A DNA stretch of 64,000 nt from a virus (lineage: Duplodnaviria > Heunggongvirae > Uroviricota > Caudoviricetes), in IMG/VR virus record IMGVR_UViG_3300000976_000008, positions 303,223 to 367,222 of that record; one strand, 5' to 3'. The position numbers were made by a program, and so were the translations under genes. Position 1 is the stretch's first letter. Each line of letters starts with the position of its first letter. This document shows, one piece after another, positions 1 through 64,000 of the stretch. Below the pieces are notes generated by a model that had not been told where the DNA came from, did not search any database, and was given only the letters and a program-made list of their open reading frames with translations.

Positions 1-379
1 TATCTTCTGGGCCTTTCACCAAGTAAGCAGGTGCGGATTTGAAGAGAAGTCCGACGATCTGGACAAGTTCATCCGTTCGATGGATCATCTGCGAAGGAAG
101 TGAACACGGTTTCGTCGTGATGTTCTTATAAGCCGTAGCAAGCCGAGTCAAGACAGAGACTGCTGGGTCTTCCATCGGAATGAGAGTGAAGACAGCACCG
201 CCTGCGATTTGATCAAAGTTCATTCGATCTTGGTTGATGAACTTCGGATCACCGAGCATTGACTCGTCTTCAAGTTCGATGACCGCAATTGAATCGCCAA
301 CGTTTACATGGTATAGTTGGAATCGTTGACGGATCACTTCTGGAGCTTCGGGTTCGGTGGCATCTACAGTCTGCATCAT
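1..379 (-). CDS. hypothetical protein, partial (runs off window start)
   Basis: Manual translation: ATG at 379 overlaps the TGA of 376..1059 (ATGA). Frame MMQTVDATEPEAPEVIRQRFQLYHVNVGD... stays open to position 1. Not in the ORF track. Confidence 0.6.
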   Translation of the reverse strand, partial: MMQTVDATEPEAPEVIRQRFQLYHVNVGDSIAVIELEDESMLGDPKFINQDRMNFDQIAGGAVFTLIPMEDPAVSVLTRLATAYKNITTKPCSLPSQMIHRTDELVQIVGLLFKSAPAYLVKGPED

Positions 380-1059
380 TGACTCGCTTTCATTAGTTTT
401 CTTTGCCATTGCCTTTTTAGCCGTGGCTGGTTCTTTTCCCATTGTTCTTTTGCAAACTCAATTAGGTTCGTTTCATCTGCATCTTCTTTCAAGTAAACAG
501 AATGTCGCTGCACAAATATCCTCCTACGAACCGTGGAGATTATCTTGTCAACGAAATATTCAGCAAGCTGAATACAATCGGGTAATTCGTATAAGAAGTC
601 AACAGTATCAAGTCGAATCACAGGCATGGCGTGGACATTCGATGATAACGTTGCTTTGGCCTTAGCACCACGTTTCCGATGCTTATCCAAAGGAATATTA
701 TGTCGGATTGGTGGAGTATATTGTTCAAGTGGCATAGCACACTTGATCGTTAAACGATCATTGCGAATCAACAAGTACAAAAATGGAATATTCCCAATAC
801 CAGCAACCATCCCAGGATTGTGATTGTCTGCGTCGAAAGAGTTAATACGAAGATTGCTGATAGTGGTGATTAAACCTCTATGTCGTTTCTCAAAGCGACC
901 TTCAAAATGGTTCGCCAACGCTACGACTAGATCAGAATCTCTATCGTGTTGTTCGTATCCGTACTTTTTCATCACTTCATGAAGAAGGCACGTGGATTCG
1001 GAAGTTCGCCATTGACACCAATTCGTTTTCTCTTCATTTCCAATTCGGCGTCTCGCCAT
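376..1059 (-). CDS. hypothetical protein
   Basis: 227-aa ORF in a run of overlapping minus-strand genes; no recognised motif. Confidence 0.65.
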   Translation of the reverse strand: MARRRIGNEEKTNWCQWRTSESTCLLHEVMKKYGYEQHDRDSDLVVALANHFEGRFEKRHRGLITTISNLRINSFDADNHNPGMVAGIGNIPFLYLLIRNDRLTIKCAMPLEQYTPPIRHNIPLDKHRKRGAKAKATLSSNVHAMPVIRLDTVDFLYELPDCIQLAEYFVDKIISTVRRRIFVQRHSVYLKEDADETNLIEFAKEQWEKNQPRLKRQWQRKLMKASQ

Positions 1060-1334
1060 TGAGCGATGGAGTGCTGAATATTTGGAAGAGTCTCGCAGAC
1101 GTTCGTGAGTCGTTTGATACTAAGAGGAACAATCAGACCCATTTGTTGGGTCATGTGTGTGGCGAGATCTTCGATCGCCTGTTTCTTGGCTTCGTCAGAC
1201 ATACACAACCAAACAGGGGAACCATCTTGATGCACCATCAAGTAATCAACGGCTACTCTGTTAATTGGGGTGAATTCGAGAAGTTCCTCTGACGTAAAAG
1301 TGACATCTTCAAATTGGGTTTCGGTGTCGCTCAT
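972..1334 (-). CDS. hypothetical protein
   Basis: ORF 972..1382; likely start is MSDTETQ at 1334, which overlaps the upstream stop and follows GAGGG. Confidence 0.6.
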   Translation of the reverse strand: MSDTETQFEDVTFTSEELLEFTPINRVAVDYLMVHQDGSPVWLCMSDEAKKQAIEDLATHMTQQMGLIVPLSIKRLTNVCETLPNIQHSIAQWRDAELEMKRKRIGVNGELPNPRAFFMK

Positions 1335-1612
1335 TTTCCCTCTTCCACGATCTCTTGTAGGATTCGGCTCTTGCCCTTCCAAGCTCCGATTTTGATTGAT
1401 TTACAGCGATTATCGTGCACTGCGACGATATCGACCAAGGGCACTGTATCAACTCTCGAATGGTGACCTTGCAACCATACGACACCGGCTTTCTGGTTCT
1501 TCTTGTCGTAGGTTACAACGTTCCCAAATTCGTATTCCCATTTCAAACTCGTTCTAGCCAAATGCCTAGCCGTGCGTTGTTTGAAGATGACTTTGTGACC
1601 TTTTCTGATCAT
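1331..1612 (-). CDS. hypothetical protein
   Basis: 93 aa, with ATGA-type overlaps to both neighbours. Confidence 0.65.
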   Translation of the reverse strand: MIRKGHKVIFKQRTARHLARTSLKWEYEFGNVVTYDKKNQKAGVVWLQGHHSRVDTVPLVDIVAVHDNRCKSIKIGAWKGKSRILQEIVEEGK

Positions 1613-2160
1613 CGTTTCTTCTTTTTCTTAGGTTTCTTTTTCGCCTTCGGCTTCTTTTTAGGCTTGGCCTTCTGAGTTTTGGCCCTCAATTTCGTTCGTT
1701 CTTTTTCCAATCGAACGATTTTGGCCTTCAATTCAGATGTTGATGTAACTTCTTCAACGTCTTCAATGATCACCAATTTCGCAGAACCATGGCGAACTGG
1801 TTCTCCATAGATAACATCGCTATTCTTGAAGACAACATCCACATGTTCGCAAATGTAGAGGTAATCTTTCTCGGTGTGCTGAACGACAACAGCGTCAACA
1901 GGAACGCAGTTGGCAATTCCCCAACATCGCTGCCACCATGGAGATCCAGGTGCAACGCCCTTGTTGGCCATCACCAAATCATCACCATCTGCCGCAACAA
2001 TCAAAAAATCGCAGTGGGCACGACAACGTAGAAAAGTGTTCAGATGGAAGAAGTGCTGCAGATCCCAGCAGCCAGAAGTGAATCCGACAACAATGTCGGG
2101 ATTCGAAGCTTTTAGTTGTGCAACCAGCTTTTCAACTTCTTTGAGTCGTGTAAGAATCAT
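1609..2160 (-). CDS. cytidylyltransferase-like nucleotidyltransferase (RfaE-II/TagD family)
   Basis: GFTSGCWDLQHFFH resembles FTNGCFDILHxGH; CDFLIVA..D...KG; C-terminal STSELKAKI resembles STT.I..I; Lys-rich tail. Confidence 0.75.
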   Translation of the reverse strand: MILTRLKEVEKLVAQLKASNPDIVVGFTSGCWDLQHFFHLNTFLRCRAHCDFLIVAADGDDLVMANKGVAPGSPWWQRCWGIANCVPVDAVVVQHTEKDYLYICEHVDVVFKNSDVIYGEPVRHGSAKLVIIEDVEEVTSTSELKAKIVRLEKERTKLRAKTQKAKPKKKPKAKKKPKKKKKR

Positions 2161-2579
2161 TCTTCGACTTTCTTGCAGTTCATTTCGTTGACGTCAACCA
2201 GCTTGGCCCAAAAACGGGCACCTTTCAGCTTTTGGACTTTTTCCGGGAGTCGGACACCGTTATCAAAATCGGTTCTACTAAGAACCTTCTTCGCCGCTCG
2301 CTTACCATCCTTCGGTGCCGAGACAATTGTGAATGTGATGCTGTCCCACTCGCTTTTTCCTTGGCGGATGTAGATCCTAGCCACTTTCAGGATCGTTCCC
2401 TTCTCCAAGAAACAAAGGGCCGATTGACTCTGTACCTCAGGACTCCACCAGGAGCCAGGTTGGAAATTCGGTTTGAGACGTTGAATGAGTTTACTGTTTC
2501 GATTCTCAAAGTAAACCGGAAACTCCCAACCCCTAGTAAGTTCAATGGAATCGCCAATTGACGGGATGAACATCTTCAT
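2157..2579 (-). CDS. hypothetical phage protein
   Basis: 140 aa, translationally coupled. MKMFIPSIGD..L...W.F and L.V.RIYIR.G resemble large-phage hypotheticals (from memory). Confidence 0.7.
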   Translation of the reverse strand: MKMFIPSIGDSIELTRGWEFPVYFENRNSKLIQRLKPNFQPGSWWSPEVQSQSALCFLEKGTILKVARIYIRQGKSEWDSITFTIVSAPKDGKRAAKKVLSRTDFDNGVRLPEKVQKLKGARFWAKLVDVNEMNCKKVEE

Positions 2580-3043
2580 AATGCACTCACAAATTTTTCG
2601 ATTGCTTCGGTCAATTTACCAAAAGAATAATCGTTCAGGATGAAAGGGGAATTTGCTAAATCTCTGGAAGCGACATAGAAACTTTCGCCATCAGTCAAAA
2701 TCGCGTCAGAATCTATCTTGCCACTCTTGATTCTCCAAGGATATACGACTTTGATGTAGAACCAGCAGTCGACATCTGGGACCACGATATTATCTGACAT
2801 TACCTCACATTCGATGAATTTGCGAGATATAGCGGCTGTTTTCACAGCCAAGGAGACGAGTTTGACATCTATCGGATCATCGCGAGGATCATTATCATTG
2901 CTGTCAGGACCAAGTAATCCACCCCATTGCTCGTGTTCCCAGATTTTTACTCTTGTTTTTGAAAGAGGTTTAATGTCACGAGCACCACCGGGTACCCGTT
3001 TGACAGCTTTCTTTTTGACGGTAATTATCTTATTGACTGCCAT
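2576..3043 (-). CDS. hypothetical protein
   Basis: 155 aa, AAAGG upstream, coupled to the next gene. Confidence 0.65.
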   Translation of the reverse strand: MAVNKIITVKKKAVKRVPGGARDIKPLSKTRVKIWEHEQWGGLLGPDSNDNDPRDDPIDVKLVSLAVKTAAISRKFIECEVMSDNIVVPDVDCWFYIKVVYPWRIKSGKIDSDAILTDGESFYVASRDLANSPFILNDYSFGKLTEAIEKFVSAL

Positions 3044-3133
3044 GATTGCCTTTTACAACCTTTTTATTGGCTGTTAAATCAAGATAGATTATTCTTCTAT
3101 CAAATATAAAATCAAACCACGAAGGGGAATCCG

Positions 3134-3382
3134 ATGGCATCTGTTCACATTGTGAATATTCAATTGACGAATGTAGCACCAAACGGTGATATAGTGAACA
3201 AAAATACAGCGTCAGTTGGTCAAATGCTCCATACAAGTACCGAGCATCGAATTGTAGAAGATTCAGCAATTCCAAACACCGCAGGAAATCCAACAATCAA
3301 GGAATTCCTAGAATTGGAAGCTGGGGACGACTTCATTCTGAATCATATTGACCAGACGAAGATTATCACCTACGGACCATAG
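3134..3382 (+). CDS. hypothetical protein
   Basis: 82 aa, GAAGGGG upstream, followed by a hairpin. Confidence 0.6.
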   Translation: MASVHIVNIQLTNVAPNGDIVNKNTASVGQMLHTSTEHRIVEDSAIPNTAGNPTIKEFLELEAGDDFILNHIDQTKIITYGP

Positions 3383-3392
3383 TATACAGGCA

Positions 3393-3414
3393 GAGCCAGA
3401 CTTTCATCTGGCTC
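3393..3414. terminator. hairpin between convergent genes (possible terminator)
   Basis: GAGCCAGA-ctttca-TCTGGCTC, perfect 8-bp stem; no strong U tract. Confidence 0.4.
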
Positions 3415-3466
3415 CACCAACTCCCTATCTCGACCTGTCAAATACATCTAAACAGGCTTGATATTC

Positions 3467-3940
3467 CTAGTATTCGTCGATGTACCCACCTTCGACTAAT
3501 TCATGGTCTTGAATCGCTTCTTCAACCTCTTCGTAAGTTGCCATAATCTTTTGGGCAATCTTTTTAAGAAGAGGTTTTGGAACTTCTCCAGTTGTGAAAC
3601 CAGTCTTTCGACTCCAACTGACGAGTAATTCCTCATTATCATAGATCTCAAAATCCATAATAGTAGGATCATTGATAATCACGCTGAATTCTTCTGGTTC
3701 AGCAGGACTCATCCGAGTAGCTGGAGAGCCAGCACCCATACTACTAATCTCTGGTACATATCCAATTGTTGCAGATCCCCAAAGCATCTGGCCATTGATA
3801 TCGAATTGGATTTCTTCGAGAGTCCAGCAGCCAGGCCCACAACTATAACCAGGGCTTAGATTAGTCTTTTTCTCTGCCACTTGGTCAATTTCTTCAGCGA
3901 TTATTGAAGCTAATTTGTAGATATGGTTGTCTTCATTCAT
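3467..3940 (-). CDS. acidic hypothetical protein
   Basis: 157 aa, AAGGAG RBS. Confidence 0.7.
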   Translation of the reverse strand: MNEDNHIYKLASIIAEEIDQVAEKKTNLSPGYSCGPGCWTLEEIQFDINGQMLWGSATIGYVPEISSMGAGSPATRMSPAEPEEFSVIINDPTIMDFEIYDNEELLVSWSRKTGFTTGEVPKPLLKKIAQKIMATYEEVEEAIQDHELVEGGYIDEY

Positions 3941-4028
3941 GATAATTTCTCCTTGGATATATTTGCTAGAAAATATACTGCATCAGGGGACTGCAGAAAT
4001 ACCCATGATGAAGAACTGGTTCGTCCAA

Positions 4029-4826
4029 CTACTTTTTAAATGATTGAATCTGATTTTTCGGAGGTATGGCAAGGGGTCTCAGATTGAGACCCCCTAACCG
4101 CTGAATAGATAGATCACAACCAATGTCTGTGCCATAGCAGGACTTATCTTCTTCCACTGATTGTGACCGGCCATTAGGTGGTCCACGACATTTGATATGC
4201 GGCACCGACCAATCTTGCATTTCTCTCGCCACAAAACGCGAGACTGGTGCAATGTTTCCATACGCGAAAACAGGGCCTTTGTTGAATTCGAGGTCTAAAT
4301 CAAGACCATAAATGATGTCTTCAATGCAATAACCTGCAATAAGCCAATCTAAGGCTTTTGCAAGTTTGTCGAAAAGCTCTGGATCGTCATACCGAAGAAT
4401 ATAGCCCTCAAGAGAAACAGTGATATCATCGAAAGATAACATCACCTTTCTCTTTATATCAGGTCTTCCGTGACTTTTTGGAACGGAGACATCGGGGCAT
4501 TTGTATCGGAGAAGGATCTGTGTCTCATTGGGACCGTAATCCGCAATTCTTGGCCATGACATTAAAGAAGCATGACTATATTTAGCTTCTCGCTTCCTAC
4601 CTTTCTCAGTTATTACCTGAGGGTATGTCTCATTTATCCAGGTTCTTATAGCACCAAGAAATTCGATAGGAACTATTTCTTTTTGATAAGACTGAACTTG
4701 GTTGGAGAAGTTGGAGATTGTTTTGGCTGTAGATCGAAAACTGGCAGCGATTTGGTTGATACTTTTGGTGGCTGCTTCAATGCTGGGGGAAGCGATGTAC
4801 CAAGTTTTTGAGGATTTTTTAGCCAT
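4029..4826 (-). CDS. hypothetical protein
   Basis: 265-aa ORF whose 5' part overlaps the CAP gene; start uncertain. Confidence 0.6.
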   Translation of the reverse strand: MAKKSSKTWYIASPSIEAATKSINQIAASFRSTAKTISNFSNQVQSYQKEIVPIEFLGAIRTWINETYPQVITEKGRKREAKYSHASLMSWPRIADYGPNETQILLRYKCPDVSVPKSHGRPDIKRKVMLSFDDITVSLEGYILRYDDPELFDKLAKALDWLIAGYCIEDIIYGLDLDLEFNKGPVFAYGNIAPVSRFVAREMQDWSVPHIKCRGPPNGRSQSVEEDKSCYGTDIGCDLSIQRLGGLNLRPLAIPPKNQIQSFKK

Positions 4827-5263
4827 TTTCTAGGCTTTCCATATAAAGCCACCCAATACTGAGTACCATCTTTTGCGATGGCATACCCCATCCCTACATC
4901 CGTGTTTTCCTTTTCCGTCAAAGCCTTCCAGTGTTTGGGGCTATTCTGCCAAGCTTTAAAGACATCTGGTATCGTCTTATACGCTCTACCAATATTCTCA
5001 ATCACTATTCCATCATACTTATATTTCGCAGCCCTCTTGCCGGGTGAAGTATTCGCATAATGTGAGAAATTATGTGTCTTGGCCATGAAAACTGCATGAT
5101 TTTGTGCAGCTTTGGTCAGTTTCGGAGAGAGACTCTGAACCGGAAGTTTCGACTGCTTCCTCAATTCGTTATTCGCTTTAAGCATTTTGATGAGTGTGGG
5201 ATGCTCATGCAACGGTTTCGTTTGGAAACTAGTAGCTGCTAAGATTAGGAGGAGACTTTTCAT
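4673..5263 (-). CDS. CAP/SCP domain exported protein
   Basis: Hydrophobic N-terminus; NELR...L.....L..AAQNHA..M, FSH, ENIG, W.NSPKH, VGMG.A and YWV motifs. Confidence 0.88.
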   Translation of the reverse strand: MKSLLLILAATSFQTKPLHEHPTLIKMLKANNELRKQSKLPVQSLSPKLTKAAQNHAVFMAKTHNFSHYANTSPGKRAAKYKYDGIVIENIGRAYKTIPDVFKAWQNSPKHWKALTEKENTDVGMGYAIAKDGTQYWVALYGKPRKWLKNPQKLGTSLPPALKQPPKVSTKSLPVFDLQPKQSPTSPTKFSLIKKK

Positions 5264-5514
5264 TCGTCATCATCTTCTTCTGTTTTTGTTGCTATAACTG
5301 CTGTTATATACAGAGCCAATTTTGATTGGTCTGGGAAAGAGTGCCAAACAGCAATTAATTCTTCATCTATTGCACTTTTCCACCCAGTTCTATCCTGGAA
5401 GTTTGGCTCGTGCATTAGGTTTATTATCTCGACTGAAAATGCTCTATCATATTGCCGACCAGTAACATCAGCAGCTCTAGAGATCAGTCGTTTTTTGACA
5501 AGTGCTTGATCCAT
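5260..5514 (-). CDS. hypothetical protein
   Basis: 84 aa, coupled to the CAP gene. Confidence 0.6.
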   Translation of the reverse strand: MDQALVKKRLISRAADVTGRQYDRAFSVEIINLMHEPNFQDRTGWKSAIDEELIAVWHSFPDQSKLALYITAVIATKTEEDDDE

Positions 5515-5521
5515 GCCCTAT

Positions 5522-5824
5522 CTACTTAGGTCGTTTACTCTTGCTACTACGACGATGTAGTTCTTCAATGGGCAACAAAGATTCTTCTTCAACACCACGT
5601 TTGTGATTGCAAAGACGGCAAGCCAGAACAACTCTTCTGCCAGAAGATTTTCCTCTTTGGTTAGAGAGTCTGCTATCTAAATGCTCAAGAGTAGCTTCAT
5701 CATCGAAGAATTCTTTTCTATTGCCAGTTTTTTCTACTAAAATCATCTGACAATCACACCAATAGCATTTCCCGTCTTGAGATGCAAATAATCTTTTGCG
5801 TTTTTTCTGGTTCCTACTACCCAC
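5522..5824 (-). CDS. HNH endonuclease
   Basis: CYWC ... ATLEHL ... ACRLCNHKRG: zinc-finger HNH pattern. Confidence 0.85.
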   Translation of the reverse strand: MGSRNQKKRKRLFASQDGKCYWCDCQMILVEKTGNRKEFFDDEATLEHLDSRLSNQRGKSSGRRVVLACRLCNHKRGVEEESLLPIEELHRRSSKSKRPK

Positions 5825-6079
5825 TTAACGCCTCTGTCTTGGGTCTTCTTCCTCCTGTTGCTGTTGTTGGTAGAAAACTCTCTTCTTATGAGTTCGCAGT
5901 TCTCTGCTTTTGGCTGGATTCTGGAGAGCCTTGCCGAAAGCGACTATCTCACGTTCAACGCCACCATCAATGTCCTCAATGAAGTCAGAAATGAGCTTAC
6001 CCATCTCAGCATTCATCTGAACAGTGAAAACACCTTGAAAAGGCTCTACAACGTTAAACTTCGGTACCTTTGGTTGCAT
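5825..6079 (-). CDS. hypothetical protein
   Basis: 84 aa, abuts the HNH gene. Confidence 0.6.
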   Translation of the reverse strand: MQPKVPKFNVVEPFQGVFTVQMNAEMGKLISDFIEDIDGGVEREIVAFGKALQNPAKSRELRTHKKRVFYQQQQQEEEDPRQRR

Positions 6080-6170
6080 TTCAATCCCTATATGGGGCAG
6101 CTACTAGTAAATAAAAGAGTCATGGACTCAAACAGTGATTCGTAGACCAAAAATCGCATTGGTCGAATAT

Positions 6171-6227
6171 TGAGATCTATAATTTATGAGATCTATTTAG
6201 ACGTGAACTTATCCTGCTGAGTTCTAT
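6171..6227. repeat. three direct copies of TGAG(A/T)TCTAT in a divergent intergenic region
   Basis: TGAGATCTAT at 6171 and 6187; TGAGTTCTAT at 6218. Confidence 0.55.
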
Positions 6228-6316
6228 AGAAAATTTGACTGACCACAATGTGGCTCAAAAATTCCCAATTCTAAATACATACCTCATAAATCGAAAATAC
6301 CACTAGTGATTCTAAT

Positions 6317-6580
6317 GTGATTGAGAATACCATGACAAATGAATTCCTAGACGATCTCGCAAAACGAAGAGGACTTCGAAGCGGTGGTAACAACAATACA
6401 GCATGGTTTCTAGAACTTGACGGAGCAACTGTGATTGAACCAACAGCCTTCGAACCAGACGCAACAACACATCGTGGTGAATATTACTACCATGCTATTG
6501 AAAACGTCTTATACAAAAAAGTAATCACCAGAAAAGAGCCAGGAATCACAAACGCATACTGGAAACGAGTCAGCCAGTAA
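6317..6580 (+). CDS. hypothetical protein
   Basis: 87-aa ORF (start may be the ATG at 6332); first gene of a plus-strand trio. Confidence 0.6.
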   Translation: MIENTMTNEFLDDLAKRRGLRSGGNNNTAWFLELDGATVIEPTAFEPDATTHRGEYYYHAIENVLYKKVITRKEPGITNAYWKRVSQ

Positions 6581-6591
6581 CAGGAATAATT

Positions 6592-7008
6592 ATGGCAGTC
6601 AAAATTTCAACCCAAGCAAGAAACGATGCTGGTAATTCTATCATCAGTCTCATAGATATAGGCACACTCAATCCAAATGGCGTACTGGAAATAAGATCCG
6701 GCCCAACCCCCGCCACACCAGAAACAGCAGCAACTGGAACTCTTCTAGCAACTCTAGAATTATCAAATCCAGCATTCAGCAGTTTCAACAATGGCCGAAC
6801 TTCCGCAAACACAATTGTAGATGACATGGACTTACAGGCAACCGGAATTGCCGGATGGTTTAGAATCTACGATCGCGATAACAACGGAATCATAGACGGA
6901 GAAATCAGTGAAACAGGCGGTGGAGGAGATATCGAGTTCGATAATATCGACTTCATCAAAGGTGGAACCGTCTCAATAACAAACCTACAAGCAATAATAC
7001 CCCAATGA
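6592..7008 (+). CDS. putative virion structural protein
   Basis: S...RN......G.LEI.SG..P.......GTLLA.L...AF...A.G.AGWFRI resembles a widespread small phage virion-protein family (from memory); AGGA RBS. Confidence 0.6.
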   Translation: MAVKISTQARNDAGNSIISLIDIGTLNPNGVLEIRSGPTPATPETAATGTLLATLELSNPAFSSFNNGRTSANTIVDDMDLQATGIAGWFRIYDRDNNGIIDGEISETGGGGDIEFDNIDFIKGGTVSITNLQAIIPQ

Positions 7009-7211
7009 TAAAAAGTTTCCCGAAAGTAACAGTAAAAGGATCTGGGAAAGTATCCGCCCCACCATCAAAAGTGCTGGACACATTATCAAAAGTGGGGGAT
7101 ATAGTCCATTACTTCAATGGCGGTCATAAGCTAATTGGAGAACTTATAGAATGGGATGGAAGTACGGCGATAATGCTCGTGAAAGGTGAAATAGTCTCAA
7201 GATTACCTTAG
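7005..7211 (+). CDS. hypothetical protein
   Basis: 68 aa, ATGA overlap with the upstream gene. Confidence 0.55.
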   Translation: MIKSFPKVTVKGSGKVSAPPSKVLDTLSKVGDIVHYFNGGHKLIGELIEWDGSTAIMLVKGEIVSRLP

Positions 7212-7290
7212 AGGCTCCCTTTTGGCTTCCCTTGAATTCTAGATGTTGTATGCAACACGAATGCCGTACCCAAAAAGAAGCCAAGAGAGA

Positions 7291-8055
7291 CTATTTCACG
7301 AGGCTGAATTTTTTCTTCTTTAGAGGTTTAGCCATATCATCTATCAGCTTCTTAGCATCTGGCTCAGAAGTAGGTTTTCCCGCCTTTGGTGGCGGTTTTT
7401 TGGTTACTTGGGGTGCTGGGGCCGTCAAGGACTTAATCATTGGTTCGATAAAACGAATATCGAATCCGTATAATTTATTGTGGTGATAATCTGTATATAA
7501 TCCCACAACTTGACCGTCTTTATTAAGTATAGGCCCACCCAAGTCACCATCATTTGGTTTAATAGGGCAAAAGAAGTTTCCATCGCCAACTTGTAATGTA
7601 ATAGCACCAAACTTCGGACCGTGACCAAAAAGCCAAACATTTCCTTCTGGCTTCTTTTGAGATATCACTAACGGTTCAGTTATTCGTTTACTGAATTGGA
7701 CCAATGCAAGATTATGTTTCGCGTCAGTGTAAATTACCTTGCCGGTCACTGGTTTCCCATCGACGATGGTTGTAGCTTTATCGTCTCTCACTAAGAGATT
7801 GGCCGTTAGAGCTATGTCGGGTCTAACCATTACGGCAGATCCAGTTAAGAACCAACCATTCTTAACCTCGAATTTGATCTTGATAATGCTTCGCCATGGC
7901 TTTGAATCCTTCTTTACTTCAGGTGATTGTTGAGCAACTGCTGATGTAGTTTGGATCGGATCTTGTGACTCAGCATCGGAACCACCTGTCAACACCGCAG
8001 ATATAGTTGTTAGGAGCACAATAGCAAACAAGGCTAAACCCTTCTTACTCGTCAT
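7291..8055 (-). CDS. exported trypsin-like (S1) protease homologue, catalytic triad substituted
   Basis: Signal peptide; GSAVMV, ALTANLLV (normally TAAHV), NLALV (normally DLAL), GDLGGPILNKDGQVVG (normally GDSGGP). Confidence 0.8.
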   Translation of the reverse strand: MTSKKGLALFAIVLLTTISAVLTGGSDAESQDPIQTTSAVAQQSPEVKKDSKPWRSIIKIKFEVKNGWFLTGSAVMVRPDIALTANLLVRDDKATTIVDGKPVTGKVIYTDAKHNLALVQFSKRITEPLVISQKKPEGNVWLFGHGPKFGAITLQVGDGNFFCPIKPNDGDLGGPILNKDGQVVGLYTDYHHNKLYGFDIRFIEPMIKSLTAPAPQVTKKPPPKAGKPTSEPDAKKLIDDMAKPLKKKKFSLVK

Positions 8056-8086
8056 AAAAATCCCCTGGTAGTTCTCCTCTCAAATA

Positions 8087-8128
8087 CACTGAAAGCCGTC
8101 AAGGGACTTCCCCCAACGGCTTTCAGTG
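8087..8128 (-). terminator. Rho-independent terminator-like hairpin after the cytochrome operon
   Basis: CACTGAAAGCCGT...ACGGCTTTCAGTG 13-bp stem with inner GGG/CCC pairing; TATTTG follows on the minus strand. Confidence 0.65.
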
Positions 8129-8148
8129 AAGCAGAGAATTTTCGAAGA

Positions 8149-8592
8149 CTACGGGGTCCTAATGAACACTCCTCGTGTCTCTACCGGCAAAGTGTCAAAA
8201 GTGTTGCGAAATTGGGATGATCCAAAAACCCCATTTTTCACAACAATCTGACTCGGACTAAACTGCCGACCAAACTGAGTTCCATATTGAGAAAAACCAG
8301 AATTACCAACAAGAACTGGCTGATTCAAAAAAGCAACATTCCTACCACCAGCGAAGAACGACGTGGATTGAGGAACTTGAACAGCTTGTTGTATGACTCC
8401 AGAAAGAAACGGTGGAGCGTACGATTGAATCTGTTGCACTTGTTGAAATTGCGGTACTTGCACCTGCACTTGTGGAACTTGTTGTACCTGCACCTGGGGT
8501 GCTTGAAACACTTGTTGTGGCTGAACAAAGCATTGATTACCAGCAAAAGCCGGAGCAGCCATAACAATAATAGTAGCAATTAGTGATCTCAT
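8149..8592 (-). CDS. exported Q/V-rich low-complexity protein
   Basis: Signal peptide MRSLIATIIVMAAPAFA; PQVQVQQVPQVQVQVPQ tract; AAGGAG upstream. Confidence 0.75.
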   Translation of the reverse strand: MRSLIATIIVMAAPAFAGNQCFVQPQQVFQAPQVQVQQVPQVQVQVPQFQQVQQIQSYAPPFLSGVIQQAVQVPQSTSFFAGGRNVAFLNQPVLVGNSGFSQYGTQFGRQFSPSQIVVKNGVFGSSQFRNTFDTLPVETRGVFIRTP

Positions 8593-8621
8593 AGTTCTTT
8601 TGGCGATTCGCCAACTCCTTT

Positions 8622-9650
8622 TTACTTTCCTGTAGACATAGCATTGAAAAGCAGCTTCATCTCATCAATGTTTAACTTAGAACCTGCAGAACCGTCAGCA
8701 TTGCGAGGCATTCGAAGAGCAGCATCATCAGTAACAATTCGATCAAGAACAGATCGTTGTTGACTGTCATTGATAGCTACTTCAAGGTTCAAACCACCTT
8801 GAGCACGTTGATTCCCGTGACAAGAAACGCATCGTTGCTTCAGAAGATTCGAAACATTTGTATTATTTGAAGTATCCGAAGTGAGAAGACTAAAATCTTG
8901 CTTAACAGCTTGAGGTTGCCCATGTCCACCACCCATCATTCGGGTATGTCCACCACCTCCACTGTTCTTGATTTGCTGCACGCTCATGTTTCCATCGCTA
9001 CCCTGCATCACTCGAAACTCGAATGATCTCTGAATAACTGCAGATTTATCACCTTGTGTCATCTCTAAAGCCATTCTAGCAGCTTGGCCTTGAGCGATAA
9101 TTTTAGCGACATCTGAACGGTTTTGACCTTCAGATTGAACAAGAGAAGCAAAGTCTGTTGCAGCTTGACCGGCGAGTTGTTGAGCCTGGTCTGTCAAACG
9201 AGCTGCTTGGTTGTAAAGCAAACCCATGTCCAAGTTACCCTGAGCTTGGGTAACTGACGAGTAGCCATAAACGGTTTGGCCTTGGGCAGCAATCGGTTGA
9301 GTGTAATTGACTGGAACCGGGATACCGACTAGATTGTTTACAACCGTAGTCTGTGCTTCAGTCTTTACTACCGGTGCCGGTGTGACAATTTGTTGTGCTG
9401 GTTGCACATAATTATTCACAACTGGCTGTGCTGGCTGCACGTAGTTGTTAACTACTGGTTGCTGCACTTGGATTTGGGGTTGGACATATGGCTGTTGGAC
9501 GACTTGTTCTGGCACGAACTGTCTTTGGTAGGTGAAGCCGCAACTATTCGTTGAACAGGCTACCTTTTGCCATTGCCAATCGGCCTGTGCCGATTCTGAG
9601 AATGCTAAGCATGATGCTGTAGCGAGAACTAAAAACATGATCTTCTTCAT
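8622..9650 (-). CDS. exported protein with C-terminal Planctomycete-type cytochrome c domain
   Basis: Signal peptide ending AQA; LLKQRCVSCHG...GGLNL...RMP gives CxxCH plus a likely Met axial ligand; VVNNYVQPAQ tandem repeat. Confidence 0.8.
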   Translation of the reverse strand: MKKIMFLVLATASCLAFSESAQADWQWQKVACSTNSCGFTYQRQFVPEQVVQQPYVQPQIQVQQPVVNNYVQPAQPVVNNYVQPAQQIVTPAPVVKTEAQTTVVNNLVGIPVPVNYTQPIAAQGQTVYGYSSVTQAQGNLDMGLLYNQAARLTDQAQQLAGQAATDFASLVQSEGQNRSDVAKIIAQGQAARMALEMTQGDKSAVIQRSFEFRVMQGSDGNMSVQQIKNSGGGGHTRMMGGGHGQPQAVKQDFSLLTSDTSNNTNVSNLLKQRCVSCHGNQRAQGGLNLEVAINDSQQRSVLDRIVTDDAALRMPRNADGSAGSKLNIDEMKLLFNAMSTGK

Positions 9651-11497
9651 TTGGATCTCCTCTGCTCTATCTTTGTTTGGGATTCAAGAGTTTTCATGGC
9701 ACGGAAAGCCGCGTCAGGGTAAACTTGTTCCCACTGAAGTCTATTGATCGATAACCCAGCTTTTAGAGCACCAATAATTGGGTCTTCTGGGCTAATTCCA
9801 ATAATATCCCTATTCAGCTTCGGCAGTATCTGGTTGATCTGATAAACTGCCTGGTTCCTCGGAACAACAAACCCTAATTCTAAACAAGCTTGTGTAGGGT
9901 CTACTAAGTCATAAACATAGTCCCCATAGATATTTGACACCAATAATGATACTTCAGGAACCTGCATTCCATTAGTAGCACGATAAACGGCATCAGTATA
10001 ATCGTTTCTTGCTCTCCTTATAGGTTTATCTAAATCACCAGAGTATAGACCAGATAATCTGTCTAATTGTTCAGAAATCGTAGTTTTACTTGATAAATCA
10101 CCGAAGATATCAAGTTGTCCCTTCATCATAGTTTGGACTTCATTAGCAAAAGGCTTGAATCCCTCATCGGGGCCATGACATCTGATACAACTGATAGCAG
10201 ACTGTAATCTTCTAGGATGCGGAGTAGGAATTGTATGGTCAGCGGCAATGTTTGGAGGAACCTCATCTTGCAAAGCACCATTTGAATCGAACAAAACGAA
10301 AAGATGCAAACCGTTCGAACCGAATTCACCAGCTCTTTCTGCAATTACCTCTCGTGCCCTATCCTTGAATTCCAACAGATTCCTAAACGGATCTCTCTGC
10401 GGATCAGTGTCATTATCGAAGGCATCGTGTGTTATAGTGATAAGACCAGTACCAGCCCCAGGTCTCACACCTTGACCTTGGAAGAATTCCAATTGGCGAG
10501 CTTTACCAGTAACCAATGACCTAAACATTGCAGCTCTTTGGTCGGATCTTAGATTTTCAACTATTTGTTGGCTCGCACCTAAAGCTCTAAGAACAATATC
10601 TTGATCTGATTCTTTACTTCCTGCTTTCTTGGCTCTGCTAATAATTCCTCGTATACCACTAAAGTCATAATATAATCCCCCATCGATAGAGGTCAATACT
10701 CTGACTAAAAAGAAGTCGTATCTTGAGATCATCGCATTACTTTGACCCATCCCTTGGAGCATTACTCCACTGGCTGGGTTTACGTGTGCTCCATAAACTG
10801 GAACTAAACCGACATTTTTAACGTTGAGCTTTTGTTGTATCCATTCTCCATGTTCTAGGATATAAGTCACATTAGTTGATGATCTGAACCATATATCATT
10901 ACCAACTTTAAATCTCATTGAACCTGGCGGATCATTTATTCGAGATTTAATGTTTATGGCGTTAGGCGGTAGAGCATCGGCAGTGGTTTTAGTGATATGG
11001 AAGTATGGTTCGAAAGCCAGTTTTTCCCAGAGTTCATGCAATTCAGCGTAGTGTTCTTCTCTTGGTGCCAGTCTTCTTAGGTCATATCGCATTAGGCGAC
11101 CACCTGCGACTGATTCTGGCTGGATTATACTGCTGGCTCGTGATACTGCGGTATTGACGACATAATTCATTGCTGAGAATTTACGTCGGTCGCCATCAGG
11201 TATCCAGATATATCTCTGGTACGGTCGGGAAGCACGTGGAAGTGTTTGCATATCTGCAAGGGCAAAAGCCATTGCGTCTCTGGGGTGCGGAGCTGCTGTT
11301 AGTTCACCAAACTGGACTGTTTCAGTTTGGATTCTTCCAGGAGATACTAAATCGAAATTCGGATTAATTCCTGTGGGGCCAGTCGCGGGTCCAGCACCAC
11401 TAGGATCTACTAATTGAAAATCTCTTTGTTGCCCATGGACAGAATCTACAACTATTAAGCTCGCAGCTACGACGAATAAGTATGCGATCTTTGACAT
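9647..11497 (-). CDS. exported large monoheme c-type cytochrome-like protein
   Basis: Signal peptide; NGLHLFVLFDSNG.LQDEVPPNIAAD...SAISCIRCHG with a single CxxCH; ATGA-coupled to the next gene. Confidence 0.7.
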   Translation of the reverse strand: MSKIAYLFVVAASLIVVDSVHGQQRDFQLVDPSGAGPATGPTGINPNFDLVSPGRIQTETVQFGELTAAPHPRDAMAFALADMQTLPRASRPYQRYIWIPDGDRRKFSAMNYVVNTAVSRASSIIQPESVAGGRLMRYDLRRLAPREEHYAELHELWEKLAFEPYFHITKTTADALPPNAINIKSRINDPPGSMRFKVGNDIWFRSSTNVTYILEHGEWIQQKLNVKNVGLVPVYGAHVNPASGVMLQGMGQSNAMISRYDFFLVRVLTSIDGGLYYDFSGIRGIISRAKKAGSKESDQDIVLRALGASQQIVENLRSDQRAAMFRSLVTGKARQLEFFQGQGVRPGAGTGLITITHDAFDNDTDPQRDPFRNLLEFKDRAREVIAERAGEFGSNGLHLFVLFDSNGALQDEVPPNIAADHTIPTPHPRRLQSAISCIRCHGPDEGFKPFANEVQTMMKGQLDIFGDLSSKTTISEQLDRLSGLYSGDLDKPIRRARNDYTDAVYRATNGMQVPEVSLLVSNIYGDYVYDLVDPTQACLELGFVVPRNQAVYQINQILPKLNRDIIGISPEDPIIGALKAGLSINRLQWEQVYPDAAFRAMKTLESQTKIEQRRSK

Positions 11498-11527
11498 GAT
11501 TCAATCTCGATCTTTTTCATGATAATC

Positions 11528-12013
11528 CTATCCAAAAGGGTCAACCCAAGATAAGACATCACCAGTTACGACACCAACTGGTATCCCATTAGCGTCCAGA
11601 TCTCCCCACACAACGTCGTCGGTTGAGTCATCTGGATTAGCCCAATGGGGGCCATCAATAACAATGAATTCCACCTCATCTGAAACAGAACTGTCTAAAT
11701 GATGCAAGAATGGGTCGGACGGACCTTTCTCGCATGGGAAATTCATTTGAATATAATCTTCGAAATGAGACTGTCCTTCAGCTACTATCTCATATCCGTC
11801 CTGTATATATCTAATAATCTGCCTTCTTACAGATATCATTCCTTTGCGAAATAGAACTCCATTCTTGACGAACCCCTGTGGTTCCTCACCAATGATAAAC
11901 GGGGTTCTAATAATTGTAGTTATATCGATGTTACCATTCACAGTCTCCCAATCAACTTGGTACTGTTGCTCGTACTCATCGCTATAAAAGATACTATTAG
12001 AACTAGCAATCAT
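11528..12013 (-). CDS. acidic hypothetical protein
   Basis: 161 aa, upstream of the cytochrome genes on the same strand. Confidence 0.6.
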   Translation of the reverse strand: MIASSNSIFYSDEYEQQYQVDWETVNGNIDITTIIRTPFIIGEEPQGFVKNGVLFRKGMISVRRQIIRYIQDGYEIVAEGQSHFEDYIQMNFPCEKGPSDPFLHHLDSSVSDEVEFIVIDGPHWANPDDSTDDVVWGDLDANGIPVGVVTGDVLSWVDPFG

Positions 12014-12106
12014 GAAATATCTACGTAGATTACCGCAACCAGAGTCTCATTATTAGTTTTGGTCGTCAATATCTAAAGATCGAAACCAATAATTGAAAGT
12101 AAATCG

Positions 12107-15100
12107 ATGGCTGAATTAAAAGACCGGAACAATCCGAGTTTTTCACTGTTTCCCGTCAACAACAATAGAACAGCCTGGAAACCCTTCGGACTACCAGTAA
12201 TACTAGTAGTTCCACATATGCGAACCGCCGAAGGCGTAGGAATCGCCAACAGCCACGTTTCGAACGTCCGCATCTTCATAGAAGACGTACCAAGAGAAGC
12301 AAGAGTAGCCGGACACGACCACGTAGGGCTTCGTTTCCCCGATCGAGAATTATACGCAGAAAGTATCAATGCCCTAGAACTAGCAGATAGAGTAATTGAT
12401 GTCAATAACCTCGAAATAAGAAATGCTACAACCAACGAAATCGTAACGCCAGAAGATGCTAGAAGCGGAGATATATTCTCCTACACTACAGCAACAGGCG
12501 TGTCAGATACACTAGAATATCGAGTCGGGGCCACATATTACGACCTGTCCGACATTTTAATCGACGTCGAACTACTCCCATCTGATGACTATAATCTTGT
12601 ATATCATACAGAATATTTCACAAGAGTAGTATCAACTGACGGAAGAGAAGATTTCCTCTGCATTGACACACTCAACGGTGCAATCAGCCTTCTCAAATTC
12701 CGAATTAAGCACCCAGGACCAGTCTTAGAAGAATTCTACAGACACACTCCACCACCATACCTCACTAATTCATCAAAGGCAACAGATACAACAGTAGAAT
12801 TGTATCGACCATTCACAGACTCATTACAAAACATCTCAGATGAGCAGGAATTATTAGAGTCAATTAACTGGGTTTTTAACGTCCCAGCCGAAGCAGTCCC
12901 ATACTTATCACAATTATTAGGATGGGACCTACCATACTTCCCAGAATCTCTTGATAAACTAAGACGTGCAGTTCTTAGAAGAACAGTAGAGTTTCAAAAT
13001 CTCGCTGGTTCCAGAAGAGCTATTGTCAATCTATTCAGATTATTTGGGTTTGAAATCCTCATAAGTAATCTGTGGTGGTCGTCTGATGGAAGAAGGTTCA
13101 TCAGACCACAAGAAAGATTGCCAGCCCCATATCAAGACGAAGAAATTAGCATCAAAGAACAATGTCAAATTGACATTGTTCTAGAAGGCTGGTCAAGCAA
13201 TCAAACGGGACCAATAAATCAACCTAGTTTCGGAGTCTTTGAAGTTCCACTCCTATTTAGACCACAAGAAGAAGTTGGTCTAGACGACTTCAATTCTATT
13301 AAGGATGGCGGAGATGTAACAATCGATGCATATGTCGTAGAAAGAGGAAGTGATGCAGAAGCAGCATTGATAGAGATTGCTGGTTCAATCAAGGCAGACC
13401 CAATTAATTATGGGCATGAAACAGGATGTGATGAAGAAATAAGTGGCTTCATTCACTCCAGAGAAATCACTGACAAATTAACAGGGAAGCAGATCGTAGG
13501 ATATAGCCAGATCCTAATATCTGGCAAACTAGGCAAAGGAATCGATGAGACTTTAGTCGGCCCAGAAATTCCGATTAGAAGAGAAGGCGTCAGATTCGAC
13601 CGAGAGAATAACAATTTAAGTATCAGTTTGAATCGCGTTATCGATAGCAGAAACACCGTTCTCTACTGCTTCGCAACTTACAAAAAACAGACATTAATCG
13701 TTCCTGAAGCTATTGCCCATCTTCAGAGTAACCGATTCGATGTCCAAATTCTCGCAGAAACACTAAAAGAATTTGCAGATCCGATAACCCTAGAATTCGC
13801 ATTAGAATTCTTGTTCAGATTGAAAGCCTTCCACAGTCTTCTTAATAAGATCGTGCTAAGAGTCGATCTAACTGAGACGTATGAGGTAACAGATCTGTGT
13901 ATCGGAGGAGACGTAGAACAGAGGTATGATACTGATATCGGGATGCTTCAAGTTCCGCCAGCCATCATCCCAGAAATCCCAACAGATATCAATGATTGCA
14001 CTAGGTTAGATGCTCAAAACTTAGGCTATAAAGACGAAGATATCACACTCCGTCTACGAAAACTGGCTAACATGCCAGAAGAGCACGAAATATGGAAATC
14101 TCTTGATGACAGAGAAGCTCAACAACCAAATGGAGAACGTCTAGGATTAGCACAACCAGCACCTGGTCGTGAAGAATGTAAATTCACTCATCATGGTCAA
14201 GATCGAATATCATCAAAAGCTGAGAGAATCGAATTAAGAGGTTCGCAATTCGGGCCACATCCAAATTCTGGGAATGGAGATGCTGGATTCTATAGAAATC
14301 CTGACATCTCTCCATCCGATGGCTCAATCAATGGTAACTTCGACGCAACAGGACCAACAGTCTCCTCAAATGGGTATAGTGGCGATTACGGTTTATTCAC
14401 TAGAGAGTATACCGACATCAGAGTGCCAATCTGCGAATTGGATGGCGTAACTGACTACTGTTATAAAGGTAGAGTAGACGACGAATTACTCTACAGACCA
14501 ACACTGGATCAGAGCGAATGGTTCTCCACAAAACCATGCAGCATAGCAATCGGAAACGGAGTCTACTGGACTTATCCGACTTACAGTGCAGTAACAAGAG
14601 CTGGCGTTTCTAGGCCATGCCCTAGCAGTAAAACTCAAAGACAGAGATTCTCTGGTGGTGCGAACGCTGGAAATATAAGGCACTTCCTATCAGGGTTCCA
14701 AGAAGAGTATCTTACAGCACCATATAACCAAAAACTGCCAAAGAAGAATGATAATTATCTCGGCAGGTTGTATAGAGATTATGATACTCCAGATAATCAG
14801 ACTCTGCATTTCACTAATAGGAAGCACGGATACGAAAACGATCAACGTCGTAATCTAGCCCTAGAAAGACCCAATTTAGGAATTGCTAAAGCTACATTGC
14901 ACCTTCCTGGCTGCAGATTCATAACGATGAATGCTTTAAAAGACGATTTTTCAAGTCCTGTTTGGGACGCTCGTCCTTGGGATGATCCACATAGCATGTA
15001 TTGTGGCCCGAGCATTTGTGGTGATCGAGAGCCCAAAATGCTTAATGTGACGAAAGAAATCAGGAGTGATGGAAATGAGTACCTCGTTTTTGATAATGAG

Positions 15101-15718
15101 CCATATACTGCACTTGGGAATGGTCTTGACCCAGATATTCCTTCTCTTGGCGATCATTTTTCGATTACAAATTTCACCGAAGATGATGTAATTCATAAAG
15201 TCTACATGAAGGATGCTGAATCTAGTCCATATGTTACTCTTGATTCAGTAAGTGAATATGGTACGGCGACGGATGGTACAATAAGAACAACGGAACCGAT
15301 GTTCACGAGTTTTAATGAATGTAACACTGGAATTTATTTGGATTTTGTTGATGGTTATGCCAGCGAATCAGGGTTTGTTCCGTATACTTCGGGATCTAGC
15401 AATTATCCGAGCGTCTTGCTCGCACTGGGTCTTGAACTCAATCTAACATCACCTAGTCAGATGTTGTTCTTACTTGGCTCAGGGATTTTGTTTGAAGATG
15501 GCTTGCGTCTTGATTGTGGTTGTCTCTTAATCGATTGTGGAACAGGTCAACCAGATGAAGGTATTTGTAGCACCGCAGATTTCATTGATTCAGATGGTGA
15601 GTATGACTGGGAACCTGATCATATGCAGATCACCCCTATACTGACCGAGGTCGAAAGTTTTGGCACACACTCCGCACAACTTGATGGAGCAATACCCTCA
15701 ATGCTCGAAACAATCTAA
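12107..15718 (+). CDS. large baseplate wedge / tail protein with P2 gpI-like domain
   Basis: PYLSQLLGWDL...LRRAVLRRTVEFQNLAGSRRAIVNLFRLFGF and a later LKAFHS match the gpI-like wedge pattern; 1203 aa, acidic. Confidence 0.7.
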   Translation: MAELKDRNNPSFSLFPVNNNRTAWKPFGLPVILVVPHMRTAEGVGIANSHVSNVRIFIEDVPREARVAGHDHVGLRFPDRELYAESINALELADRVIDVNNLEIRNATTNEIVTPEDARSGDIFSYTTATGVSDTLEYRVGATYYDLSDILIDVELLPSDDYNLVYHTEYFTRVVSTDGREDFLCIDTLNGAISLLKFRIKHPGPVLEEFYRHTPPPYLTNSSKATDTTVELYRPFTDSLQNISDEQELLESINWVFNVPAEAVPYLSQLLGWDLPYFPESLDKLRRAVLRRTVEFQNLAGSRRAIVNLFRLFGFEILISNLWWSSDGRRFIRPQERLPAPYQDEEISIKEQCQIDIVLEGWSSNQTGPINQPSFGVFEVPLLFRPQEEVGLDDFNSIKDGGDVTIDAYVVERGSDAEAALIEIAGSIKADPINYGHETGCDEEISGFIHSREITDKLTGKQIVGYSQILISGKLGKGIDETLVGPEIPIRREGVRFDRENNNLSISLNRVIDSRNTVLYCFATYKKQTLIVPEAIAHLQSNRFDVQILAETLKEFADPITLEFALEFLFRLKAFHSLLNKIVLRVDLTETYEVTDLCIGGDVEQRYDTDIGMLQVPPAIIPEIPTDINDCTRLDAQNLGYKDEDITLRLRKLANMPEEHEIWKSLDDREAQQPNGERLGLAQPAPGREECKFTHHGQDRISSKAERIELRGSQFGPHPNSGNGDAGFYRNPDISPSDGSINGNFDATGPTVSSNGYSGDYGLFTREYTDIRVPICELDGVTDYCYKGRVDDELLYRPTLDQSEWFSTKPCSIAIGNGVYWTYPTYSAVTRAGVSRPCPSSKTQRQRFSGGANAGNIRHFLSGFQEEYLTAPYNQKLPKKNDNYLGRLYRDYDTPDNQTLHFTNRKHGYENDQRRNLALERPNLGIAKATLHLPGCRFITMNALKDDFSSPVWDARPWDDPHSMYCGPSICGDREPKMLNVTKEIRSDGNEYLVFDNEPYTALGNGLDPDIPSLGDHFSITNFTEDDVIHKVYMKDAESSPYVTLDSVSEYGTATDGTIRTTEPMFTSFNECNTGIYLDFVDGYASESGFVPYTSGSSNYPSVLLALGLELNLTSPSQMLFLLGSGILFEDGLRLDCGCLLIDCGTGQPDEGICSTADFIDSDGEYDWEPDHMQITPILTEVESFGTHSAQLDGAIPSMLETI

Positions 15719-16361
15719 TATCTGCTTCGTATCGATGCAACGGTCAGGGCATCATGCGATTCTAAATTGGATTGCTGGCCACTATGAAACTGCAAGAATA
15801 CGCAACGATATAAGTTCTCTCGATGAATCGAGAACTGTAAAGAGCAGTGGTGAGGGACATTGTGATATATCCAATGTCGAAGATCACACAATAGCTGACT
15901 CATTAAGTGTAATAAAAGACAAGCTAGAAACAGATCCTCTGATAATTCTCGTCGTCAGAGATCCATACAATCTTTTTGCTAGCAGATTATCAGCAAGATT
16001 CATAGTTCGCTCTGGTGATATCTCAGACCGATCAAAAGCGATGTGGATAGATCACGCTAAAAGTTTCATTGGCGGAAGATTTTTTGGAATCTCGTATAAT
16101 GAATGGTTCACAAACAAAGAATATCGGATGAAAATCGCCGAGAAGCTTAGCCTCGATTATAACGAAGATAGGCTACTACAAGTGCCAGGCTTCGGATATG
16201 GATCAAGTTTTGATGAAACCAAATACAACGATAACGCTAAATCAATGAAAGTTTTAGAGAGATGGAGACAGCACATTAAAAATGCAGAATATGCTGAATT
16301 CATCAGAGATGAAAACCTAACCAAGCTCTCAAGTAAGATATTCGATCCATGCTTCTTTTAG
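15660..16361 (+). CDS. sulfotransferase-like protein
   Basis: N-terminal SMQRSGHHAILNW (5'-PSB-like loop), VVRDPYNLFASR (3'-PB-like) and ISYNEW. True start is probably downstream of 15660. Confidence 0.7.
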   Translation: MAHTPHNLMEQYPQCSKQSNICFVSMQRSGHHAILNWIAGHYETARIRNDISSLDESRTVKSSGEGHCDISNVEDHTIADSLSVIKDKLETDPLIILVVRDPYNLFASRLSARFIVRSGDISDRSKAMWIDHAKSFIGGRFFGISYNEWFTNKEYRMKIAEKLSLDYNEDRLLQVPGFGYGSSFDETKYNDNAKSMKVLERWRQHIKNAEYAEFIRDENLTKLSSKIFDPCFF

Positions 16362-17134
16362 CACAAACCAATAGCGATATTGGTACCATTCCAAATGGTT
16401 TCAAGAGAGAGCTAGAGACATTAAAGATCTTCAGCTCAAATCACTCCATAGACGAAATTGAAGGCAGAAAAATAGATGTAAAAATCCTCGTCGGAAACGT
16501 ACCCCAAGAAGTCCTCAAAGAACAAAAAGACATACCCTATCTCTGGATGCCGTTAGGCTCGAAACAATATGAAATATTCGAACATGTATGCGGTGTAATA
16601 TCTCGAACCAAAGCAGAACAAGAAAAACTGCCATTCGAATCGACTTACATCAGACCAGTTGTTGCAGGAATATTTGGAGCTAAATCAGACCAAACAAGAG
16701 ATCTCGTGACCACCGATGATCTCTATACATCAAGAAGTCCACACTCCAAGGTAGTAAACACAGCTAGAGAATGTAAATTCCCAACTATTGTGACAGGCTT
16801 CCCAACTAAACAAGCAACCAGAAAAGATGAAGCCTATCAAATTAGACCAACTGTCACTCTACTGAAAGAGATCTACAGCAAATCCCGAGTTTTCATATGC
16901 GAAAATGTACGTCAAATCAACTCAGCACATGAAGCTTTAGCATGTGGATGTAGAGTAATGGTACATAATAGAGTAGATCTCGAAGGATCGGGAATAACAA
17001 AATATAATGACGAGACATTTATAGAAACAATGCAAAAGTGTTATAGAGCACCAATCATTGGCCAGCAACAAACCAGTAACGTTGAACAATTTCAAAACGC
17101 AATAGATTCCATCCTAGCTGAAATATTAGCATGA
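16349..17134 (+). CDS. GT-B (GT4-like) glycosyltransferase, divergent
   Basis: IYSKSRVF...EALACGCRV resembles the GT4 Y..A.vf...EAMA.G.PV motif. Confidence 0.6.
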   Translation: MLLLAQTNSDIGTIPNGFKRELETLKIFSSNHSIDEIEGRKIDVKILVGNVPQEVLKEQKDIPYLWMPLGSKQYEIFEHVCGVISRTKAEQEKLPFESTYIRPVVAGIFGAKSDQTRDLVTTDDLYTSRSPHSKVVNTARECKFPTIVTGFPTKQATRKDEAYQIRPTVTLLKEIYSKSRVFICENVRQINSAHEALACGCRVMVHNRVDLEGSGITKYNDETFIETMQKCYRAPIIGQQQTSNVEQFQNAIDSILAEILA

Positions 17135-17952
17135 CAATCCAAGATCGAATAAAATTCGCACACGCACATCCAGATTGCATTAAGACATGTGCACTAACAT
17201 ATAATAGCAAAGCAATACCTCACTTGGTTAAGACTGACATCTGGCCAAATGCCGCCTCAGATAACCTAATAGTCAGAGATGAACAAAACCAGAAAAGAGA
17301 AATCAGATCAAAAACCCTAATTAGATCTTTCATTACCGAAGGACTCAAAGGAAAGAAATTTCTAGACTTCGGTGCAGGAAATGATGTGACAGCAAGAGCA
17401 GCAATAGAAGCTGGAGCAAGCGTATCGGTCGCCTACGATAAAGTCCCATCGAAAGGTGTGACCACCAATTGGGAAGAAGTAGTTGAAAAAGGGCCGTACG
17501 ATGTAATATTACTCTTCGATGTGGTTGACCATCTAACTCATCCAGATGGTTCAATTCTAAACCCAAATCCTGATCAAATCAGTGCAGTCTTAAAAGAAGT
17601 TGCCAAAGTTCTCAAAAAAGATGGGACAGCCTATGTTAGGTGTCATCCTTGGACTTCAAGGCATGGTACACATTGCTACATGTCGAACAATAAAGCTTTC
17701 TCTCATTACATATCCGATACGTATGATGCAATTCCAACAATAAAAATCACAACGCCTGTAGGAACATATAAGAATAGTTTCACAAGAGCTGGTTTCAAAA
17801 TCCAGCAACAGAAAACTATTGAAAATCCGTTGGAGAAATTTTTCAATAGTGAAGCCTTTAAAAGCTTCAGCAGACACTATAGCAAAGCGAATGTTTGGAT
17901 GTTCAGAAAGATCATGACATTCACTTTCATTGATTACAAGCTCAAAAAATAA
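17131..17952 (+). CDS. class I SAM-dependent methyltransferase
   Basis: FLDFGAG, YDVILLFDVVDHL, LKKDG. Confidence 0.85.
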   Translation: MTIQDRIKFAHAHPDCIKTCALTYNSKAIPHLVKTDIWPNAASDNLIVRDEQNQKREIRSKTLIRSFITEGLKGKKFLDFGAGNDVTARAAIEAGASVSVAYDKVPSKGVTTNWEEVVEKGPYDVILLFDVVDHLTHPDGSILNPNPDQISAVLKEVAKVLKKDGTAYVRCHPWTSRHGTHCYMSNNKAFSHYISDTYDAIPTIKITTPVGTYKNSFTRAGFKIQQQKTIENPLEKFFNSEAFKSFSRHYSKANVWMFRKIMTFTFIDYKLKK

Positions 17953-18728
17953 TGCTTCAGTATACTTCGGAACATTATAATCACAATCCAAAACTGCACA
18001 TAATCACTATATATTTCGGGAATTCCGAAAGAAATGAGAAATGGTTAGAACTTCAAAAGAAGTTCATCAGAGAAAATACGACCATACCATATAGATTAAG
18101 CTTCTTTCTCGATCAATGTGATAAGAAATTATTCGATCATCTCGATGTCGTAGAAGTGAGTGTAACACCAGAAGCAAGAATGGAAAAAAGCCACTTAAAC
18201 AATCTAGAGAAAGCAGTAGCTCACTTCGACGCATCATGTGATTATTGTCTCATTCTAGATAGTGATTGCTTTCCAATTTCAGAAGGATGGCACGAACGAT
18301 TAGCCAACCAAATGAAAAGATTCAAATTTCAAATGGCTGCTCCAGTGAGAACAGAGAACTTGGATACCTTCCCGCATCCATGTGCTATGTTCATGACAAG
18401 GCAAGGCGTAAAGGATCTGAAATTAACTCTCGATGGTGGGAAGAATCTCTTAGATAAAAAAGTAGTAGATCCAACTTGCAAAAATAGGTGCTTCCCGTTG
18501 GTTCGAACTAACAGGATTAATTTGCATTATCTGGTTGCAGGTGTTTATTATGACATGTTCTACCATCATGGTGCGGGATCTAGAAACACCTACTTCAGAC
18601 TCTCTAATGCATTGGGTTATTATAAGCCCGATCAAAAAAGGTTAGTCGAAATCTACGAGAAATTCATAAAAAATCCGAAAAGATTCATTTCTAAATTGAT
18701 GACACCTATTGATATTGATGAATTATGA
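17952..18728 (+). CDS. putative GT-A glycosyltransferase
   Basis: YCLILDSDCFP DxD motif; HP..MF; YHHGAGS; cluster context. Confidence 0.6.
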   Translation: MLQYTSEHYNHNPKLHIITIYFGNSERNEKWLELQKKFIRENTTIPYRLSFFLDQCDKKLFDHLDVVEVSVTPEARMEKSHLNNLEKAVAHFDASCDYCLILDSDCFPISEGWHERLANQMKRFKFQMAAPVRTENLDTFPHPCAMFMTRQGVKDLKLTLDGGKNLLDKKVVDPTCKNRCFPLVRTNRINLHYLVAGVYYDMFYHHGAGSRNTYFRLSNALGYYKPDQKRLVEIYEKFIKNPKRFISKLMTPIDIDEL

Positions 18729-19615
18729 GTCGTAAATCGCATGTGGAACAATGGCGTTCTTTGAGACGAAGAACTGTAGTTGTTAATGGCAAAGACATCC
18801 CTCTCGTTAAGAACTTAGAGATACATGCAGCACACAGTTGTAATCTAAGCTGTCTCTCTTGCTCACATTATAGCGATCAGAATCATAAGGGAATAATATC
18901 CCCTGAAACCGCAGAAGAATGGATGGAACCTTGGACTCACAGGTTGCGGACAGATAAATTGTCCATCCTTGGCGGAGAGCCGCTTATAAATAAAAGGCTT
19001 CCAGAATTTCTGAAGATTTGTAGGGGTCTTTGGCCTGATCCGAAGATAGTTCTGACCACGAACGGCTTCCTAGCTAAGACTTTTGGTGATGAATTACCAC
19101 GGGCTTTAGCGGCAACTGAGACCTTAGTGAATATTTCTATTCATCACAACGGTGAAGAGTATATGGAGAGATTCAACGAGCAAAAACACATCTTCAGGCG
19201 ATGGGAGGACACCTTTGGCATTACCGTGACCTATCGACAATCAGTGAACCCAACGGCAGGGATAAGTGAAGGATGGACGAGGAGATACAAAGGAAAAGGC
19301 ACGAGCTTTAGACCCTTCGAGGATAATAACCCAAGAAAATCTTGGGTCTACTGTGCCGCCAAAGGATGCATGCAAGTCTTTGAGGGGGAATTATGGAAGT
19401 GCCCAGCAATTGCTTATTTGAGGATGCAATGTGAGAAATATGGCGTCAGTGAGCATTGGGAACCATATCTGAAGTATAAAGGACTCGATATCAATTGTAG
19501 CGATGAAAAGCTGATAGAATGGTTGCGAAAAGAAGAAGAACCAATCTGCAAAATGTGCCCAGCAAAGCCAGCACCGCTACAATTGCCAAATCCTCTCAAA
19601 AGCGATCCTTCTTAA
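18725..19615 (+). CDS. radical SAM protein with C-terminal Cys-rich (twitch/SPASM-like) region
   Basis: CNLSCLSC (CxxxCxxC), ILGGEPL, TTNG; later C...C...WKCP...CKMCP. Confidence 0.9.
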   Translation: MSRKSHVEQWRSLRRRTVVVNGKDIPLVKNLEIHAAHSCNLSCLSCSHYSDQNHKGIISPETAEEWMEPWTHRLRTDKLSILGGEPLINKRLPEFLKICRGLWPDPKIVLTTNGFLAKTFGDELPRALAATETLVNISIHHNGEEYMERFNEQKHIFRRWEDTFGITVTYRQSVNPTAGISEGWTRRYKGKGTSFRPFEDNNPRKSWVYCAAKGCMQVFEGELWKCPAIAYLRMQCEKYGVSEHWEPYLKYKGLDINCSDEKLIEWLRKEEEPICKMCPAKPAPLQLPNPLKSDPS

Positions 19616-20165
19616 TTTCGAATTCTTTTCTGCAATCAATATTCAAGAATTCAGATAGCCTCTTGGTAGAATTGTTGGCGAAAATGTTGATTGCCAGCAA
19701 TTTATTAGTGCCGCGAAAATAGCGATACACATCGTTCAAATGAGCTAGATGTCTCTCTTTTATTTCTTCTTTGCTCGTCCTGTTGCCATAAAGCATATGG
19801 TGCATTGTTTCATCGAAAGTATGTCTCTCAGCAGTATGTCCAAAAGCATTATTGTATACTCGATCCAAATGCCTTACAGCGGATTCAGACCATTCATCAA
19901 GCTGTCTCAAACTCAGGATGAATTTGCTACCTGGGTATAATACATCCAGATCTTTAAAATGCGGAACAGTAACTATATCAGCTATTCCATCACAACTCGA
20001 CAATGTCTTCCAATGCCGAGTATGGGTCAGAAGATCATCAAAGATGTAAGGGTCTCTTGGAGGATGAGGATAATGGATTATCTTATATCCACATTCTGAT
20101 ATACATGAAGCGATAGTTCTGGTACCGGTCCTATGAAACCCTATGACAAATATTTTCCCAACCAT
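19596..20165 (-). CDS. sulfotransferase family protein
   Basis: KIFVIGFHRTGTRTI, YPGSKFILSLR...W..S, L..FL; inverted relative to the rest of the cluster. Confidence 0.85.
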   Translation of the reverse strand: MVGKIFVIGFHRTGTRTIASCISECGYKIIHYPHPPRDPYIFDDLLTHTRHWKTLSSCDGIADIVTVPHFKDLDVLYPGSKFILSLRQLDEWSESAVRHLDRVYNNAFGHTAERHTFDETMHHMLYGNRTSKEEIKERHLAHLNDVYRYFRGTNKLLAINIFANNSTKRLSEFLNIDCRKEFEIKKDRF

Positions 20166-20852
20166 TGTGTCATCTTGTTTGATGATGGAAACATGAGAAA
20201 AGAAACTGAAACCTGTGTTAAATCAATACGGCAATTATGTGATTGTGCCATATTTCTATATTCAGATTACCAATTAGATGGAACAATTCATCAGAATATA
20301 GATTTCGAACGTTGGAAAAATAGGAGAATGACATATCGAGTAGAAGCTGCCGCAAAGCTCGAACTGAAAGAAAAATCAAAAGTCTTAGTCTGCGATGTGG
20401 ATACAATATTCAAGAAGAATCCATTCCACGTCTTCAAAGAAAACGATAATCTTGTGTATACTACAAGATATTATCGCTGCAGATACCCGGTAAATGCAGG
20501 AGTGTGGGGATTCGTCAAAAACAAGCAATCAGATGAAGCAAATTATTTCATAGTCAACGAATTGAACAATCCACAATGGGAAGAATTCAAAGAATTCACA
20601 GCTTCAATAGTTGATCGGAAACAAAGAGAAGACGCTGATTGGTATCTCCATCAAGATATTCTCTGTACAATACATGAATCAACAAGGCCACCAACAAAAG
20701 CCAAATTCAGAGATATCGGTTACAAGTACAATTTCTGCCCCCAAACAGGCCCAGGTAGTCCAGGTGATACACTAGATTCTTTCCTACAAAGAGTCTACGA
20801 GTCAGATCCAGCAATAATTCACTTCAAAGAATTTTCAGATGCTAGATTATAA
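20133..20852 (+). CDS. GT-A glycosyltransferase (nucleotide-diphospho-sugar transferase type)
   Basis: VCDVD, VNAGVW, QD.L, YN, IIHFK. Likely start is the ATG at 20193. Confidence 0.75.
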   Translation: MKPYDKYFPNHCVILFDDGNMRKETETCVKSIRQLCDCAIFLYSDYQLDGTIHQNIDFERWKNRRMTYRVEAAAKLELKEKSKVLVCDVDTIFKKNPFHVFKENDNLVYTTRYYRCRYPVNAGVWGFVKNKQSDEANYFIVNELNNPQWEEFKEFTASIVDRKQREDADWYLHQDILCTIHESTRPPTKAKFRDIGYKYNFCPQTGPGSPGDTLDSFLQRVYESDPAIIHFKEFSDARL

Positions 20853-22299
20853 AGAAAATCCATTGTGCAGATGGGTAATCGGACCAACACACAGTCGCGG
20901 ATTAGACATGTTGAGGTTATCAATCCAGCAAATGCACAAGTTATATCCACAATTCGATCTAGAAGTCTGCTTCAATCAAATACCAGGGCATATCATATGG
21001 GATAAAGTAGGAGATCTCCCAGTAACTTTCCACAAGCAAAAAGGAGATGAATTAGGAATCCAACCAACCCATAATAACGTGAAAAAAGGAGTCAATTGGA
21101 AACTCTATCCAGCACGTAGGAGGATACACACTCATGAGATAATCATGGATAACGACCTCATACTATTCAACAAAGTGCTAGAGATAGACAAGTTCCTGGA
21201 TTCAAATCGATCCATAATCCTACAAGCCTACAATAGAAATTACGGTCAATTCGATGATCACGTCAGACCAGATCTATCTGTGAACACTGGTATGTATGGG
21301 ATGCCGCCAAAATACAACTTTGGCAGTAAAATCAACGAACTACTTAAAAACAGGACTTGGCAAGATAGAGGAGATGAACAAGGCATCGTAGCAACATGTC
21401 TTCAAGATCTTGATCCTATAGTGGTCTCCTATAATGTGATAGCACCAATGGACAATTACGCTAAGTTCAGATACGCAAAAGGAGTACACTTTATACACGG
21501 AAATGCGGCAGAATTCCACAAAGCATGGAAGCAGCATCAAAGTCTAGGTATATTCGTCGTAGCCGATCCCGGAAGAGAAAAGCACATTGAAATACAATCA
21601 AAACATCTCGACCATGTCGCACCGGGAGTAAAAAGGTATCTCATTTGCGACAGCAAAAGCATGTCACACCCGAAATACGAAACACACGTGCTGAAAAGAC
21701 GTCAGCAGATATTCTCCTTCCAAGACGCAATCACTGCTGGATTTGATATGGTCGACAGACCAATAATTGTATATATGGATTGTGATAGATTGCCAGAAAC
21801 AGAATTCTTTATAAGAGCCAGACACATCGAAGACAAGCAATTATTTGCATGCAAAAGATTGTATGATATACCTAATGAAAGAGCGACTCAAAAACAATGG
21901 GAACCAGATTTTAGAATCAACGATGTCAGTCTCTCATTCACCAAGAATAAAAAGAACGTAATGTCAGGATGTGTCGCCATCAAAAAAGAAAGTTTCAAAT
22001 CTTTGAAATTAGACAGGTCATTTGTTGGATGCGGATTCGCTGATTACGATATAGCAATGACAGCACAGAAAGCAGGATTCAAAACCACATTAACAGATCT
22101 ATCAGAACTACATCTGGAACACGCAATAGGCTATCCAGACAAGTTATTCAAACTCTTAAACGCATGGGGTGGAATCAGATTCTGTAACAAATGGGGTATC
22201 GAAATAGGTCAAAATCTAAAGAGACTAAGTGCCGAAACTGGCTTCTCAATATCTCAATTATCTGATTACAACCTAGATTACTTGATTGACCAACCGTGA
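20839..22299 (+). CDS. two-domain GT-A glycosyltransferase
   Basis: Domain 1: WKLYP...IMDNDL, NTGMYG, DEQG, HF. Domain 2: YMDCD, D..FVGCGFADYD, HLEH (GT2/GT7-like). Confidence 0.75.
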   Translation: MLDYKENPLCRWVIGPTHSRGLDMLRLSIQQMHKLYPQFDLEVCFNQIPGHIIWDKVGDLPVTFHKQKGDELGIQPTHNNVKKGVNWKLYPARRRIHTHEIIMDNDLILFNKVLEIDKFLDSNRSIILQAYNRNYGQFDDHVRPDLSVNTGMYGMPPKYNFGSKINELLKNRTWQDRGDEQGIVATCLQDLDPIVVSYNVIAPMDNYAKFRYAKGVHFIHGNAAEFHKAWKQHQSLGIFVVADPGREKHIEIQSKHLDHVAPGVKRYLICDSKSMSHPKYETHVLKRRQQIFSFQDAITAGFDMVDRPIIVYMDCDRLPETEFFIRARHIEDKQLFACKRLYDIPNERATQKQWEPDFRINDVSLSFTKNKKNVMSGCVAIKKESFKSLKLDRSFVGCGFADYDIAMTAQKAGFKTTLTDLSELHLEHAIGYPDKLFKLLNAWGGIRFCNKWGIEIGQNLKRLSAETGFSISQLSDYNLDYLIDQP

Positions 22300-23165
22300 A
22301 AATCGGAATAGTTTCATATGTGCACGGATGGTATGTTGATTATCTTCCTACTTTCATATATTCTGTGAAGAAGGCGTACCCACATTACACTATAAAAATC
22401 TTCTTGAGAGAACAACTACCGGATGGCCTGAGAGAAAAATGTAACGATGCCATCATTGTAGAAGATTACTTCAAAAACAGAGCGAAGCAAGAAGAACCAG
22501 GAAAGGTTCCCTACTATCTAAGATTTTTAATTCCATATGAACAATTAGAAGAATTCGATAGGGTATTCATTTGCGATATCGATCTACTAATGGTGAAAGA
22601 AGATCCCTCTCTTGATAAGCAACTTGATTCTATAATGCGGCAAACTGGGTTACCGTTTGCAAATTATCTCAGAAACAAAAAAGAGAGTTGGCCAGAAAGG
22701 TTCACTGGCTGGCATTATATTGATGTAAAAAGGTATTTTCACAAGACGAAACAAGCAATAAAATCAATAGATCCATCTTTCGATATAACACAGATACCTC
22801 ATTACTCCTATTATGATGGATTTGGCAACAAAAGGTACGGTCAAGAAGCTCTTCTCCACAAGATAATCATGGATTCATTTGATTTTGATCCAGAATCCGT
22901 AAGACAATCTATCCTCAATTTCCCTACCCATCACGGTCTACATCTTGGACCATTAAGAGGCCGCATCCACGAAAAATTTTACAGTGGAGATCCAGTAGCA
23001 ATTCAGCATTTTGGTTTGAATGCTAAATATTGGACACCCAAAAGTGTACTCGAAATTGCAAAAGATGAACAGTTGATCTCAATAATTGAGTCACTCCCCG
23101 ATGGGAATGCAAAAACTGTTCTAGTTAGGTTCATCAGTTATTTCAATGCTGACTTCAGACGGTGA
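22296..23165 (+). CDS. putative GT-A glycosyltransferase
   Basis: LRFL...VFICDID DxD; QEALL; HGLHLG; GTGA overlap. Confidence 0.65.
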   Translation: MKIGIVSYVHGWYVDYLPTFIYSVKKAYPHYTIKIFLREQLPDGLREKCNDAIIVEDYFKNRAKQEEPGKVPYYLRFLIPYEQLEEFDRVFICDIDLLMVKEDPSLDKQLDSIMRQTGLPFANYLRNKKESWPERFTGWHYIDVKRYFHKTKQAIKSIDPSFDITQIPHYSYYDGFGNKRYGQEALLHKIIMDSFDFDPESVRQSILNFPTHHGLHLGPLRGRIHEKFYSGDPVAIQHFGLNAKYWTPKSVLEIAKDEQLISIIESLPDGNAKTVLVRFISYFNADFRR

Positions 23166-23907
23166 GGTTTTTCACAGTTTTTATGCTGGAAAGTTGCAAA
23201 AACTTCACTTTACGAGCATGAGATCTTATGTTGCGTTTGGACATGGCTTCAAATTTTGGACTTATGATCAGATTAAAGCACCATGTGGGATCGAAGTATG
23301 TGATGCTTCAGAAATAGTGCCAGTTGAACTATATGAACTCTGGATGGGTTTGAGCCATAGGAGAAAATTCCAAAATTTCTCAAATTACTTCAGATATCTT
23401 CTCATCGCCAAAAAAGGAGGATGGTGGGTAGATGTCGATTCAGTGTGTATCAAGAAGCATTGCTTCGAAGAAGATTATGTATTCAGCACTATTGACGCAC
23501 CAATTTGGCCGGAACTAAAAGGCATAGTAAAGAATGGAAATATTCCAAATGGAGTCTTCAAAGCACCAAAAAACGCACCATTCTTATTAGAACTAGTCGA
23601 TTCACTCGAACCAGATTTCTTGACCGGCACAAGCAACGATTTTGGCCAATGGGGTGCGATAGCTTTTTCAAAAAGCATCTACGGGAATAATGTCCAACAA
23701 TATCAAGAGAAAGGTGGCAGCACTTTTATACCTTTCTCACCGAGAGAATCCGTAAAAATGTTCATTCCAAATCAAGAATTACCGGATGCTCATGCTGTCC
23801 ACTTCTTTGAATCCTTTTATCCAAAAATCATTTCCGGAGAAGAGGAAGCAGGCGAGAACTCAATCTACAGCCAACTTATCAAGAAGTTCTGTCCAAAGAT
23901 AACATAA
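23146..23907 (+). CDS. GT32-like glycosyltransferase (DxD sugar-binding type)
   Basis: DASEIVP, FSNYFRYLLIAKKGGWWVDVDSVC, AVH. Confidence 0.85.
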   Translation: MLTSDGEVFHSFYAGKLQKLHFTSMRSYVAFGHGFKFWTYDQIKAPCGIEVCDASEIVPVELYELWMGLSHRRKFQNFSNYFRYLLIAKKGGWWVDVDSVCIKKHCFEEDYVFSTIDAPIWPELKGIVKNGNIPNGVFKAPKNAPFLLELVDSLEPDFLTGTSNDFGQWGAIAFSKSIYGNNVQQYQEKGGSTFIPFSPRESVKMFIPNQELPDAHAVHFFESFYPKIISGEEEAGENSIYSQLIKKFCPKIT

Positions 23908-25021
23908 CATAATCAGTAGACACATCGATAGTGCTACTTTTATAATCTGGCATCATATCTCTAAAGCACTTCTCCCACCATTGGTGACCATGGACAGTAC
24001 AATGAGCATTTTCGCCATTAGGCAAGATAGCTTTAGCTTTTCTGGTAGAGATACCTAAAAGTAATCGGTTTGATAAAAGTCTGAACCATTCGCTGACTAG
24101 TGGAAGTTCTTCTTCTGGAACATGTTCAAGAACATCAAAACTAACCAATGCATCAAATGGTCCATTGGGTATCTTATCTCCAAACGCAGGATCATAATTT
24201 GTTACCCCTGCTATTAATCCTTTCCCGCATCCAAAGTTAAGGATCGTATCCGAACTCCATCTATCTAGAACCTGTTGAAATTTGGGATGAACGATGGCAC
24301 GAGAACCGTATCCTTTTCTATCATAATGTAATTCTGAATACAACCCCGCATATTTTGGCAAAATCGTAGTTGGCATCAATATGCTGGATACTATAGACAA
24401 TAAATCTATCTTGCTAGATTTTTTAAGTGCTTTAGATATTGGTACTATTGGAATATTCTTCGTTTTTACAGCTCTTTCGAAGATTTCGTAGAAGATAAGC
24501 CAGACGAGTGGATCAGTTCTGATTGATTTAGCCATCCTTCTATAATGGTTGGTAATCGTGTCCGGTCTTTTTGGATGAACTGTAAATGTGGTTGGCCAAA
24601 GCTTCCTGAATTTGTATTCTTTAGATTTAGTGTACGCGGATTGACCTATTTGCCATCCTCTTATTATTGCTACTGCTATAGCTGCTTCCTTGTTGCTGTT
24701 GTCAGCAAAAGTGTCTAAAATGGAAATAAGCACTCTTTCAGATAATTGATACTTGAAGTACCAAAAGTCCGCCCGCAATTTTTCAACAAAGAGATCATAG
24801 TAATCGAAGTCTCTCCTTATGAGACAAATTGTCGAATACAATGCTTCGATTTTGCATTTAGATGAAGTTGCTTTTATAACGTCTTCATTCGAGACATGCC
24901 TAATGATGTGTCTACCATCTACTAGGACTGGTGTAGACATGTGCTCATTTGGACATTTTCCGTGTAATTCACAAAATTGTAGCTGTTGAGGCGAAGCTTT
25001 TGTGTCGGAAAATAATAGCAC
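23879..25021 (-). CDS. fusion of an uncharacterised helical N-terminal domain and a SAM methyltransferase
   Basis: C-terminal half: ILNFGCGKG, YDPA, FDALVSFDVLEHVPE, LPNGENAHCTV...WW. Confidence 0.8.
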   Translation of the reverse strand: MLLFSDTKASPQQLQFCELHGKCPNEHMSTPVLVDGRHIIRHVSNEDVIKATSSKCKIEALYSTICLIRRDFDYYDLFVEKLRADFWYFKYQLSERVLISILDTFADNSNKEAAIAVAIIRGWQIGQSAYTKSKEYKFRKLWPTTFTVHPKRPDTITNHYRRMAKSIRTDPLVWLIFYEIFERAVKTKNIPIVPISKALKKSSKIDLLSIVSSILMPTTILPKYAGLYSELHYDRKGYGSRAIVHPKFQQVLDRWSSDTILNFGCGKGLIAGVTNYDPAFGDKIPNGPFDALVSFDVLEHVPEEELPLVSEWFRLLSNRLLLGISTRKAKAILPNGENAHCTVHGHQWWEKCFRDMMPDYKSSTIDVSTDYVMLSLDRTS

Positions 25022-25023
25022 TG

Positions 25024-25791
25024 TTATCTCTTATGGGCTACGATCACATCATAATTTGTGATGGCAATTGGTGATCTGTTCCATGATCCAAATTTGATAG
25101 GTTCACTGATCATGAATCTATTGTTTATCAGCAACTTCCTTATCTTTTGTTCAGAGAATGCAATATTGTAGAGGGGTTTGTCCCTGTAGTCATACCATTC
25201 AATGTCATCTCGATGCTCAAAAAAGAATGGTGGTGTCTCTCTACCTATCGGTTCCTTAGCGACTACAAGTGTGAAAAATATCCTACCTCCTCTCGGGAGA
25301 ATCCTAGCAAACTCTTCGATATATCTTTGGAACCATCTAAAATGTAGATGGTTAAAAACACCCACAGCATATATTGCGGTGAATTTGTTGAAAGAGAATG
25401 GCAGAACAACTTCATCTGGAGACACTTTCCCATTAGGATTCCAATCGGGATGAAAAATGTCTATATGTGAAAAATTACCACCAATATTATGACAATAATC
25501 GATGAATTTAGTGTTTACATCGAATCCGCTAAAATTCTTGCCAATATATTTCGCAAACGGTGTCGAAACACGACCAGTCCCGCAACCAACTTCAAGCACT
25601 CTATCAGATTTGTTTATTTGAAGTAAGTCGCGGATTTTCTGGAACAAAACAAGTCCCGTCTCTGAATAATAACCATTATGTGGGTTCAAACCACCTAAAG
25701 GAGTACCATCATCAACGAAATCATATCCTATTCTTCGAGACATAGCCTCTTTGAACGGATCTATTTGCGTCTGGTTCTGATCGTTTTCCAT
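25024..25791 (-). CDS. class I SAM-dependent methyltransferase
   Basis: VLEVGCGTGR, GFDV, LPF, VFNHL, EFARILPRGG. Confidence 0.88.
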   Translation of the reverse strand: MENDQNQTQIDPFKEAMSRRIGYDFVDDGTPLGGLNPHNGYYSETGLVLFQKIRDLLQINKSDRVLEVGCGTGRVSTPFAKYIGKNFSGFDVNTKFIDYCHNIGGNFSHIDIFHPDWNPNGKVSPDEVVLPFSFNKFTAIYAVGVFNHLHFRWFQRYIEEFARILPRGGRIFFTLVVAKEPIGRETPPFFFEHRDDIEWYDYRDKPLYNIAFSEQKIRKLLINNRFMISEPIKFGSWNRSPIAITNYDVIVAHKR

Positions 25792-26159
25792 TCTCCTTGA
25801 ACCAATTCTTTCAACAGGACTGAACCAGAATGTGAACTAGTTTCCTGGTCGAATCGAAGGCTCATATCAGCAAATTTGCCCTCGATAATTTTCTGACCAG
25901 TGACGAAAACAGCACAATGGCGTTCGTTCTCATCTCTAATACTTGGGTCCAAGACAATGCTGCTGAGGCTATTCTTGACCACTTCTGATTCGACTTTACG
26001 CATAGCCGCAAGAAAATCATCTCTCTGAGCTTCATCTTCGAACGATAGTAACACAGTTTTCATATTCTTCTTCCGCAGGTTTCTATGACGTGCTATGAAT
26101 TCATAATCGGCTTTGCCGAGAGCGATTCTTGCTAAAAATAATCGGAATCTTCTAAGCAC
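25761..26159 (-). CDS. hypothetical protein
   Basis: 132-aa ORF; start uncertain (MKTVLL possible). Confidence 0.55.
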   Translation of the reverse strand: MLRRFRLFLARIALGKADYEFIARHRNLRKKNMKTVLLSFEDEAQRDDFLAAMRKVESEVVKNSLSSIVLDPSIRDENERHCAVFVTGQKIIEGKFADMSLRFDQETSSHSGSVLLKELVQGEWKTIRTRRK

Positions 26160-26224
26160 AATTTTCTCAAGCCAAATGATAGAGTATGTACTATAGAGAA
26201 ATTCAACCCAACTAGGAACTAATC

Positions 26225-26611
26225 ATGCGATCCCAAAAAATCGACAAGAATAAGAAACCAGCCGAAATTCCAAAACGAGAACTAGAGCCATTGCCACATG
26301 TGGATTTACCACCGGGAAGCGTTCTCAGGACCGTACACTTCGTTGAAGTTGGTGATATGCCACCAGGCAACGTCCAGTTTATGATGCGAGAACTAAATAA
26401 TACTTATAATCCTGCAGAACAAGGGGTTCATTTTATGATACCCGTTAGGCACGGTAAAATCGGGACTGATATTGTCTTCGAAGAAGAATTTATCAACGTC
26501 GTTGAAAGAGTTTGCGAAGTAGTTAATTCTGAAGGCGAGCCGATTGAGGATGCTAAGATCCAACTAACAGGCGGAGCCAAAGATGTCACAGTCGTCAGGA
26601 CAGTAGTATGA
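26225..26611 (+). CDS. hypothetical protein
   Basis: 128 aa, AGGA RBS. Confidence 0.7.
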   Translation: MRSQKIDKNKKPAEIPKRELEPLPHVDLPPGSVLRTVHFVEVGDMPPGNVQFMMRELNNTYNPAEQGVHFMIPVRHGKIGTDIVFEEEFINVVERVCEVVNSEGEPIEDAKIQLTGGAKDVTVVRTVV

Positions 26612-26922
26612 CCAGAAATATCGATATTGAAAATGGCATCGAAAAAGCCGCTGCAGCTCTTGAAGGTAGAAAGAATGCCGAAGCATCTACCAAATGGAGA
26701 GAACTAAAGCATAAACTCGATTCAATTCTCCTAACAACTAACGTTATGAAAACTAACGATATAAGGGAGAATTGTGCTAGTCTCGACGATATGAATATTG
26801 ATGAAAGATCCGCACATATCTCAGGATTGTGGGGTCCCATCTATCTTCAGAAATGCCAGCCGATCTTGTTTCAACTACGAACCCTAGAGCAACACATAGC
26901 AAAGCAGGAGCAAGATGAGTAG
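26608..26922 (+). CDS. hypothetical protein
   Basis: 104 aa, ATGA overlap. Confidence 0.65.
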   Translation: MTRNIDIENGIEKAAAALEGRKNAEASTKWRELKHKLDSILLTTNVMKTNDIRENCASLDDMNIDERSAHISGLWGPIYLQKCQPILFQLRTLEQHIAKQEQDE

Positions 26923-27064
26923 ATCAATAAAAGTCGATGAAGAAATCTCTAAAAAGATCAAGAAAGTCGCCGAATCCGGCAAAGCCGTATGGTTGCAACT
27001 TGATACTGGTGAGAAATTCTTAATAGTTAAGGTTGGCAGTTTGAAAGAACTGGCTGATACTTAG
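26915..27064 (+). CDS. small hypothetical protein (49 aa)
   Basis: Manual translation MSRSIKVDEEISKKIKKVAESGKAVWLQLDTGEKFLIVKVGSLKELADT*; AGGAG upstream; overlaps the previous stop. Confidence 0.5.
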   Translation: MSRSIKVDEEISKKIKKVAESGKAVWLQLDTGEKFLIVKVGSLKELADT

Positions 27065-27995
27065 AACAATTAGCTAGGGCAATAGTTCTCATTACCACAC
27101 ATTGAGTTTGAGTAATTTGATAATTCTTCGCGACATTATCAAATTCTTGATCTAAGGTCGTTGAGCATTGAACTGGATCATCAGTTCCTAGTGTGACCTT
27201 GTTACCATTATTTAGCATAGTAACAACAGGATGATTATTGGCTTCTTCCCACACGCCAGTAAAATAATTACTACTGACGCCTAGATCAAACGTGATATCT
27301 TTATCACGAGCCATATCTAAATACTCTTGATGATAAGCCATTTTCAGACCATGTGCTATATTGGTCACATTGAGATCTATCATAGCTAGTAAGCCGTTTT
27401 GAGCACCTTGCGATTCAGCAACGTGTGCTCTAGTCATTTTCCCGGCTTTGTTCCATTTTTCGAAAATGGGCTTGTAGAATCTAGAATCGAAGTATGCTTC
27501 ATTTCCGACTAAGTCGATCCCTACCAGACAATCTGCTGTTGCAGGGTCTTCAATAAGGTCGGCGTATTGTCTCTGGCTGGCTTTTGGTGCCTCATATTTT
27601 AGAGATAACACTAAACCGACACCGCCTTTGAAGTGTCTTTCGAATGAATCTCGGATGAATTTGATTGCTTCAGTTTTATGCCAAGACAATGCATCCATAT
27701 ATTTATTGATTGAGAAATCTAACCAGCAGTAACCGACGCCCTCGGATTTTAAACCGTCACATACTGCTCTTACTGAAGTATCGATTAATTCTTCAGTCCA
27801 AGGAATATGATCAAGAATCCGGAATTTATCTAGAAAATTGTGGAATGTTCGAGGCTCATGCTTTTTAAAGGTCATCGCCGCAGAAACTTCTTCTTCTGTT
27901 TCAGCGAGGTGTTTTAGCCCTAATTCCTTAATAGTATCCCATACCCAATATACAGGAATTGAACCGCCTAGGTGGCGGTGTGTATCAATTTTCAT
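27027..27995 (-). CDS. add: adenosine/AMP deaminase family protein
   Basis: HRHLGG, GIDLVGNE, AHVAE, IAHG, SSN and GTDDP; the metal ligands and catalytic Glu appear intact. Confidence 0.9.
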   Translation of the reverse strand: MKIDTHRHLGGSIPVYWVWDTIKELGLKHLAETEEEVSAAMTFKKHEPRTFHNFLDKFRILDHIPWTEELIDTSVRAVCDGLKSEGVGYCWLDFSINKYMDALSWHKTEAIKFIRDSFERHFKGGVGLVLSLKYEAPKASQRQYADLIEDPATADCLVGIDLVGNEAYFDSRFYKPIFEKWNKAGKMTRAHVAESQGAQNGLLAMIDLNVTNIAHGLKMAYHQEYLDMARDKDITFDLGVSSNYFTGVWEEANNHPVVTMLNNGNKVTLGTDDPVQCSTTLDQEFDNVAKNYQITQTQCVVMRTIALANCSKYQPVLSNCQP

Positions 27996-28000
27996 TCTAT

Positions 28001-28378
28001 CTATTTTTCTGTAGCTGAGAAGTCGTAGAACTCGTCAATCGTCGAGAGTGATACTCCTTTTTTGATCCCGTCACATAAGGAATACAATGGAGAGCCTTCA
28101 CTTGGCATATCACAGATATCGAGGACGATATCTACTGTGACCTCATCTATTGATTTATTAAGTTCGTAGCCTTTTTCATTTGATGCGAGAAGGTTAGCTT
28201 TCACCATCCGTGGTAAGATTTTTTGGATATAACTCTTAGAGGGTTCAATTCTGCCACCAGCGACGACTAATTTATAGATTTGGACCGAATCACACTTTTC
28301 ATCTTCTTCGGTATCATTGTTGTGGAGAGCACGGAGCACTTCGAGAGTGTATTCCATGCCTTTCATCTCTTTCAACAT
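28001..28378 (-). CDS. Rrf2-family winged-helix regulator
   Basis: EY.L.VL..L...SKSYIQKILPRMVKANLLAS...GYEL.K...EVTV..V. Confidence 0.8.
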   Translation of the reverse strand: MLKEMKGMEYTLEVLRALHNNDTEEDEKCDSVQIYKLVVAGGRIEPSKSYIQKILPRMVKANLLASNEKGYELNKSIDEVTVDIVLDICDMPSEGSPLYSLCDGIKKGVSLSTIDEFYDFSATEK

Positions 28379-28395
28379 CTCTTCATTTCCTTATG

Positions 28396-28427
28396 CGAAA
28401 AGCCGGACCTTAAGATCCGGCTTTTCG
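28396..28427. terminator. Rho-independent terminator (potentially bidirectional)
   Basis: CGAAAAGCCGGA-N8-TCCGGCTTTTCG. Confidence 0.8.
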
Positions 28428-28522
28428 TGGGGTTTCCTTTGTTTTCCCTTTAACTCTAGTGCCCTCGATCGACACTTAGCATTCTGAAAGAAGAATGCCT
28501 CTCCCGAGCCAAAGGAGAAACT

Positions 28523-31500
28523 TTACAAAATCTCATTTATAGTAGTCGGTGGTGGATCAAAGAAACTACCAATTGTTGGAGGAGATCCTGTTGTTGTCCA
28601 ACCAGGCTGATTATTACATGTAGGAGTCATTTGGATAAAGAAGTTTGGACCACCAGCATCAAACGTCCAATCTGCAGGTGGTATGGTAACTGTACCAACA
28701 GCATAGACTACTTCAATAGAACTAGTAGCAGCAGGAACTGGAGTAGGCAATGCAATATTAAGAATTGTCTGTGAAGGACCAGCAGTACAAGGAGCCTGTC
28801 CAGTCACAGCCCAAGAACCAGCACCACCGCCAGCAGCAGCAACTATCAATTCGAACGTCTCAGTATCACTACCATAAGTCGAATGAGTAGCAGTAATTGT
28901 GTAAGTCGTTCCAGTCGTCACATCGGAAGCTGTCGTTGTGCCAGTAATTGCACCAGTAGAAGTATTGAATGACAATCCAGTACCGCCAGGGAATGCCGGA
29001 GCGATCGACCAAGAAGTAGCAGTACCCTGAGACAATGTCGGAGTAACTGTTACTGCATCACCCTCAGTCACTGAGACATCAGTGATTGCAGCAATAATTG
29101 GTGGATCACCAAACGTCATATTGAACGTCGCCGTATCATTTCCGAAGGCGTTCAAGGAAGTAATTGTGTAAGAAGTTGCTCCTTGAGCTGTCGTCGGTGT
29201 TCCATTCAATACACCAGTCGATGTGTTGAACGTCAAGCCAGCCGGAGCAGCCGGAGCGATCGTCCAAGAAGTGGCAGCCCCACCCGTGTTGTTTGGAGTA
29301 ATTGTAAGTGCAGTTCCAGTTGCCCCATCATAATCGGCGATCGCTGCGAGGACTGGGACTTCACCGAACGTCATATCGAACATTTCGGCATCACTACCAT
29401 AAGTGTTTGTGGCAGTGATAGTGTATGTCGTGGCAGCTTGTGCGACCGTAGGAGTACCGCTAAGGACTCCAGTTGATGTGTTGAATGTCAATCCTGTAGG
29501 AGCCGCTGGTGAAATGGACCAACTTACTGCAGAACCACCCGTGTTATTCGGAGTGATAGTAAGAGGAGTTCCCGTAGCACCAACGTAATCCGCAATAGCA
29601 TCAACAGCCGGAGCATCACCAAATGTGAGATCGAACGCCTCGTTATCACTACCATAAGCATTTGTAGCCGTGATAGTGTAAGTCGTCGCTGTTTGGGCAG
29701 TTGTTGGAGTGCCGTTCAAGACTCCAGTTGAAGTATTGAATGTAAGTCCAGCAGGAGCAGCCGGAGCAATAGACCAACTTGTTGCAGCCCCACCGGTATT
29801 ACTTGGCGTAACAGTAAGCGCAGTTCCAGTTGCCCCATCATAATCCGCGATCGCTGCGAGGACTGGGGCTTCACCGAACGTCATATCGAACGTTTCAGAG
29901 TCACTTCCAGTAGCATTTGTCGCGGTGATCGTGTAGCTAGTAGCCGCTTGGGCAGTTGTCGGTGTACCGTTCAGAACACCAGTTGATGTGTTGAACGTCA
30001 ACCCAGCTGGAGCAGCTGGAGCAATGGTCCAAGAAGTAGCAGCACCACCCGTGTTGTTTGGAGTAATTGTAAGTGCTGTGCCCGTAGCATCGTCGTAATC
30101 CGGGATTGCAGCAAGAGCCGGAGCAGTACCACCAGCGTTGATAGTTATGTCGAATGTCTCAGTATCAGAACTACAATCATTCGTCACAGTTACAGTGTAA
30201 GTCGTAGCAGCTTGAGCAGTCGTTGGTGTCCCACTTAATACACCAGTCGATGTGTTAAACGTCAACCCTGCAGGAACTGCTGGAGAAATACTCCATGAAG
30301 TCGCCGCTTCACCTTCAAAAGTGGGAGTGACTGTGAGTGCTATTCCAACAGTAGCAGTCTCATCGGCTATAGGGTCTAAGATAGGACCAGCATGGCTACT
30401 GATAATACCAGAGTTTTTAGCAAGAGTTGAAAATGGTCCAGCACCAGCACGAATACTTACTTCACCACCAACAAGAGCATCCATTCCAGCTTGAGCTTGG
30501 ACAGTTGCAGCAGTCAATGATACACCATCGTCAATGAAGATTTTGCAACCATTAGTTGCTAAAACCGCTATGCCTGTATCCGCACCGCCAGTTATCGTAT
30601 TTGTGAAAGAAGTGTTATAGCATAATGTGTGACCAGAAGAAATATTGTGCATTGTCCTATTACCACCTGTGTATGAACCACCAGTAATAAGACAAAGACC
30701 AGATCCATGATGTGTTATGGCATTATCGTTATCTGCTGTTCCAGCAGAAGATGCAACGCAATTCTTAAATGAGCCTCCTGCGTGGTCAATTCCATCTGTG
30801 TTAGCGTTGGTAACAACACAATCTTCAAACAAAGCAATACCACTAGCATTTAGTTGTGAGCCATCAACTTGGATACCATGTGCGAAGAATGTTCCACGAT
30901 GACTACTCGTGGATGTTGGTGTTCCATTAATGAAATGCAGATTGCTCATACCATAACAAAGCCAAGACTCCGCATTTGGCCATGCCCCAGAACCATCTAT
31001 GGTTGGTTTAATAGCTGAGCTACTAAATATTGTGAAACTTCGATCTGAAGAATTAAGATTCGGGAACACATATGTTCCTGTATCTGCCGCTCCTTCGACA
31101 TGAACAGCATCAACATCCGGTTGTGATGTAGCTTCTGCAATAGTTAAAAACGGACTATCAGCAGATCCATCTCCAGTAATTCCAACTCTATCATCAACAT
31201 AATAAACCTTCTGAAGCGGATTCGGCAAGAAAACAGAAGGTGTTGATTGTGCATTCGAAGTCATATTCCCTGCACCATCGTCAACAGGCAGGAAAAATTG
31301 TGACCCAGCTGGTAAAATTCGCCAATCTCCGACACAAGTAAGTGTTGGAGCTGGCACAGCTTGATTAGCTAATAACCAAGTCTTTAAATTCGTAATATCA
31401 GTAGTAGTTAATTGCTGATTCCAAAAAATAAGCTCTTGTAAGACAGGTTCACCATTTCTAGAAAGAGATGTCGAACTACCCGTACTTCTAGCACCAAAGA

Positions 31501-32365
31501 ATGCTTGGTCAAATGACCAAGTTCCTCCAATAGTATTAGAAGTTGAACCACCTTCAAGAGTTTCAAAAGTAATTGTGCCTGCACCATCGTAGGTAACAAT
31601 CCACCATTGAGGCTCAGCCACATCACGATAGTCATTACCATGAATACGATTCAATACTACCGAGTTAAGTTCTCTAATCTGTAGAACAGAACCACCAGAT
31701 CCAAAATTTGACAAGTCTAAATAAGTATTCGCTTCCGAAGAATTACTCAAACTCAAAATCGTTTTCGGAGAAGATAAAGACCCAAATCCTTGGAATAAAA
31801 ATGAGAATGGTGTAGAACTATTGACAAATGAAGCCACACCATTAATTTGCGGTGCATAAGTAGAGTCAGTACGAGGAGCATAAAAACCCATTGTACCATT
31901 AGATAAACCAACTACAGGCAATCCAGCACCGGATGCTGTTGTTATAGAAGCAGTACCAACTATATCAGGGATAGTTTGATATTGCCCCATTCCAGCAGCA
32001 GAAGAAGAAATTCTTACTTGAGGTGCAGGAACATTACCTGGGAATGCGATTGGCTCAGTCAAAGCCATAACAAATGATTCAGAATCGCTACCGCCAGCAT
32101 TTGTGGCCGTAATTGTATAAGTCGTATTTGTTTGGGCAGTTGTTGGTGTGCCACTCAGCACACCAGTTGAAGCATTAAACGTAAGGCCCGCCGGAGCAGC
32201 AGGAGCAATGGACCATGAAACAGCAACTCCGCCAGTATTTATTGGCGTAACCGTAAATGCTGCCCCAATAATGCCTTCATAATTCGCAAGAGCACCAAGA
32301 ATTGGAGGGGCAACTGAAATCTGTTGTGCATGTGGCATCCTGCCTCTACTCATTCTGGTACGCAT
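28523..32365 (-). CDS. Ig-like (He_PIG) repeat virion or surface protein with putative LamG-like and beta-helix domains
   Basis: Seven SWSI.PA.PAGLTFNTSTGVLSGTPT...YTITATN repeats; ELIFWNQQLT (LamG-like end); YYVDD...GDGSADSPFLTIAEA (beta-helix entry motif). Confidence 0.8.
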   Translation of the reverse strand: MRTRMSRGRMPHAQQISVAPPILGALANYEGIIGAAFTVTPINTGGVAVSWSIAPAAPAGLTFNASTGVLSGTPTTAQTNTTYTITATNAGGSDSESFVMALTEPIAFPGNVPAPQVRISSSAAGMGQYQTIPDIVGTASITTASGAGLPVVGLSNGTMGFYAPRTDSTYAPQINGVASFVNSSTPFSFLFQGFGSLSSPKTILSLSNSSEANTYLDLSNFGSGGSVLQIRELNSVVLNRIHGNDYRDVAEPQWWIVTYDGAGTITFETLEGGSTSNTIGGTWSFDQAFFGARSTGSSTSLSRNGEPVLQELIFWNQQLTTTDITNLKTWLLANQAVPAPTLTCVGDWRILPAGSQFFLPVDDGAGNMTSNAQSTPSVFLPNPLQKVYYVDDRVGITGDGSADSPFLTIAEATSQPDVDAVHVEGAADTGTYVFPNLNSSDRSFTIFSSSAIKPTIDGSGAWPNAESWLCYGMSNLHFINGTPTSTSSHRGTFFAHGIQVDGSQLNASGIALFEDCVVTNANTDGIDHAGGSFKNCVASSAGTADNDNAITHHGSGLCLITGGSYTGGNRTMHNISSGHTLCYNTSFTNTITGGADTGIAVLATNGCKIFIDDGVSLTAATVQAQAGMDALVGGEVSIRAGAGPFSTLAKNSGIISSHAGPILDPIADETATVGIALTVTPTFEGEAATSWSISPAVPAGLTFNTSTGVLSGTPTTAQAATTYTVTVTNDCSSDTETFDITINAGGTAPALAAIPDYDDATGTALTITPNNTGGAATSWTIAPAAPAGLTFNTSTGVLNGTPTTAQAATSYTITATNATGSDSETFDMTFGEAPVLAAIADYDGATGTALTVTPSNTGGAATSWSIAPAAPAGLTFNTSTGVLNGTPTTAQTATTYTITATNAYGSDNEAFDLTFGDAPAVDAIADYVGATGTPLTITPNNTGGSAVSWSISPAAPTGLTFNTSTGVLSGTPTVAQAATTYTITATNTYGSDAEMFDMTFGEVPVLAAIADYDGATGTALTITPNNTGGAATSWTIAPAAPAGLTFNTSTGVLNGTPTTAQGATSYTITSLNAFGNDTATFNMTFGDPPIIAAITDVSVTEGDAVTVTPTLSQGTATSWSIAPAFPGGTGLSFNTSTGAITGTTTASDVTTGTTYTITATHSTYGSDTETFELIVAAAGGGAGSWAVTGQAPCTAGPSQTILNIALPTPVPAATSSIEVVYAVGTVTIPPADWTFDAGGPNFFIQMTPTCNNQPGWTTTGSPPTIGSFFDPPPTTINEIL
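28841..30385 (-). repeat. six tandem ~255-nt Ig-domain coding repeats
   Basis: Near-identical DNA blocks, e.g. ccagttgccccatcataatc.gcgatcgctgcgaggactggg near 29316 and 29826. Confidence 0.85.
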
Positions 32366-32428
32366 TTCAGGTCTCTTTCGTCGGAATCTTAACCGTGTGT
32401 CCCAAACTCAACTAAGCTCAACTAAGAA

Positions 32429-35400
32429 TTATACTTCTTTAATCACAGAAGCCATCCAAGCAGTGCTAGTAACACGAGAAACAGAAACCAAAGTGGTCTT
32501 ACCAGCAGTAGTCTCAACATCGACAGAACCAGTAGCATCAACATCAGTCGAAGCAAGGAATGTGATGCCAGCAATATCAAGTGTTCGCCCACCAGTCCCA
32601 TCTTGGACGAAAGCAATCAGAAAACCTGAAACTTCGTCCTCAGTACCAGCCGTACGATCGGTGTCATCAATTGTAACTGTCACGTTACCCGTGGCAGCAG
32701 GAAGTTCAAGGCGGCGACCATCTTTCAACGCGAAAGTAACAGCAGCAGCATGAGCACCTTCAACTTGTGCTGGTGGGTCAGTCAAGTGCTCACTAGCCCA
32801 AGTACCATCACCCTTGAACAATTTGTTATTGTCCGTTGCCGCAGGTGCTGGAACAGTACCTTGAGTACCGGCAGTTGTTCCATCAGCACCAGTCATCACA
32901 GCACTGGCTGAAGTAAGCAGTTGAAGTGTTCCTTGAACATCTCCAGCAGCCAAACCTGAACCAGCGTGAGCATCAACCGTGACGAATGTTGCAGCAACCG
33001 TTCCAAACTCAATCGTGTCCGCCGCAGCATTCATTCGTGCTGGCTGACCAGCAGTACCGAGTGCTCCACCATCGCTCAATCCAGCAAACGCTGTGACAAG
33101 AGTAGGTTTATTCGCAATGAAGGAATCAGCAGTGTTAGTTGCTTCATTCCAATCTGCTTGGACATTGACTTCAGCCCCAGCAGCAATTCCAGCCAGCTTC
33201 GTTGAATCAGCAGTCGGATAGTCGTTCTTAGCCGTGTTAGCTACGATAGCTGCTGACTCAGCAGCAGTAATTGTAGTGGGCTTATTGAGAATGAAGGAGT
33301 CAGCAGTGTTAGTTGCTTCATTCCAATCTGCTTGGACGTTAACTTCAGCCCCAGTTGCGATACCGGCAAGTTTAGTTTGCTCGGCAGTCGTGTAAGATTC
33401 GCCAGATAGTGAGAATGTTAGTGTTCCAGCAGTGTCATCATAAACAACATTGATTCCACCACCAGCCACAGAAACAAGGCTGTCAACAATGTCTTCAACC
33501 TGCTCCTGATTCAAACCACCGCCACCACCAGAAGCAGCAAGATCAATAGTTCCGCCAGCATCATTATAAGTCACGGTTAAGTTGGTGTGAGTACCACCCT
33601 GAAGCATCGCAGCGACAGCATCTTGGAGTTCTTCAAGAGTTCGAATATCACCAGGAACAATTCCTGCCAGCTTCGTCTGTTCAGCAGTCGTGTAATCCTC
33701 AGTTGAAAGACCCTTACCAGCGACTGTGTCGACCTTATTACCAAGATCAGTAGAGAAAGTTTGGAGGACTGTTTGGAGATCTCCAGCAGTCAAACCAGAA
33801 GGAACATCGGCATCAACCGTAGTGAATGTTGCAGCAACCGTACCAAATTCAATTGTATCAGCTGCGGCATTCATTCGTGCTGGTTGGCCAGCAGTACCGA
33901 GTGCTCCGCCATCACTCAACCCAGCAAATGCTGTGACGAGAGTAGGTTTATTCGCAATGAAGGAATCAGCGGTGTTAGTCGCTTCGTTCCAATCTGCTTG
34001 AATGTTAACTTCAGCTCCAGCAGCAATTCCAGCCAGCTTCGTTGAGTCAGCAGTTGGATAATCATTCTTCGCTGTATTCGCTACGATAGCTGCTGACTCG
34101 GCAGCAGTAATTGTAGTCGGTTTATTCGCAATGAAAGAATCAACAGTGTTATTCGCTTCGTTCCAATCTGCTTGGACGTTAACTTCAGCCCCAGCAGCAA
34201 TCCCAGCCAATTTAGCTGAATCTGCTATAGGATAATCATTCTTCGCTGTATTCGCTACAATAGCTGCTGACTCGGCAGCAGTAATTGTAGTCGGTTTGTT
34301 AACGATGAAAGAATCAGCGGTGTTAGTCGCTTCGTTCCAATCTGCTTGGACGTTGACTTCAGCCCCAGCAGCAATCCCAGCCAGTTTAGTTTGCTCGGCA
34401 GTCGTATAAGATTCGCCGGACAGAGCGATTGTGAGAGTTCCACCGGCGTCATCGTATGTGGCAGTGATTCCGCTACCGGCAACGTTCAATGCACCAACGA
34501 TATCTTCAACTTGTTCTTGATCAAGTCCACCACTTCCAGTAGAAGCGAGATCAATAGTTCCAGTTGCGTCATTATAAGTGACTGTTACATTGGTGTGAGT
34601 TCCGGCTTGAAGCATTGCTGCGACAGCGTCTTGGAATTCTTCAAGAGTTCGAATATCAGTCGGGACAATACCAGCGAGTTTCGTTTGTTCCGCAGTTGTA
34701 TAATCCTCAGTTGAAAGGCCCTTACCAGCAACCGTGTCAACTTTACCATCTAGAGCAGTTTGTTGTGCGGTGCTTACCGGCTTATCAGCATCTGAAGTAT
34801 TATTGGCGTTGCCTAAACCAACTTGTGTCGCTGTGACGCCATGTGGATTAGTGGTATCATTCGAATGAGTTGATAATGTTTGTAATGAAGTTTGAAGGTC
34901 GCCAGCAGCGAGACCAGAAGCAACGTCAGCAAGAACTGTTGTAAATGCTGCTTCAATGATTCCAAATTCAATTGCATTACCAGCGGCATTCATTCTCGCT
35001 GGTTGGCCAGCAGTTCCGAGGGCAGTGCCGTCACTCAAATCAGAGAATGATGTTACCAACGTCGGTTTATTGGCAATATATGCGTCAGATGTTATATTCG
35101 CTTCAGTCCAGTCAGCTTGGACGTTGACTTCAGCCCCAGCAGCAATACCAGTCAGTTTGGCAGCATCTGCAGTTGGGTAGCTATTCTTCGCCGTGTTAGC
35201 AACAATAGCACTTTGATCAGTTGCTGTGAAGGAAATACCAGAGAGAGAGAACGTAAGTGTTCCCGCTAAGTCGTCATATGTGACATTAATGCCGCCACCA
35301 GCAACACTAACGAGTGCCCCGACGACATCTTCCGTTTCTTCTTGTGTCAAGCCACCACCAATAGAAGTGGCAGTAAGATCGATTGAATTAGTAGCGTCAT

Positions 35401-36505
35401 TATAAACGACTGTCATGTCAGTGTGAGTTCCAGCTTGGAACAATGCACCAACAACGTCTTGGATTTCTTCAATTGTTCGTTGAGTTTTCCAATCAGTGTT
35501 ACCAAGTTCTGTGTCGATTAGAGCAACGATTTCAGTTGAAGTCTGATCAGCTGTAGCACCGAGTTCAATTGCGGCGAGCTTAGCAGCATCAGCAGCAGGA
35601 TATGCAGCTTTAGCAGTGTTTGTCGCAACACTTGTACTCACAGTAGAGAGCACAGTTTGAAGATTTCCAGCAGGAAGATTTGCTGGTGCATCGGCCATCA
35701 CTTGGATATAAGTTGCATCAACTGAACCGAATTCTACTGTATCTGCAGCAGCATTCATTCGAGCTGGTTGGCCTGCCACTCCAAGAGCACCAGTATCATC
35801 AAGATCAGCGAAGGTTGATGAAACAAATGCCCAAGTACCGTCACCCTTGAAGAATTTGTCTTCGTCACCAGCCGCAGGTGCTGTTACAGCACCTTGAGTT
35901 CCAGGAATTGTTGCGGTAGCTCCTGTCATCACAGGAGCTGCAGAATTAAGGGTAGTTTGGAAGTTTTGGATTGTTGTTTGAAGATCACCAGCAGGAAGGC
36001 CAGATCCAGCATCAGCAGCAACTTGGATAAATCCTGCTGGAAGATCTGAAAGTTCTCCAGGATTACCAGAAGCATCGTATCCAACTACTGAACCGGGAGC
36101 ACCAGTTTCAAGTTTGGTGAGTCCAACACCATTATCTTGAAGATCAAGAGGAGTATTACCTCCATCCCCAGCAAAAACACTTGCTACAGTGTTAAGAGGT
36201 GGCAGAGGTGGAAGATGAACTATCTTCTCATCATTGAGAATTAGCAAATTTGCACCGATCACGTATGTCGAACCAATGCAATCAGTGCCTGGTGAGACTG
36301 CAGTGACCAGTCTAGCAAATCGATTATCAAAATTGTTCGCAGGAATTGCTGTGTTTGCAGAACTTCCGCTATTACCACGGAAGACATTCGTCCGTCGTTC
36401 TTGAGTTAGTTCATAGACGAGATCGCCATATTTGAGTTCGAGTTCATCTGCGGTAAGCCCAGACCGTTGATCTCGACCAATAGCATTACGAATATGATCA
36501 TTCAT
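32429..36505 (-). CDS. long repeat-rich fibre protein
   Basis: KLAGIAAGAEVNVQADW x6, GQPARMNAA x4, GKGLSTEDYTTAEQTKL x2, FKGDGTWA x2; C-terminal QDGTGGRT; motifs typical of phage fibre shafts. Confidence 0.8.
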   Translation of the reverse strand: MNDHIRNAIGRDQRSGLTADELELKYGDLVYELTQERRTNVFRGNSGSSANTAIPANNFDNRFARLVTAVSPGTDCIGSTYVIGANLLILNDEKIVHLPPLPPLNTVASVFAGDGGNTPLDLQDNGVGLTKLETGAPGSVVGYDASGNPGELSDLPAGFIQVAADAGSGLPAGDLQTTIQNFQTTLNSAAPVMTGATATIPGTQGAVTAPAAGDEDKFFKGDGTWAFVSSTFADLDDTGALGVAGQPARMNAAADTVEFGSVDATYIQVMADAPANLPAGNLQTVLSTVSTSVATNTAKAAYPAADAAKLAAIELGATADQTSTEIVALIDTELGNTDWKTQRTIEEIQDVVGALFQAGTHTDMTVVYNDATNSIDLTATSIGGGLTQEETEDVVGALVSVAGGGINVTYDDLAGTLTFSLSGISFTATDQSAIVANTAKNSYPTADAAKLTGIAAGAEVNVQADWTEANITSDAYIANKPTLVTSFSDLSDGTALGTAGQPARMNAAGNAIEFGIIEAAFTTVLADVASGLAAGDLQTSLQTLSTHSNDTTNPHGVTATQVGLGNANNTSDADKPVSTAQQTALDGKVDTVAGKGLSTEDYTTAEQTKLAGIVPTDIRTLEEFQDAVAAMLQAGTHTNVTVTYNDATGTIDLASTGSGGLDQEQVEDIVGALNVAGSGITATYDDAGGTLTIALSGESYTTAEQTKLAGIAAGAEVNVQADWNEATNTADSFIVNKPTTITAAESAAIVANTAKNDYPIADSAKLAGIAAGAEVNVQADWNEANNTVDSFIANKPTTITAAESAAIVANTAKNDYPTADSTKLAGIAAGAEVNIQADWNEATNTADSFIANKPTLVTAFAGLSDGGALGTAGQPARMNAAADTIEFGTVAATFTTVDADVPSGLTAGDLQTVLQTFSTDLGNKVDTVAGKGLSTEDYTTAEQTKLAGIVPGDIRTLEELQDAVAAMLQGGTHTNLTVTYNDAGGTIDLAASGGGGGLNQEQVEDIVDSLVSVAGGGINVVYDDTAGTLTFSLSGESYTTAEQTKLAGIATGAEVNVQADWNEATNTADSFILNKPTTITAAESAAIVANTAKNDYPTADSTKLAGIAAGAEVNVQADWNEATNTADSFIANKPTLVTAFAGLSDGGALGTAGQPARMNAAADTIEFGTVAATFVTVDAHAGSGLAAGDVQGTLQLLTSASAVMTGADGTTAGTQGTVPAPAATDNNKLFKGDGTWASEHLTDPPAQVEGAHAAAVTFALKDGRRLELPAATGNVTVTIDDTDRTAGTEDEVSGFLIAFVQDGTGGRTLDIAGITFLASTDVDATGSVDVETTAGKTTLVSVSRVTSTAWMASVIKEV

Positions 36506-36637
36506 TAGACTTAATTCTCAACAAATACCTAGGAATAGGATTTAATCATCATAATCTATGTTTGATAAAACAAGATTGCAAACAAATGTAAACTATCTGG
36601 TATGTAAAATAAATGCATTCTAATAGTCAGATCTGTT

Positions 36638-37069
36638 ATGGTAAGTTTTGAAAAGCGGTTAGCTGAAATCCTTTTAGAAGAGGTCGAACCAGAATTTGAA
36701 TCCGCCGTTGGAATAGTCCAAATGCGTAACAGATGGCTATTGGGTCTTTCCAAATCACATGGCGACAGAAAGAATAAATGGTGTCACCCTGGGGGTGGCA
36801 TCGATAGAGGTGAGTCACCAAAGAAAGCAGCGGTTAGAGAAGTCTTCGAAGAGACTGGTATTCGCTGTAAAGCAGTAGGTGAACCATTTAGAGACATCAA
36901 GCACAAAGGCGTAGCATTTGTGCATTGTAAAGTAACCAGTCACAGCCAAAAACTTAATCCCAATGAGGAATTTGCTGCAGTCGGTTTCTTCACATTGGCA
37001 GAACTTCGAGTTCTAAAGCCTCTATACAAGAATGTTAAGAAATTAATCGATCAAGCCAAGAAATGCTAG
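36638..37069 (+). CDS. NUDIX hydrolase
   Basis: Nudix box PGGGIDRGESPKKAAVREVFEETG. Confidence 0.92.
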   Translation: MVSFEKRLAEILLEEVEPEFESAVGIVQMRNRWLLGLSKSHGDRKNKWCHPGGGIDRGESPKKAAVREVFEETGIRCKAVGEPFRDIKHKGVAFVHCKVTSHSQKLNPNEEFAAVGFFTLAELRVLKPLYKNVKKLIDQAKKC

Positions 37070-37323
37070 GTAGGGTTTTTACCATTTTCCGATGGTTCCG
37101 ATGGTGGAGCCAGCAATTCTTTAATCATATCATCGATATAACCGCTACCCTTACTGATAATTTCTAAAACAGCTTCAGGATTCTCAATAGTTGGATCAGC
37201 CTCGATATCTTCAGCGTATCGCTTAGTAAGATACCCCAGAATAGTGAACTTAATGACAGGTATGAATACTGGATTGGACTTTAGAACAGCCAATACCGCT
37301 TGTTGTTGCTCAGGTGTTACCAT
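37066..37323 (-). CDS. hypothetical protein
   Basis: 85 aa, TAATG overlap, GAGG RBS. Confidence 0.6.
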   Translation of the reverse strand: MVTPEQQQAVLAVLKSNPVFIPVIKFTILGYLTKRYAEDIEADPTIENPEAVLEIISKGSGYIDDMIKELLAPPSEPSENGKNPT

Positions 37324-38498
37324 TATGGTTTCCTCGACATAATCGCTACTGGTTGCACTTTAGAAGTTATTTCGTGATCTTTCACGCTCATAACATAATT
37401 CGCATCCATCGATTCTGGGAACAATGATTGTTCAACTTCCCAACCATCAATAATCGAAGGTGTTTGGTATTGTACATCGACATTGGCAACTTTAGAGATA
37501 TAGATCAATTGAGTTGTCCAGTCAGCCCAAGCAATGTATCCTGGTGAGAATTCGAAGACACCACGCATACCATTTGCTGATGCTCCATAATTCGTGGTGT
37601 CAATGTCGAAAACCATCTCATGATTCGTTGGATTGATGCCAACTATTCGCTTCGCAGAGTTGGATGCTGCCACAATAGTTCCATCTACCATCTGGCAAAG
37701 TCCGTAAGATGAAGCAATTGTAGAAACTCCAATTGGGTGAGTAAAGACTTCTTCTGTCAACCAAGTTGTCATGTTGACTTTAAGAATCTTTCCTCGACCG
37801 TATTCACTGATCCATAAAATATTAGTATCATCTTTATCAATGAAAATTCTCATCGGCCTATAGACGATATTATTTCCAACTCCACTTGTACCAGTCAGGA
37901 ATTCCATCCTGGTAGCAACCAGTGTAGCAATTGGTGTGCTAACATCCCATTCAGAAATGCTACCATGATTTGTAGAGTTTGATCCAAAACCGTTGTAGCT
38001 AGAAACAACAATATTACCGTTTGTCAACCTAATAGCGGAGTGAGGGTTTCTCAAACGACCATCTGCGATATTTCCAGATCCGTTAGGAATACCAATTGTT
38101 GAGATTAATGTTCCTGCGTCGCGATCGTAGATCTTTACACAATGGTGAGCATAAGAAACGGCTAAGAGAAGCTTAGAGCCATCAGTTGTTAACGACATAT
38201 CCTGAAGGTAAGCAGTTCCTTCACCACTACTTGGTGCTTGATACGCAATGTTAGGCGTGAATTCAACTTCTAAAGAACTATTAAGCCTTTGCATTTGAGC
38301 ATAATAGCTGGAAATCCAAAGCTTTCCATCTTCGTCGTACTGTCCACCTGTAACATAATGAAACAAATTTCCATGGATCGACCGACCAATTCTTGGTCCA
38401 ATGAGAGCAACAGTGGCTTCATGACTATTATCAACTGGAGAAATGACTTCCCAGTCTTTAAGTGTGTTCGATTCAACTATCTGAGACAAATTAAACAT
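37323..38498 (-). CDS. NHL-like beta-propeller protein
   Basis: HCVKIYD.....ISTIG......DGRLRNPH, YRP.RIFID, LWISEYG..KILKV. Confidence 0.7.
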   Translation of the reverse strand: MFNLSQIVESNTLKDWEVISPVDNSHEATVALIGPRIGRSIHGNLFHYVTGGQYDEDGKLWISSYYAQMQRLNSSLEVEFTPNIAYQAPSSGEGTAYLQDMSLTTDGSKLLLAVSYAHHCVKIYDRDAGTLISTIGIPNGSGNIADGRLRNPHSAIRLTNGNIVVSSYNGFGSNSTNHGSISEWDVSTPIATLVATRMEFLTGTSGVGNNIVYRPMRIFIDKDDTNILWISEYGRGKILKVNMTTWLTEEVFTHPIGVSTIASSYGLCQMVDGTIVAASNSAKRIVGINPTNHEMVFDIDTTNYGASANGMRGVFEFSPGYIAWADWTTQLIYISKVANVDVQYQTPSIIDGWEVEQSLFPESMDANYVMSVKDHEITSKVQPVAIMSRKP

Positions 38499-38506
38499 AT
38501 TGTTCT

Positions 38507-39019
38507 CTAAATGTCGCTAGGACCAGGTGGGTTTGTTGTCGCAGAAGAAGGAAGGAAATCTACTAAATATTCGTTAGGAGAAGCACTTCCTGTTACTGTA
38601 AACTTTGACAAAGAAACATCTACAACAATAGGCCCAGTCTGTAATGTTCCAGCGATCATAAAATTATCATTAATATCACCAATGGTGATATGATTTATGC
38701 TTGCAGCTCCTAAATCTTCAAAAGACCATTTATATCCGATTCCGTATGTGAGCAATAGATCAAAAGATGAAACAGCACTATCAAGCTGAAAATCACCCGG
38801 CAATAAAGTCTGATTAGTATCAAGCAAGACTATACCAGGGTCACCAACGACCGGTGTCGCAAGATTGCTCTGGACATACGTCGGGTCAGATTCTTGGATC
38901 TTCGTTAGTAATGGATTAACATTGCCTTCAAGAAGATATTCAAAAATCAGTGGTAAATTCTCTAGGCAAAACGATTCAATATCCAGCCCAGCATTTTCAA
39001 CGGCGTTTTTTAGAAGCAT
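38507..39019 (-). CDS. hypothetical (likely virion) protein
   Basis: 170 aa within the fibre gene block. Confidence 0.6.
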   Translation of the reverse strand: MLLKNAVENAGLDIESFCLENLPLIFEYLLEGNVNPLLTKIQESDPTYVQSNLATPVVGDPGIVLLDTNQTLLPGDFQLDSAVSSFDLLLTYGIGYKWSFEDLGAASINHITIGDINDNFMIAGTLQTGPIVVDVSLSKFTVTGSASPNEYLVDFLPSSATTNPPGPSDI

Positions 39020-39027
39020 TAGTCAAC

Positions 39028-39303
39028 TTACTCTTGTTTCGGGTCTTTTACGTTTCCTTGAATTGGAGCATTGATTTGGCCACCTTGTGAATCGATAACA
39101 ATCCCCGCTCTTTGAGCAGATATCACTAGAGCATTGACATTGTTTTCCATTACGCCAAGGGCACCATCCATTTTGGCAACATCGGTCATCATATCTGATA
39201 ATTTTTCAGCCATCAGTTTCATTTGATTTCGTAATTCAGTAACTTGTGCTTTCAGTGATTCGACATCGCCATGCATATTCCATAATCTATCATCTGCACT
39301 CAC
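39028..39303 (-). CDS. small coiled-coil protein
   Basis: GTG start after AAGGGAG; heptad pattern VESLKAQVTELRNQMKLMAEKLSDM. Confidence 0.6.
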   Translation of the reverse strand: MSADDRLWNMHGDVESLKAQVTELRNQMKLMAEKLSDMMTDVAKMDGALGVMENNVNALVISAQRAGIVIDSQGGQINAPIQGNVKDPKQE

Positions 39304-39324
39304 GCTTTCACTCCCTTGATAATC

Positions 39325-40248
39325 TTAATCGTTTTGAATAAGAGGACGTGCACTACCAATGATAAATCGCTCGTCACCTGAAATTACTTTCTGCAACCGC
39401 AGACTACAATCTTCATTTCGATAGTTGATATCAAGCCATATATTGTCTTCATGTGAATTTACAAAATCAACTATAGCTGTGTTTAATTCTGGAAGAAATT
39501 CTTTAATTGGTCGACCTACAATCGACAGTTCCATTTGACCAAAAGCGTCCGCAGCAGCTAATGACACATACCTAACAAGCAGTTCATGATCTAAGACCAC
39601 CATGATGTCGGGCATTCTGCGGAGAATTTCTTTCAAATGTGCTAATTCTTCTCCACCGTGGATCACCATTGATTCTACGGCGACAATTGACTTCTTATCA
39701 TATGAAACAATGAGACAGATGATAGTCGCTAAACTGAAAAACGCTACAATTCCTTCAGTCACTCTGTACCACCAGTGAGAAACACCAAGTTGAACTTCTT
39801 CGACATCGATTTCAACCATTAAAGCGTGTCTCTCACCTTTCCATTCAACAGGACCATAAGCACTGATTACTTGATACCCACGATAATCATCAATAATTCT
39901 TATGTCACTATTACCAGCTATTGCATTATTATAAGCAACAGTTTGTATTCTTAATTCATCTTTAACAGCGTTTTCCCAAAATCTTGGGTTCACTACAAAT
40001 GTGCCATCTTTCCGAGCCGAATAGATATCTAAAGATGTAAAAATGGTTTGTTCTCGAATAGGCAAAGCATCAGGTCCACCATCAGCATATGCCTCAGCAG
40101 CGGCGAGAAAAATTATCTCACAAAAATTTCCAGCATTGTCTAATGCCGCATTCTCACGATCTATAGATGCCAAATGATCAACGATCAATACAGCAATCAC
40201 ACATAGTATTGGGCAGAGTATTGCTCCAATCGCTGCTAATCTTTTCAT
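39325..40248 (-). CDS. membrane sensor-like protein: TM-Cache-like-TM-PAS, no output domain
   Basis: Two hydrophobic segments; DYRGYQVISAYGPV....HALMVEID (Cache-like); ILRRMPDIMVVLDHELLVRYVSLAAADAFG....IVGRPI.EFLPE (PAS). Confidence 0.75.
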   Translation of the reverse strand: MKRLAAIGAILCPILCVIAVLIVDHLASIDRENAALDNAGNFCEIIFLAAAEAYADGGPDALPIREQTIFTSLDIYSARKDGTFVVNPRFWENAVKDELRIQTVAYNNAIAGNSDIRIIDDYRGYQVISAYGPVEWKGERHALMVEIDVEEVQLGVSHWWYRVTEGIVAFFSLATIICLIVSYDKKSIVAVESMVIHGGEELAHLKEILRRMPDIMVVLDHELLVRYVSLAAADAFGQMELSIVGRPIKEFLPELNTAIVDFVNSHEDNIWLDINYRNEDCSLRLQKVISGDERFIIGSARPLIQND

Positions 40249-40351
40249 ATGTCTAGAATTATCTTAATCACAAAATTAATTGGTGCAGGTCAAGCATCTG
40301 ATGTAGCGGCGGGTGGATCTGCTCAAGGTGACGGAAACTTGCTTAATATTT

Positions 40352-43300
40352 CTATGATGTTTTTACTAAATGAACCCAATCTAAAGTGCCACCAGTACCA
40401 ATCCCGTAAATAATGTCGGCTTTGTTGGAACTAATTTGTGCAGCATAATTTTTACCTGCTACAAGCGGAACTTTATGAGCAATACCCATCAAACCTTGTG
40501 ATTCATTCGCGTCGACATTATCTCGATGCAACACCGCATTCCAAAAACCAACTTGGGGGTTAGCCCGAGTGATTGTGACGTTATCTGTTTTGTTATGCAC
40601 TCGCCATTGTGTGACGTTGTCCGTTTCGGCGGAAAGATGCACAACACGAGGATACAGATAAATCGAATACTCACCATCTTCAGGGACAGTGAAGTCCATC
40701 GACGTCGGTGCACCCCAGTTAGTGGCGGTAATAGTAACCTCACCGCTGGTTGCCATAAGGGCTGTTTCGGTGATCGTAGGTGATGTATACGAGACACCCA
40801 CTGCACCGCTAGCCAATTTGTAAATATGACCACGAGTACCAGCTGGGACAGGTTGACTTTGAGAGCCAGACCCAAACGCCACTCCTTCGCCATCGATAAC
40901 TAGCTCCATGCCATTACCAGCATTGAGCGTAGCAGCAGCCGTCGCATGGAATGGATAACCAAAATTGATCGGAGCTTCAGCTAAGATAGTATCAAGGTCC
41001 TGTGCACCACCCGGAAGGATCAACATATTCTCAATGTTTGTCGGCACTGTGAAGACAGTCTTCATAGCCAATTGACGAAGCTCGAAGAACGAGTAAACCA
41101 CATCAATTGCCGCATTAGTCTCAAGAGGTTCACGATAGCCCCAAGCTTCGGTACCACCTCCTTCAATGCGATAACCTGCGTGAACTCTATCACCTGCGGA
41201 TAAAACTAGAACATCTGTAACAAACTTGTCCTGATCCGCAGAACTCGCATCAAACGCAAGATCATGAATGTTGAAAACTTTGTGGATAACTCCATTAACA
41301 AAGATTGCTGCCAGTGGGCGATCGTCGGTTTCGACAGTAGAATCCAAAGCAGACGGTACCGCGATCTTTGCTTCGTACTTACCGTCGTTGGGCACAACCA
41401 TCGACGAGGTAGCATTCGTAGCAGTTGGGTTTTGTGACGCAGCATTGTTATCCACAAAGCCAGCGACCGTAGCAACCATCCCGCCGTCCATAATTGTCAC
41501 TTCGTTGAACGGATAGACACCGACACCACCTGTTGAAGTGGCCATTGTAATGTCTTCAATGTCCGCAGCGATCCCTTGGTTATTGTTCAGCTCCATACGA
41601 CCATGAGCAAGGTCAATTACAGGAACATCGTCAGGAGTGACAAATTCCTTAGTCGGAAGTTGTTCAATAAGCAAAGAACTTTGAAAAGTTGCACTTGAAG
41701 CTTGATTTTCACTTTGATCTGAACCAATACCCACTTCAATTGGGGAGGTCACATCGAAGATAGCTTCAATTGATCCATGGCTATTTGACCCTCCGATTTG
41801 TGCCGTGAATGGCCCCAACTTCACCCCATTCGTAAAGTCGTAAGCCGTCAACCCCACACTACCGCCCGTAGCAGCAAGTGCCATGTAAGCAGATGCTTTA
41901 TACCGACCGGGAGGAAGCAAGACAGTGTTGTTAGCGAATGTCCAAGGGTTGTTCGTAGACTGTGCGTGCAGTGCATCAAACTCAGTTTGGAACGCACCAT
42001 TTACCGACGACGTAGCATTCGGCCCGATCGTGTCCTTAATCTGCATGTAATGCAACGCTGATGCGGTAAGCGGTGAATCTGAGATCGAAGATTCTGTAAG
42101 CAACCATGCTTCGATAAGTCCTTCCACGTCGCTACAGACTCTTGCTGTAAGAATGCTGCCTGCTTGAAGCCTCTGGTTGTTGTTTGAAGCTACTGATCGA
42201 ATATCAAAATCAAACGCTGTGTTGGCTGGAATGGTCACTTTGGCGGGCGTTTGAATTGTGCCTTGACCGAACACGCCTGACGTACCAGAAACCGTACCAA
42301 CAGGATCACCGTTGAGAACATCGCGGAAATGGTACAACCGGTCAATGGTATTACCAGTTCCTGCTGTTTTGAAGTCCGCAACCAGTTCTACCGAGTGGTT
42401 TGGTGTTGTTCCCGAGATTCGCCCTGTTGTATTGTCATAGGCGAATCCAAAATCGTAGATCTGGGCTTGTAACTGGTTTTCGATGTCGAACAGACTATTA
42501 CCAGAACCTTGCCCACCTACGTTGTCGGCAAAAGCAGTCACGGTGAACACGTCAACACATGGGGTTTCCGGTTCAGTCAGACCAAAGATGAAATTAAACT
42601 GCTCTTGAGATATTGTGATTGCCGACCCCGTATTGGTCATGTCGTTCCAAGTATGGGCAGGAAAATCGGCGACTGGCGTGGTTGTCGGAAGAAATTGGCC
42701 AACGCCAATTGTAGCATAAGTGAGTACTCCATTTGTGTTTGTCACTTCAATCTGCACACCCAGAATGAAGTTATTTTGCACGTCTCGTTGATAGCCGACA
42801 CCCATCAAGTAAAGCGTTTTGGTTTTGCCGTTTTCAAACTGAACTGATTCGAGTGCAGTTGCACTATCAGCAGTGTCGGTCAATTTGAAGAACGGATCAT
42901 TAATTTGCAGGGCGTTGGCCGTCCAATTAAAGACTTGTAAGGTCGAAGGATTGACGCCAGTTTGTTGAGTGATTAGGAACCGGTCGGTATCTTGCAGTTC
43001 CAACGGAACATAGTTCAGGTCGATCTCTCGTACCGTTAACGTGCCCGTAGCACCGTTGTTTGAACTCAGTGAACCTGTCAGCCCATAATCTGCGTAGATT
43101 TGTCGTAATGTAGCTGTGAAACCATTCAGCAGCTTGATAATTGTTGTTACTTGGTTGCCAACCCGAACATTTGAGACAACCTCAACACGTGCTGCGTTAC
43201 CAGTCACGGCGGTACCTAATGACGGTTCAAGAATAACATCCGCCACGCCTCCATTAACCACATATCGCATCGCAGAAGTATGAACTGCAGAAGGATCAAT

Positions 43301-46300
43301 ATCCCAAATCAATTTCCATTGATTACCCGCTTCAACAGGAGCGTCAATATCCGTTTCCAGATATGACCAGTCACCTGCGGGGCCGTCGAGCGTTACGAAC
43401 GGCCCGTGGGCGTCTATACCTTTAACAATACCGAGTGAACCTTGATGTGTAAACTCGTCAATCTGTAAATGGATATCTGCTGTTTCTAAAGGTACTATTC
43501 TACGCACTTCAACAGACAGTAAGTCAAACTTGTCCGTTGTTGCACCATCAATTCCGATAAGAAAGCTAGTGAAGTTTGCATTTGCCGGTACTCGCCATTC
43601 AACAGTAGCGACATCGTCATCAACACTTTGCGATAGAATGACCGGCAAAGGTGCACTCCCAGCTCTCGAAGCTGTGGCAGTGCCCGTATCTATGTCTAAA
43701 TTAATATCGGACACATTGGACGGCCACGCAGTGCGGAAAGTGATCGTGCCTGTGTCTGCAGGATCAATCACCCACTTCGCTTTGTAGATTTTATCTTCTG
43801 CAACTGCTATGTCTGATAAGTCAGTAGTCCGCCTTTGCGGGAATGAACCGGTGCCATCATATGTGATGCGAGTGATCGGAATTCCCTGTCTGTCTTCCTC
43901 CAAGGTTTCAACTGTAGTGTTGTTATTGGTGTCATCCCAAGTAGAGATAGCTTGCGTCAAAAACGTCGAAGGTTCTACTGACTGATTTAGTGCGGCAACC
44001 GATCTAATCCTTGCTATCGGATTTACAACGGTCGATCCCCCACCAGCACCAAGACGAACATGCACAGCCCCGGCATCAATATGGGCTTGAGTGATTTCGA
44101 AAATATGCGACTTGCTCAAGGCTGTGGGCGAGATACGGTCGGCAACGACCTGTACTGGGAGGATATCAACACCACCCACTGTCGTACCAATTGAGATAAA
44201 TCCGCTTGGCGTAGTGCTACCCGTCACGTCGTCAGCCGACAAATCCGCTACATAAAAACCCGGCACATCAAAAGTGATTGTGTAATCGTACGGAGTAGCG
44301 TTTGGCACACTTATTTGTGGATCGGCAGTCTCATCAAGTAGCGATATAGCCCAATTTGTGGTGGCAGACTCTACTTGGTGAAGCGGAATAATATCAACTT
44401 CGCCGTTAGATCCAGAAATTTTCCACAATCGACCTCTTTCCAAGGCCACTTGAGTTCCACCAGTTCCAGCAATATCAAACGCTTCTGTTCCATCAACATT
44501 CCACATTTGCTTATTGTTGTAAAATGCTACTGTAATTCGAGCATCATCAACTGTTGGATAAACAAAAAATGTTCTATCGCCGAGAGTTGATCCAACAAAT
44601 GTAATTGCATTGGCTGGTGTTGCATTACCATGAACCAAAATTTTACCAGCATCAGCCACAGTTGCAGAATAACCACCGGCTGGAATAATATCTTGGCCAT
44701 TTGAAGGGAAAGTGTCTAAGAAAGTAATATCCAAGCTTTCTTCTTCTTGAATCTTTCTAAAATCAGCATCAACATAAGCACCAGATGTTCCAGTGCCCAA
44801 ATAACGATATAGAACCCAACCAGAATCGACAGTCGAATCAGCAGTTCCATCGGCGACAAAAATTTTATCGCCCAATGTCAAATCAGTTAAAAGATTTCTA
44901 TCGGCATTATTCGCAACATCATGTTCTGCTGTTCCAAGGCTGTTGATTTTTTCATTTAAAAGTCTACCTTGATTGGCAGACAATGCAGATGCAGTATCAG
45001 TACTTGTAAGAGAGTCAATAACTCCCACACCCAATGGAACTAACGTATCATCGTTGTCTACTTGATACGTGGTGTTCCCAATGCGAACAGCACAAACACC
45101 AGTTTGAAGTTCCAACATATAAGGATCAAGCAACAATCCTGTTGGTTCTAAAATAAATGCATAAAGACCAACTTGATAAGTTGTGCCACTAGAACTTCCA
45201 GCACCAGCTGTGGTGTTCCAGAAGTACATGTTCGCGTTTGCATTATTATTCAACGCTGGTTCAGCAGCAGTAAAATCAATTTCCCCACCGTCAACTTTTA
45301 CAATCGATGGATTGTCGTAGTATGGAACATTGCTATTACCAAACCAACCATCTGATGCTCGACGTTGACGCGGCATACCCACGTCACCATTGATCGAATG
45401 TTTAGAGTTACCTTCGTATGCTTGCAATATGCCATCAGAACTAACTTGAAGACCTGTTTGTTCAACTTGCGTAGTTCCATCAATAGCGTAACCATAAGCA
45501 GTTACATCGAATTGATCATCACCATAAATGAATTCATATGTATCTGAGCCTACACTATTTTGTTTAATAAATCGATGCTCATCGAAGCTTCCTGTAGCAA
45601 ACGTGTGAGTACGTGGGCCATCTGATTGTAGATCAGCTGACATGATGTTAGGTGGTACAGCACTGGCGTTACTTTCTTTGGTTACTCGCCATCCGTTTGT
45701 AGGAGCATCATCAATGAAAGCATTGCCCGTAAATGGTGCAGCTCCACCACCACCAGCCCATGTGAGAATATCAAGTATTGCTGTAGTCTGAGTAGTTTGA
45801 TTACGAACATAGATAGGATCAACATTAACCGGTGTTCCACCACCGCCAATTTCATCACCCCAAGTACCGAAGTTCGTTCCGTCTGTGCTCCATTCAAGGG
45901 CACCAAAAGCGTTAGTGAATCCAACACCACCGCCTGCCCTGACTAACTCCAAATCACCAGCCGCAATTACCCACGCTGCTGTTTCATCACCAACAATAGT
46001 TAAAACTGGAACAACTACTTGAGCAATTGCAGTTAATTGATCTCCCGCTTGGCATTGAGAAATATCAAGATCACCAACAATCGGATCAGATGATGTTATA
46101 ACACCACCGTTAGTTGGATCAACAACGTTAAGATACACAACCTTGTCTTGAGTATATGTTCCAAGATCATAATTCGCAACCGCAACAGATGCATCAAGAT
46201 CAATCGTGGACGATGTAACAGTATTCGTTGTGTAAGCGATTGCAATACTTCCGCCTACATGCGAGACATAACCTTGCACGCCTCCCGGTATTGCGTACGG

Positions 46301-49051
46301 CGATAAATTACCACCAGTAGCATCACCATTGATGATAGCACCAAAACCACCGGCTACAGCAGTCGTTAATGACGCACCAGCTTGATCTACTTGGAAATGG
46401 TAAGCAACATTCTCAGGGAAATTTGTAAGCAGAGCATCTAAGTCAACAGTGCCAGCAAAGAACGTACGATTTGCTGATGAAGCACCCAGCGGTTTACCAT
46501 TGAGTTTCCAATCTCCTCGCAAGCAACCACCGACGCCGATATCGTTCTCGATCGATGAGCCGGTTGCACCAACGACGCCGATTTCAAGCTCTGACGGACG
46601 AAAGCCCTGTGCTGTGTCAGCAACAGGTGTTTGCCATCGCAAATGCGTAAATGCAGTTTCAGTATCGAGGCACGGTGTGATAGTCTCCAACGGTGGCGTC
46701 GTCGCATCACCTGTCTGCGTGACCGGGATCGTACCAGTAATGTCTACGAAATTCGTGCCGTCCGTCGAACCAAGGATGCGGAACGCAGCAGAAGCATTCG
46801 TACGTGCTTCCGACAACTTCGAGTACATGCGGAATTCTTTGAGCCTCACCGGAGCTGGGAGGTTGTACGTGAAGAATCCATTGGTGTTTGCGACAAAGTA
46901 ACTGTTCGACCCGAAACTACTCCGGTCGCCATCAACCATCGCACCAGCACCTCCAGGCAGGAAACTGTTCCCACCCGCAATCGTCGACCGGTTACCAACT
47001 GAAATTGCGTTTGTATAGTCCTCGTCACCATCAATGGTCGGAACCGCATCGTCGTTAAGTACGAAGCTAGTCGCTGACCCAGTGTCATAGACATGAAGCG
47101 GAATAATATCGACTTCGCCATTGCTACCAGCAATTTTCCACAAGCGTCCAGCTTCAAGAGTAACTTGAGTACCACCAGTGCCAGCTATATCTAATGTCGC
47201 TGTGCCATCAACAGCCCACATTCTTTTGTGATCATAAAAGGCAACTGTAATTCTAGCATCATCAACTGTTGGATAAACAAAGAATGCCCTATCGCCGAGA
47301 TTAGATCCTACAAAAGTGATCGCATTAGTTGATGTAGCATTTCCATGGACTAAGATTTTACCCGCATCAGCAGCTGTTACAGAATAACCACCAGCTGGTA
47401 TTATCTCTTGACGGTTCGAAGGATAAGAATCCAATGCAGCCGCAAACTCTGCTTCACCTTGAGCGTTCAGGAGAGTAAGCACATCTCCAGCATTTGCATT
47501 GCCTAATTTGACACCTCTGGACTTCAAGAAAATCTGAGCTTCACCAAGAGAACTTGGTTCGCCAGAATTGTCAATAGTGAAACCAACTTTACCTGAAGCT
47601 GAACTAGTGTCACCAGTTAATGATGCTTCATTGCCATCAATACGCATCTCTCCAGCAACACCGTTTGGATTACCATTGTTGGCTGAGGCAACAACACTAC
47701 CCAAACCAACATTCAAGTCACCTTCAGCACCTGGGATGAATGAACTGGTGACGTTAATATCAACATTTCCACCAGTAACATTGATGTCTAACGGACCAAC
47801 ATCATTCCACGTCTGACCGAATCCAGCGAAGTCTTGAGTGTGGTTCGCATCAGCTGTTGTATCGGCTGTTGTGATACCACTAGGAGGAACAGGAGCATTT
47901 TCTTTTGCATACCATGATCCATCAAAATATGTGAAGTCCGTCTTTTGGTTTGGTTCAATAGTGACATCAGCACCAGCAAGTCCGGTGACGTCGTACGCAG
48001 CGGCACCAGTGTTCACAATAGAAATTATCTCTTGAGATCCAGCATAGTCAGCAGAGATATCATAATTTGAGTTGAAATGTTCGACGATTTCAACTTCTGG
48101 ATCGATTACGACTGCACCAACTTCACCATTAACTGATAATACTAAATCAGTATTATCATACTTGATGAAATCAGAACCATCATCGTTGCTACTAGTAACG
48201 CCATTGGTAACGACTAGTTTATCATTAGTGTGAACAGTGATTGGGTTCGTAGTACCAATAGCTGTTCCGTCGGGGTGTGCATTAACAATTAACCATGACT
48301 TACCAGTAGCTTCTCCTGTCGGGAGTGTGAAAGTAGCCGCTCCACCAACATCGAGATTCAATGGTACTTGAATACCTGTTGGCACTGAGCTTATTGTTGA
48401 ATCAACGTAAGCCTTAACAGATTGTTGAGTAGGGATTCTTTGATCAGAATCCGATGCCATATTATCTTCATCAATCACACTAGCGGAACTGATGACTTTA
48501 TTGGCTGTGCTCGATGTGATATCTGCTGGTTGGGCGACCGGAGTTTGGTGCAATCCATCCGATCCAGCAATTGTTGCATTATTAGGGTCGGAACTTGGTG
48601 CTTGTGCTGCGTGCTTGTGATCTGTGTGAGCTGCCACCCCTGAAGAACCACCAGCACCAATTGCATCATCAGAAGCTGTCGTGGCCGCACCAAAACTAGT
48701 CGGTGCTGGAAGAGGAGCTTCTGAGAGGGCGTTGCCAGTCGCATCATATATTACGGCATATCCAGGTGTGCCTGGGACTGGTGCTCCAGTTCCTGTGGAT
48801 GGACCACCGCTGCCAGTGCCAGTACCACCAATATCAACTAGACTTGGATCACTAAAGCGTGGGTCCAATCTAACTACTGAAGAATTTACATTAGCTCTAG
48901 AGTTAAAGAATACTTTAAGAGCATCATGTTGCTCAGCAGTCATATCACTGATGATTTCAAGCTTATCATCAATCAACAATTCAACAACTGAATTATCATC
49001 AAAGGTTACTGTTGCACCAGCACCTTTTTGAATGTATCCGGTTACTTCCAT
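40352..49051 (-). CDS. giant modular tail-fibre / receptor-binding protein (~2900 aa)
   Basis: Likely start MEVTG at 49051. Fibre motifs PTQQSVKAYVD, VLSVNG.VGAV and DSLTSTDTASALSANQGRLLNEKI; discoidin-like segment FRILGSTDGTNF; several C1q-like DG.Y.....V segments. Confidence 0.8.
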   Translation of the reverse strand: MEVTGYIQKGAGATVTFDDNSVVELLIDDKLEIISDMTAEQHDALKVFFNSRANVNSSVVRLDPRFSDPSLVDIGGTGTGSGGPSTGTGAPVPGTPGYAVIYDATGNALSEAPLPAPTSFGAATTASDDAIGAGGSSGVAAHTDHKHAAQAPSSDPNNATIAGSDGLHQTPVAQPADITSSTANKVISSASVIDEDNMASDSDQRIPTQQSVKAYVDSTISSVPTGIQVPLNLDVGGAATFTLPTGEATGKSWLIVNAHPDGTAIGTTNPITVHTNDKLVVTNGVTSSNDDGSDFIKYDNTDLVLSVNGEVGAVVIDPEVEIVEHFNSNYDISADYAGSQEIISIVNTGAAAYDVTGLAGADVTIEPNQKTDFTYFDGSWYAKENAPVPPSGITTADTTADANHTQDFAGFGQTWNDVGPLDINVTGGNVDINVTSSFIPGAEGDLNVGLGSVVASANNGNPNGVAGEMRIDGNEASLTGDTSSASGKVGFTIDNSGEPSSLGEAQIFLKSRGVKLGNANAGDVLTLLNAQGEAEFAAALDSYPSNRQEIIPAGGYSVTAADAGKILVHGNATSTNAITFVGSNLGDRAFFVYPTVDDARITVAFYDHKRMWAVDGTATLDIAGTGGTQVTLEAGRLWKIAGSNGEVDIIPLHVYDTGSATSFVLNDDAVPTIDGDEDYTNAISVGNRSTIAGGNSFLPGGAGAMVDGDRSSFGSNSYFVANTNGFFTYNLPAPVRLKEFRMYSKLSEARTNASAAFRILGSTDGTNFVDITGTIPVTQTGDATTPPLETITPCLDTETAFTHLRWQTPVADTAQGFRPSELEIGVVGATGSSIENDIGVGGCLRGDWKLNGKPLGASSANRTFFAGTVDLDALLTNFPENVAYHFQVDQAGASLTTAVAGGFGAIINGDATGGNLSPYAIPGGVQGYVSHVGGSIAIAYTTNTVTSSTIDLDASVAVANYDLGTYTQDKVVYLNVVDPTNGGVITSSDPIVGDLDISQCQAGDQLTAIAQVVVPVLTIVGDETAAWVIAAGDLELVRAGGGVGFTNAFGALEWSTDGTNFGTWGDEIGGGGTPVNVDPIYVRNQTTQTTAILDILTWAGGGGAAPFTGNAFIDDAPTNGWRVTKESNASAVPPNIMSADLQSDGPRTHTFATGSFDEHRFIKQNSVGSDTYEFIYGDDQFDVTAYGYAIDGTTQVEQTGLQVSSDGILQAYEGNSKHSINGDVGMPRQRRASDGWFGNSNVPYYDNPSIVKVDGGEIDFTAAEPALNNNANANMYFWNTTAGAGSSSGTTYQVGLYAFILEPTGLLLDPYMLELQTGVCAVRIGNTTYQVDNDDTLVPLGVGVIDSLTSTDTASALSANQGRLLNEKINSLGTAEHDVANNADRNLLTDLTLGDKIFVADGTADSTVDSGWVLYRYLGTGTSGAYVDADFRKIQEEESLDITFLDTFPSNGQDIIPAGGYSATVADAGKILVHGNATPANAITFVGSTLGDRTFFVYPTVDDARITVAFYNNKQMWNVDGTEAFDIAGTGGTQVALERGRLWKISGSNGEVDIIPLHQVESATTNWAISLLDETADPQISVPNATPYDYTITFDVPGFYVADLSADDVTGSTTPSGFISIGTTVGGVDILPVQVVADRISPTALSKSHIFEITQAHIDAGAVHVRLGAGGGSTVVNPIARIRSVAALNQSVEPSTFLTQAISTWDDTNNNTTVETLEEDRQGIPITRITYDGTGSFPQRRTTDLSDIAVAEDKIYKAKWVIDPADTGTITFRTAWPSNVSDINLDIDTGTATASRAGSAPLPVILSQSVDDDVATVEWRVPANANFTSFLIGIDGATTDKFDLLSVEVRRIVPLETADIHLQIDEFTHQGSLGIVKGIDAHGPFVTLDGPAGDWSYLETDIDAPVEAGNQWKLIWDIDPSAVHTSAMRYVVNGGVADVILEPSLGTAVTGNAARVEVVSNVRVGNQVTTIIKLLNGFTATLRQIYADYGLTGSLSSNNGATGTLTVREIDLNYVPLELQDTDRFLITQQTGVNPSTLQVFNWTANALQINDPFFKLTDTADSATALESVQFENGKTKTLYLMGVGYQRDVQNNFILGVQIEVTNTNGVLTYATIGVGQFLPTTTPVADFPAHTWNDMTNTGSAITISQEQFNFIFGLTEPETPCVDVFTVTAFADNVGGQGSGNSLFDIENQLQAQIYDFGFAYDNTTGRISGTTPNHSVELVADFKTAGTGNTIDRLYHFRDVLNGDPVGTVSGTSGVFGQGTIQTPAKVTIPANTAFDFDIRSVASNNNQRLQAGSILTARVCSDVEGLIEAWLLTESSISDSPLTASALHYMQIKDTIGPNATSSVNGAFQTEFDALHAQSTNNPWTFANNTVLLPPGRYKASAYMALAATGGSVGLTAYDFTNGVKLGPFTAQIGGSNSHGSIEAIFDVTSPIEVGIGSDQSENQASSATFQSSLLIEQLPTKEFVTPDDVPVIDLAHGRMELNNNQGIAADIEDITMATSTGGVGVYPFNEVTIMDGGMVATVAGFVDNNAASQNPTATNATSSMVVPNDGKYEAKIAVPSALDSTVETDDRPLAAIFVNGVIHKVFNIHDLAFDASSADQDKFVTDVLVLSAGDRVHAGYRIEGGGTEAWGYREPLETNAAIDVVYSFFELRQLAMKTVFTVPTNIENMLILPGGAQDLDTILAEAPINFGYPFHATAAATLNAGNGMELVIDGEGVAFGSGSQSQPVPAGTRGHIYKLASGAVGVSYTSPTITETALMATSGEVTITATNWGAPTSMDFTVPEDGEYSIYLYPRVVHLSAETDNVTQWRVHNKTDNVTITRANPQVGFWNAVLHRDNVDANESQGLMGIAHKVPLVAGKNYAAQISSNKADIIYGIGTGGTLDWVHLVKTS
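44375..47435 (-). repeat. duplicated ~110-aa module in the giant fibre (copies ~44375-44720 and ~47090-47435)
   Basis: PSN.Q.IIPAGGYS.T.ADAGKILVHGNAT..NAITFVGS.LGDR.FFVYPTVDDARITVAFY...GSNGEVDIIPLH occurs twice. Confidence 0.9.
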
Positions 49052-49083
49052 TTTTATACCGCCCAAAGAATTTACGCAAAGAT

Positions 49084-49115
49084 AGCACAAATTAATTTTG
49101 AAGAAAATTTGTGCT
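49084..49115. promoter_or_regulatory. 10-bp perfect inverted repeat between divergent fibre genes
   Basis: AGCACAAATT-N12-AATTTGTGCT. Confidence 0.45.
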
Positions 49116-49134
49116 CATCATAGAGGCAATCAAC

Positions 49135-49740
49135 ATGGCAAAAACCATCACCGACACTACTATGAGGGGCAGTGGGATGACCTTTGCCTTTGATGATGGG
49201 TCCGTCTCTGAAGTTATCTTCCAATGGGATAATGATAAGAAGCAATTTGTAATATTAGGAGCAAGAGACGATGAAGAATTAAATTGTATCAAGGCATTTC
49301 TAAGAGAAGAGAATATCAACCTTCATGTTATAGAAGGAATTGATCTTGAGAATAATAGCACTGGTGGAACAGGGTCTGGAAATATAGGAGATCTGAACAA
49401 TCTCACTACGACTGACAAAACTAGTGCTGTCAATGCCATAAATGAGGTTAATGGGAATATTGGCAATCTAGCCAATTTAACGACTACAGATAAGTCGAAT
49501 CTTGTCAATGCTCTCAATGAAGTGAAAGCAATTGCCGAAGCAGCCACTTCCAATTTTCAGTTTACACAATCAACACCAATATCACCTTGGAATGTTAACC
49601 ATAATCTAGGTTATAGACCAACTGTCGCTATTTATAATCCTGGCGGTAAAGAAGTGATGGCAGAAGTTTTGCACATTTCAGCTAATCAAACAATGATTTA
49701 TTTTGATCTTCCTTTTTCTGGTTTCGCAACATTCACTTGA
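49135..49740 (+). CDS. short fibre / virion protein
   Basis: Start MAKTIT at 49135 (GAGG RBS); IG.L.NLTTTDK...VNA.NEV x2; C-terminal W.V.HNLG..P.V motif. Confidence 0.75.
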   Translation: MAKTITDTTMRGSGMTFAFDDGSVSEVIFQWDNDKKQFVILGARDDEELNCIKAFLREENINLHVIEGIDLENNSTGGTGSGNIGDLNNLTTTDKTSAVNAINEVNGNIGNLANLTTTDKSNLVNALNEVKAIAEAATSNFQFTQSTPISPWNVNHNLGYRPTVAIYNPGGKEVMAEVLHISANQTMIYFDLPFSGFATFT

Positions 49741-49830
49741 TGAAACCGAAGAGTTAAGAATTCAAAAATATTAATCAAACTTTAATTTAAGCCAGTCTTT
49801 ATTCATTAACCTACAAAGGGAACCTCGGAT

Positions 49831-50619
49831 ATGTTAGATGTCCAAAGAACGCTTGATTTTGGCAACTCGCGGAGGATTGTGAATCTTCCCGATGGTATCG
49901 ATGGCCAGCATCCGGCAACAGTGGCTCAGCTTAACGCTGCTGTTGAAGGAATTGGTTGGAAGGATTCAGTTGTTGCAGCAACCGTTTCCAATATCGACAT
50001 CAGCACACCTGGTGCCACAATCGACGGAATCACAATGGCTTCTGGTGACAGAGTCCTAGTGAAAGATCAAACGACGACGAGTGAAAACGGAATCTACATC
50101 TGGAATGGTGCTGCGGCAGCCATGACCAGAGCTGATGATGGAAGCACATCGGACGAACTCGAAGCAGCAATTATTTCTGTCGAAGAAGGAACCAATGGTG
50201 GTTCTAACTTCCGTCAGACGCAAGTGAACTTTGTACTGGACACTGATCCAGTAATCTTCACAACATTCGCTGCAGCAGTTCCACCAGCAACAGAAACAAC
50301 TGCCGGTATCGCAGAAATCGCGACACAGGTCGAAACTGACGCTGGAACAGATGACGTAACAATCGTTACTCCTCTGAAACTCGCAGAATCACCTTGGGCC
50401 AAACGACAAGTTACCCAAGCGATTGGCGACGGTTCAGCTACTTCTTACGCTGTGACCCACAACTTGGATACTCGCGATGTTTCAGTCGTGTGTTATCGAA
50501 ACAGTGGTAATTTCGATGACGTACTAGTTGAAGTTCAAAGAACTAGCGTCAACGTAGTAACTATTTTGTTCGATGATCCACCAGCATCAAATGCATTCCA
50601 AGTAGTTGTGCGAGCATAA
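49831..50619 (+). CDS. virion structural / fibre protein
   Basis: WKDSV.AAT..NI.....TIDG.....GDRVLVKDQT..SENGIY, ATETTAGIAEIATQ.E, THNL.T.DV.V: common phage fibre motifs. Confidence 0.75.
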   Translation: MLDVQRTLDFGNSRRIVNLPDGIDGQHPATVAQLNAAVEGIGWKDSVVAATVSNIDISTPGATIDGITMASGDRVLVKDQTTTSENGIYIWNGAAAAMTRADDGSTSDELEAAIISVEEGTNGGSNFRQTQVNFVLDTDPVIFTTFAAAVPPATETTAGIAEIATQVETDAGTDDVTIVTPLKLAESPWAKRQVTQAIGDGSATSYAVTHNLDTRDVSVVCYRNSGNFDDVLVEVQRTSVNVVTILFDDPPASNAFQVVVRA

Positions 50620-51191
50620 TGGTAATTGAGAGCCACAGGCAGATAGTCCGTGCCAAGGATGGCAATAAGGCATTCAATGACCTCGTTTATCCTGTATCTG
50701 GCCAATGGGCCTTGCAGAATAACGAGGTCAATGGATGGGGCCTGTTGGGTCCGTACGACAATACCAATAGTCAAGACTTAGGTAATTATACCAATTACCT
50801 AAGTCTTAACCCCCAACAACTAGGAGGGTTTAGATTTCCCTTTGATGTCGATTTTATTGAACTCGACATCATATACCGAATCAACAACAATAATACCCAA
50901 GATTGGAAATGGTTAATCTACACTCAAGAGAAAACCATTGCCTCAACAACTCGCAGCACAGAATTAATATACGATGGGCCTCTAGGAATTATTGCGACAC
51001 CAACACAATACCAACAAACAACAATCACTGCAGCTGACCTCACGTTAGCTTATCTCCCAGCGGGTCAATTCTTCTGCTTAGCAGCCGGAACACCGTCACA
51101 AGTCGCCAATAGAAATATTCAAATCTATGGCGGAAGCATAGTATTTAGGAAAAACGAGGAAGGTCCACCACCTCCCGTCTTCCCGATTTAG
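50619..51191 (+). CDS. hypothetical (likely virion) protein
   Basis: 190 aa, TAATG overlap. Confidence 0.6.
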   Translation: MVIESHRQIVRAKDGNKAFNDLVYPVSGQWALQNNEVNGWGLLGPYDNTNSQDLGNYTNYLSLNPQQLGGFRFPFDVDFIELDIIYRINNNNTQDWKWLIYTQEKTIASTTRSTELIYDGPLGIIATPTQYQQTTITAADLTLAYLPAGQFFCLAAGTPSQVANRNIQIYGGSIVFRKNEEGPPPPVFPI

Positions 51192-51199
51192 GATTCATC

Positions 51200-52009
51200 A
51201 TGGCCAAATCAATCTCACTAGCTGAAAAACTAAATAACGTTCTCAAAGCAGATCCAGTTGTTGAAGAAATAGAATCACTCCTTGAGACAACAGAATCTTT
51301 AGGAATGTTCAACAGCAGTCATGATTTGAAGTCATACGTTACTGAAGGTGCACTACTCAACATCGGTAAAATTAGTGCTCAAGCATTATCACTACCTCAT
51401 GGAGAGTACATGGTAATGGCTACAGATGCTGGTCATACAATGCTTCTCCCAATTGGTTCCTCAGAACCTTCTACGGAAGTGTTCGAATCACTCGAAAACG
51501 AATTCGAAGTCCTCACTCCAAGCCTAATCCAAGGTTGGCAGAACATCGAAAAAGTGCTTGCTGAAAGAGCAATGCAACCACAATCAGATGTTGAAGGAGA
51601 AGAAAACGGAGGAGAGGAATCTGACGGAGATCAGCCAGGCACCTTCCAAACAAGAATCCAAGCTGGAAGCGTTGACAGAAGCCCGATGCACCGATCAATG
51701 GAGCAACAAGGGCATACAGTTACTTCACTCGCCCAAGCTACGGGAGTGCAGCCGCCAGCCATTTCAAGACTCCTTCGAACACCAAAAGATCGTCAAGGCG
51801 ATCCAGGTGGTAGGAATCCAAGCATCGGACTCGCTAGTAGAGTTGCCAATGCACTTCGAATGGATGTAGAATCATTATTCCCCGACATTTTCGCTGCACC
51901 TAAGAGTCAAGTCGGTGCAAAAGAAGTTAAGGGAAATAGAGGAAGTGGTACTGGAACCACTGGTCGAAAAGGTAAAGCCACTGATAAGTGGACTCAAGGT
52001 GCAAATTGA
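51200..52009 (+). CDS. protein with C-terminal Xre-type HTH
   Basis: GHTVTSLAQATGVQPPAISRLL...RNPSIGLASRVANALRMDVESLF. Confidence 0.75.
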   Translation: MAKSISLAEKLNNVLKADPVVEEIESLLETTESLGMFNSSHDLKSYVTEGALLNIGKISAQALSLPHGEYMVMATDAGHTMLLPIGSSEPSTEVFESLENEFEVLTPSLIQGWQNIEKVLAERAMQPQSDVEGEENGGEESDGDQPGTFQTRIQAGSVDRSPMHRSMEQQGHTVTSLAQATGVQPPAISRLLRTPKDRQGDPGGRNPSIGLASRVANALRMDVESLFPDIFAAPKSQVGAKEVKGNRGSGTGTTGRKGKATDKWTQGAN

Positions 52010-52407
52010 GAATTATAGTTGAAGACATCGCTCAGTTTCTTACTGAAGATCCTGATATCTTCTTGGAGATGGACGCTCCAATTGATTCACCCATCGATGG
52101 CCCACCTAAAATGCCGGAGCCTGCCGATGCATTATCTAACGCAGATATAGAGAAATCTGCGGATGAGATGGCTGGATCTACGAAACCAACGGATACTAGG
52201 GGCATTGCTGACGATCTAGAGACTTCCCAAGAACTCGAAGATACTCTTCGCCAGCAACAACGAGATGAATTGGCTCCTCAGTTGGATCAAGCGGATGAGT
52301 TGTCTCAAGGACTTGGTGATTCTTTAGCACAAGTGCAGCAACAAACCAATCCACTCAATACCCAACTGAACGCTCTACAGAGCCTCTTACGTGGTTTGGG
52401 GACTTAG
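51988..52407 (+). CDS. acidic coiled-coil hypothetical protein
   Basis: 139 aa, D/E/Q-rich. Confidence 0.6.
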   Translation: MDSRCKLRIIVEDIAQFLTEDPDIFLEMDAPIDSPIDGPPKMPEPADALSNADIEKSADEMAGSTKPTDTRGIADDLETSQELEDTLRQQQRDELAPQLDQADELSQGLGDSLAQVQQQTNPLNTQLNALQSLLRGLGT

Positions 52408-52635
52408 TCTAATTCTATAGACTTGATGCTTGTCAATAAATAATTGTAGTCCGTCACACGTATCGCCGACGTTCATAATTATTTCTCTACCACAACCGAA
52501 TACTTCTGTCATTTGAATAACAGTCGGTTGCCCATACCTCTTGACGAAATTCCTTATATCTCGTTCAAGTTCTGACCATCTCCCAGCTTCTTGAAGCTGC
52601 TTCTTCAGTTCATCGTCGATCATAGCATCATCCAA
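52387..52635 (-). CDS. hypothetical protein
   Basis: 82 aa, overlaps the sigma gene stop. Confidence 0.55.
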   Translation of the reverse strand: MDDAMIDDELKKQLQEAGRWSELERDIRNFVKRYGQPTVIQMTEVFGCGREIIMNVGDTCDGLQLFIDKHQVYRIRLSPQTT

Positions 52636-53500
52636 TCGGTTCTTTGAGTACCTTCTCGAAGCCGACTAAGGTTTCGAGAATATTGGTGGAAGTCGCCCCA
52701 CCTTTTCCGGACAAATTCCTTTTTGCTTTCTTCTTCGCTTCAAATTCAATTTGGCGTATCCGTTCCCTGGATACGCCGAAATCATTTCCTATTTGTTCTA
52801 ATGTTTCTCCATCAAATCGACGTTGCAAAATTTCCGATGATCTCTCATTGAGACCAAACCAAGCAATTCTCTTCATCTCGTCAAAAAGTAAATTCGCACC
52901 ATGATCTTGGTGATATCCCTTTTCAGGAATCCATACTTTATTATTCCTACCTGTCATAAATAATGACTTAGAAGTACACTTGATCGCGTGCAATGTCGAG
53001 ATTGGGATATCTAAATCTTCAGCCCATTCCTTCTCAGTAGGGGGCCTACTATATTCATGGGAGATCTTAGCATACGATCGCCGTGCTTTCTCTTGAAGAA
53101 GAGAAATCGAAACAGATCCGAATTCGTTATCTGTTTCGAGGCAATACCTACGCATTCTTCTCTTAATGGCAACATAAGAATATGTCGAAAACTTATAGCC
53201 ATAAGAGGAATCGTAATAAGCGATAGCAGACATTAGTCCAAGGAATCCTTCTTGGAGGCAGTCTTCAGAATCATTTCGTCGCTTGCAGAAATTATACCTT
53301 GTCCAGATATGGACAACTAACCCTACATGTCTTTTGACGAGTTCATTCCTGATCCTATACCAATCATTGGTTGGGGTCTTGTCTTCGGTTTCATCCGCAG
53401 GTTCTTCTAGGGACATGAACTCAAAAAGCTCAATATCATCCCATCCAAGATACCGGGGGGATGGTCGAAGAAAATCAAAATTGCTCAGTATAGAATCCAT
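52628..53500 (-). CDS. sigma-70 family RNA polymerase sigma factor
   Basis: Region 2: RNELVKRHVGLV...DCLQEGFLGL.SA...YD...GYKFSTY. Region 3: RPPTEKEWAEDL. Region 4: TLEQIG..FGVSRERIRQIE. Confidence 0.92.
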   Translation of the reverse strand: MDSILSNFDFLRPSPRYLGWDDIELFEFMSLEEPADETEDKTPTNDWYRIRNELVKRHVGLVVHIWTRYNFCKRRNDSEDCLQEGFLGLMSAIAYYDSSYGYKFSTYSYVAIKRRMRRYCLETDNEFGSVSISLLQEKARRSYAKISHEYSRPPTEKEWAEDLDIPISTLHAIKCTSKSLFMTGRNNKVWIPEKGYHQDHGANLLFDEMKRIAWFGLNERSSEILQRRFDGETLEQIGNDFGVSRERIRQIEFEAKKKAKRNLSGKGGATSTNILETLVGFEKVLKEPIG

Positions 53501-53518
53501 TCACGTCTTTCTACATTT

Positions 53519-53767
53519 CTAAGTCCATCTTAGAGAACGCAGAACCTTGCTCAATAGATCATCGGGATCATCGCAATCAATTTTCACCATCTTATCAGAC
53601 CTTCTGAAACAGATCTGGACATGTCGATTATGATCAGAGATTTTTCCAACAATAGTTGCGGAGGCAATTGCTCTGCATCTAATGCCGGAATATACTTTCC
53701 CGTCGACTTCAATAATTAGAAATCTACGGAAACCCCTGCGAACGACCTTGGCAGAACTTGCAATCAT
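53519..53767 (-). CDS. hypothetical protein
   Basis: 82 aa, AAGGA RBS. Confidence 0.55.
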   Translation of the reverse strand: MIASSAKVVRRGFRRFLIIEVDGKVYSGIRCRAIASATIVGKISDHNRHVQICFRRSDKMVKIDCDDPDDLLSKVLRSLRWT

Positions 53768-53943
53768 TTTTGTTCCTTTTCACCACCAAATACTTTATTT
53801 TTAGTTTGTTGGTTGGTGATTAACCATACAAGGTCTTTGAGTGGCTTACCCTCCCCTATTCCTAAAAGTATGGTACCCGTCGCCCATGCATTGAATTCGC
53901 GAAAATCCATGTCGATTGCGAGTTTGGTAGTAGGATCGCTCAT
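53764..53943 (-). CDS. small hypothetical protein (59 aa)
   Basis: Manual translation MSDPTTKLAIDMDFREFNAWATGTILLGIGEGKPLKDLVWLITNQQTKNKVFGGEKEQK*; AGGAG RBS; ATGA overlap with the next gene. Confidence 0.6.
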   Translation of the reverse strand: MSDPTTKLAIDMDFREFNAWATGTILLGIGEGKPLKDLVWLITNQQTKNKVFGGEKEQK

Positions 53944-53994
53944 ACATATCTCCTAGATTCTTCTTTGGCTTCCCTCGGCCTTGAAGATGGAGAC

Positions 53995-54588
53995 TTAAGG
54001 GTTGCCGGGCAATTTGGCAAGAAGCTCTTCAAGGTCATTCTTGACGCCTTTGAGGTCAAATTCCCCCAATGGGCTAGTGACGATCTCAGGTGCCGGGCCA
54101 TCATGATTGAAAGTACGAAGGGCACCATAAATATCCTCAATTACCTGGTGGGCATGCATTCGACCACCAGCGAGACGCATGAATTGGATAGTAATTCCAA
54201 ACATCGCCATAGGATGCAGATCAGCCATAGGACCATGCACACGACCCTGCTCTTGAGCCTGCTTGATTGTTGCTTCGATGTTGTAAACGGCTTGACCAGT
54301 GCCATCCAACTTATCGAGAACATCGCGGATATCATTACGATCGTCAGTCACTCCATCTTTGGGGAATCCGGGTGGTTTTCCCACAGGTGGATTTGGTGGC
54401 TGATTTGCTGGTGGATTTCCAGCAAATACAATATCCAACCCCTTATTCTTGATGCGTGTCACTTGAGCATTCAAGATTCCATCACTCAAACCGAGTTCTT
54501 GCTTGATAGAATCTCTGGATTTACCAGAGGTAGCAAGATCCCAGATTGATCGTTGAGCCGGGCTTAAAGATGATGCTATAGAATTCAT
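53995..54588 (-). CDS. protein with N-terminal LuxR/sigma4-like HTH
   Basis: LSPAQRSIWDLATSGKSRDSIKQELGLSDGILNAQVTRIKNK, then a Pro-rich linker. Confidence 0.65.
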   Translation of the reverse strand: MNSIASSLSPAQRSIWDLATSGKSRDSIKQELGLSDGILNAQVTRIKNKGLDIVFAGNPPANQPPNPPVGKPPGFPKDGVTDDRNDIRDVLDKLDGTGQAVYNIEATIKQAQEQGRVHGPMADLHPMAMFGITIQFMRLAGGRMHAHQVIEDIYGALRTFNHDGPAPEIVTSPLGEFDLKGVKNDLEELLAKLPGNP

Positions 54589-54630
54589 TGGTTCACCGTG
54601 TTTGTTAGATCGATTATTAGGATCGATTGA

Positions 54631-55794
54631 TTATTTTGAGTCTGTTTCAGCCTTCACTTCTTCAACTGCTTCCTTAATGAAGTGGCCTTTGAAGCTATCG
54701 AATTCGTCACAAGATCCTTCGAGATCATATTCGCCGTTGAGCATGCTCCCGACCCAAGCTTGCAATTTGCGAGCATTGTAAGTGGTCAAGTTGTGTGTTG
54801 ACATTTCGGTTGCGAAATTCATCATGTCATAGACACGACATTGAACCGGCAACGCAGTCTGTCGCTTGTCACTGAGGACATTTGGATCACGCTGGTAAAG
54901 TTCGAATGGATTTCCGGTCATTCCCTCATATTGCTTCATGAGGATTTGGCCAGCGGAAGCATTTCCCCCACCGAGTTTCTGGTTAAGCTTCTTATCACCT
55001 TGGACACCAAGAAGCAATTTGTAAAGTTGTTGTTGTTCCCGGAGACTCGCCCAAGATTTTGCACCAGATTCGAATCGTTCACGAAGAACAGCATACCCCT
55101 CATCGTTGTTGAACGAATCAAGAGTACGGCCAAGGGTGAAATCGATATTGTCACCGCCAGCACCAAGAGCCAAGGTAGTTCTGAAACTTCTGGCGTAACC
55201 AACCATACCGTTAGAACAGATCTGACGAAGCAAAGAGAGGTAGACATTTGGTTGGCCGAAGCCATCGATCGGCGTATGCATCTCGAATTGGTTCTGGAAC
55301 GTATCTCCGGCCAACTCGAATTTCGATTTCCCAATTCGCGGTTGGTGCGTCGAAGTCACAACTCCATCGGCATATTTAATGCCCTCTTGGACATTGAATT
55401 TGTGCAGAAGTTCCATCAGATCGTCGTAAACAACCACTGGTTTGTTCAAACCAGTTGCAGCAAGCAGTTTCTTATCACCTGTTGATTTTCGCTCGATGCA
55501 AATTCGCACCATACCAGTAGGATCGACTTCCGCAACCCGTTGGAAAACTTCTTCGTACTCGAAGAATTTGAAGAAAGCTTTGTTGAGACCAAATCTGGAA
55601 TAAAGAGATGTCCAGAATCGTCCCGTTGGCTTGATCGATTCGCCGTCGATCACAATTCCACGCACTTTGCCGCCGTGGACGATGTAATCGGAACCTTGAG
55701 CAACTCCGCGAGCTTCTTTCGCATCCACTGAGACCAGGTCGAGTTCGATCTTCCCAATGGGGACATTCTTGTATTCAAAAGTTGTATCAGACAT
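54631..55794 (-). CDS. DUF932-like protein
   Basis: DGFG......LLRQICSNGMV resembles the DG...R.VC.NG signature; C-terminal YD..N.ATE...H. Confidence 0.65.
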   Translation of the reverse strand: MSDTTFEYKNVPIGKIELDLVSVDAKEARGVAQGSDYIVHGGKVRGIVIDGESIKPTGRFWTSLYSRFGLNKAFFKFFEYEEVFQRVAEVDPTGMVRICIERKSTGDKKLLAATGLNKPVVVYDDLMELLHKFNVQEGIKYADGVVTSTHQPRIGKSKFELAGDTFQNQFEMHTPIDGFGQPNVYLSLLRQICSNGMVGYARSFRTTLALGAGGDNIDFTLGRTLDSFNNDEGYAVLRERFESGAKSWASLREQQQLYKLLLGVQGDKKLNQKLGGGNASAGQILMKQYEGMTGNPFELYQRDPNVLSDKRQTALPVQCRVYDMMNFATEMSTHNLTTYNARKLQAWVGSMLNGEYDLEGSCDEFDSFKGHFIKEAVEEVKAETDSK

Positions 55795-55936
55795 CTGTTC
55801 ACTTTCTCTGGGAGGTTGTTCTTGATTATATGTTGCAAGCTTGAAATGTTCGTTAAATCAAGCCTATATCCCCGGTATTATCTACCATCCCGGATACTTC
55901 TAATGACTATCAAATACATCAAGTCAACCATTGAGA

Positions 55937-56314
55937 TTACACTTTTACAGCTTTGCCAGTCGTAGAGTCGAGGATATATCTAGATTCATCCTTGATTGAG
56001 AAGAATTTTGGCCGCAGATCATACTTATCAAGCCATCCAGACATAAGCATTTGTACAGCATTGTCTAACTCGTCTCTTTGTTTCCTGGTAGAATTATCCC
56101 AAGAATCAGCGTGGTCTCCACAATATTCATCTTGAGTGGAGACTAATTCTAGCCAATCATCGATATCCCAATAAGCTTCTGGTTGAGTAGGTGGCACACA
56201 TTCACCAACCCAGAAAGAGGAATAACCCTCTTCTTCACCTTTGGAAATGGCCTCATCTATAGTATGGAATGAGCCAAAGTATTTAGTAGCGTCTTCAGAA
56301 ATGGCAAATGGCAT
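55937..56314 (-). CDS. hypothetical phage protein
   Basis: 125 aa; F.T..EAI...FWVG...P...W......P.FF pattern seen in phage proteins (from memory). Confidence 0.65.
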   Translation of the reverse strand: MPFAISEDATKYFGSFHTIDEAISKGEEEGYSSFWVGECVPPTQPEAYWDIDDWLELVSTQDEYCGDHADSWDNSTRKQRDELDNAVQMLMSGWLDKYDLRPKFFSIKDESRYILDSTTGKAVKV

Positions 56315-56366
56315 TGATTTCCCTCGTTTTGCTCTATTAATACGTCAAGCAAAACGAATGTTAATC

Positions 56367-58025
56367 TTAACCCTGCCAAGTAGATCCATTGAAGAACATC
56401 AAACGAGTTCCATTGAACCAGAAATCACCAAATTGAGGATTTCTACCCATTAAAGCTCTCATCCGAGGTAGGATCTCATCATCATAAAATGTTGAAGAAT
56501 TCCCGACACTGGTCGAGTCAACCACAAGTTTAATCATCTTATGACCCAAAGCACCAGAGTATCCAAATCGATCAATCGAAGCATTTGGAGAAATCCCAAT
56601 AACTGCTTCCAAATCGATCTGATTACCCAGACCTTGGTCAGCTTCAGTAACATATCTATTATTGAAACCTGGATTAATTGGCGTGTCTAGCCTAGATGTG
56701 CTACCCAGCAAAGCGTGAGATTGACCAACAGTAGGAGTATACTTAGGAACTCTACTCAAACCAAAAGAACTAATCCGTGTCGAAGAAATACTGAAAGGAG
56801 TATCAGCAGGATCTTCAGCGATCGTATCAAATTCAGCAAAGAAATCTGCCACAGCACTAGTATTCTTATCCCATAGGGTCGATAAAACAACGTGGCCGCG
56901 ACCAAAATGTTGTTCGAAATCAGAAGCGTCACTACCAGTTTGGAGCAACAAATTCTCAGTTGGGACAATATCAACAATTTCTCCAGATGTGTAACTCAAA
57001 AGGAGATCTAAAGTAGCAAATTCAACAGGAACAGTGGATGGGGCACCCCCTGAACTTGAATCAGTAATATTGTAAGTCGCAAAATGCAACCTCAATTGAG
57101 TCGAACTGGTACCAATTCTTTCGACTCTTGAAACAAATACTGGGTAGTACAAGCCGCTCGAATCACCCGTAGGTTGATCACCAGCAGGAGCAGTCATATT
57201 GAATTCTCTGAACAATGCCGGAGGAATCACAATATTGTCAGAAGAAGTTCTATTTGCATCAGCACAGAATGGGTAGTTGACAGATGTCAACCAAGATTGA
57301 ATATCACTATCCAATTGAGGAATAGCAACCCATGAACTATCAGTCAGAAGACCAGTACCATGAGAGAAAACAACCGAAGCATAATCATCAGTAACTGCTG
57401 GACCACCCGCTACTGTGTCCGCAATTTCGTAAAGTGCTGGATTATCGTAAAATCCATCACTATTTGCATCTGATAGATCACTAGGCGGCTCTACAACGTC
57501 TAGAAAATCTCGAACACTATCCAAAGTCGTGTCAAGAGTTCGAAATGTGATGAAGCCAGAAACTGTTTCCGATTCACCAGAAGAAATTACTGTTGATTCT
57601 TCAGGCGAAGTAGCTACAACCAATCTTGAAGGTTGATAGGTTAAATCACTATCAATTTCGTAATCGGCGGTAAAGATTGCGACTTCCGTGGTAGAATTTT
57701 CAATGTTCGCCGTGAAAGTAAGTCGAAGCCAGCCATCATAACCAGCAGTTGGATCATTAAAGCCAGCAATTCTACGAATTTTGGCAAGTCTAAGATTTTC
57801 CCATCTTTTCGGGAGAGCTGCCTGCATATCCCAAATCCATTTGAGAGGCACATCGGCTACTCCAGTCCCAGAGGTAACTTGTGGCTGAATAAGATATGGA
57901 TACATTGCAGCATGGCCAAGGCTCAATTGCACCCCATCGAGTGCTTTGGCCAATACTAATTGCCGTACTACTATGTCTGCCATTGGGCGGTTCAGTGTTT
58001 CAAAGAACACTGGGTCCGTCATCAC
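56367..58025 (-). CDS. hypothetical (likely virion) protein
   Basis: 552 aa, S/T/D-rich; no recognised enzyme motif. Confidence 0.7.
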   Translation of the reverse strand: MMTDPVFFETLNRPMADIVVRQLVLAKALDGVQLSLGHAAMYPYLIQPQVTSGTGVADVPLKWIWDMQAALPKRWENLRLAKIRRIAGFNDPTAGYDGWLRLTFTANIENSTTEVAIFTADYEIDSDLTYQPSRLVVATSPEESTVISSGESETVSGFITFRTLDTTLDSVRDFLDVVEPPSDLSDANSDGFYDNPALYEIADTVAGGPAVTDDYASVVFSHGTGLLTDSSWVAIPQLDSDIQSWLTSVNYPFCADANRTSSDNIVIPPALFREFNMTAPAGDQPTGDSSGLYYPVFVSRVERIGTSSTQLRLHFATYNITDSSSGGAPSTVPVEFATLDLLLSYTSGEIVDIVPTENLLLQTGSDASDFEQHFGRGHVVLSTLWDKNTSAVADFFAEFDTIAEDPADTPFSISSTRISSFGLSRVPKYTPTVGQSHALLGSTSRLDTPINPGFNNRYVTEADQGLGNQIDLEAVIGISPNASIDRFGYSGALGHKMIKLVVDSTSVGNSSTFYDDEILPRMRALMGRNPQFGDFWFNGTRLMFFNGSTWQG

Positions 58026-58218
58026 AAGCCATCTGATATTGAGAGTTGTATCTCCTCCTACAAAACTGGAGAATATACTCCCAGGTGCTTTAGAAGGAAT
58101 GCTTGATGGTGATATAGTAGGGATGAGTCAATCCTCCGAAGCTTACAATCTATTCTACATGTTTAATTTTGCTTATATACCATTTTCCCAATTGGTGGGT
58201 AACTGATGCGGAAAGTAT

Positions 58219-58608
58219 TTGACAGAAATGGCCATCAATGCTAGAAAGCAGGAATTTGTATTTTCACATGATCCTGAATCATATGAAATATTTCTGAAGA
58301 AGCATTTCACACGGTATAAACCAACTTACTACTCAGTAGTATCTAAGGAAACAGTCGATACTGAAGATGGGGAGATGTACAGGCTAGAGATAGTCAAAAC
58401 TATTGAAGACCCCAGCTATGAGATAATTGCTGAATGCAGAATCAATAACCAGATGGTATATCTCTGGAATGATCATTGTTGGACATTGGCAACAGCAAAT
58501 GGAAAGCTTTTGATATCTAAAACGGTATCGATACCACATGTAGGTTCCAAAAAACCACTATCCGCGAAAATCGTCATTTATAGAGTAGGAATCGATAAAG
58601 TCGAATGA
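58219..58608 (+). CDS. hypothetical protein
   Basis: 129 aa, coupled to clpS. Confidence 0.6.
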   Translation: MTEMAINARKQEFVFSHDPESYEIFLKKHFTRYKPTYYSVVSKETVDTEDGEMYRLEIVKTIEDPSYEIIAECRINNQMVYLWNDHCWTLATANGKLLISKTVSIPHVGSKKPLSAKIVIYRVGIDKVE

Positions 58609-58934
58609 GCACAATAACTCTCGAACCACCTGAAGCAGTAACAGAGAAGCCCAAGAATAAAACTCAAAAGCCTTGGGCCGTCATTATTTCCGACGATGAC
58701 GAGCATACATATCAGTACGTCATAGAAGTGCTGAGGAAGGTATTTGGTTACGACGAAACCAAAAGCTTCAAGTATGCAGAAGAGATCGACACCAAAGGAA
58801 GAGCTATCGTCTGGTCCGGCACACGAGAAGTGGCAGAGCTAAAGAGGGACCAGGTTAAAGGTGGAGGAAAAGACTTCTACGCTGGCAAGCCAGTAGAATA
58901 CCCACTGGCTTGCCACATCGAAGAGATGCCTTAG
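58605..58934 (+). CDS. clpS: ATP-dependent Clp protease adaptor ClpS
   Basis: W.VII.DDDEHTYQYVIEVLRKVFG...A.EID..GRAIV..G..EVAELK; C-terminal PL.C.IE. Confidence 0.9.
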   Translation: MSTITLEPPEAVTEKPKNKTQKPWAVIISDDDEHTYQYVIEVLRKVFGYDETKSFKYAEEIDTKGRAIVWSGTREVAELKRDQVKGGGKDFYAGKPVEYPLACHIEEMP

Positions 58935-59896
58935 AGCAGATCGAAGTCCTGAATTCCCTTGCCGTTCAATGTCACTTGGCTCAAGTTGGTGATATCGTTA
59001 ATCACTACCTGGTGACCACCTGGCTTCACTGGCGGAAGTGGCTTAGGGTCTACTGGTGGTGGTGTCGGGTTAGCTTTCGGCGGACCGTAGAGTCGTTGGA
59101 TTCTGGTCACATCGTCCGTATAAACCGGTTTCGGAACGCCTGGTGAGTAGAACGGAGCCATCAAGGCTCGGTTCTGTCTCGAATGGTCAAGACCAAGAAG
59201 GTGACCAAATTCGTGACACGCAACGTTCAAGAACAACGTTCCACGATTTCGTGAGTCAGCAACCCAAGTCTCATCGAGGTCAAACCTCGTTAACAACTGG
59301 CCTCTAAAGTTCGGATTTGGTGGCAAGAATGCCCAAGCCAAAGTTCCCGAAGGTCCATCAAAGTTGTCTGCTCTACCTTGACCAGTAGAGATTATGAAAT
59401 TCGCACTACTCTTGCTAGTGGTTCTTCTAATATCTAAACCACAATGCACTTCCCATTGCTGGAATGCAAGATCGATCAGATCATCCATATCTGATTTAGG
59501 GATTGCACTTCTAACGTACTTTTCAACATAGTACGTAAGATTCATTATCCCCCATTTGTTAGCATTACTCGCCTTCTCAGGAGTAGATGCCAACATAAAG
59601 TCTGGGCCACCCTTAGAGTTAGGTTTCTCTTTTGTGACCAACATGAAGTCGGGACAGCCGCATCGTGGCGTCAGCATCGCTCTTCTTGTTCGACCATCCA
59701 ACTTACCGTTAGCTGTTAATCCAAAACTCTTTTGGAATTTCTTAGTATGAGTCTCGATATCTTTCTTAGAAAGAACCTTCTTCTTGTTAGGTTCGTAGTA
59801 GTAATGTAGATAATTCAGTGCGAACTTTGCGTCAGCATGAACAAGACCCATCGAATCAGCGATTGATCGTACTAATTTTGGTGTGATACCAGCCAT
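58931..59896 (-). CDS. matrixin (peptidase M10) with PG-binding-like prodomain
   Basis: KFQK.FGL..NGKLD..T; cysteine switch PRCGCPD; FDGPSGTLAWAFLP; FD.DE.W; HEFGHLLGLDH; Met-turn ALMAPFY. Confidence 0.92.
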   Translation of the reverse strand: MAGITPKLVRSIADSMGLVHADAKFALNYLHYYYEPNKKKVLSKKDIETHTKKFQKSFGLTANGKLDGRTRRAMLTPRCGCPDFMLVTKEKPNSKGGPDFMLASTPEKASNANKWGIMNLTYYVEKYVRSAIPKSDMDDLIDLAFQQWEVHCGLDIRRTTSKSSANFIISTGQGRADNFDGPSGTLAWAFLPPNPNFRGQLLTRFDLDETWVADSRNRGTLFLNVACHEFGHLLGLDHSRQNRALMAPFYSPGVPKPVYTDDVTRIQRLYGPPKANPTPPPVDPKPLPPVKPGGHQVVINDITNLSQVTLNGKGIQDFDLL

Positions 59897-59924
59897 TTTT
59901 GGATTCTCCTTTAAGATCTACTTC

Positions 59925-60224
59925 ATGTTTGACGACACATTACCTGTTCTAAATTGTGATAATTGTGGTGTATGTTGCAGCGAAATAGGTGTGCCTCCAT
60001 TCGTACGCCATGAAATATTCGATCTACCAGAAGAATTAAGAAATGAAGTATTCGCTTACGAGGAGAGCGAACCAAATAGAGAAAATAGCAAGAAACCATG
60101 CTATTGGTGGGATTCCACCACTAAGAAATGTACTCAATATGAAAACAGACCACAAACCTGCCAAGATTTCGAGCCAGGATGTGTCTCATGCCTATCTTAT
60201 AGAGATTACCACAATATAGATTAG
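59925..60224 (+). CDS. YkgJ-family CxxCxxCC metal-cluster protein
   Basis: CDNCGVCC ... PC.W......C..YE.RP.TC..F; likely start MFDDT at 59925. Confidence 0.85.
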   Translation: MFDDTLPVLNCDNCGVCCSEIGVPPFVRHEIFDLPEELRNEVFAYEESEPNRENSKKPCYWWDSTTKKCTQYENRPQTCQDFEPGCVSCLSYRDYHNID

Positions 60225-60793
60225 CGATGATGTGGGTGGGAATTATGTCCATTCCCAAGATTTACAAATCCATTTGGTTCGACTGTCAAAGAATAGTCGA
60301 TCATACCATTATAAGTTCTCTGTTGCTGGATATTCATAATTCTTTGATATCCAGCATCTTTAATTTGAGCAGGAGCACCCGAATACTGAGGCATATTCTG
60401 TTTGAAAGAGAATCTTTTGAACAAATCAGCTTTCGATGGTGATGGAGGAATAGGAATCGCTGATGTGACTAGTTGCCATTGCTGTTGAAATGCTGCGTTA
60501 TTCGCAAGTTGTATAGCTTGTTGGTCTCTACGAGCTTGCAGAGCAGCTTGCGTACTCTGAGGAGTCAACCTGAGACTTCTAAACTTCACTTCAGTCTTCT
60601 TATTGAAGTATACAATCGGTTCTGTTTGTTGAATGTATACTGGAGGCTGTGGTATAGCGTTGTGGACCATCACAGATGGTTGATGGACGACATTCTGAAT
60701 CACTCGTCTAGGCTGAGAATTAACAAAGCTTCTATACTTGTCAGATGCGTATAGCGAAGAAGAGCAGGCAAGCAGAACAATTAGGTATCTCAT
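60221..60793 (-). CDS. exported Q/P-rich hypothetical protein
   Basis: Signal-peptide-like MRYLIVLLACSSSLYA; Q-rich body. Confidence 0.65.
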   Translation of the reverse strand: MRYLIVLLACSSSLYASDKYRSFVNSQPRRVIQNVVHQPSVMVHNAIPQPPVYIQQTEPIVYFNKKTEVKFRSLRLTPQSTQAALQARRDQQAIQLANNAAFQQQWQLVTSAIPIPPSPSKADLFKRFSFKQNMPQYSGAPAQIKDAGYQRIMNIQQQRTYNGMIDYSLTVEPNGFVNLGNGHNSHPHHR

Positions 60794-60808
60794 AATTTCA
60801 CAATCTGA

Positions 60809-61852
60809 TTAATTAAAGATGATACGCCATCTGCAAACAATTTCGAAATCCTCTGATTTCTTCACAGGAGATTTTAGAATTCTATGACTGAAAATCCTAA
60901 ACCCGTCTCTGAGGACACCAATATCACCAGTCAATGGGTTATTATCGATATCAACAGGAGTTCGATCCAAAGTAATATCTCGACCACCTAAAGCTTTATT
61001 GATGACGAGATAATAAGGATTTAGCTGGTTTATGATATTATCAGCTTCAACCGTAGATCCTGGTGCAACAATCTTGATCTGATCACCTTCCTTGATATGA
61101 TCAATATCTGTTTCAGAAGGATCTAATGAAATTGTCGCGGTACCTGAAGAATTCGCAAGGAATGAAGTAACCCCAGAGCCAGTTAAGAAGATATCTCTCG
61201 GATCACATTCACAAGCACCAACTGAATTGACTTCTCTAGCTGCAACCAAGGCAACCTCAGTTATTGTGAAGAAGTCACTTGCCGTGACACCTAGACCATT
61301 ATACTCTTCTTTACGCAGAGTCGTCTCAAGCACTAGAACATTATTAAGTGCTCGAACATCATGAGATAATAGAGGAGTACCAGCAGGTTGGTATGACGGC
61401 TCAAAAAAGACTCTTTCGATTCTTTTCAAAGGTCTCGATGGTTCAGAAATAGGAATAGGATTAATTAATCCACCATCATATTCTGCACCAGCACCTAGCG
61501 TAATTGGTATGAAGCCACCAACAACAGTATCTTCAGTATAGAACCTGGCGTCAGCAGTGTTTAGAGGCGTACCTTCATCATCGAAAGAAGCACCGAACAT
61601 AATGTACTTCGGAGAAAATTCTTCGATATCGATATTATGTGTAACCCAATCGCCAACACCACTACCAGCATTTGGGTCCCATAATTTAGAGTGCATCATC
61701 CTATGGGATAGAATCTCTTTAGCTTCAATCTTGATGATATTAGGTTGAACTATACGGTTCAACGTCCTACCGTGGCGATCTCGAACGATAAATTCTATTT
61801 CACCTTGGTATTCCTTATAATTTTTCATATCAGAAACGCTGAACTCACTCAT
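60809..61852 (-). CDS. baseplate / tail-fibre attachment-like protein
   Basis: G.I......NII; LETTL...EYNG......TEVALV; C-terminal FSHR....VKKS.DFEI..RWRI.F, a pattern seen in myovirus baseplate or fibre-collar proteins (from memory). Confidence 0.6.
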   Translation of the reverse strand: MSEFSVSDMKNYKEYQGEIEFIVRDRHGRTLNRIVQPNIIKIEAKEILSHRMMHSKLWDPNAGSGVGDWVTHNIDIEEFSPKYIMFGASFDDEGTPLNTADARFYTEDTVVGGFIPITLGAGAEYDGGLINPIPISEPSRPLKRIERVFFEPSYQPAGTPLLSHDVRALNNVLVLETTLRKEEYNGLGVTASDFFTITEVALVAAREVNSVGACECDPRDIFLTGSGVTSFLANSSGTATISLDPSETDIDHIKEGDQIKIVAPGSTVEADNIINQLNPYYLVINKALGGRDITLDRTPVDIDNNPLTGDIGVLRDGFRIFSHRILKSPVKKSEDFEIVCRWRIIFN

Positions 61853-62184
61853 CTGACTTCACTTTCTATTAGATGGACCTCATAGCCATCTTTCCGTTTC
61901 TGTATATCATCTACAATAAATGATCCACATGACATCGGTAGACTGATGGAATTTGTATCCAGAGATTTGACTAGAATTACTCGTATCCCATCTTCATCAG
62001 GTTCGATATCTTTAGCGTCGTCGATCTGTTTGCGAAGCATGTCGAATGTTGCAAATTGAATAGAACTAGGCTCTACCGGCATTGGTGCTGGTGGAGCCAC
62101 TTGCTCTTTTACAGCTACTGGGATGGACTTGGTTTCTAATCCACTAGCCTTAAGAGCACTATTCAATCGATCTTGCAATCTCAT
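61849..62184 (-). CDS. hypothetical protein
   Basis: 111 aa, coupled on both sides. Confidence 0.6.
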   Translation of the reverse strand: MRLQDRLNSALKASGLETKSIPVAVKEQVAPPAPMPVEPSSIQFATFDMLRKQIDDAKDIEPDEDGIRVILVKSLDTNSISLPMSCGSFIVDDIQKRKDGYEVHLIESEVR

Positions 62185-62633
62185 TATTCGCCGCTTTCTT
62201 GACCCTCAGTTTTCTTAGATAGAGATTCCTGCTCTTCCAAGTCTTTCCAAGAATCTAAGAGATCACCAAGAACAATTTTTCCATCATTCACTGACATATT
62301 GTAAACGCCAATTGTGTACCGTTCAGGCACAAGTGGTTCTTCATCATCTTCGGATACGAAAACGTCAGGATGATTAACACTAAGGAATTGAAGGAATGCC
62401 TTGGAATCATTTAGAACATCGTTGAACATTTCAGGGGCAGAATCCAACACTGCCTGCATCTGTTCTTTTGTTAATGCTCTATCACCATGTGTGAGAGGGG
62501 ATTGCCAGAATCTGTCGAAACTGGCTTTCCATAACGTGACCATAGCGGTTCTACTCTGATCAACGTCTTTGATGCGAGCATTCGCTGCAGCAACTTGATC
62601 AAAACCACTTTCAACTTGTGTGTATTTACCCAT
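62184..62633 (-). CDS. hypothetical protein
   Basis: 149 aa, downstream of a fibre gene. Confidence 0.6.
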   Translation of the reverse strand: MGKYTQVESGFDQVAAANARIKDVDQSRTAMVTLWKASFDRFWQSPLTHGDRALTKEQMQAVLDSAPEMFNDVLNDSKAFLQFLSVNHPDVFVSEDDEEPLVPERYTIGVYNMSVNDGKIVLGDLLDSWKDLEEQESLSKKTEGQESGE

Positions 62634-62814
62634 CGCCTTTTGCCTGTTTCTCTTTCATCGCTTTCAAGAGTTTGGTCCTGAGAGGCCAGAATTGAGCTGC
62701 TGCTGCCATAGAATCTTGACTCTTCTTAACAGCGACATCAGCAGCAGATAAAATTAGTTCAATTTCGACACCTGAGAGTGGAATTTCAAAAACATCAGCA
62801 GTTGGTTCAACCAT
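62626..62814 (-). CDS. small hypothetical protein
   Basis: 62 aa, GAGG RBS. Confidence 0.55.
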   Translation of the reverse strand: MVEPTADVFEIPLSGVEIELILSAADVAVKKSQDSMAAAAQFWPLRTKLLKAMKEKQAKGDG

Positions 62815-62847
62815 ATCACGCCTCTAACTCAATAATAAACGTGATAT

Positions 62848-64000
62848 CTACGCAAAAGTGATAGAAGACAACGTCCCACCATCATTAACCCACAGTTTAA
62901 TAGTTCCAGATGTTGTATTCTTCCAGATAGTTCCGAAGCCGTCGTCAATTTGGGCAGGTACAGGATCTGCAGCATCTGAGTACATTTGCAATTCTAAGGT
63001 TGAAGCAGAAGATAGCTTAGTCTTATAAGCACCTAAGTCAGCATCCCAATCGTGAAGTTCAAGAGCACCACCAGTAGAGTGCTGAATCTTGTACCCATTG
63101 ACGTTCGACCAAATCCTAGCATTCTCATATAAAGAGTAAGAATTAGCTGACGATGTGCGAAGACGGAAAATGTTCGTAACACCAGTTCCCATCACATCTG
63201 GTTCTAATGTGAATGTAGTACCAGCATGTGATAAGAGCAATCTCTCATAATTTGTCTCATCAGTATACGCTGAATAGAGAGAGAAATCAGGAGTTACAGT
63301 TCCTTGTAATCGTAATGGGCCTTGCATCCGAACTCTGTCATTTGCAGCATCAACAAACAAAGCATGTGTCAGATTATTAGTTTCAACTCTGAAGCTAGCA
63401 CCACTAAAACCGCTATCATTAATAACGCATTGAGTATTCCAAGCTAACCTGTGGTGAATTGTACCGTTTCTAGTGAAGAACCATTGATTGAAAGTCTGTT
63501 CAAGACGAGCTTTCACAGTAACAAATTCTGGATCATCAGTAGTATTCAAACTCTGATCAAACGGATTAGTACCATCAAGTAGATTGTGATCTGTTCCAGC
63601 ATCATCCGTAAAGTAAAGAATATTGGGACTATCACTCTTAAGCCAGAGATATCCCATACCAGCAGCAGGAACTGATGAATGATCAGCAGATTCTGCGAAA
63701 ATCAAATCCTTAGTTAAATTAAGGCTACCAGCAGAATCAACATTTAACAAAATGTTCCTATTTGTAGGGTCATCATAAACTCTAAATAGATCAGCAGTTT
63801 GCCCCACAGCTCCAATTGCACCAAGAGGACAACGAGTAACAGAACTATTTGAGAAAGCAGATTCAGTACCGTATAAAATTTTCAATTGGGTCGCAGATAC
63901 TGGGCCAACTCCAAAGTATCTGTCTTTATCGGTGCTAAACCAATCAGCATCCAAAGGATGTGAATAAGAGAAACCACCATCCGCTTTCAATTGAAGTTGG
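62848..64000 (-). CDS. tail-fibre-like protein, C-terminal part (runs off window end)
   Basis: Frame is open to the window edge; LYFTDDAGTD, DQSLNTTDDPEF, FRVE.....ALFVDA..DRV and KLWVNDGGT fibre-type motifs. Confidence 0.7.
   Translation of the reverse strand, partial: QLQLKADGGFSYSHPLDADWFSTDKDRYFGVGPVSATQLKILYGTESAFSNSSVTRCPLGAIGAVGQTADLFRVYDDPTNRNILLNVDSAGSLNLTKDLIFAESADHSSVPAAGMGYLWLKSDSPNILYFTDDAGTDHNLLDGTNPFDQSLNTTDDPEFVTVKARLEQTFNQWFFTRNGTIHHRLAWNTQCVINDSGFSGASFRVETNNLTHALFVDAANDRVRMQGPLRLQGTVTPDFSLYSAYTDETNYERLLLSHAGTTFTLEPDVMGTGVTNIFRLRTSSANSYSLYENARIWSNVNGYKIQHSTGGALELHDWDADLGAYKTKLSSASTLELQMYSDAADPVPAQIDDGFGTIWKNTTSGTIKLWVNDGGTLSSITFA

What the first reader, a model, noticed from the sequence alone, without database searches (positions are those of the whole stretch)
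39028..40248. Output-less Cache-TM-PAS sensor in the fibre gene block, in frame with a coiled-coil ORF
Seen: TM, Cache-like extracytoplasmic domain, TM, PAS, then a stop, with no kinase, GGDEF or MCP domain. The next ORF is in the same frame, after a TAA and seven sense codons (it has its own RBS). It is a coiled coil containing ISAQRAG, faintly like the chemoreceptor tip IEAARAG; this may be chance. Inference: a phage receptor that senses an outside cue and acts through protein contacts. It could poison host receptor dimers or, given its position after the fibre gene where lysis genes often lie, tune lysis timing. A split or readthrough receptor is also possible.
Basis: partly seen in the sequence, partly recalled or inferred. 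Interest (0 to 1): 0.7.

Follow-up and report, generated by a model that had tools for sequence, protein, structure and literature searches.

The report
Phage sensor module with shared-motif partners
A 408 kb phage encodes a membrane sensor with no enzymatic output, always paired in related phages with a small coiled-coil protein. That protein's tail carries a short motif that is mirrored at the start of a third small protein, a layout that resembles amyloid-type signalling pairs and has not been described in viruses.

Summary

- **Gene A (40248..39325, 307 aa):** TM, single Cache/PDC domain, TM, PAS, then a stop. PAS is above Pfam's cut-off. In an AF2 model (pLDDT 87.8) both domains match solved structures at Z 13-15.
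- **No output domain:** the 408 kb phage has no kinase ATPase, MCP signalling or GGDEF domain anywhere.
- **Gene B (39303..39028, 91 aa):** it follows after TAA plus 7 codons, in the same frame, with its own RBS.
- **Not a fragment or readthrough product:** about 10 divergent relatives (20-30% identity, about 300 aa) lie on phage-like metagenome contigs. All 10 retrieved loci have a B-type coiled-coil ORF directly after A. A and B share a frame in only 2 of 11 loci, which is chance level.

New here: B ends in a G/N-rich motif that recurs at the N-terminus of a third small protein, C.
- C is adjacent in 7 related loci and lies about 189 kb away in this phage.
- B-tail/C-head pairs match better within a locus than between loci (0 of 1854 derangements).
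- The match is kept at protein level, not DNA level.
- The composition bias is the one reported for amyloid signalling motifs.

Best reading: a sensor-adaptor-effector module. The amyloid-like coupling and a membrane-directed output are inferred, not shown. The resemblance to the chemoreceptor tip is not supported.

The parts
39325..40248 (-). Gene A: 307-aa membrane sensor (TM1, single Cache/PDC domain, TM2, PAS), ending in TAA at 39325-39327
   Evidence: ORF. Pfam PAS. AF2 model at pLDDT 87.8. Fold matches. Family of about 300-aa relatives.
40171..40239 (-). TM1 (about residues 4-26), N-terminus inside
   Evidence: Kyte-Doolittle peak above 2 with K2/R3 before it. Helix in the model.
39778..40152 (-). 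Extracytoplasmic single Cache / PDC domain (residues 33-157)
   Evidence: VIA-align: Tlp1 4wy9 Z 14.7 (rmsd 2.5, 119 aligned), CitA 1p0z Z 13.4, DcuS 3by8 Z 13.3. phmmer hits to dCache_1 proteins over residues about 75-185. Family-conserved D74, Y76, P88, R89, Y122, R123, D148 and E151.
39694..39762 (-). TM2 (about residues 163-185)
   Evidence: Hydropathy peak. Continuous helix 159-196 in the model.
39337..39660 (-). Cytoplasmic PAS domain (residues 197-304); the protein stops 3 residues later
   Evidence: PF00989 at 25.6 bits against cut-off 22.6. FixL PAS at E 7.7e-5. 3olo Z 14.2 and CitA cytoplasmic PAS 8bjp Z 13.9. It is the only PAS domain in the 408 kb genome.
39311..39315 (-). Shine-Dalgarno-like GGGAG, 7 nt before the GTG start of gene B
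   Evidence: Read directly from the sequence.
39028..39303 (-). Gene B: 91-aa cytoplasmic coiled-coil partner with a G/N/Q-rich C-terminal tail
   Evidence: ORF. Only coiled-coil noise in Pfam, PHROGs and PADLOC. A B-type ORF follows A in 11 of 11 loci. A leave-one-out B profile gives 16.2 bits; 0 of 1000 shuffles reach it.
39040..39123 (-). B junction plus tail motif (residues 61-88), mirrored at the N-terminus of the distal gene C (G000:C1:153411-153893, outside the window; held as L109:8912-9394)
   Evidence: Best non-self match of 2823 ORFs scores 55. Shuffled-tail genome-wide maxima are 40.0 +/- 3.2, maximum 52, 0 of 150. C membership: 25.0 bits against the C profile, 0 of 1000 shuffles.

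Best explanation
Genes A and B are the sensor and adaptor of a conserved, phage-specific signalling module. A third small protein, C, belongs to it.

Components:
- A is built like the sensor half of a CitA/DcuS/WalK-type histidine kinase: TM, extracytoplasmic Cache/PDC domain, TM, cytoplasmic PAS. It has no kinase core, so any signal must pass on by protein contact.
- B is a cytoplasmic coiled coil made together with A. Its C-terminal tail carries a short G/N/Q/V-rich beta-prone motif.
- C starts with the matching motif. It ends in an amphipathic, small-residue-rich helix, which is a true TM helix in the short forms.

Proposed mechanism, all inferred:
1. A ligand or envelope cue at the Cache domain changes the PAS dimer.
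2. This changes the assembly state of B.
3. B's tail pairs with or templates C's head, by beta-strand stacking of the amyloid-signalling type.
4. C's membrane-active ends cluster and alter the cytoplasmic membrane. The outcome would be timing of lysis, or exclusion or abortion of competitors.

Shown here: the domain architecture, the absence of an output domain, the conserved A-B pairing, and the co-varying B-tail/C-head motif with the composition of amyloid signalling motifs.

Not shown: the A-B contact, amyloid formation, membrane action, and the biological role.
For: Architecture:
- Domain calls and fold matches.
- No HATPase_c, MCPsignal or GGDEF in the whole phage.

Family:
- About 300-aa relatives with the same span in the exhaustive search, all on phage-like contigs.
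- A is followed by B in 11 of 11 loci. Start and stop overlap in L003, L004, L007, L105 and L108.
- The B proteins of L005, L007 and L008 are homologous at E 1e-10 to 1e-19. Window B scores above all 1000 shuffles.

Motif pairing:
- Within-locus score sum is 389. Derangements give 190 +/- 19, maximum 248, 0 of 1854.
- Nucleotide identity of the two copies is only 51-71%, with many synonymous differences.
- Composition in the motif: G 2.6x, N 4.6x, Q, V and I enriched; L 0.15x and P 0.46x depleted. This is the bias reported for BASS and fungal motifs (10.1101/2020.01.06.895854, read).

Distal C in this phage:
- Found by its match to the B tail.
- Independently confirmed as a C family member using the part beyond the motif: 13.2 bits, 0 of 1000 shuffles; blastp E 1.4e-5.

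Precedent: Bab/Agp of E. coli is a motif pair on adjacent genes with a non-NLR sensor and a small helical effector (10.1101/2024.11.07.622273).
Against: - No experiment and no complex model.
- No B or C protein matches Bell, HeLo, NLR or any other Pfam, PHROG or PADLOC family.
- The orientation differs from the known paradigm, in which the N-terminal motif sits on a large sensor. Here it sits on a small protein.
- The window pair's motif contains a proline, and proline is usually depleted in such motifs.
- In this phage C is 189 kb away rather than adjacent. L006 shows no adjacent C.
- The C-terminus of the long C forms is only weakly hydrophobic.
- No holin or endolysin could be located near the module, or at all for three common endolysin families.
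- The family is tiny, about 10 members, so all statistics rest on 7-11 loci.
Confidence: 0.45

Rival explanations
1. Same three-protein module, but the shared motif is an ordinary docking peptide. B and C would both present it to one common binding site, for example the PAS domain of A or a host protein. They would compete or swap as partners, with no amyloid-like templating.
For: - Within-locus co-variation is equally expected if both copies co-evolve with one receptor site.
- The motif is short, and in the window pair it holds a shared proline-containing core, which is unusual for amyloid motifs.
- PAS domains are known protein-interaction modules. In DcuS the cytoplasmic PAS contacts co-sensor transporters (established knowledge, not tested here).
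Against: - The strong N and G enrichment and L depletion, and the pseudo-repeats in several C heads, fit stacking beta motifs better than a linear docking peptide.
- The C-end-of-one, N-end-of-next layout matches described amyloid pairs.
Confidence: 0.25
2. A accessory to the tail-fibre block. A and B would help fibre assembly, or modify or block the host receptor, for example as a superinfection-exclusion determinant genetically linked to the receptor-binding gene. They would not form a signalling cascade to C.
For: - In the window the pair sits between fibre-like giants.
- L004 has it after an 894-aa protein and a protein with a weak Gp53-like_C hit.
- Several other loci have large proteins upstream.
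- Exclusion genes are often linked to receptor-binding genes (established knowledge, for example T5 llp).
Against: - The upstream proteins of the other loci could not be confirmed as fibres.
- L006 has the pair among nucleotide-metabolism genes.
- This reading does not explain the B/C motif pairing or the cytoplasmic PAS domain.
Confidence: 0.12
3. Dominant-negative decoy. A would heterodimerise with host Cache-type kinases or chemoreceptors through its TM and PAS parts and silence them.
For: - A has the shape of the sensor half of CitA/DcuS/WalK kinases.
- Its Cache part has cellular relatives at 30-45% identity in marine bacteria.
Against: - The closest cellular relatives are dCache_1 chemoreceptors that match only the Cache module. 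None is a close full-length kinase from which a decoy would derive.
- The family is old and divergent, yet it always keeps B. That points to a dedicated phage partner rather than varied host targets.
Confidence: 0.08
4. Split or readthrough receptor, or a decaying fragment of a captured host kinase. A and B would be one protein joined by stop-codon readthrough, or A would be a truncated pseudogene.
For: In the window A and B are in frame, separated by TAA and 7 codons.
Against: - A and B share a frame in only 2 of 11 loci. Several pairs overlap out of frame.
- B has its own RBS.
- B has no MCPsignal or HisKA likeness.
- No fused form appears among the 150 listed of 279 hits in the exhaustive search.
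- The roughly 300-aa length and domain borders are conserved at 20-30% identity.
Confidence: 0.03

Closest known systems
CitA / DcuS / WalK-type sensor histidine kinases
   Same: - Same order of parts: TM1, extracytoplasmic PDC/Cache domain, TM2, cytoplasmic PAS.
- Fold matches: CitA and DcuS periplasmic domains at Z 13.3-13.4, CitA cytoplasmic PAS at Z 13.9, and the WalK model as top Foldseek hit.
   Different: - No DHp or catalytic ATPase domain; the protein stops after PAS. It cannot phosphorylate anything.
- By sequence, its Cache part is nearer to the membrane-proximal module of dCache_1 chemoreceptors.
Amyloid signalling motif pairs (fungal NWD2/HET-S; bacterial BASS with NLR/Bell; E. 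coli Bab/Agp)
   Same: - A short G/N/Q/V/I-rich motif poor in L and P, at the C-end of a small helical protein and the N-end of a partner.
- The partner is usually encoded by the next gene.
- Pairs are more alike within a locus than between loci. Literature read.
   Different: - No NLR/STAND, TPR or Bell/HeLo domain.
- The N-terminal motif sits on a small protein with a membrane-active tail, not on a large sensor.
- An extra transmembrane Cache-PAS sensor sits upstream.
- The system is encoded by phages.
- In this phage the pair is split by 189 kb.
- Amyloid formation has not been tested.
Phage T4 lysis-inhibition proteins (holin T, antiholin RI)
   Same: - A periplasmic sensing domain on a phage membrane protein that controls the membrane event of lysis by protein contact.
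- In T4 the holin gene also follows the fibre genes. Both points are established knowledge, used only as an analogy.
   Different: No sequence or fold relation was found. No holin, endolysin or spanin family was found next to the module.
Other virus-encoded PAS, Cache and histidine-kinase proteins in BFVD (for example Agrobacterium phage Atu_ph07 kinase, stand-alone PAS proteins of uncultured Caudovirales)
   Same: PAS-fold sensors do occur in phage and giant-virus genomes.
   Different: Those are full kinases or soluble single PAS proteins. None was identified as the TM-Cache-TM-PAS form. No GenBank phage holds a sequence relative of A, P0004 or P0013.

Membership tests
PAS domain superfamily | Profile match above the curated threshold | tested here: met
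   PF00989 scores 25.6 bits against cut-off 22.6, at residues 204-257.
PAS domain superfamily | Five-stranded antiparallel sheet with flanking helices (PAS fold) | tested here: met
   Model residues 197-304 against 3olo: Z 14.2, rmsd 2.2, 105 aligned. Many PAS, PYP and FixL entries score Z 12.5-14.
Haem-binding FixL-type PAS | Proximal histidine on the F-alpha helix at the FixL position | tested here: not met
   The window protein has a 5-residue gap and no His at that spacing. Relatives P0002 and P0004 do have a His there (alignment; FixL alignment).
Cache / PDC extracytoplasmic sensor domains | Located between two TM helices, outside the cytoplasm | tested here: met
   Hydropathy and the positive-inside rule. 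Model helices.
Cache / PDC extracytoplasmic sensor domains | Long N-terminal helix plus a PAS-like alpha/beta module (fold) | tested here: met
   Residues 33-157: Tlp1 Z 14.7, CitA Z 13.4, DcuS Z 13.3.
Cache / PDC extracytoplasmic sensor domains | Direct match to a Pfam Cache profile | tested here: not met
   No Cache family at E <= 1. Only transitive evidence exists: phmmer hits to proteins that carry dCache_1.
Sensor histidine kinase (CitA/DcuS type) | DHp (HisKA) and catalytic HATPase_c domains | tested here: not met
   Absent from A. HATPase_c is absent from the whole 408 kb genome, and the control genomes ring.
Methyl-accepting chemotaxis protein | MCPsignal domain with the conserved hairpin tip, in A or B | tested here: not met
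   No MCPsignal hit in A or B at E <= 1, nor anywhere in the genome. The ISAQRAG stretch aligns with a B-family junction instead.
Amyloid signalling motif pair (BASS/FASS type) | A motif of about 20-25 aa at the C-terminus of one protein and the N-terminus of its partner | tested here: met
   B tails and C heads align over 15-24 residues in 7 loci and in the window phage.
Amyloid signalling motif pair (BASS/FASS type) | Partners encoded by adjacent genes | tested here: inconclusive
   Adjacent in L002, L003, L004, L005, L007, L008 and L105. In the window phage the partner is 189 kb away. None is adjacent in L006.
Amyloid signalling motif pair (BASS/FASS type) | Composition bias: Q, N, G, V and I enriched; K, P and L depleted | tested here: met
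   G 2.6x, N 4.6x, Q 1.3x, V 1.4x, I 1.2x; L 0.15x, P 0.46x, K 0.85x. Criterion taken.
Amyloid signalling motif pair (BASS/FASS type) | The paired motifs are more alike than unpaired ones | tested here: met
   Score sum 389 against 190 +/- 19 for derangements; 0 of 1854 reach it.
Amyloid signalling motif pair (BASS/FASS type) | NLR/STAND-type receptor and Bell/HeLo-type effector domain | tested here: not met
   No such Pfam family in any B or C protein. Bab/Agp shows that the receptor need not be an NLR.
Amyloid signalling motif pair (BASS/FASS type) | Fibril formation and templating between the two motifs | not testable with these tools
   This needs peptides, ThT, EM and foci assays. ArchCandy and ASM detectors are not available here.
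TCAD2 (PF19971) | Profile match of protein C | tested here: inconclusive
   The Atlas gives a feature look-alike at 0.92 with 174 shared features. PF19971 finds nothing in the genome at E <= 10 or in 8 C proteins.
Holin / lysis cassette | Match to holin, endolysin or spanin families in or next to the module | tested here: inconclusive
   Only a noise-level Rz-like hit for B at E 0.1. Neighbours in related loci are unmatched. Phage_lysozyme, SLT and Amidase_2 are absent from the genome.

The most novel reading that the evidence does not exclude
Phages carry a signal-transduction cascade of their own. A transmembrane Cache-PAS receptor reads an outside cue and uses prion-like templating of a roughly 20-residue motif, from adaptor B to effector C, to trigger a membrane event such as lysis. 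This would be the first amyloid-signalling system encoded by a virus. It would also be the first driven by an extracytoplasmic receptor, and the first shown to work between genes far apart on a genome.
Probability: 0.3. Interest if true: 0.9.

Novelty: new variant of a known kind. Interest (0 to 1): 0.7.

Why it matters
- Phage decisions such as when to lyse or whether to exclude rivals are mostly thought to depend on cytoplasmic cues or simple timers. A conserved phage-encoded receptor for an extracytoplasmic signal would add a new input.
- The module offers a compact, testable case of how an output-less sensor passes on its signal.
- If the shared motif works by amyloid-type templating, that mechanism would extend from cellular immunity in fungi, animals and bacteria to viruses.
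- It would also show that the paired motifs can find each other when encoded far apart. This gives a practical way to predict protein partners in unannotated phage genomes.

Tried and rejected
- **EACC1 lead.** I recalled EACC1 (conflict systems) as the source of the G/N repeats. The papers describe it as a TM-helix domain paired with caspases, and no Pfam hit supports it. Rejected.
- **TCAD2 lead from the Atlas.** Not backed by the profile.
- **Searches that found nothing further.**
  - The word-index searches found only the query itself or known members.
  - The IMG/VR scan found no further relative.
  - GenBank phages hold no relative of A, P0004 or P0013.
  - Genome and metagenome scans found only cellular Cache domains, mostly from Ca. 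Scalindua and marine Gammaproteobacteria.
- **Family libraries.** PHROGs, PADLOC and Pfam on B, C and the neighbours gave only coiled-coil noise.
- **Upstream proteins.** They could not be confirmed as fibres through PDB or GenBank phages.
- **Promoter and terminator scan.** Not above chance.
- **Single-sequence AF2.** The model was useless at pLDDT 39.5.
- **Distal C in L006.** The 65 kb contig could not be searched because the record is not held.
- **Profile search for C.** A search of the own genome with the first C alignment missed the distal C. It was found only through the B-tail motif.

Full report
**What is there**

The window is bases 303223-367222 of a 408 kb virus record that is judged complete. 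The finding lies on the minus strand.
- Gene A runs 40248..39325 and encodes 307 aa.
- Gene B runs 39303..39028 and encodes 91 aa from a GTG start.
- A ends in TAA. Seven sense codons follow, and then B starts in the same frame with GGGAG 7 nt upstream.
- Upstream is a 2912-aa ORF with a phage fibre repeat. Further downstream are a 1358-aa repeat protein with a tail-collar-fibre PHROG hit and a 1280-aa Ig-repeat protein.

The description "in the fibre block" therefore holds.

**Gene A is a real Cache-PAS membrane protein without an output**

- Hydropathy gives two TM helices, at about residues 4-26 and 163-185, with basic residues on the cytoplasmic sides.
- Pfam PAS scores above its gathering threshold at residues 204-257. 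FixL PAS domains are the best sequence hits in the PDB.
- No Pfam Cache model matches directly. An exhaustive phmmer search gave 279 hits. The long ones are dCache_1 chemoreceptors that match residues about 75-185, which is their membrane-proximal Cache module plus TM2.
- A single-sequence fold was useless. With a 44-row alignment the model reached pLDDT 87.8.
- Residues 33-157 align to the sensor domains of Tlp1 (Z 14.7), CitA (Z 13.4) and DcuS (Z 13.3). Residues 197-304 align to PAS domains at Z about 14, including the cytoplasmic PAS of CitA. The top Foldseek hit is WalK.

A thus has the build of the sensor half of a CitA/DcuS/WalK kinase and stops three residues after PAS. The whole phage genome has no HATPase_c, MCPsignal or GGDEF domain and only this one PAS domain, while the control genomes ring for all of these. 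An output domain of those three kinds encoded elsewhere in the phage is excluded.

**It is a conserved family, not a fragment**

- The exhaustive search found about ten proteins of 282-327 aa that align over the full length at 20-30% identity. They share invariant Cache positions (D74, P88, R89, Y122, D148, E151) and, mostly, a recognisable PAS domain.
- I retrieved ten loci. All are dense, co-directional, phage-like contigs from metagenomes. Some carry phage markers such as Gp53-like_C, Sipho_Gp157, Gp80 and HNH.
- No relative exists in IMG/VR beyond this record, in GenBank phages, or as a full-length form in 185,579 species genomes.

Conservation of length and domain borders at this level of divergence rules out a recently truncated host kinase.

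**B is the constant partner; the shared frame is chance**

- In all 11 loci the next ORF after A is a small helical or coiled-coil protein of 83-139 aa.
- The B proteins of L005, L007 and L008 are clearly homologous (E 1e-10 to 1e-19). The others share only architecture.
- A leave-one-out profile scores the window's B at 16.2 bits, above all 1000 shuffles (maximum 12.6).
- A and B share a frame in only 2 of 11 loci. In five loci start and stop overlap, which fits translational coupling rather than readthrough.
- B has no MCPsignal likeness. The ISAQRAG stretch corresponds to a junction conserved in part of the B family that leads into the tail.

**The new observation: a motif shared by the tail of B and the head of a third protein, C**

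- B tails are rich in G, N, Q, D and V. In seven related loci the next ORF, C, begins with a very similar stretch. It then has an acidic linker and a C-terminal amphipathic, small-residue-rich helix. In the short forms of L002 and L005 that helix is a true TM helix.
- The two copies are more alike within a locus than between loci. The summed local score is 389, against 190 +/- 19 for all 1854 derangements (maximum 248). The own partner is the best match in 5 of 7 rows and 6 of 7 columns.
- The likeness is at the protein level. Nucleotide identity is 51-71%, and in L004 only 1 of 10 identical residues uses the same codon. It is therefore not a recent duplication.
- Relative to the rest of the same proteins, the motif regions are enriched in G (2.6x), N (4.6x), Q, V and I. 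They are depleted in L (0.15x), P, A and E.

**This phage has a C too, 189 kb away**

- The ORF after B in the window is not C-like. I compared the B tail with all 2823 other ORFs of the genome. One stood out, with score 55 against a next best of 40. Shuffled tails give genome-wide maxima of 40.0 +/- 3.2, maximum 52, 0 of 150.
- It lies at G000:C1:153411-153893. It has its own GAGGA site, and the match sits at residues 14-30, directly at its N-terminus.
- Independently of the motif, its C-terminal part matches the C family: 13.2 bits with 0 of 1000 shuffles. The whole protein scores 25.0 bits, and blastp against the L003 C protein gives E 1.4e-5.

The pairing therefore works as a predictor, and B and C must meet in trans.

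**How it most likely works**

The layout matches what defines amyloid signalling pairs:
- a short motif at the C-end of a small helical protein and at the N-end of its partner;
- partner genes that are usually adjacent;
- the same composition bias;
- pair-specific similarity.

The defining cases are fungal NWD2/HET-S, bacterial BASS and E. coli Bab/Agp.

My best reading, at confidence 0.45, is a three-step cascade:
1. The Cache domain senses an outside cue.
2. The PAS domain changes the assembly of B.
3. B's tail pairs with or templates C's head, and C's membrane-active end acts on the cytoplasmic membrane.

Steps 2 and 3 are inferred. Differences from the known pairs are real:
- there is no NLR or Bell domain;
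- the N-terminal motif sits on a small protein;
- an extra transmembrane sensor is present;
- the genes are viral.

The main rival, at 0.25, is that the motif is an ordinary docking peptide for one shared site.

The biological role remains open: lysis timing, exclusion or abortion of rivals. No lysis gene could be placed near the module, and three common endolysin families are absent from the genome.

**Novelty**

Viral PAS proteins and kinases are already catalogued, so an output-less PAS protein alone would be modest. The literature searches found no description of a phage Cache-PAS module or of amyloid-type motif pairs in phages. The conserved A-B-C module and its co-varying motif pair appear undescribed. 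I file it as a new variant of a known kind.

Noticed in passing
L109:8912-9394 (G000:C1:153411-153893, outside the window): The distal C gene follows three paralogous proteins with N-terminal TM helices (L109:7032-7616, 7604-8194 and 8191-8922) and a 1936-aa protein with a weak VWA_4 hit. A NucS-like nuclease lies on the opposite strand. C overlaps the last paralogue by 11 nt, so they may be co-translated.
   Followed up: partly
P0002 and P0004 (loci L002:424-1392 and L004:7027-7959): These two relatives of A keep a histidine at the spacing of the FixL haem ligand (seventh residue after the conserved P-E/D). The window protein has a 5-residue gap there. Some family members may be haem or gas sensors while this one is not.
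   Followed up: partly
L003:892-1221; L002:1636-1815; L005:7258-7566: There are variants of the partners. The L003 B carries an N-terminal TM helix. The L002 and L005 C proteins are short (59 and 102 aa) with a true TM helix, whereas the long C forms have an amphipathic end.
   Followed up: no
L009:5179-6423, L013:5398-6423, L019:5359-6405: Candidatus Scalindua genomes encode several stand-alone dCache_1 membrane proteins of 341-414 aa with no output domain. These are the nearest cellular relatives of A's Cache part, at about 30% identity.
   Followed up: partly
window 36638-37069 (+): A NUDIX hydrolase gene (Pfam E 2e-18) sits alone on the plus strand in the middle of the minus-strand fibre block.
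   Followed up: no
window 37323-38498 (-) and 38507-39019 (-): The 391-aa and 170-aa ORFs directly after B have no match in Pfam, PHROGs or PADLOC. The 391-aa ORF also has none in PDB sequences. The 170-aa ORF starts 8 nt after B's stop.
   Followed up: partly
window 28523-32365 (-) and 32429-36505 (-): Two more giant surface-type proteins lie here. One is 1280 aa with seven He_PIG Ig-like repeats. The other is a 1358-aa highly repetitive protein with sub-threshold repeat hits to CusF-like and tail-collar-fibre families.
   Followed up: no
whole genome G000: No Phage_lysozyme, SLT or Amidase_2 domain was found anywhere in the 408 kb phage, so its endolysin is of another or an unknown type.
   Followed up: partly
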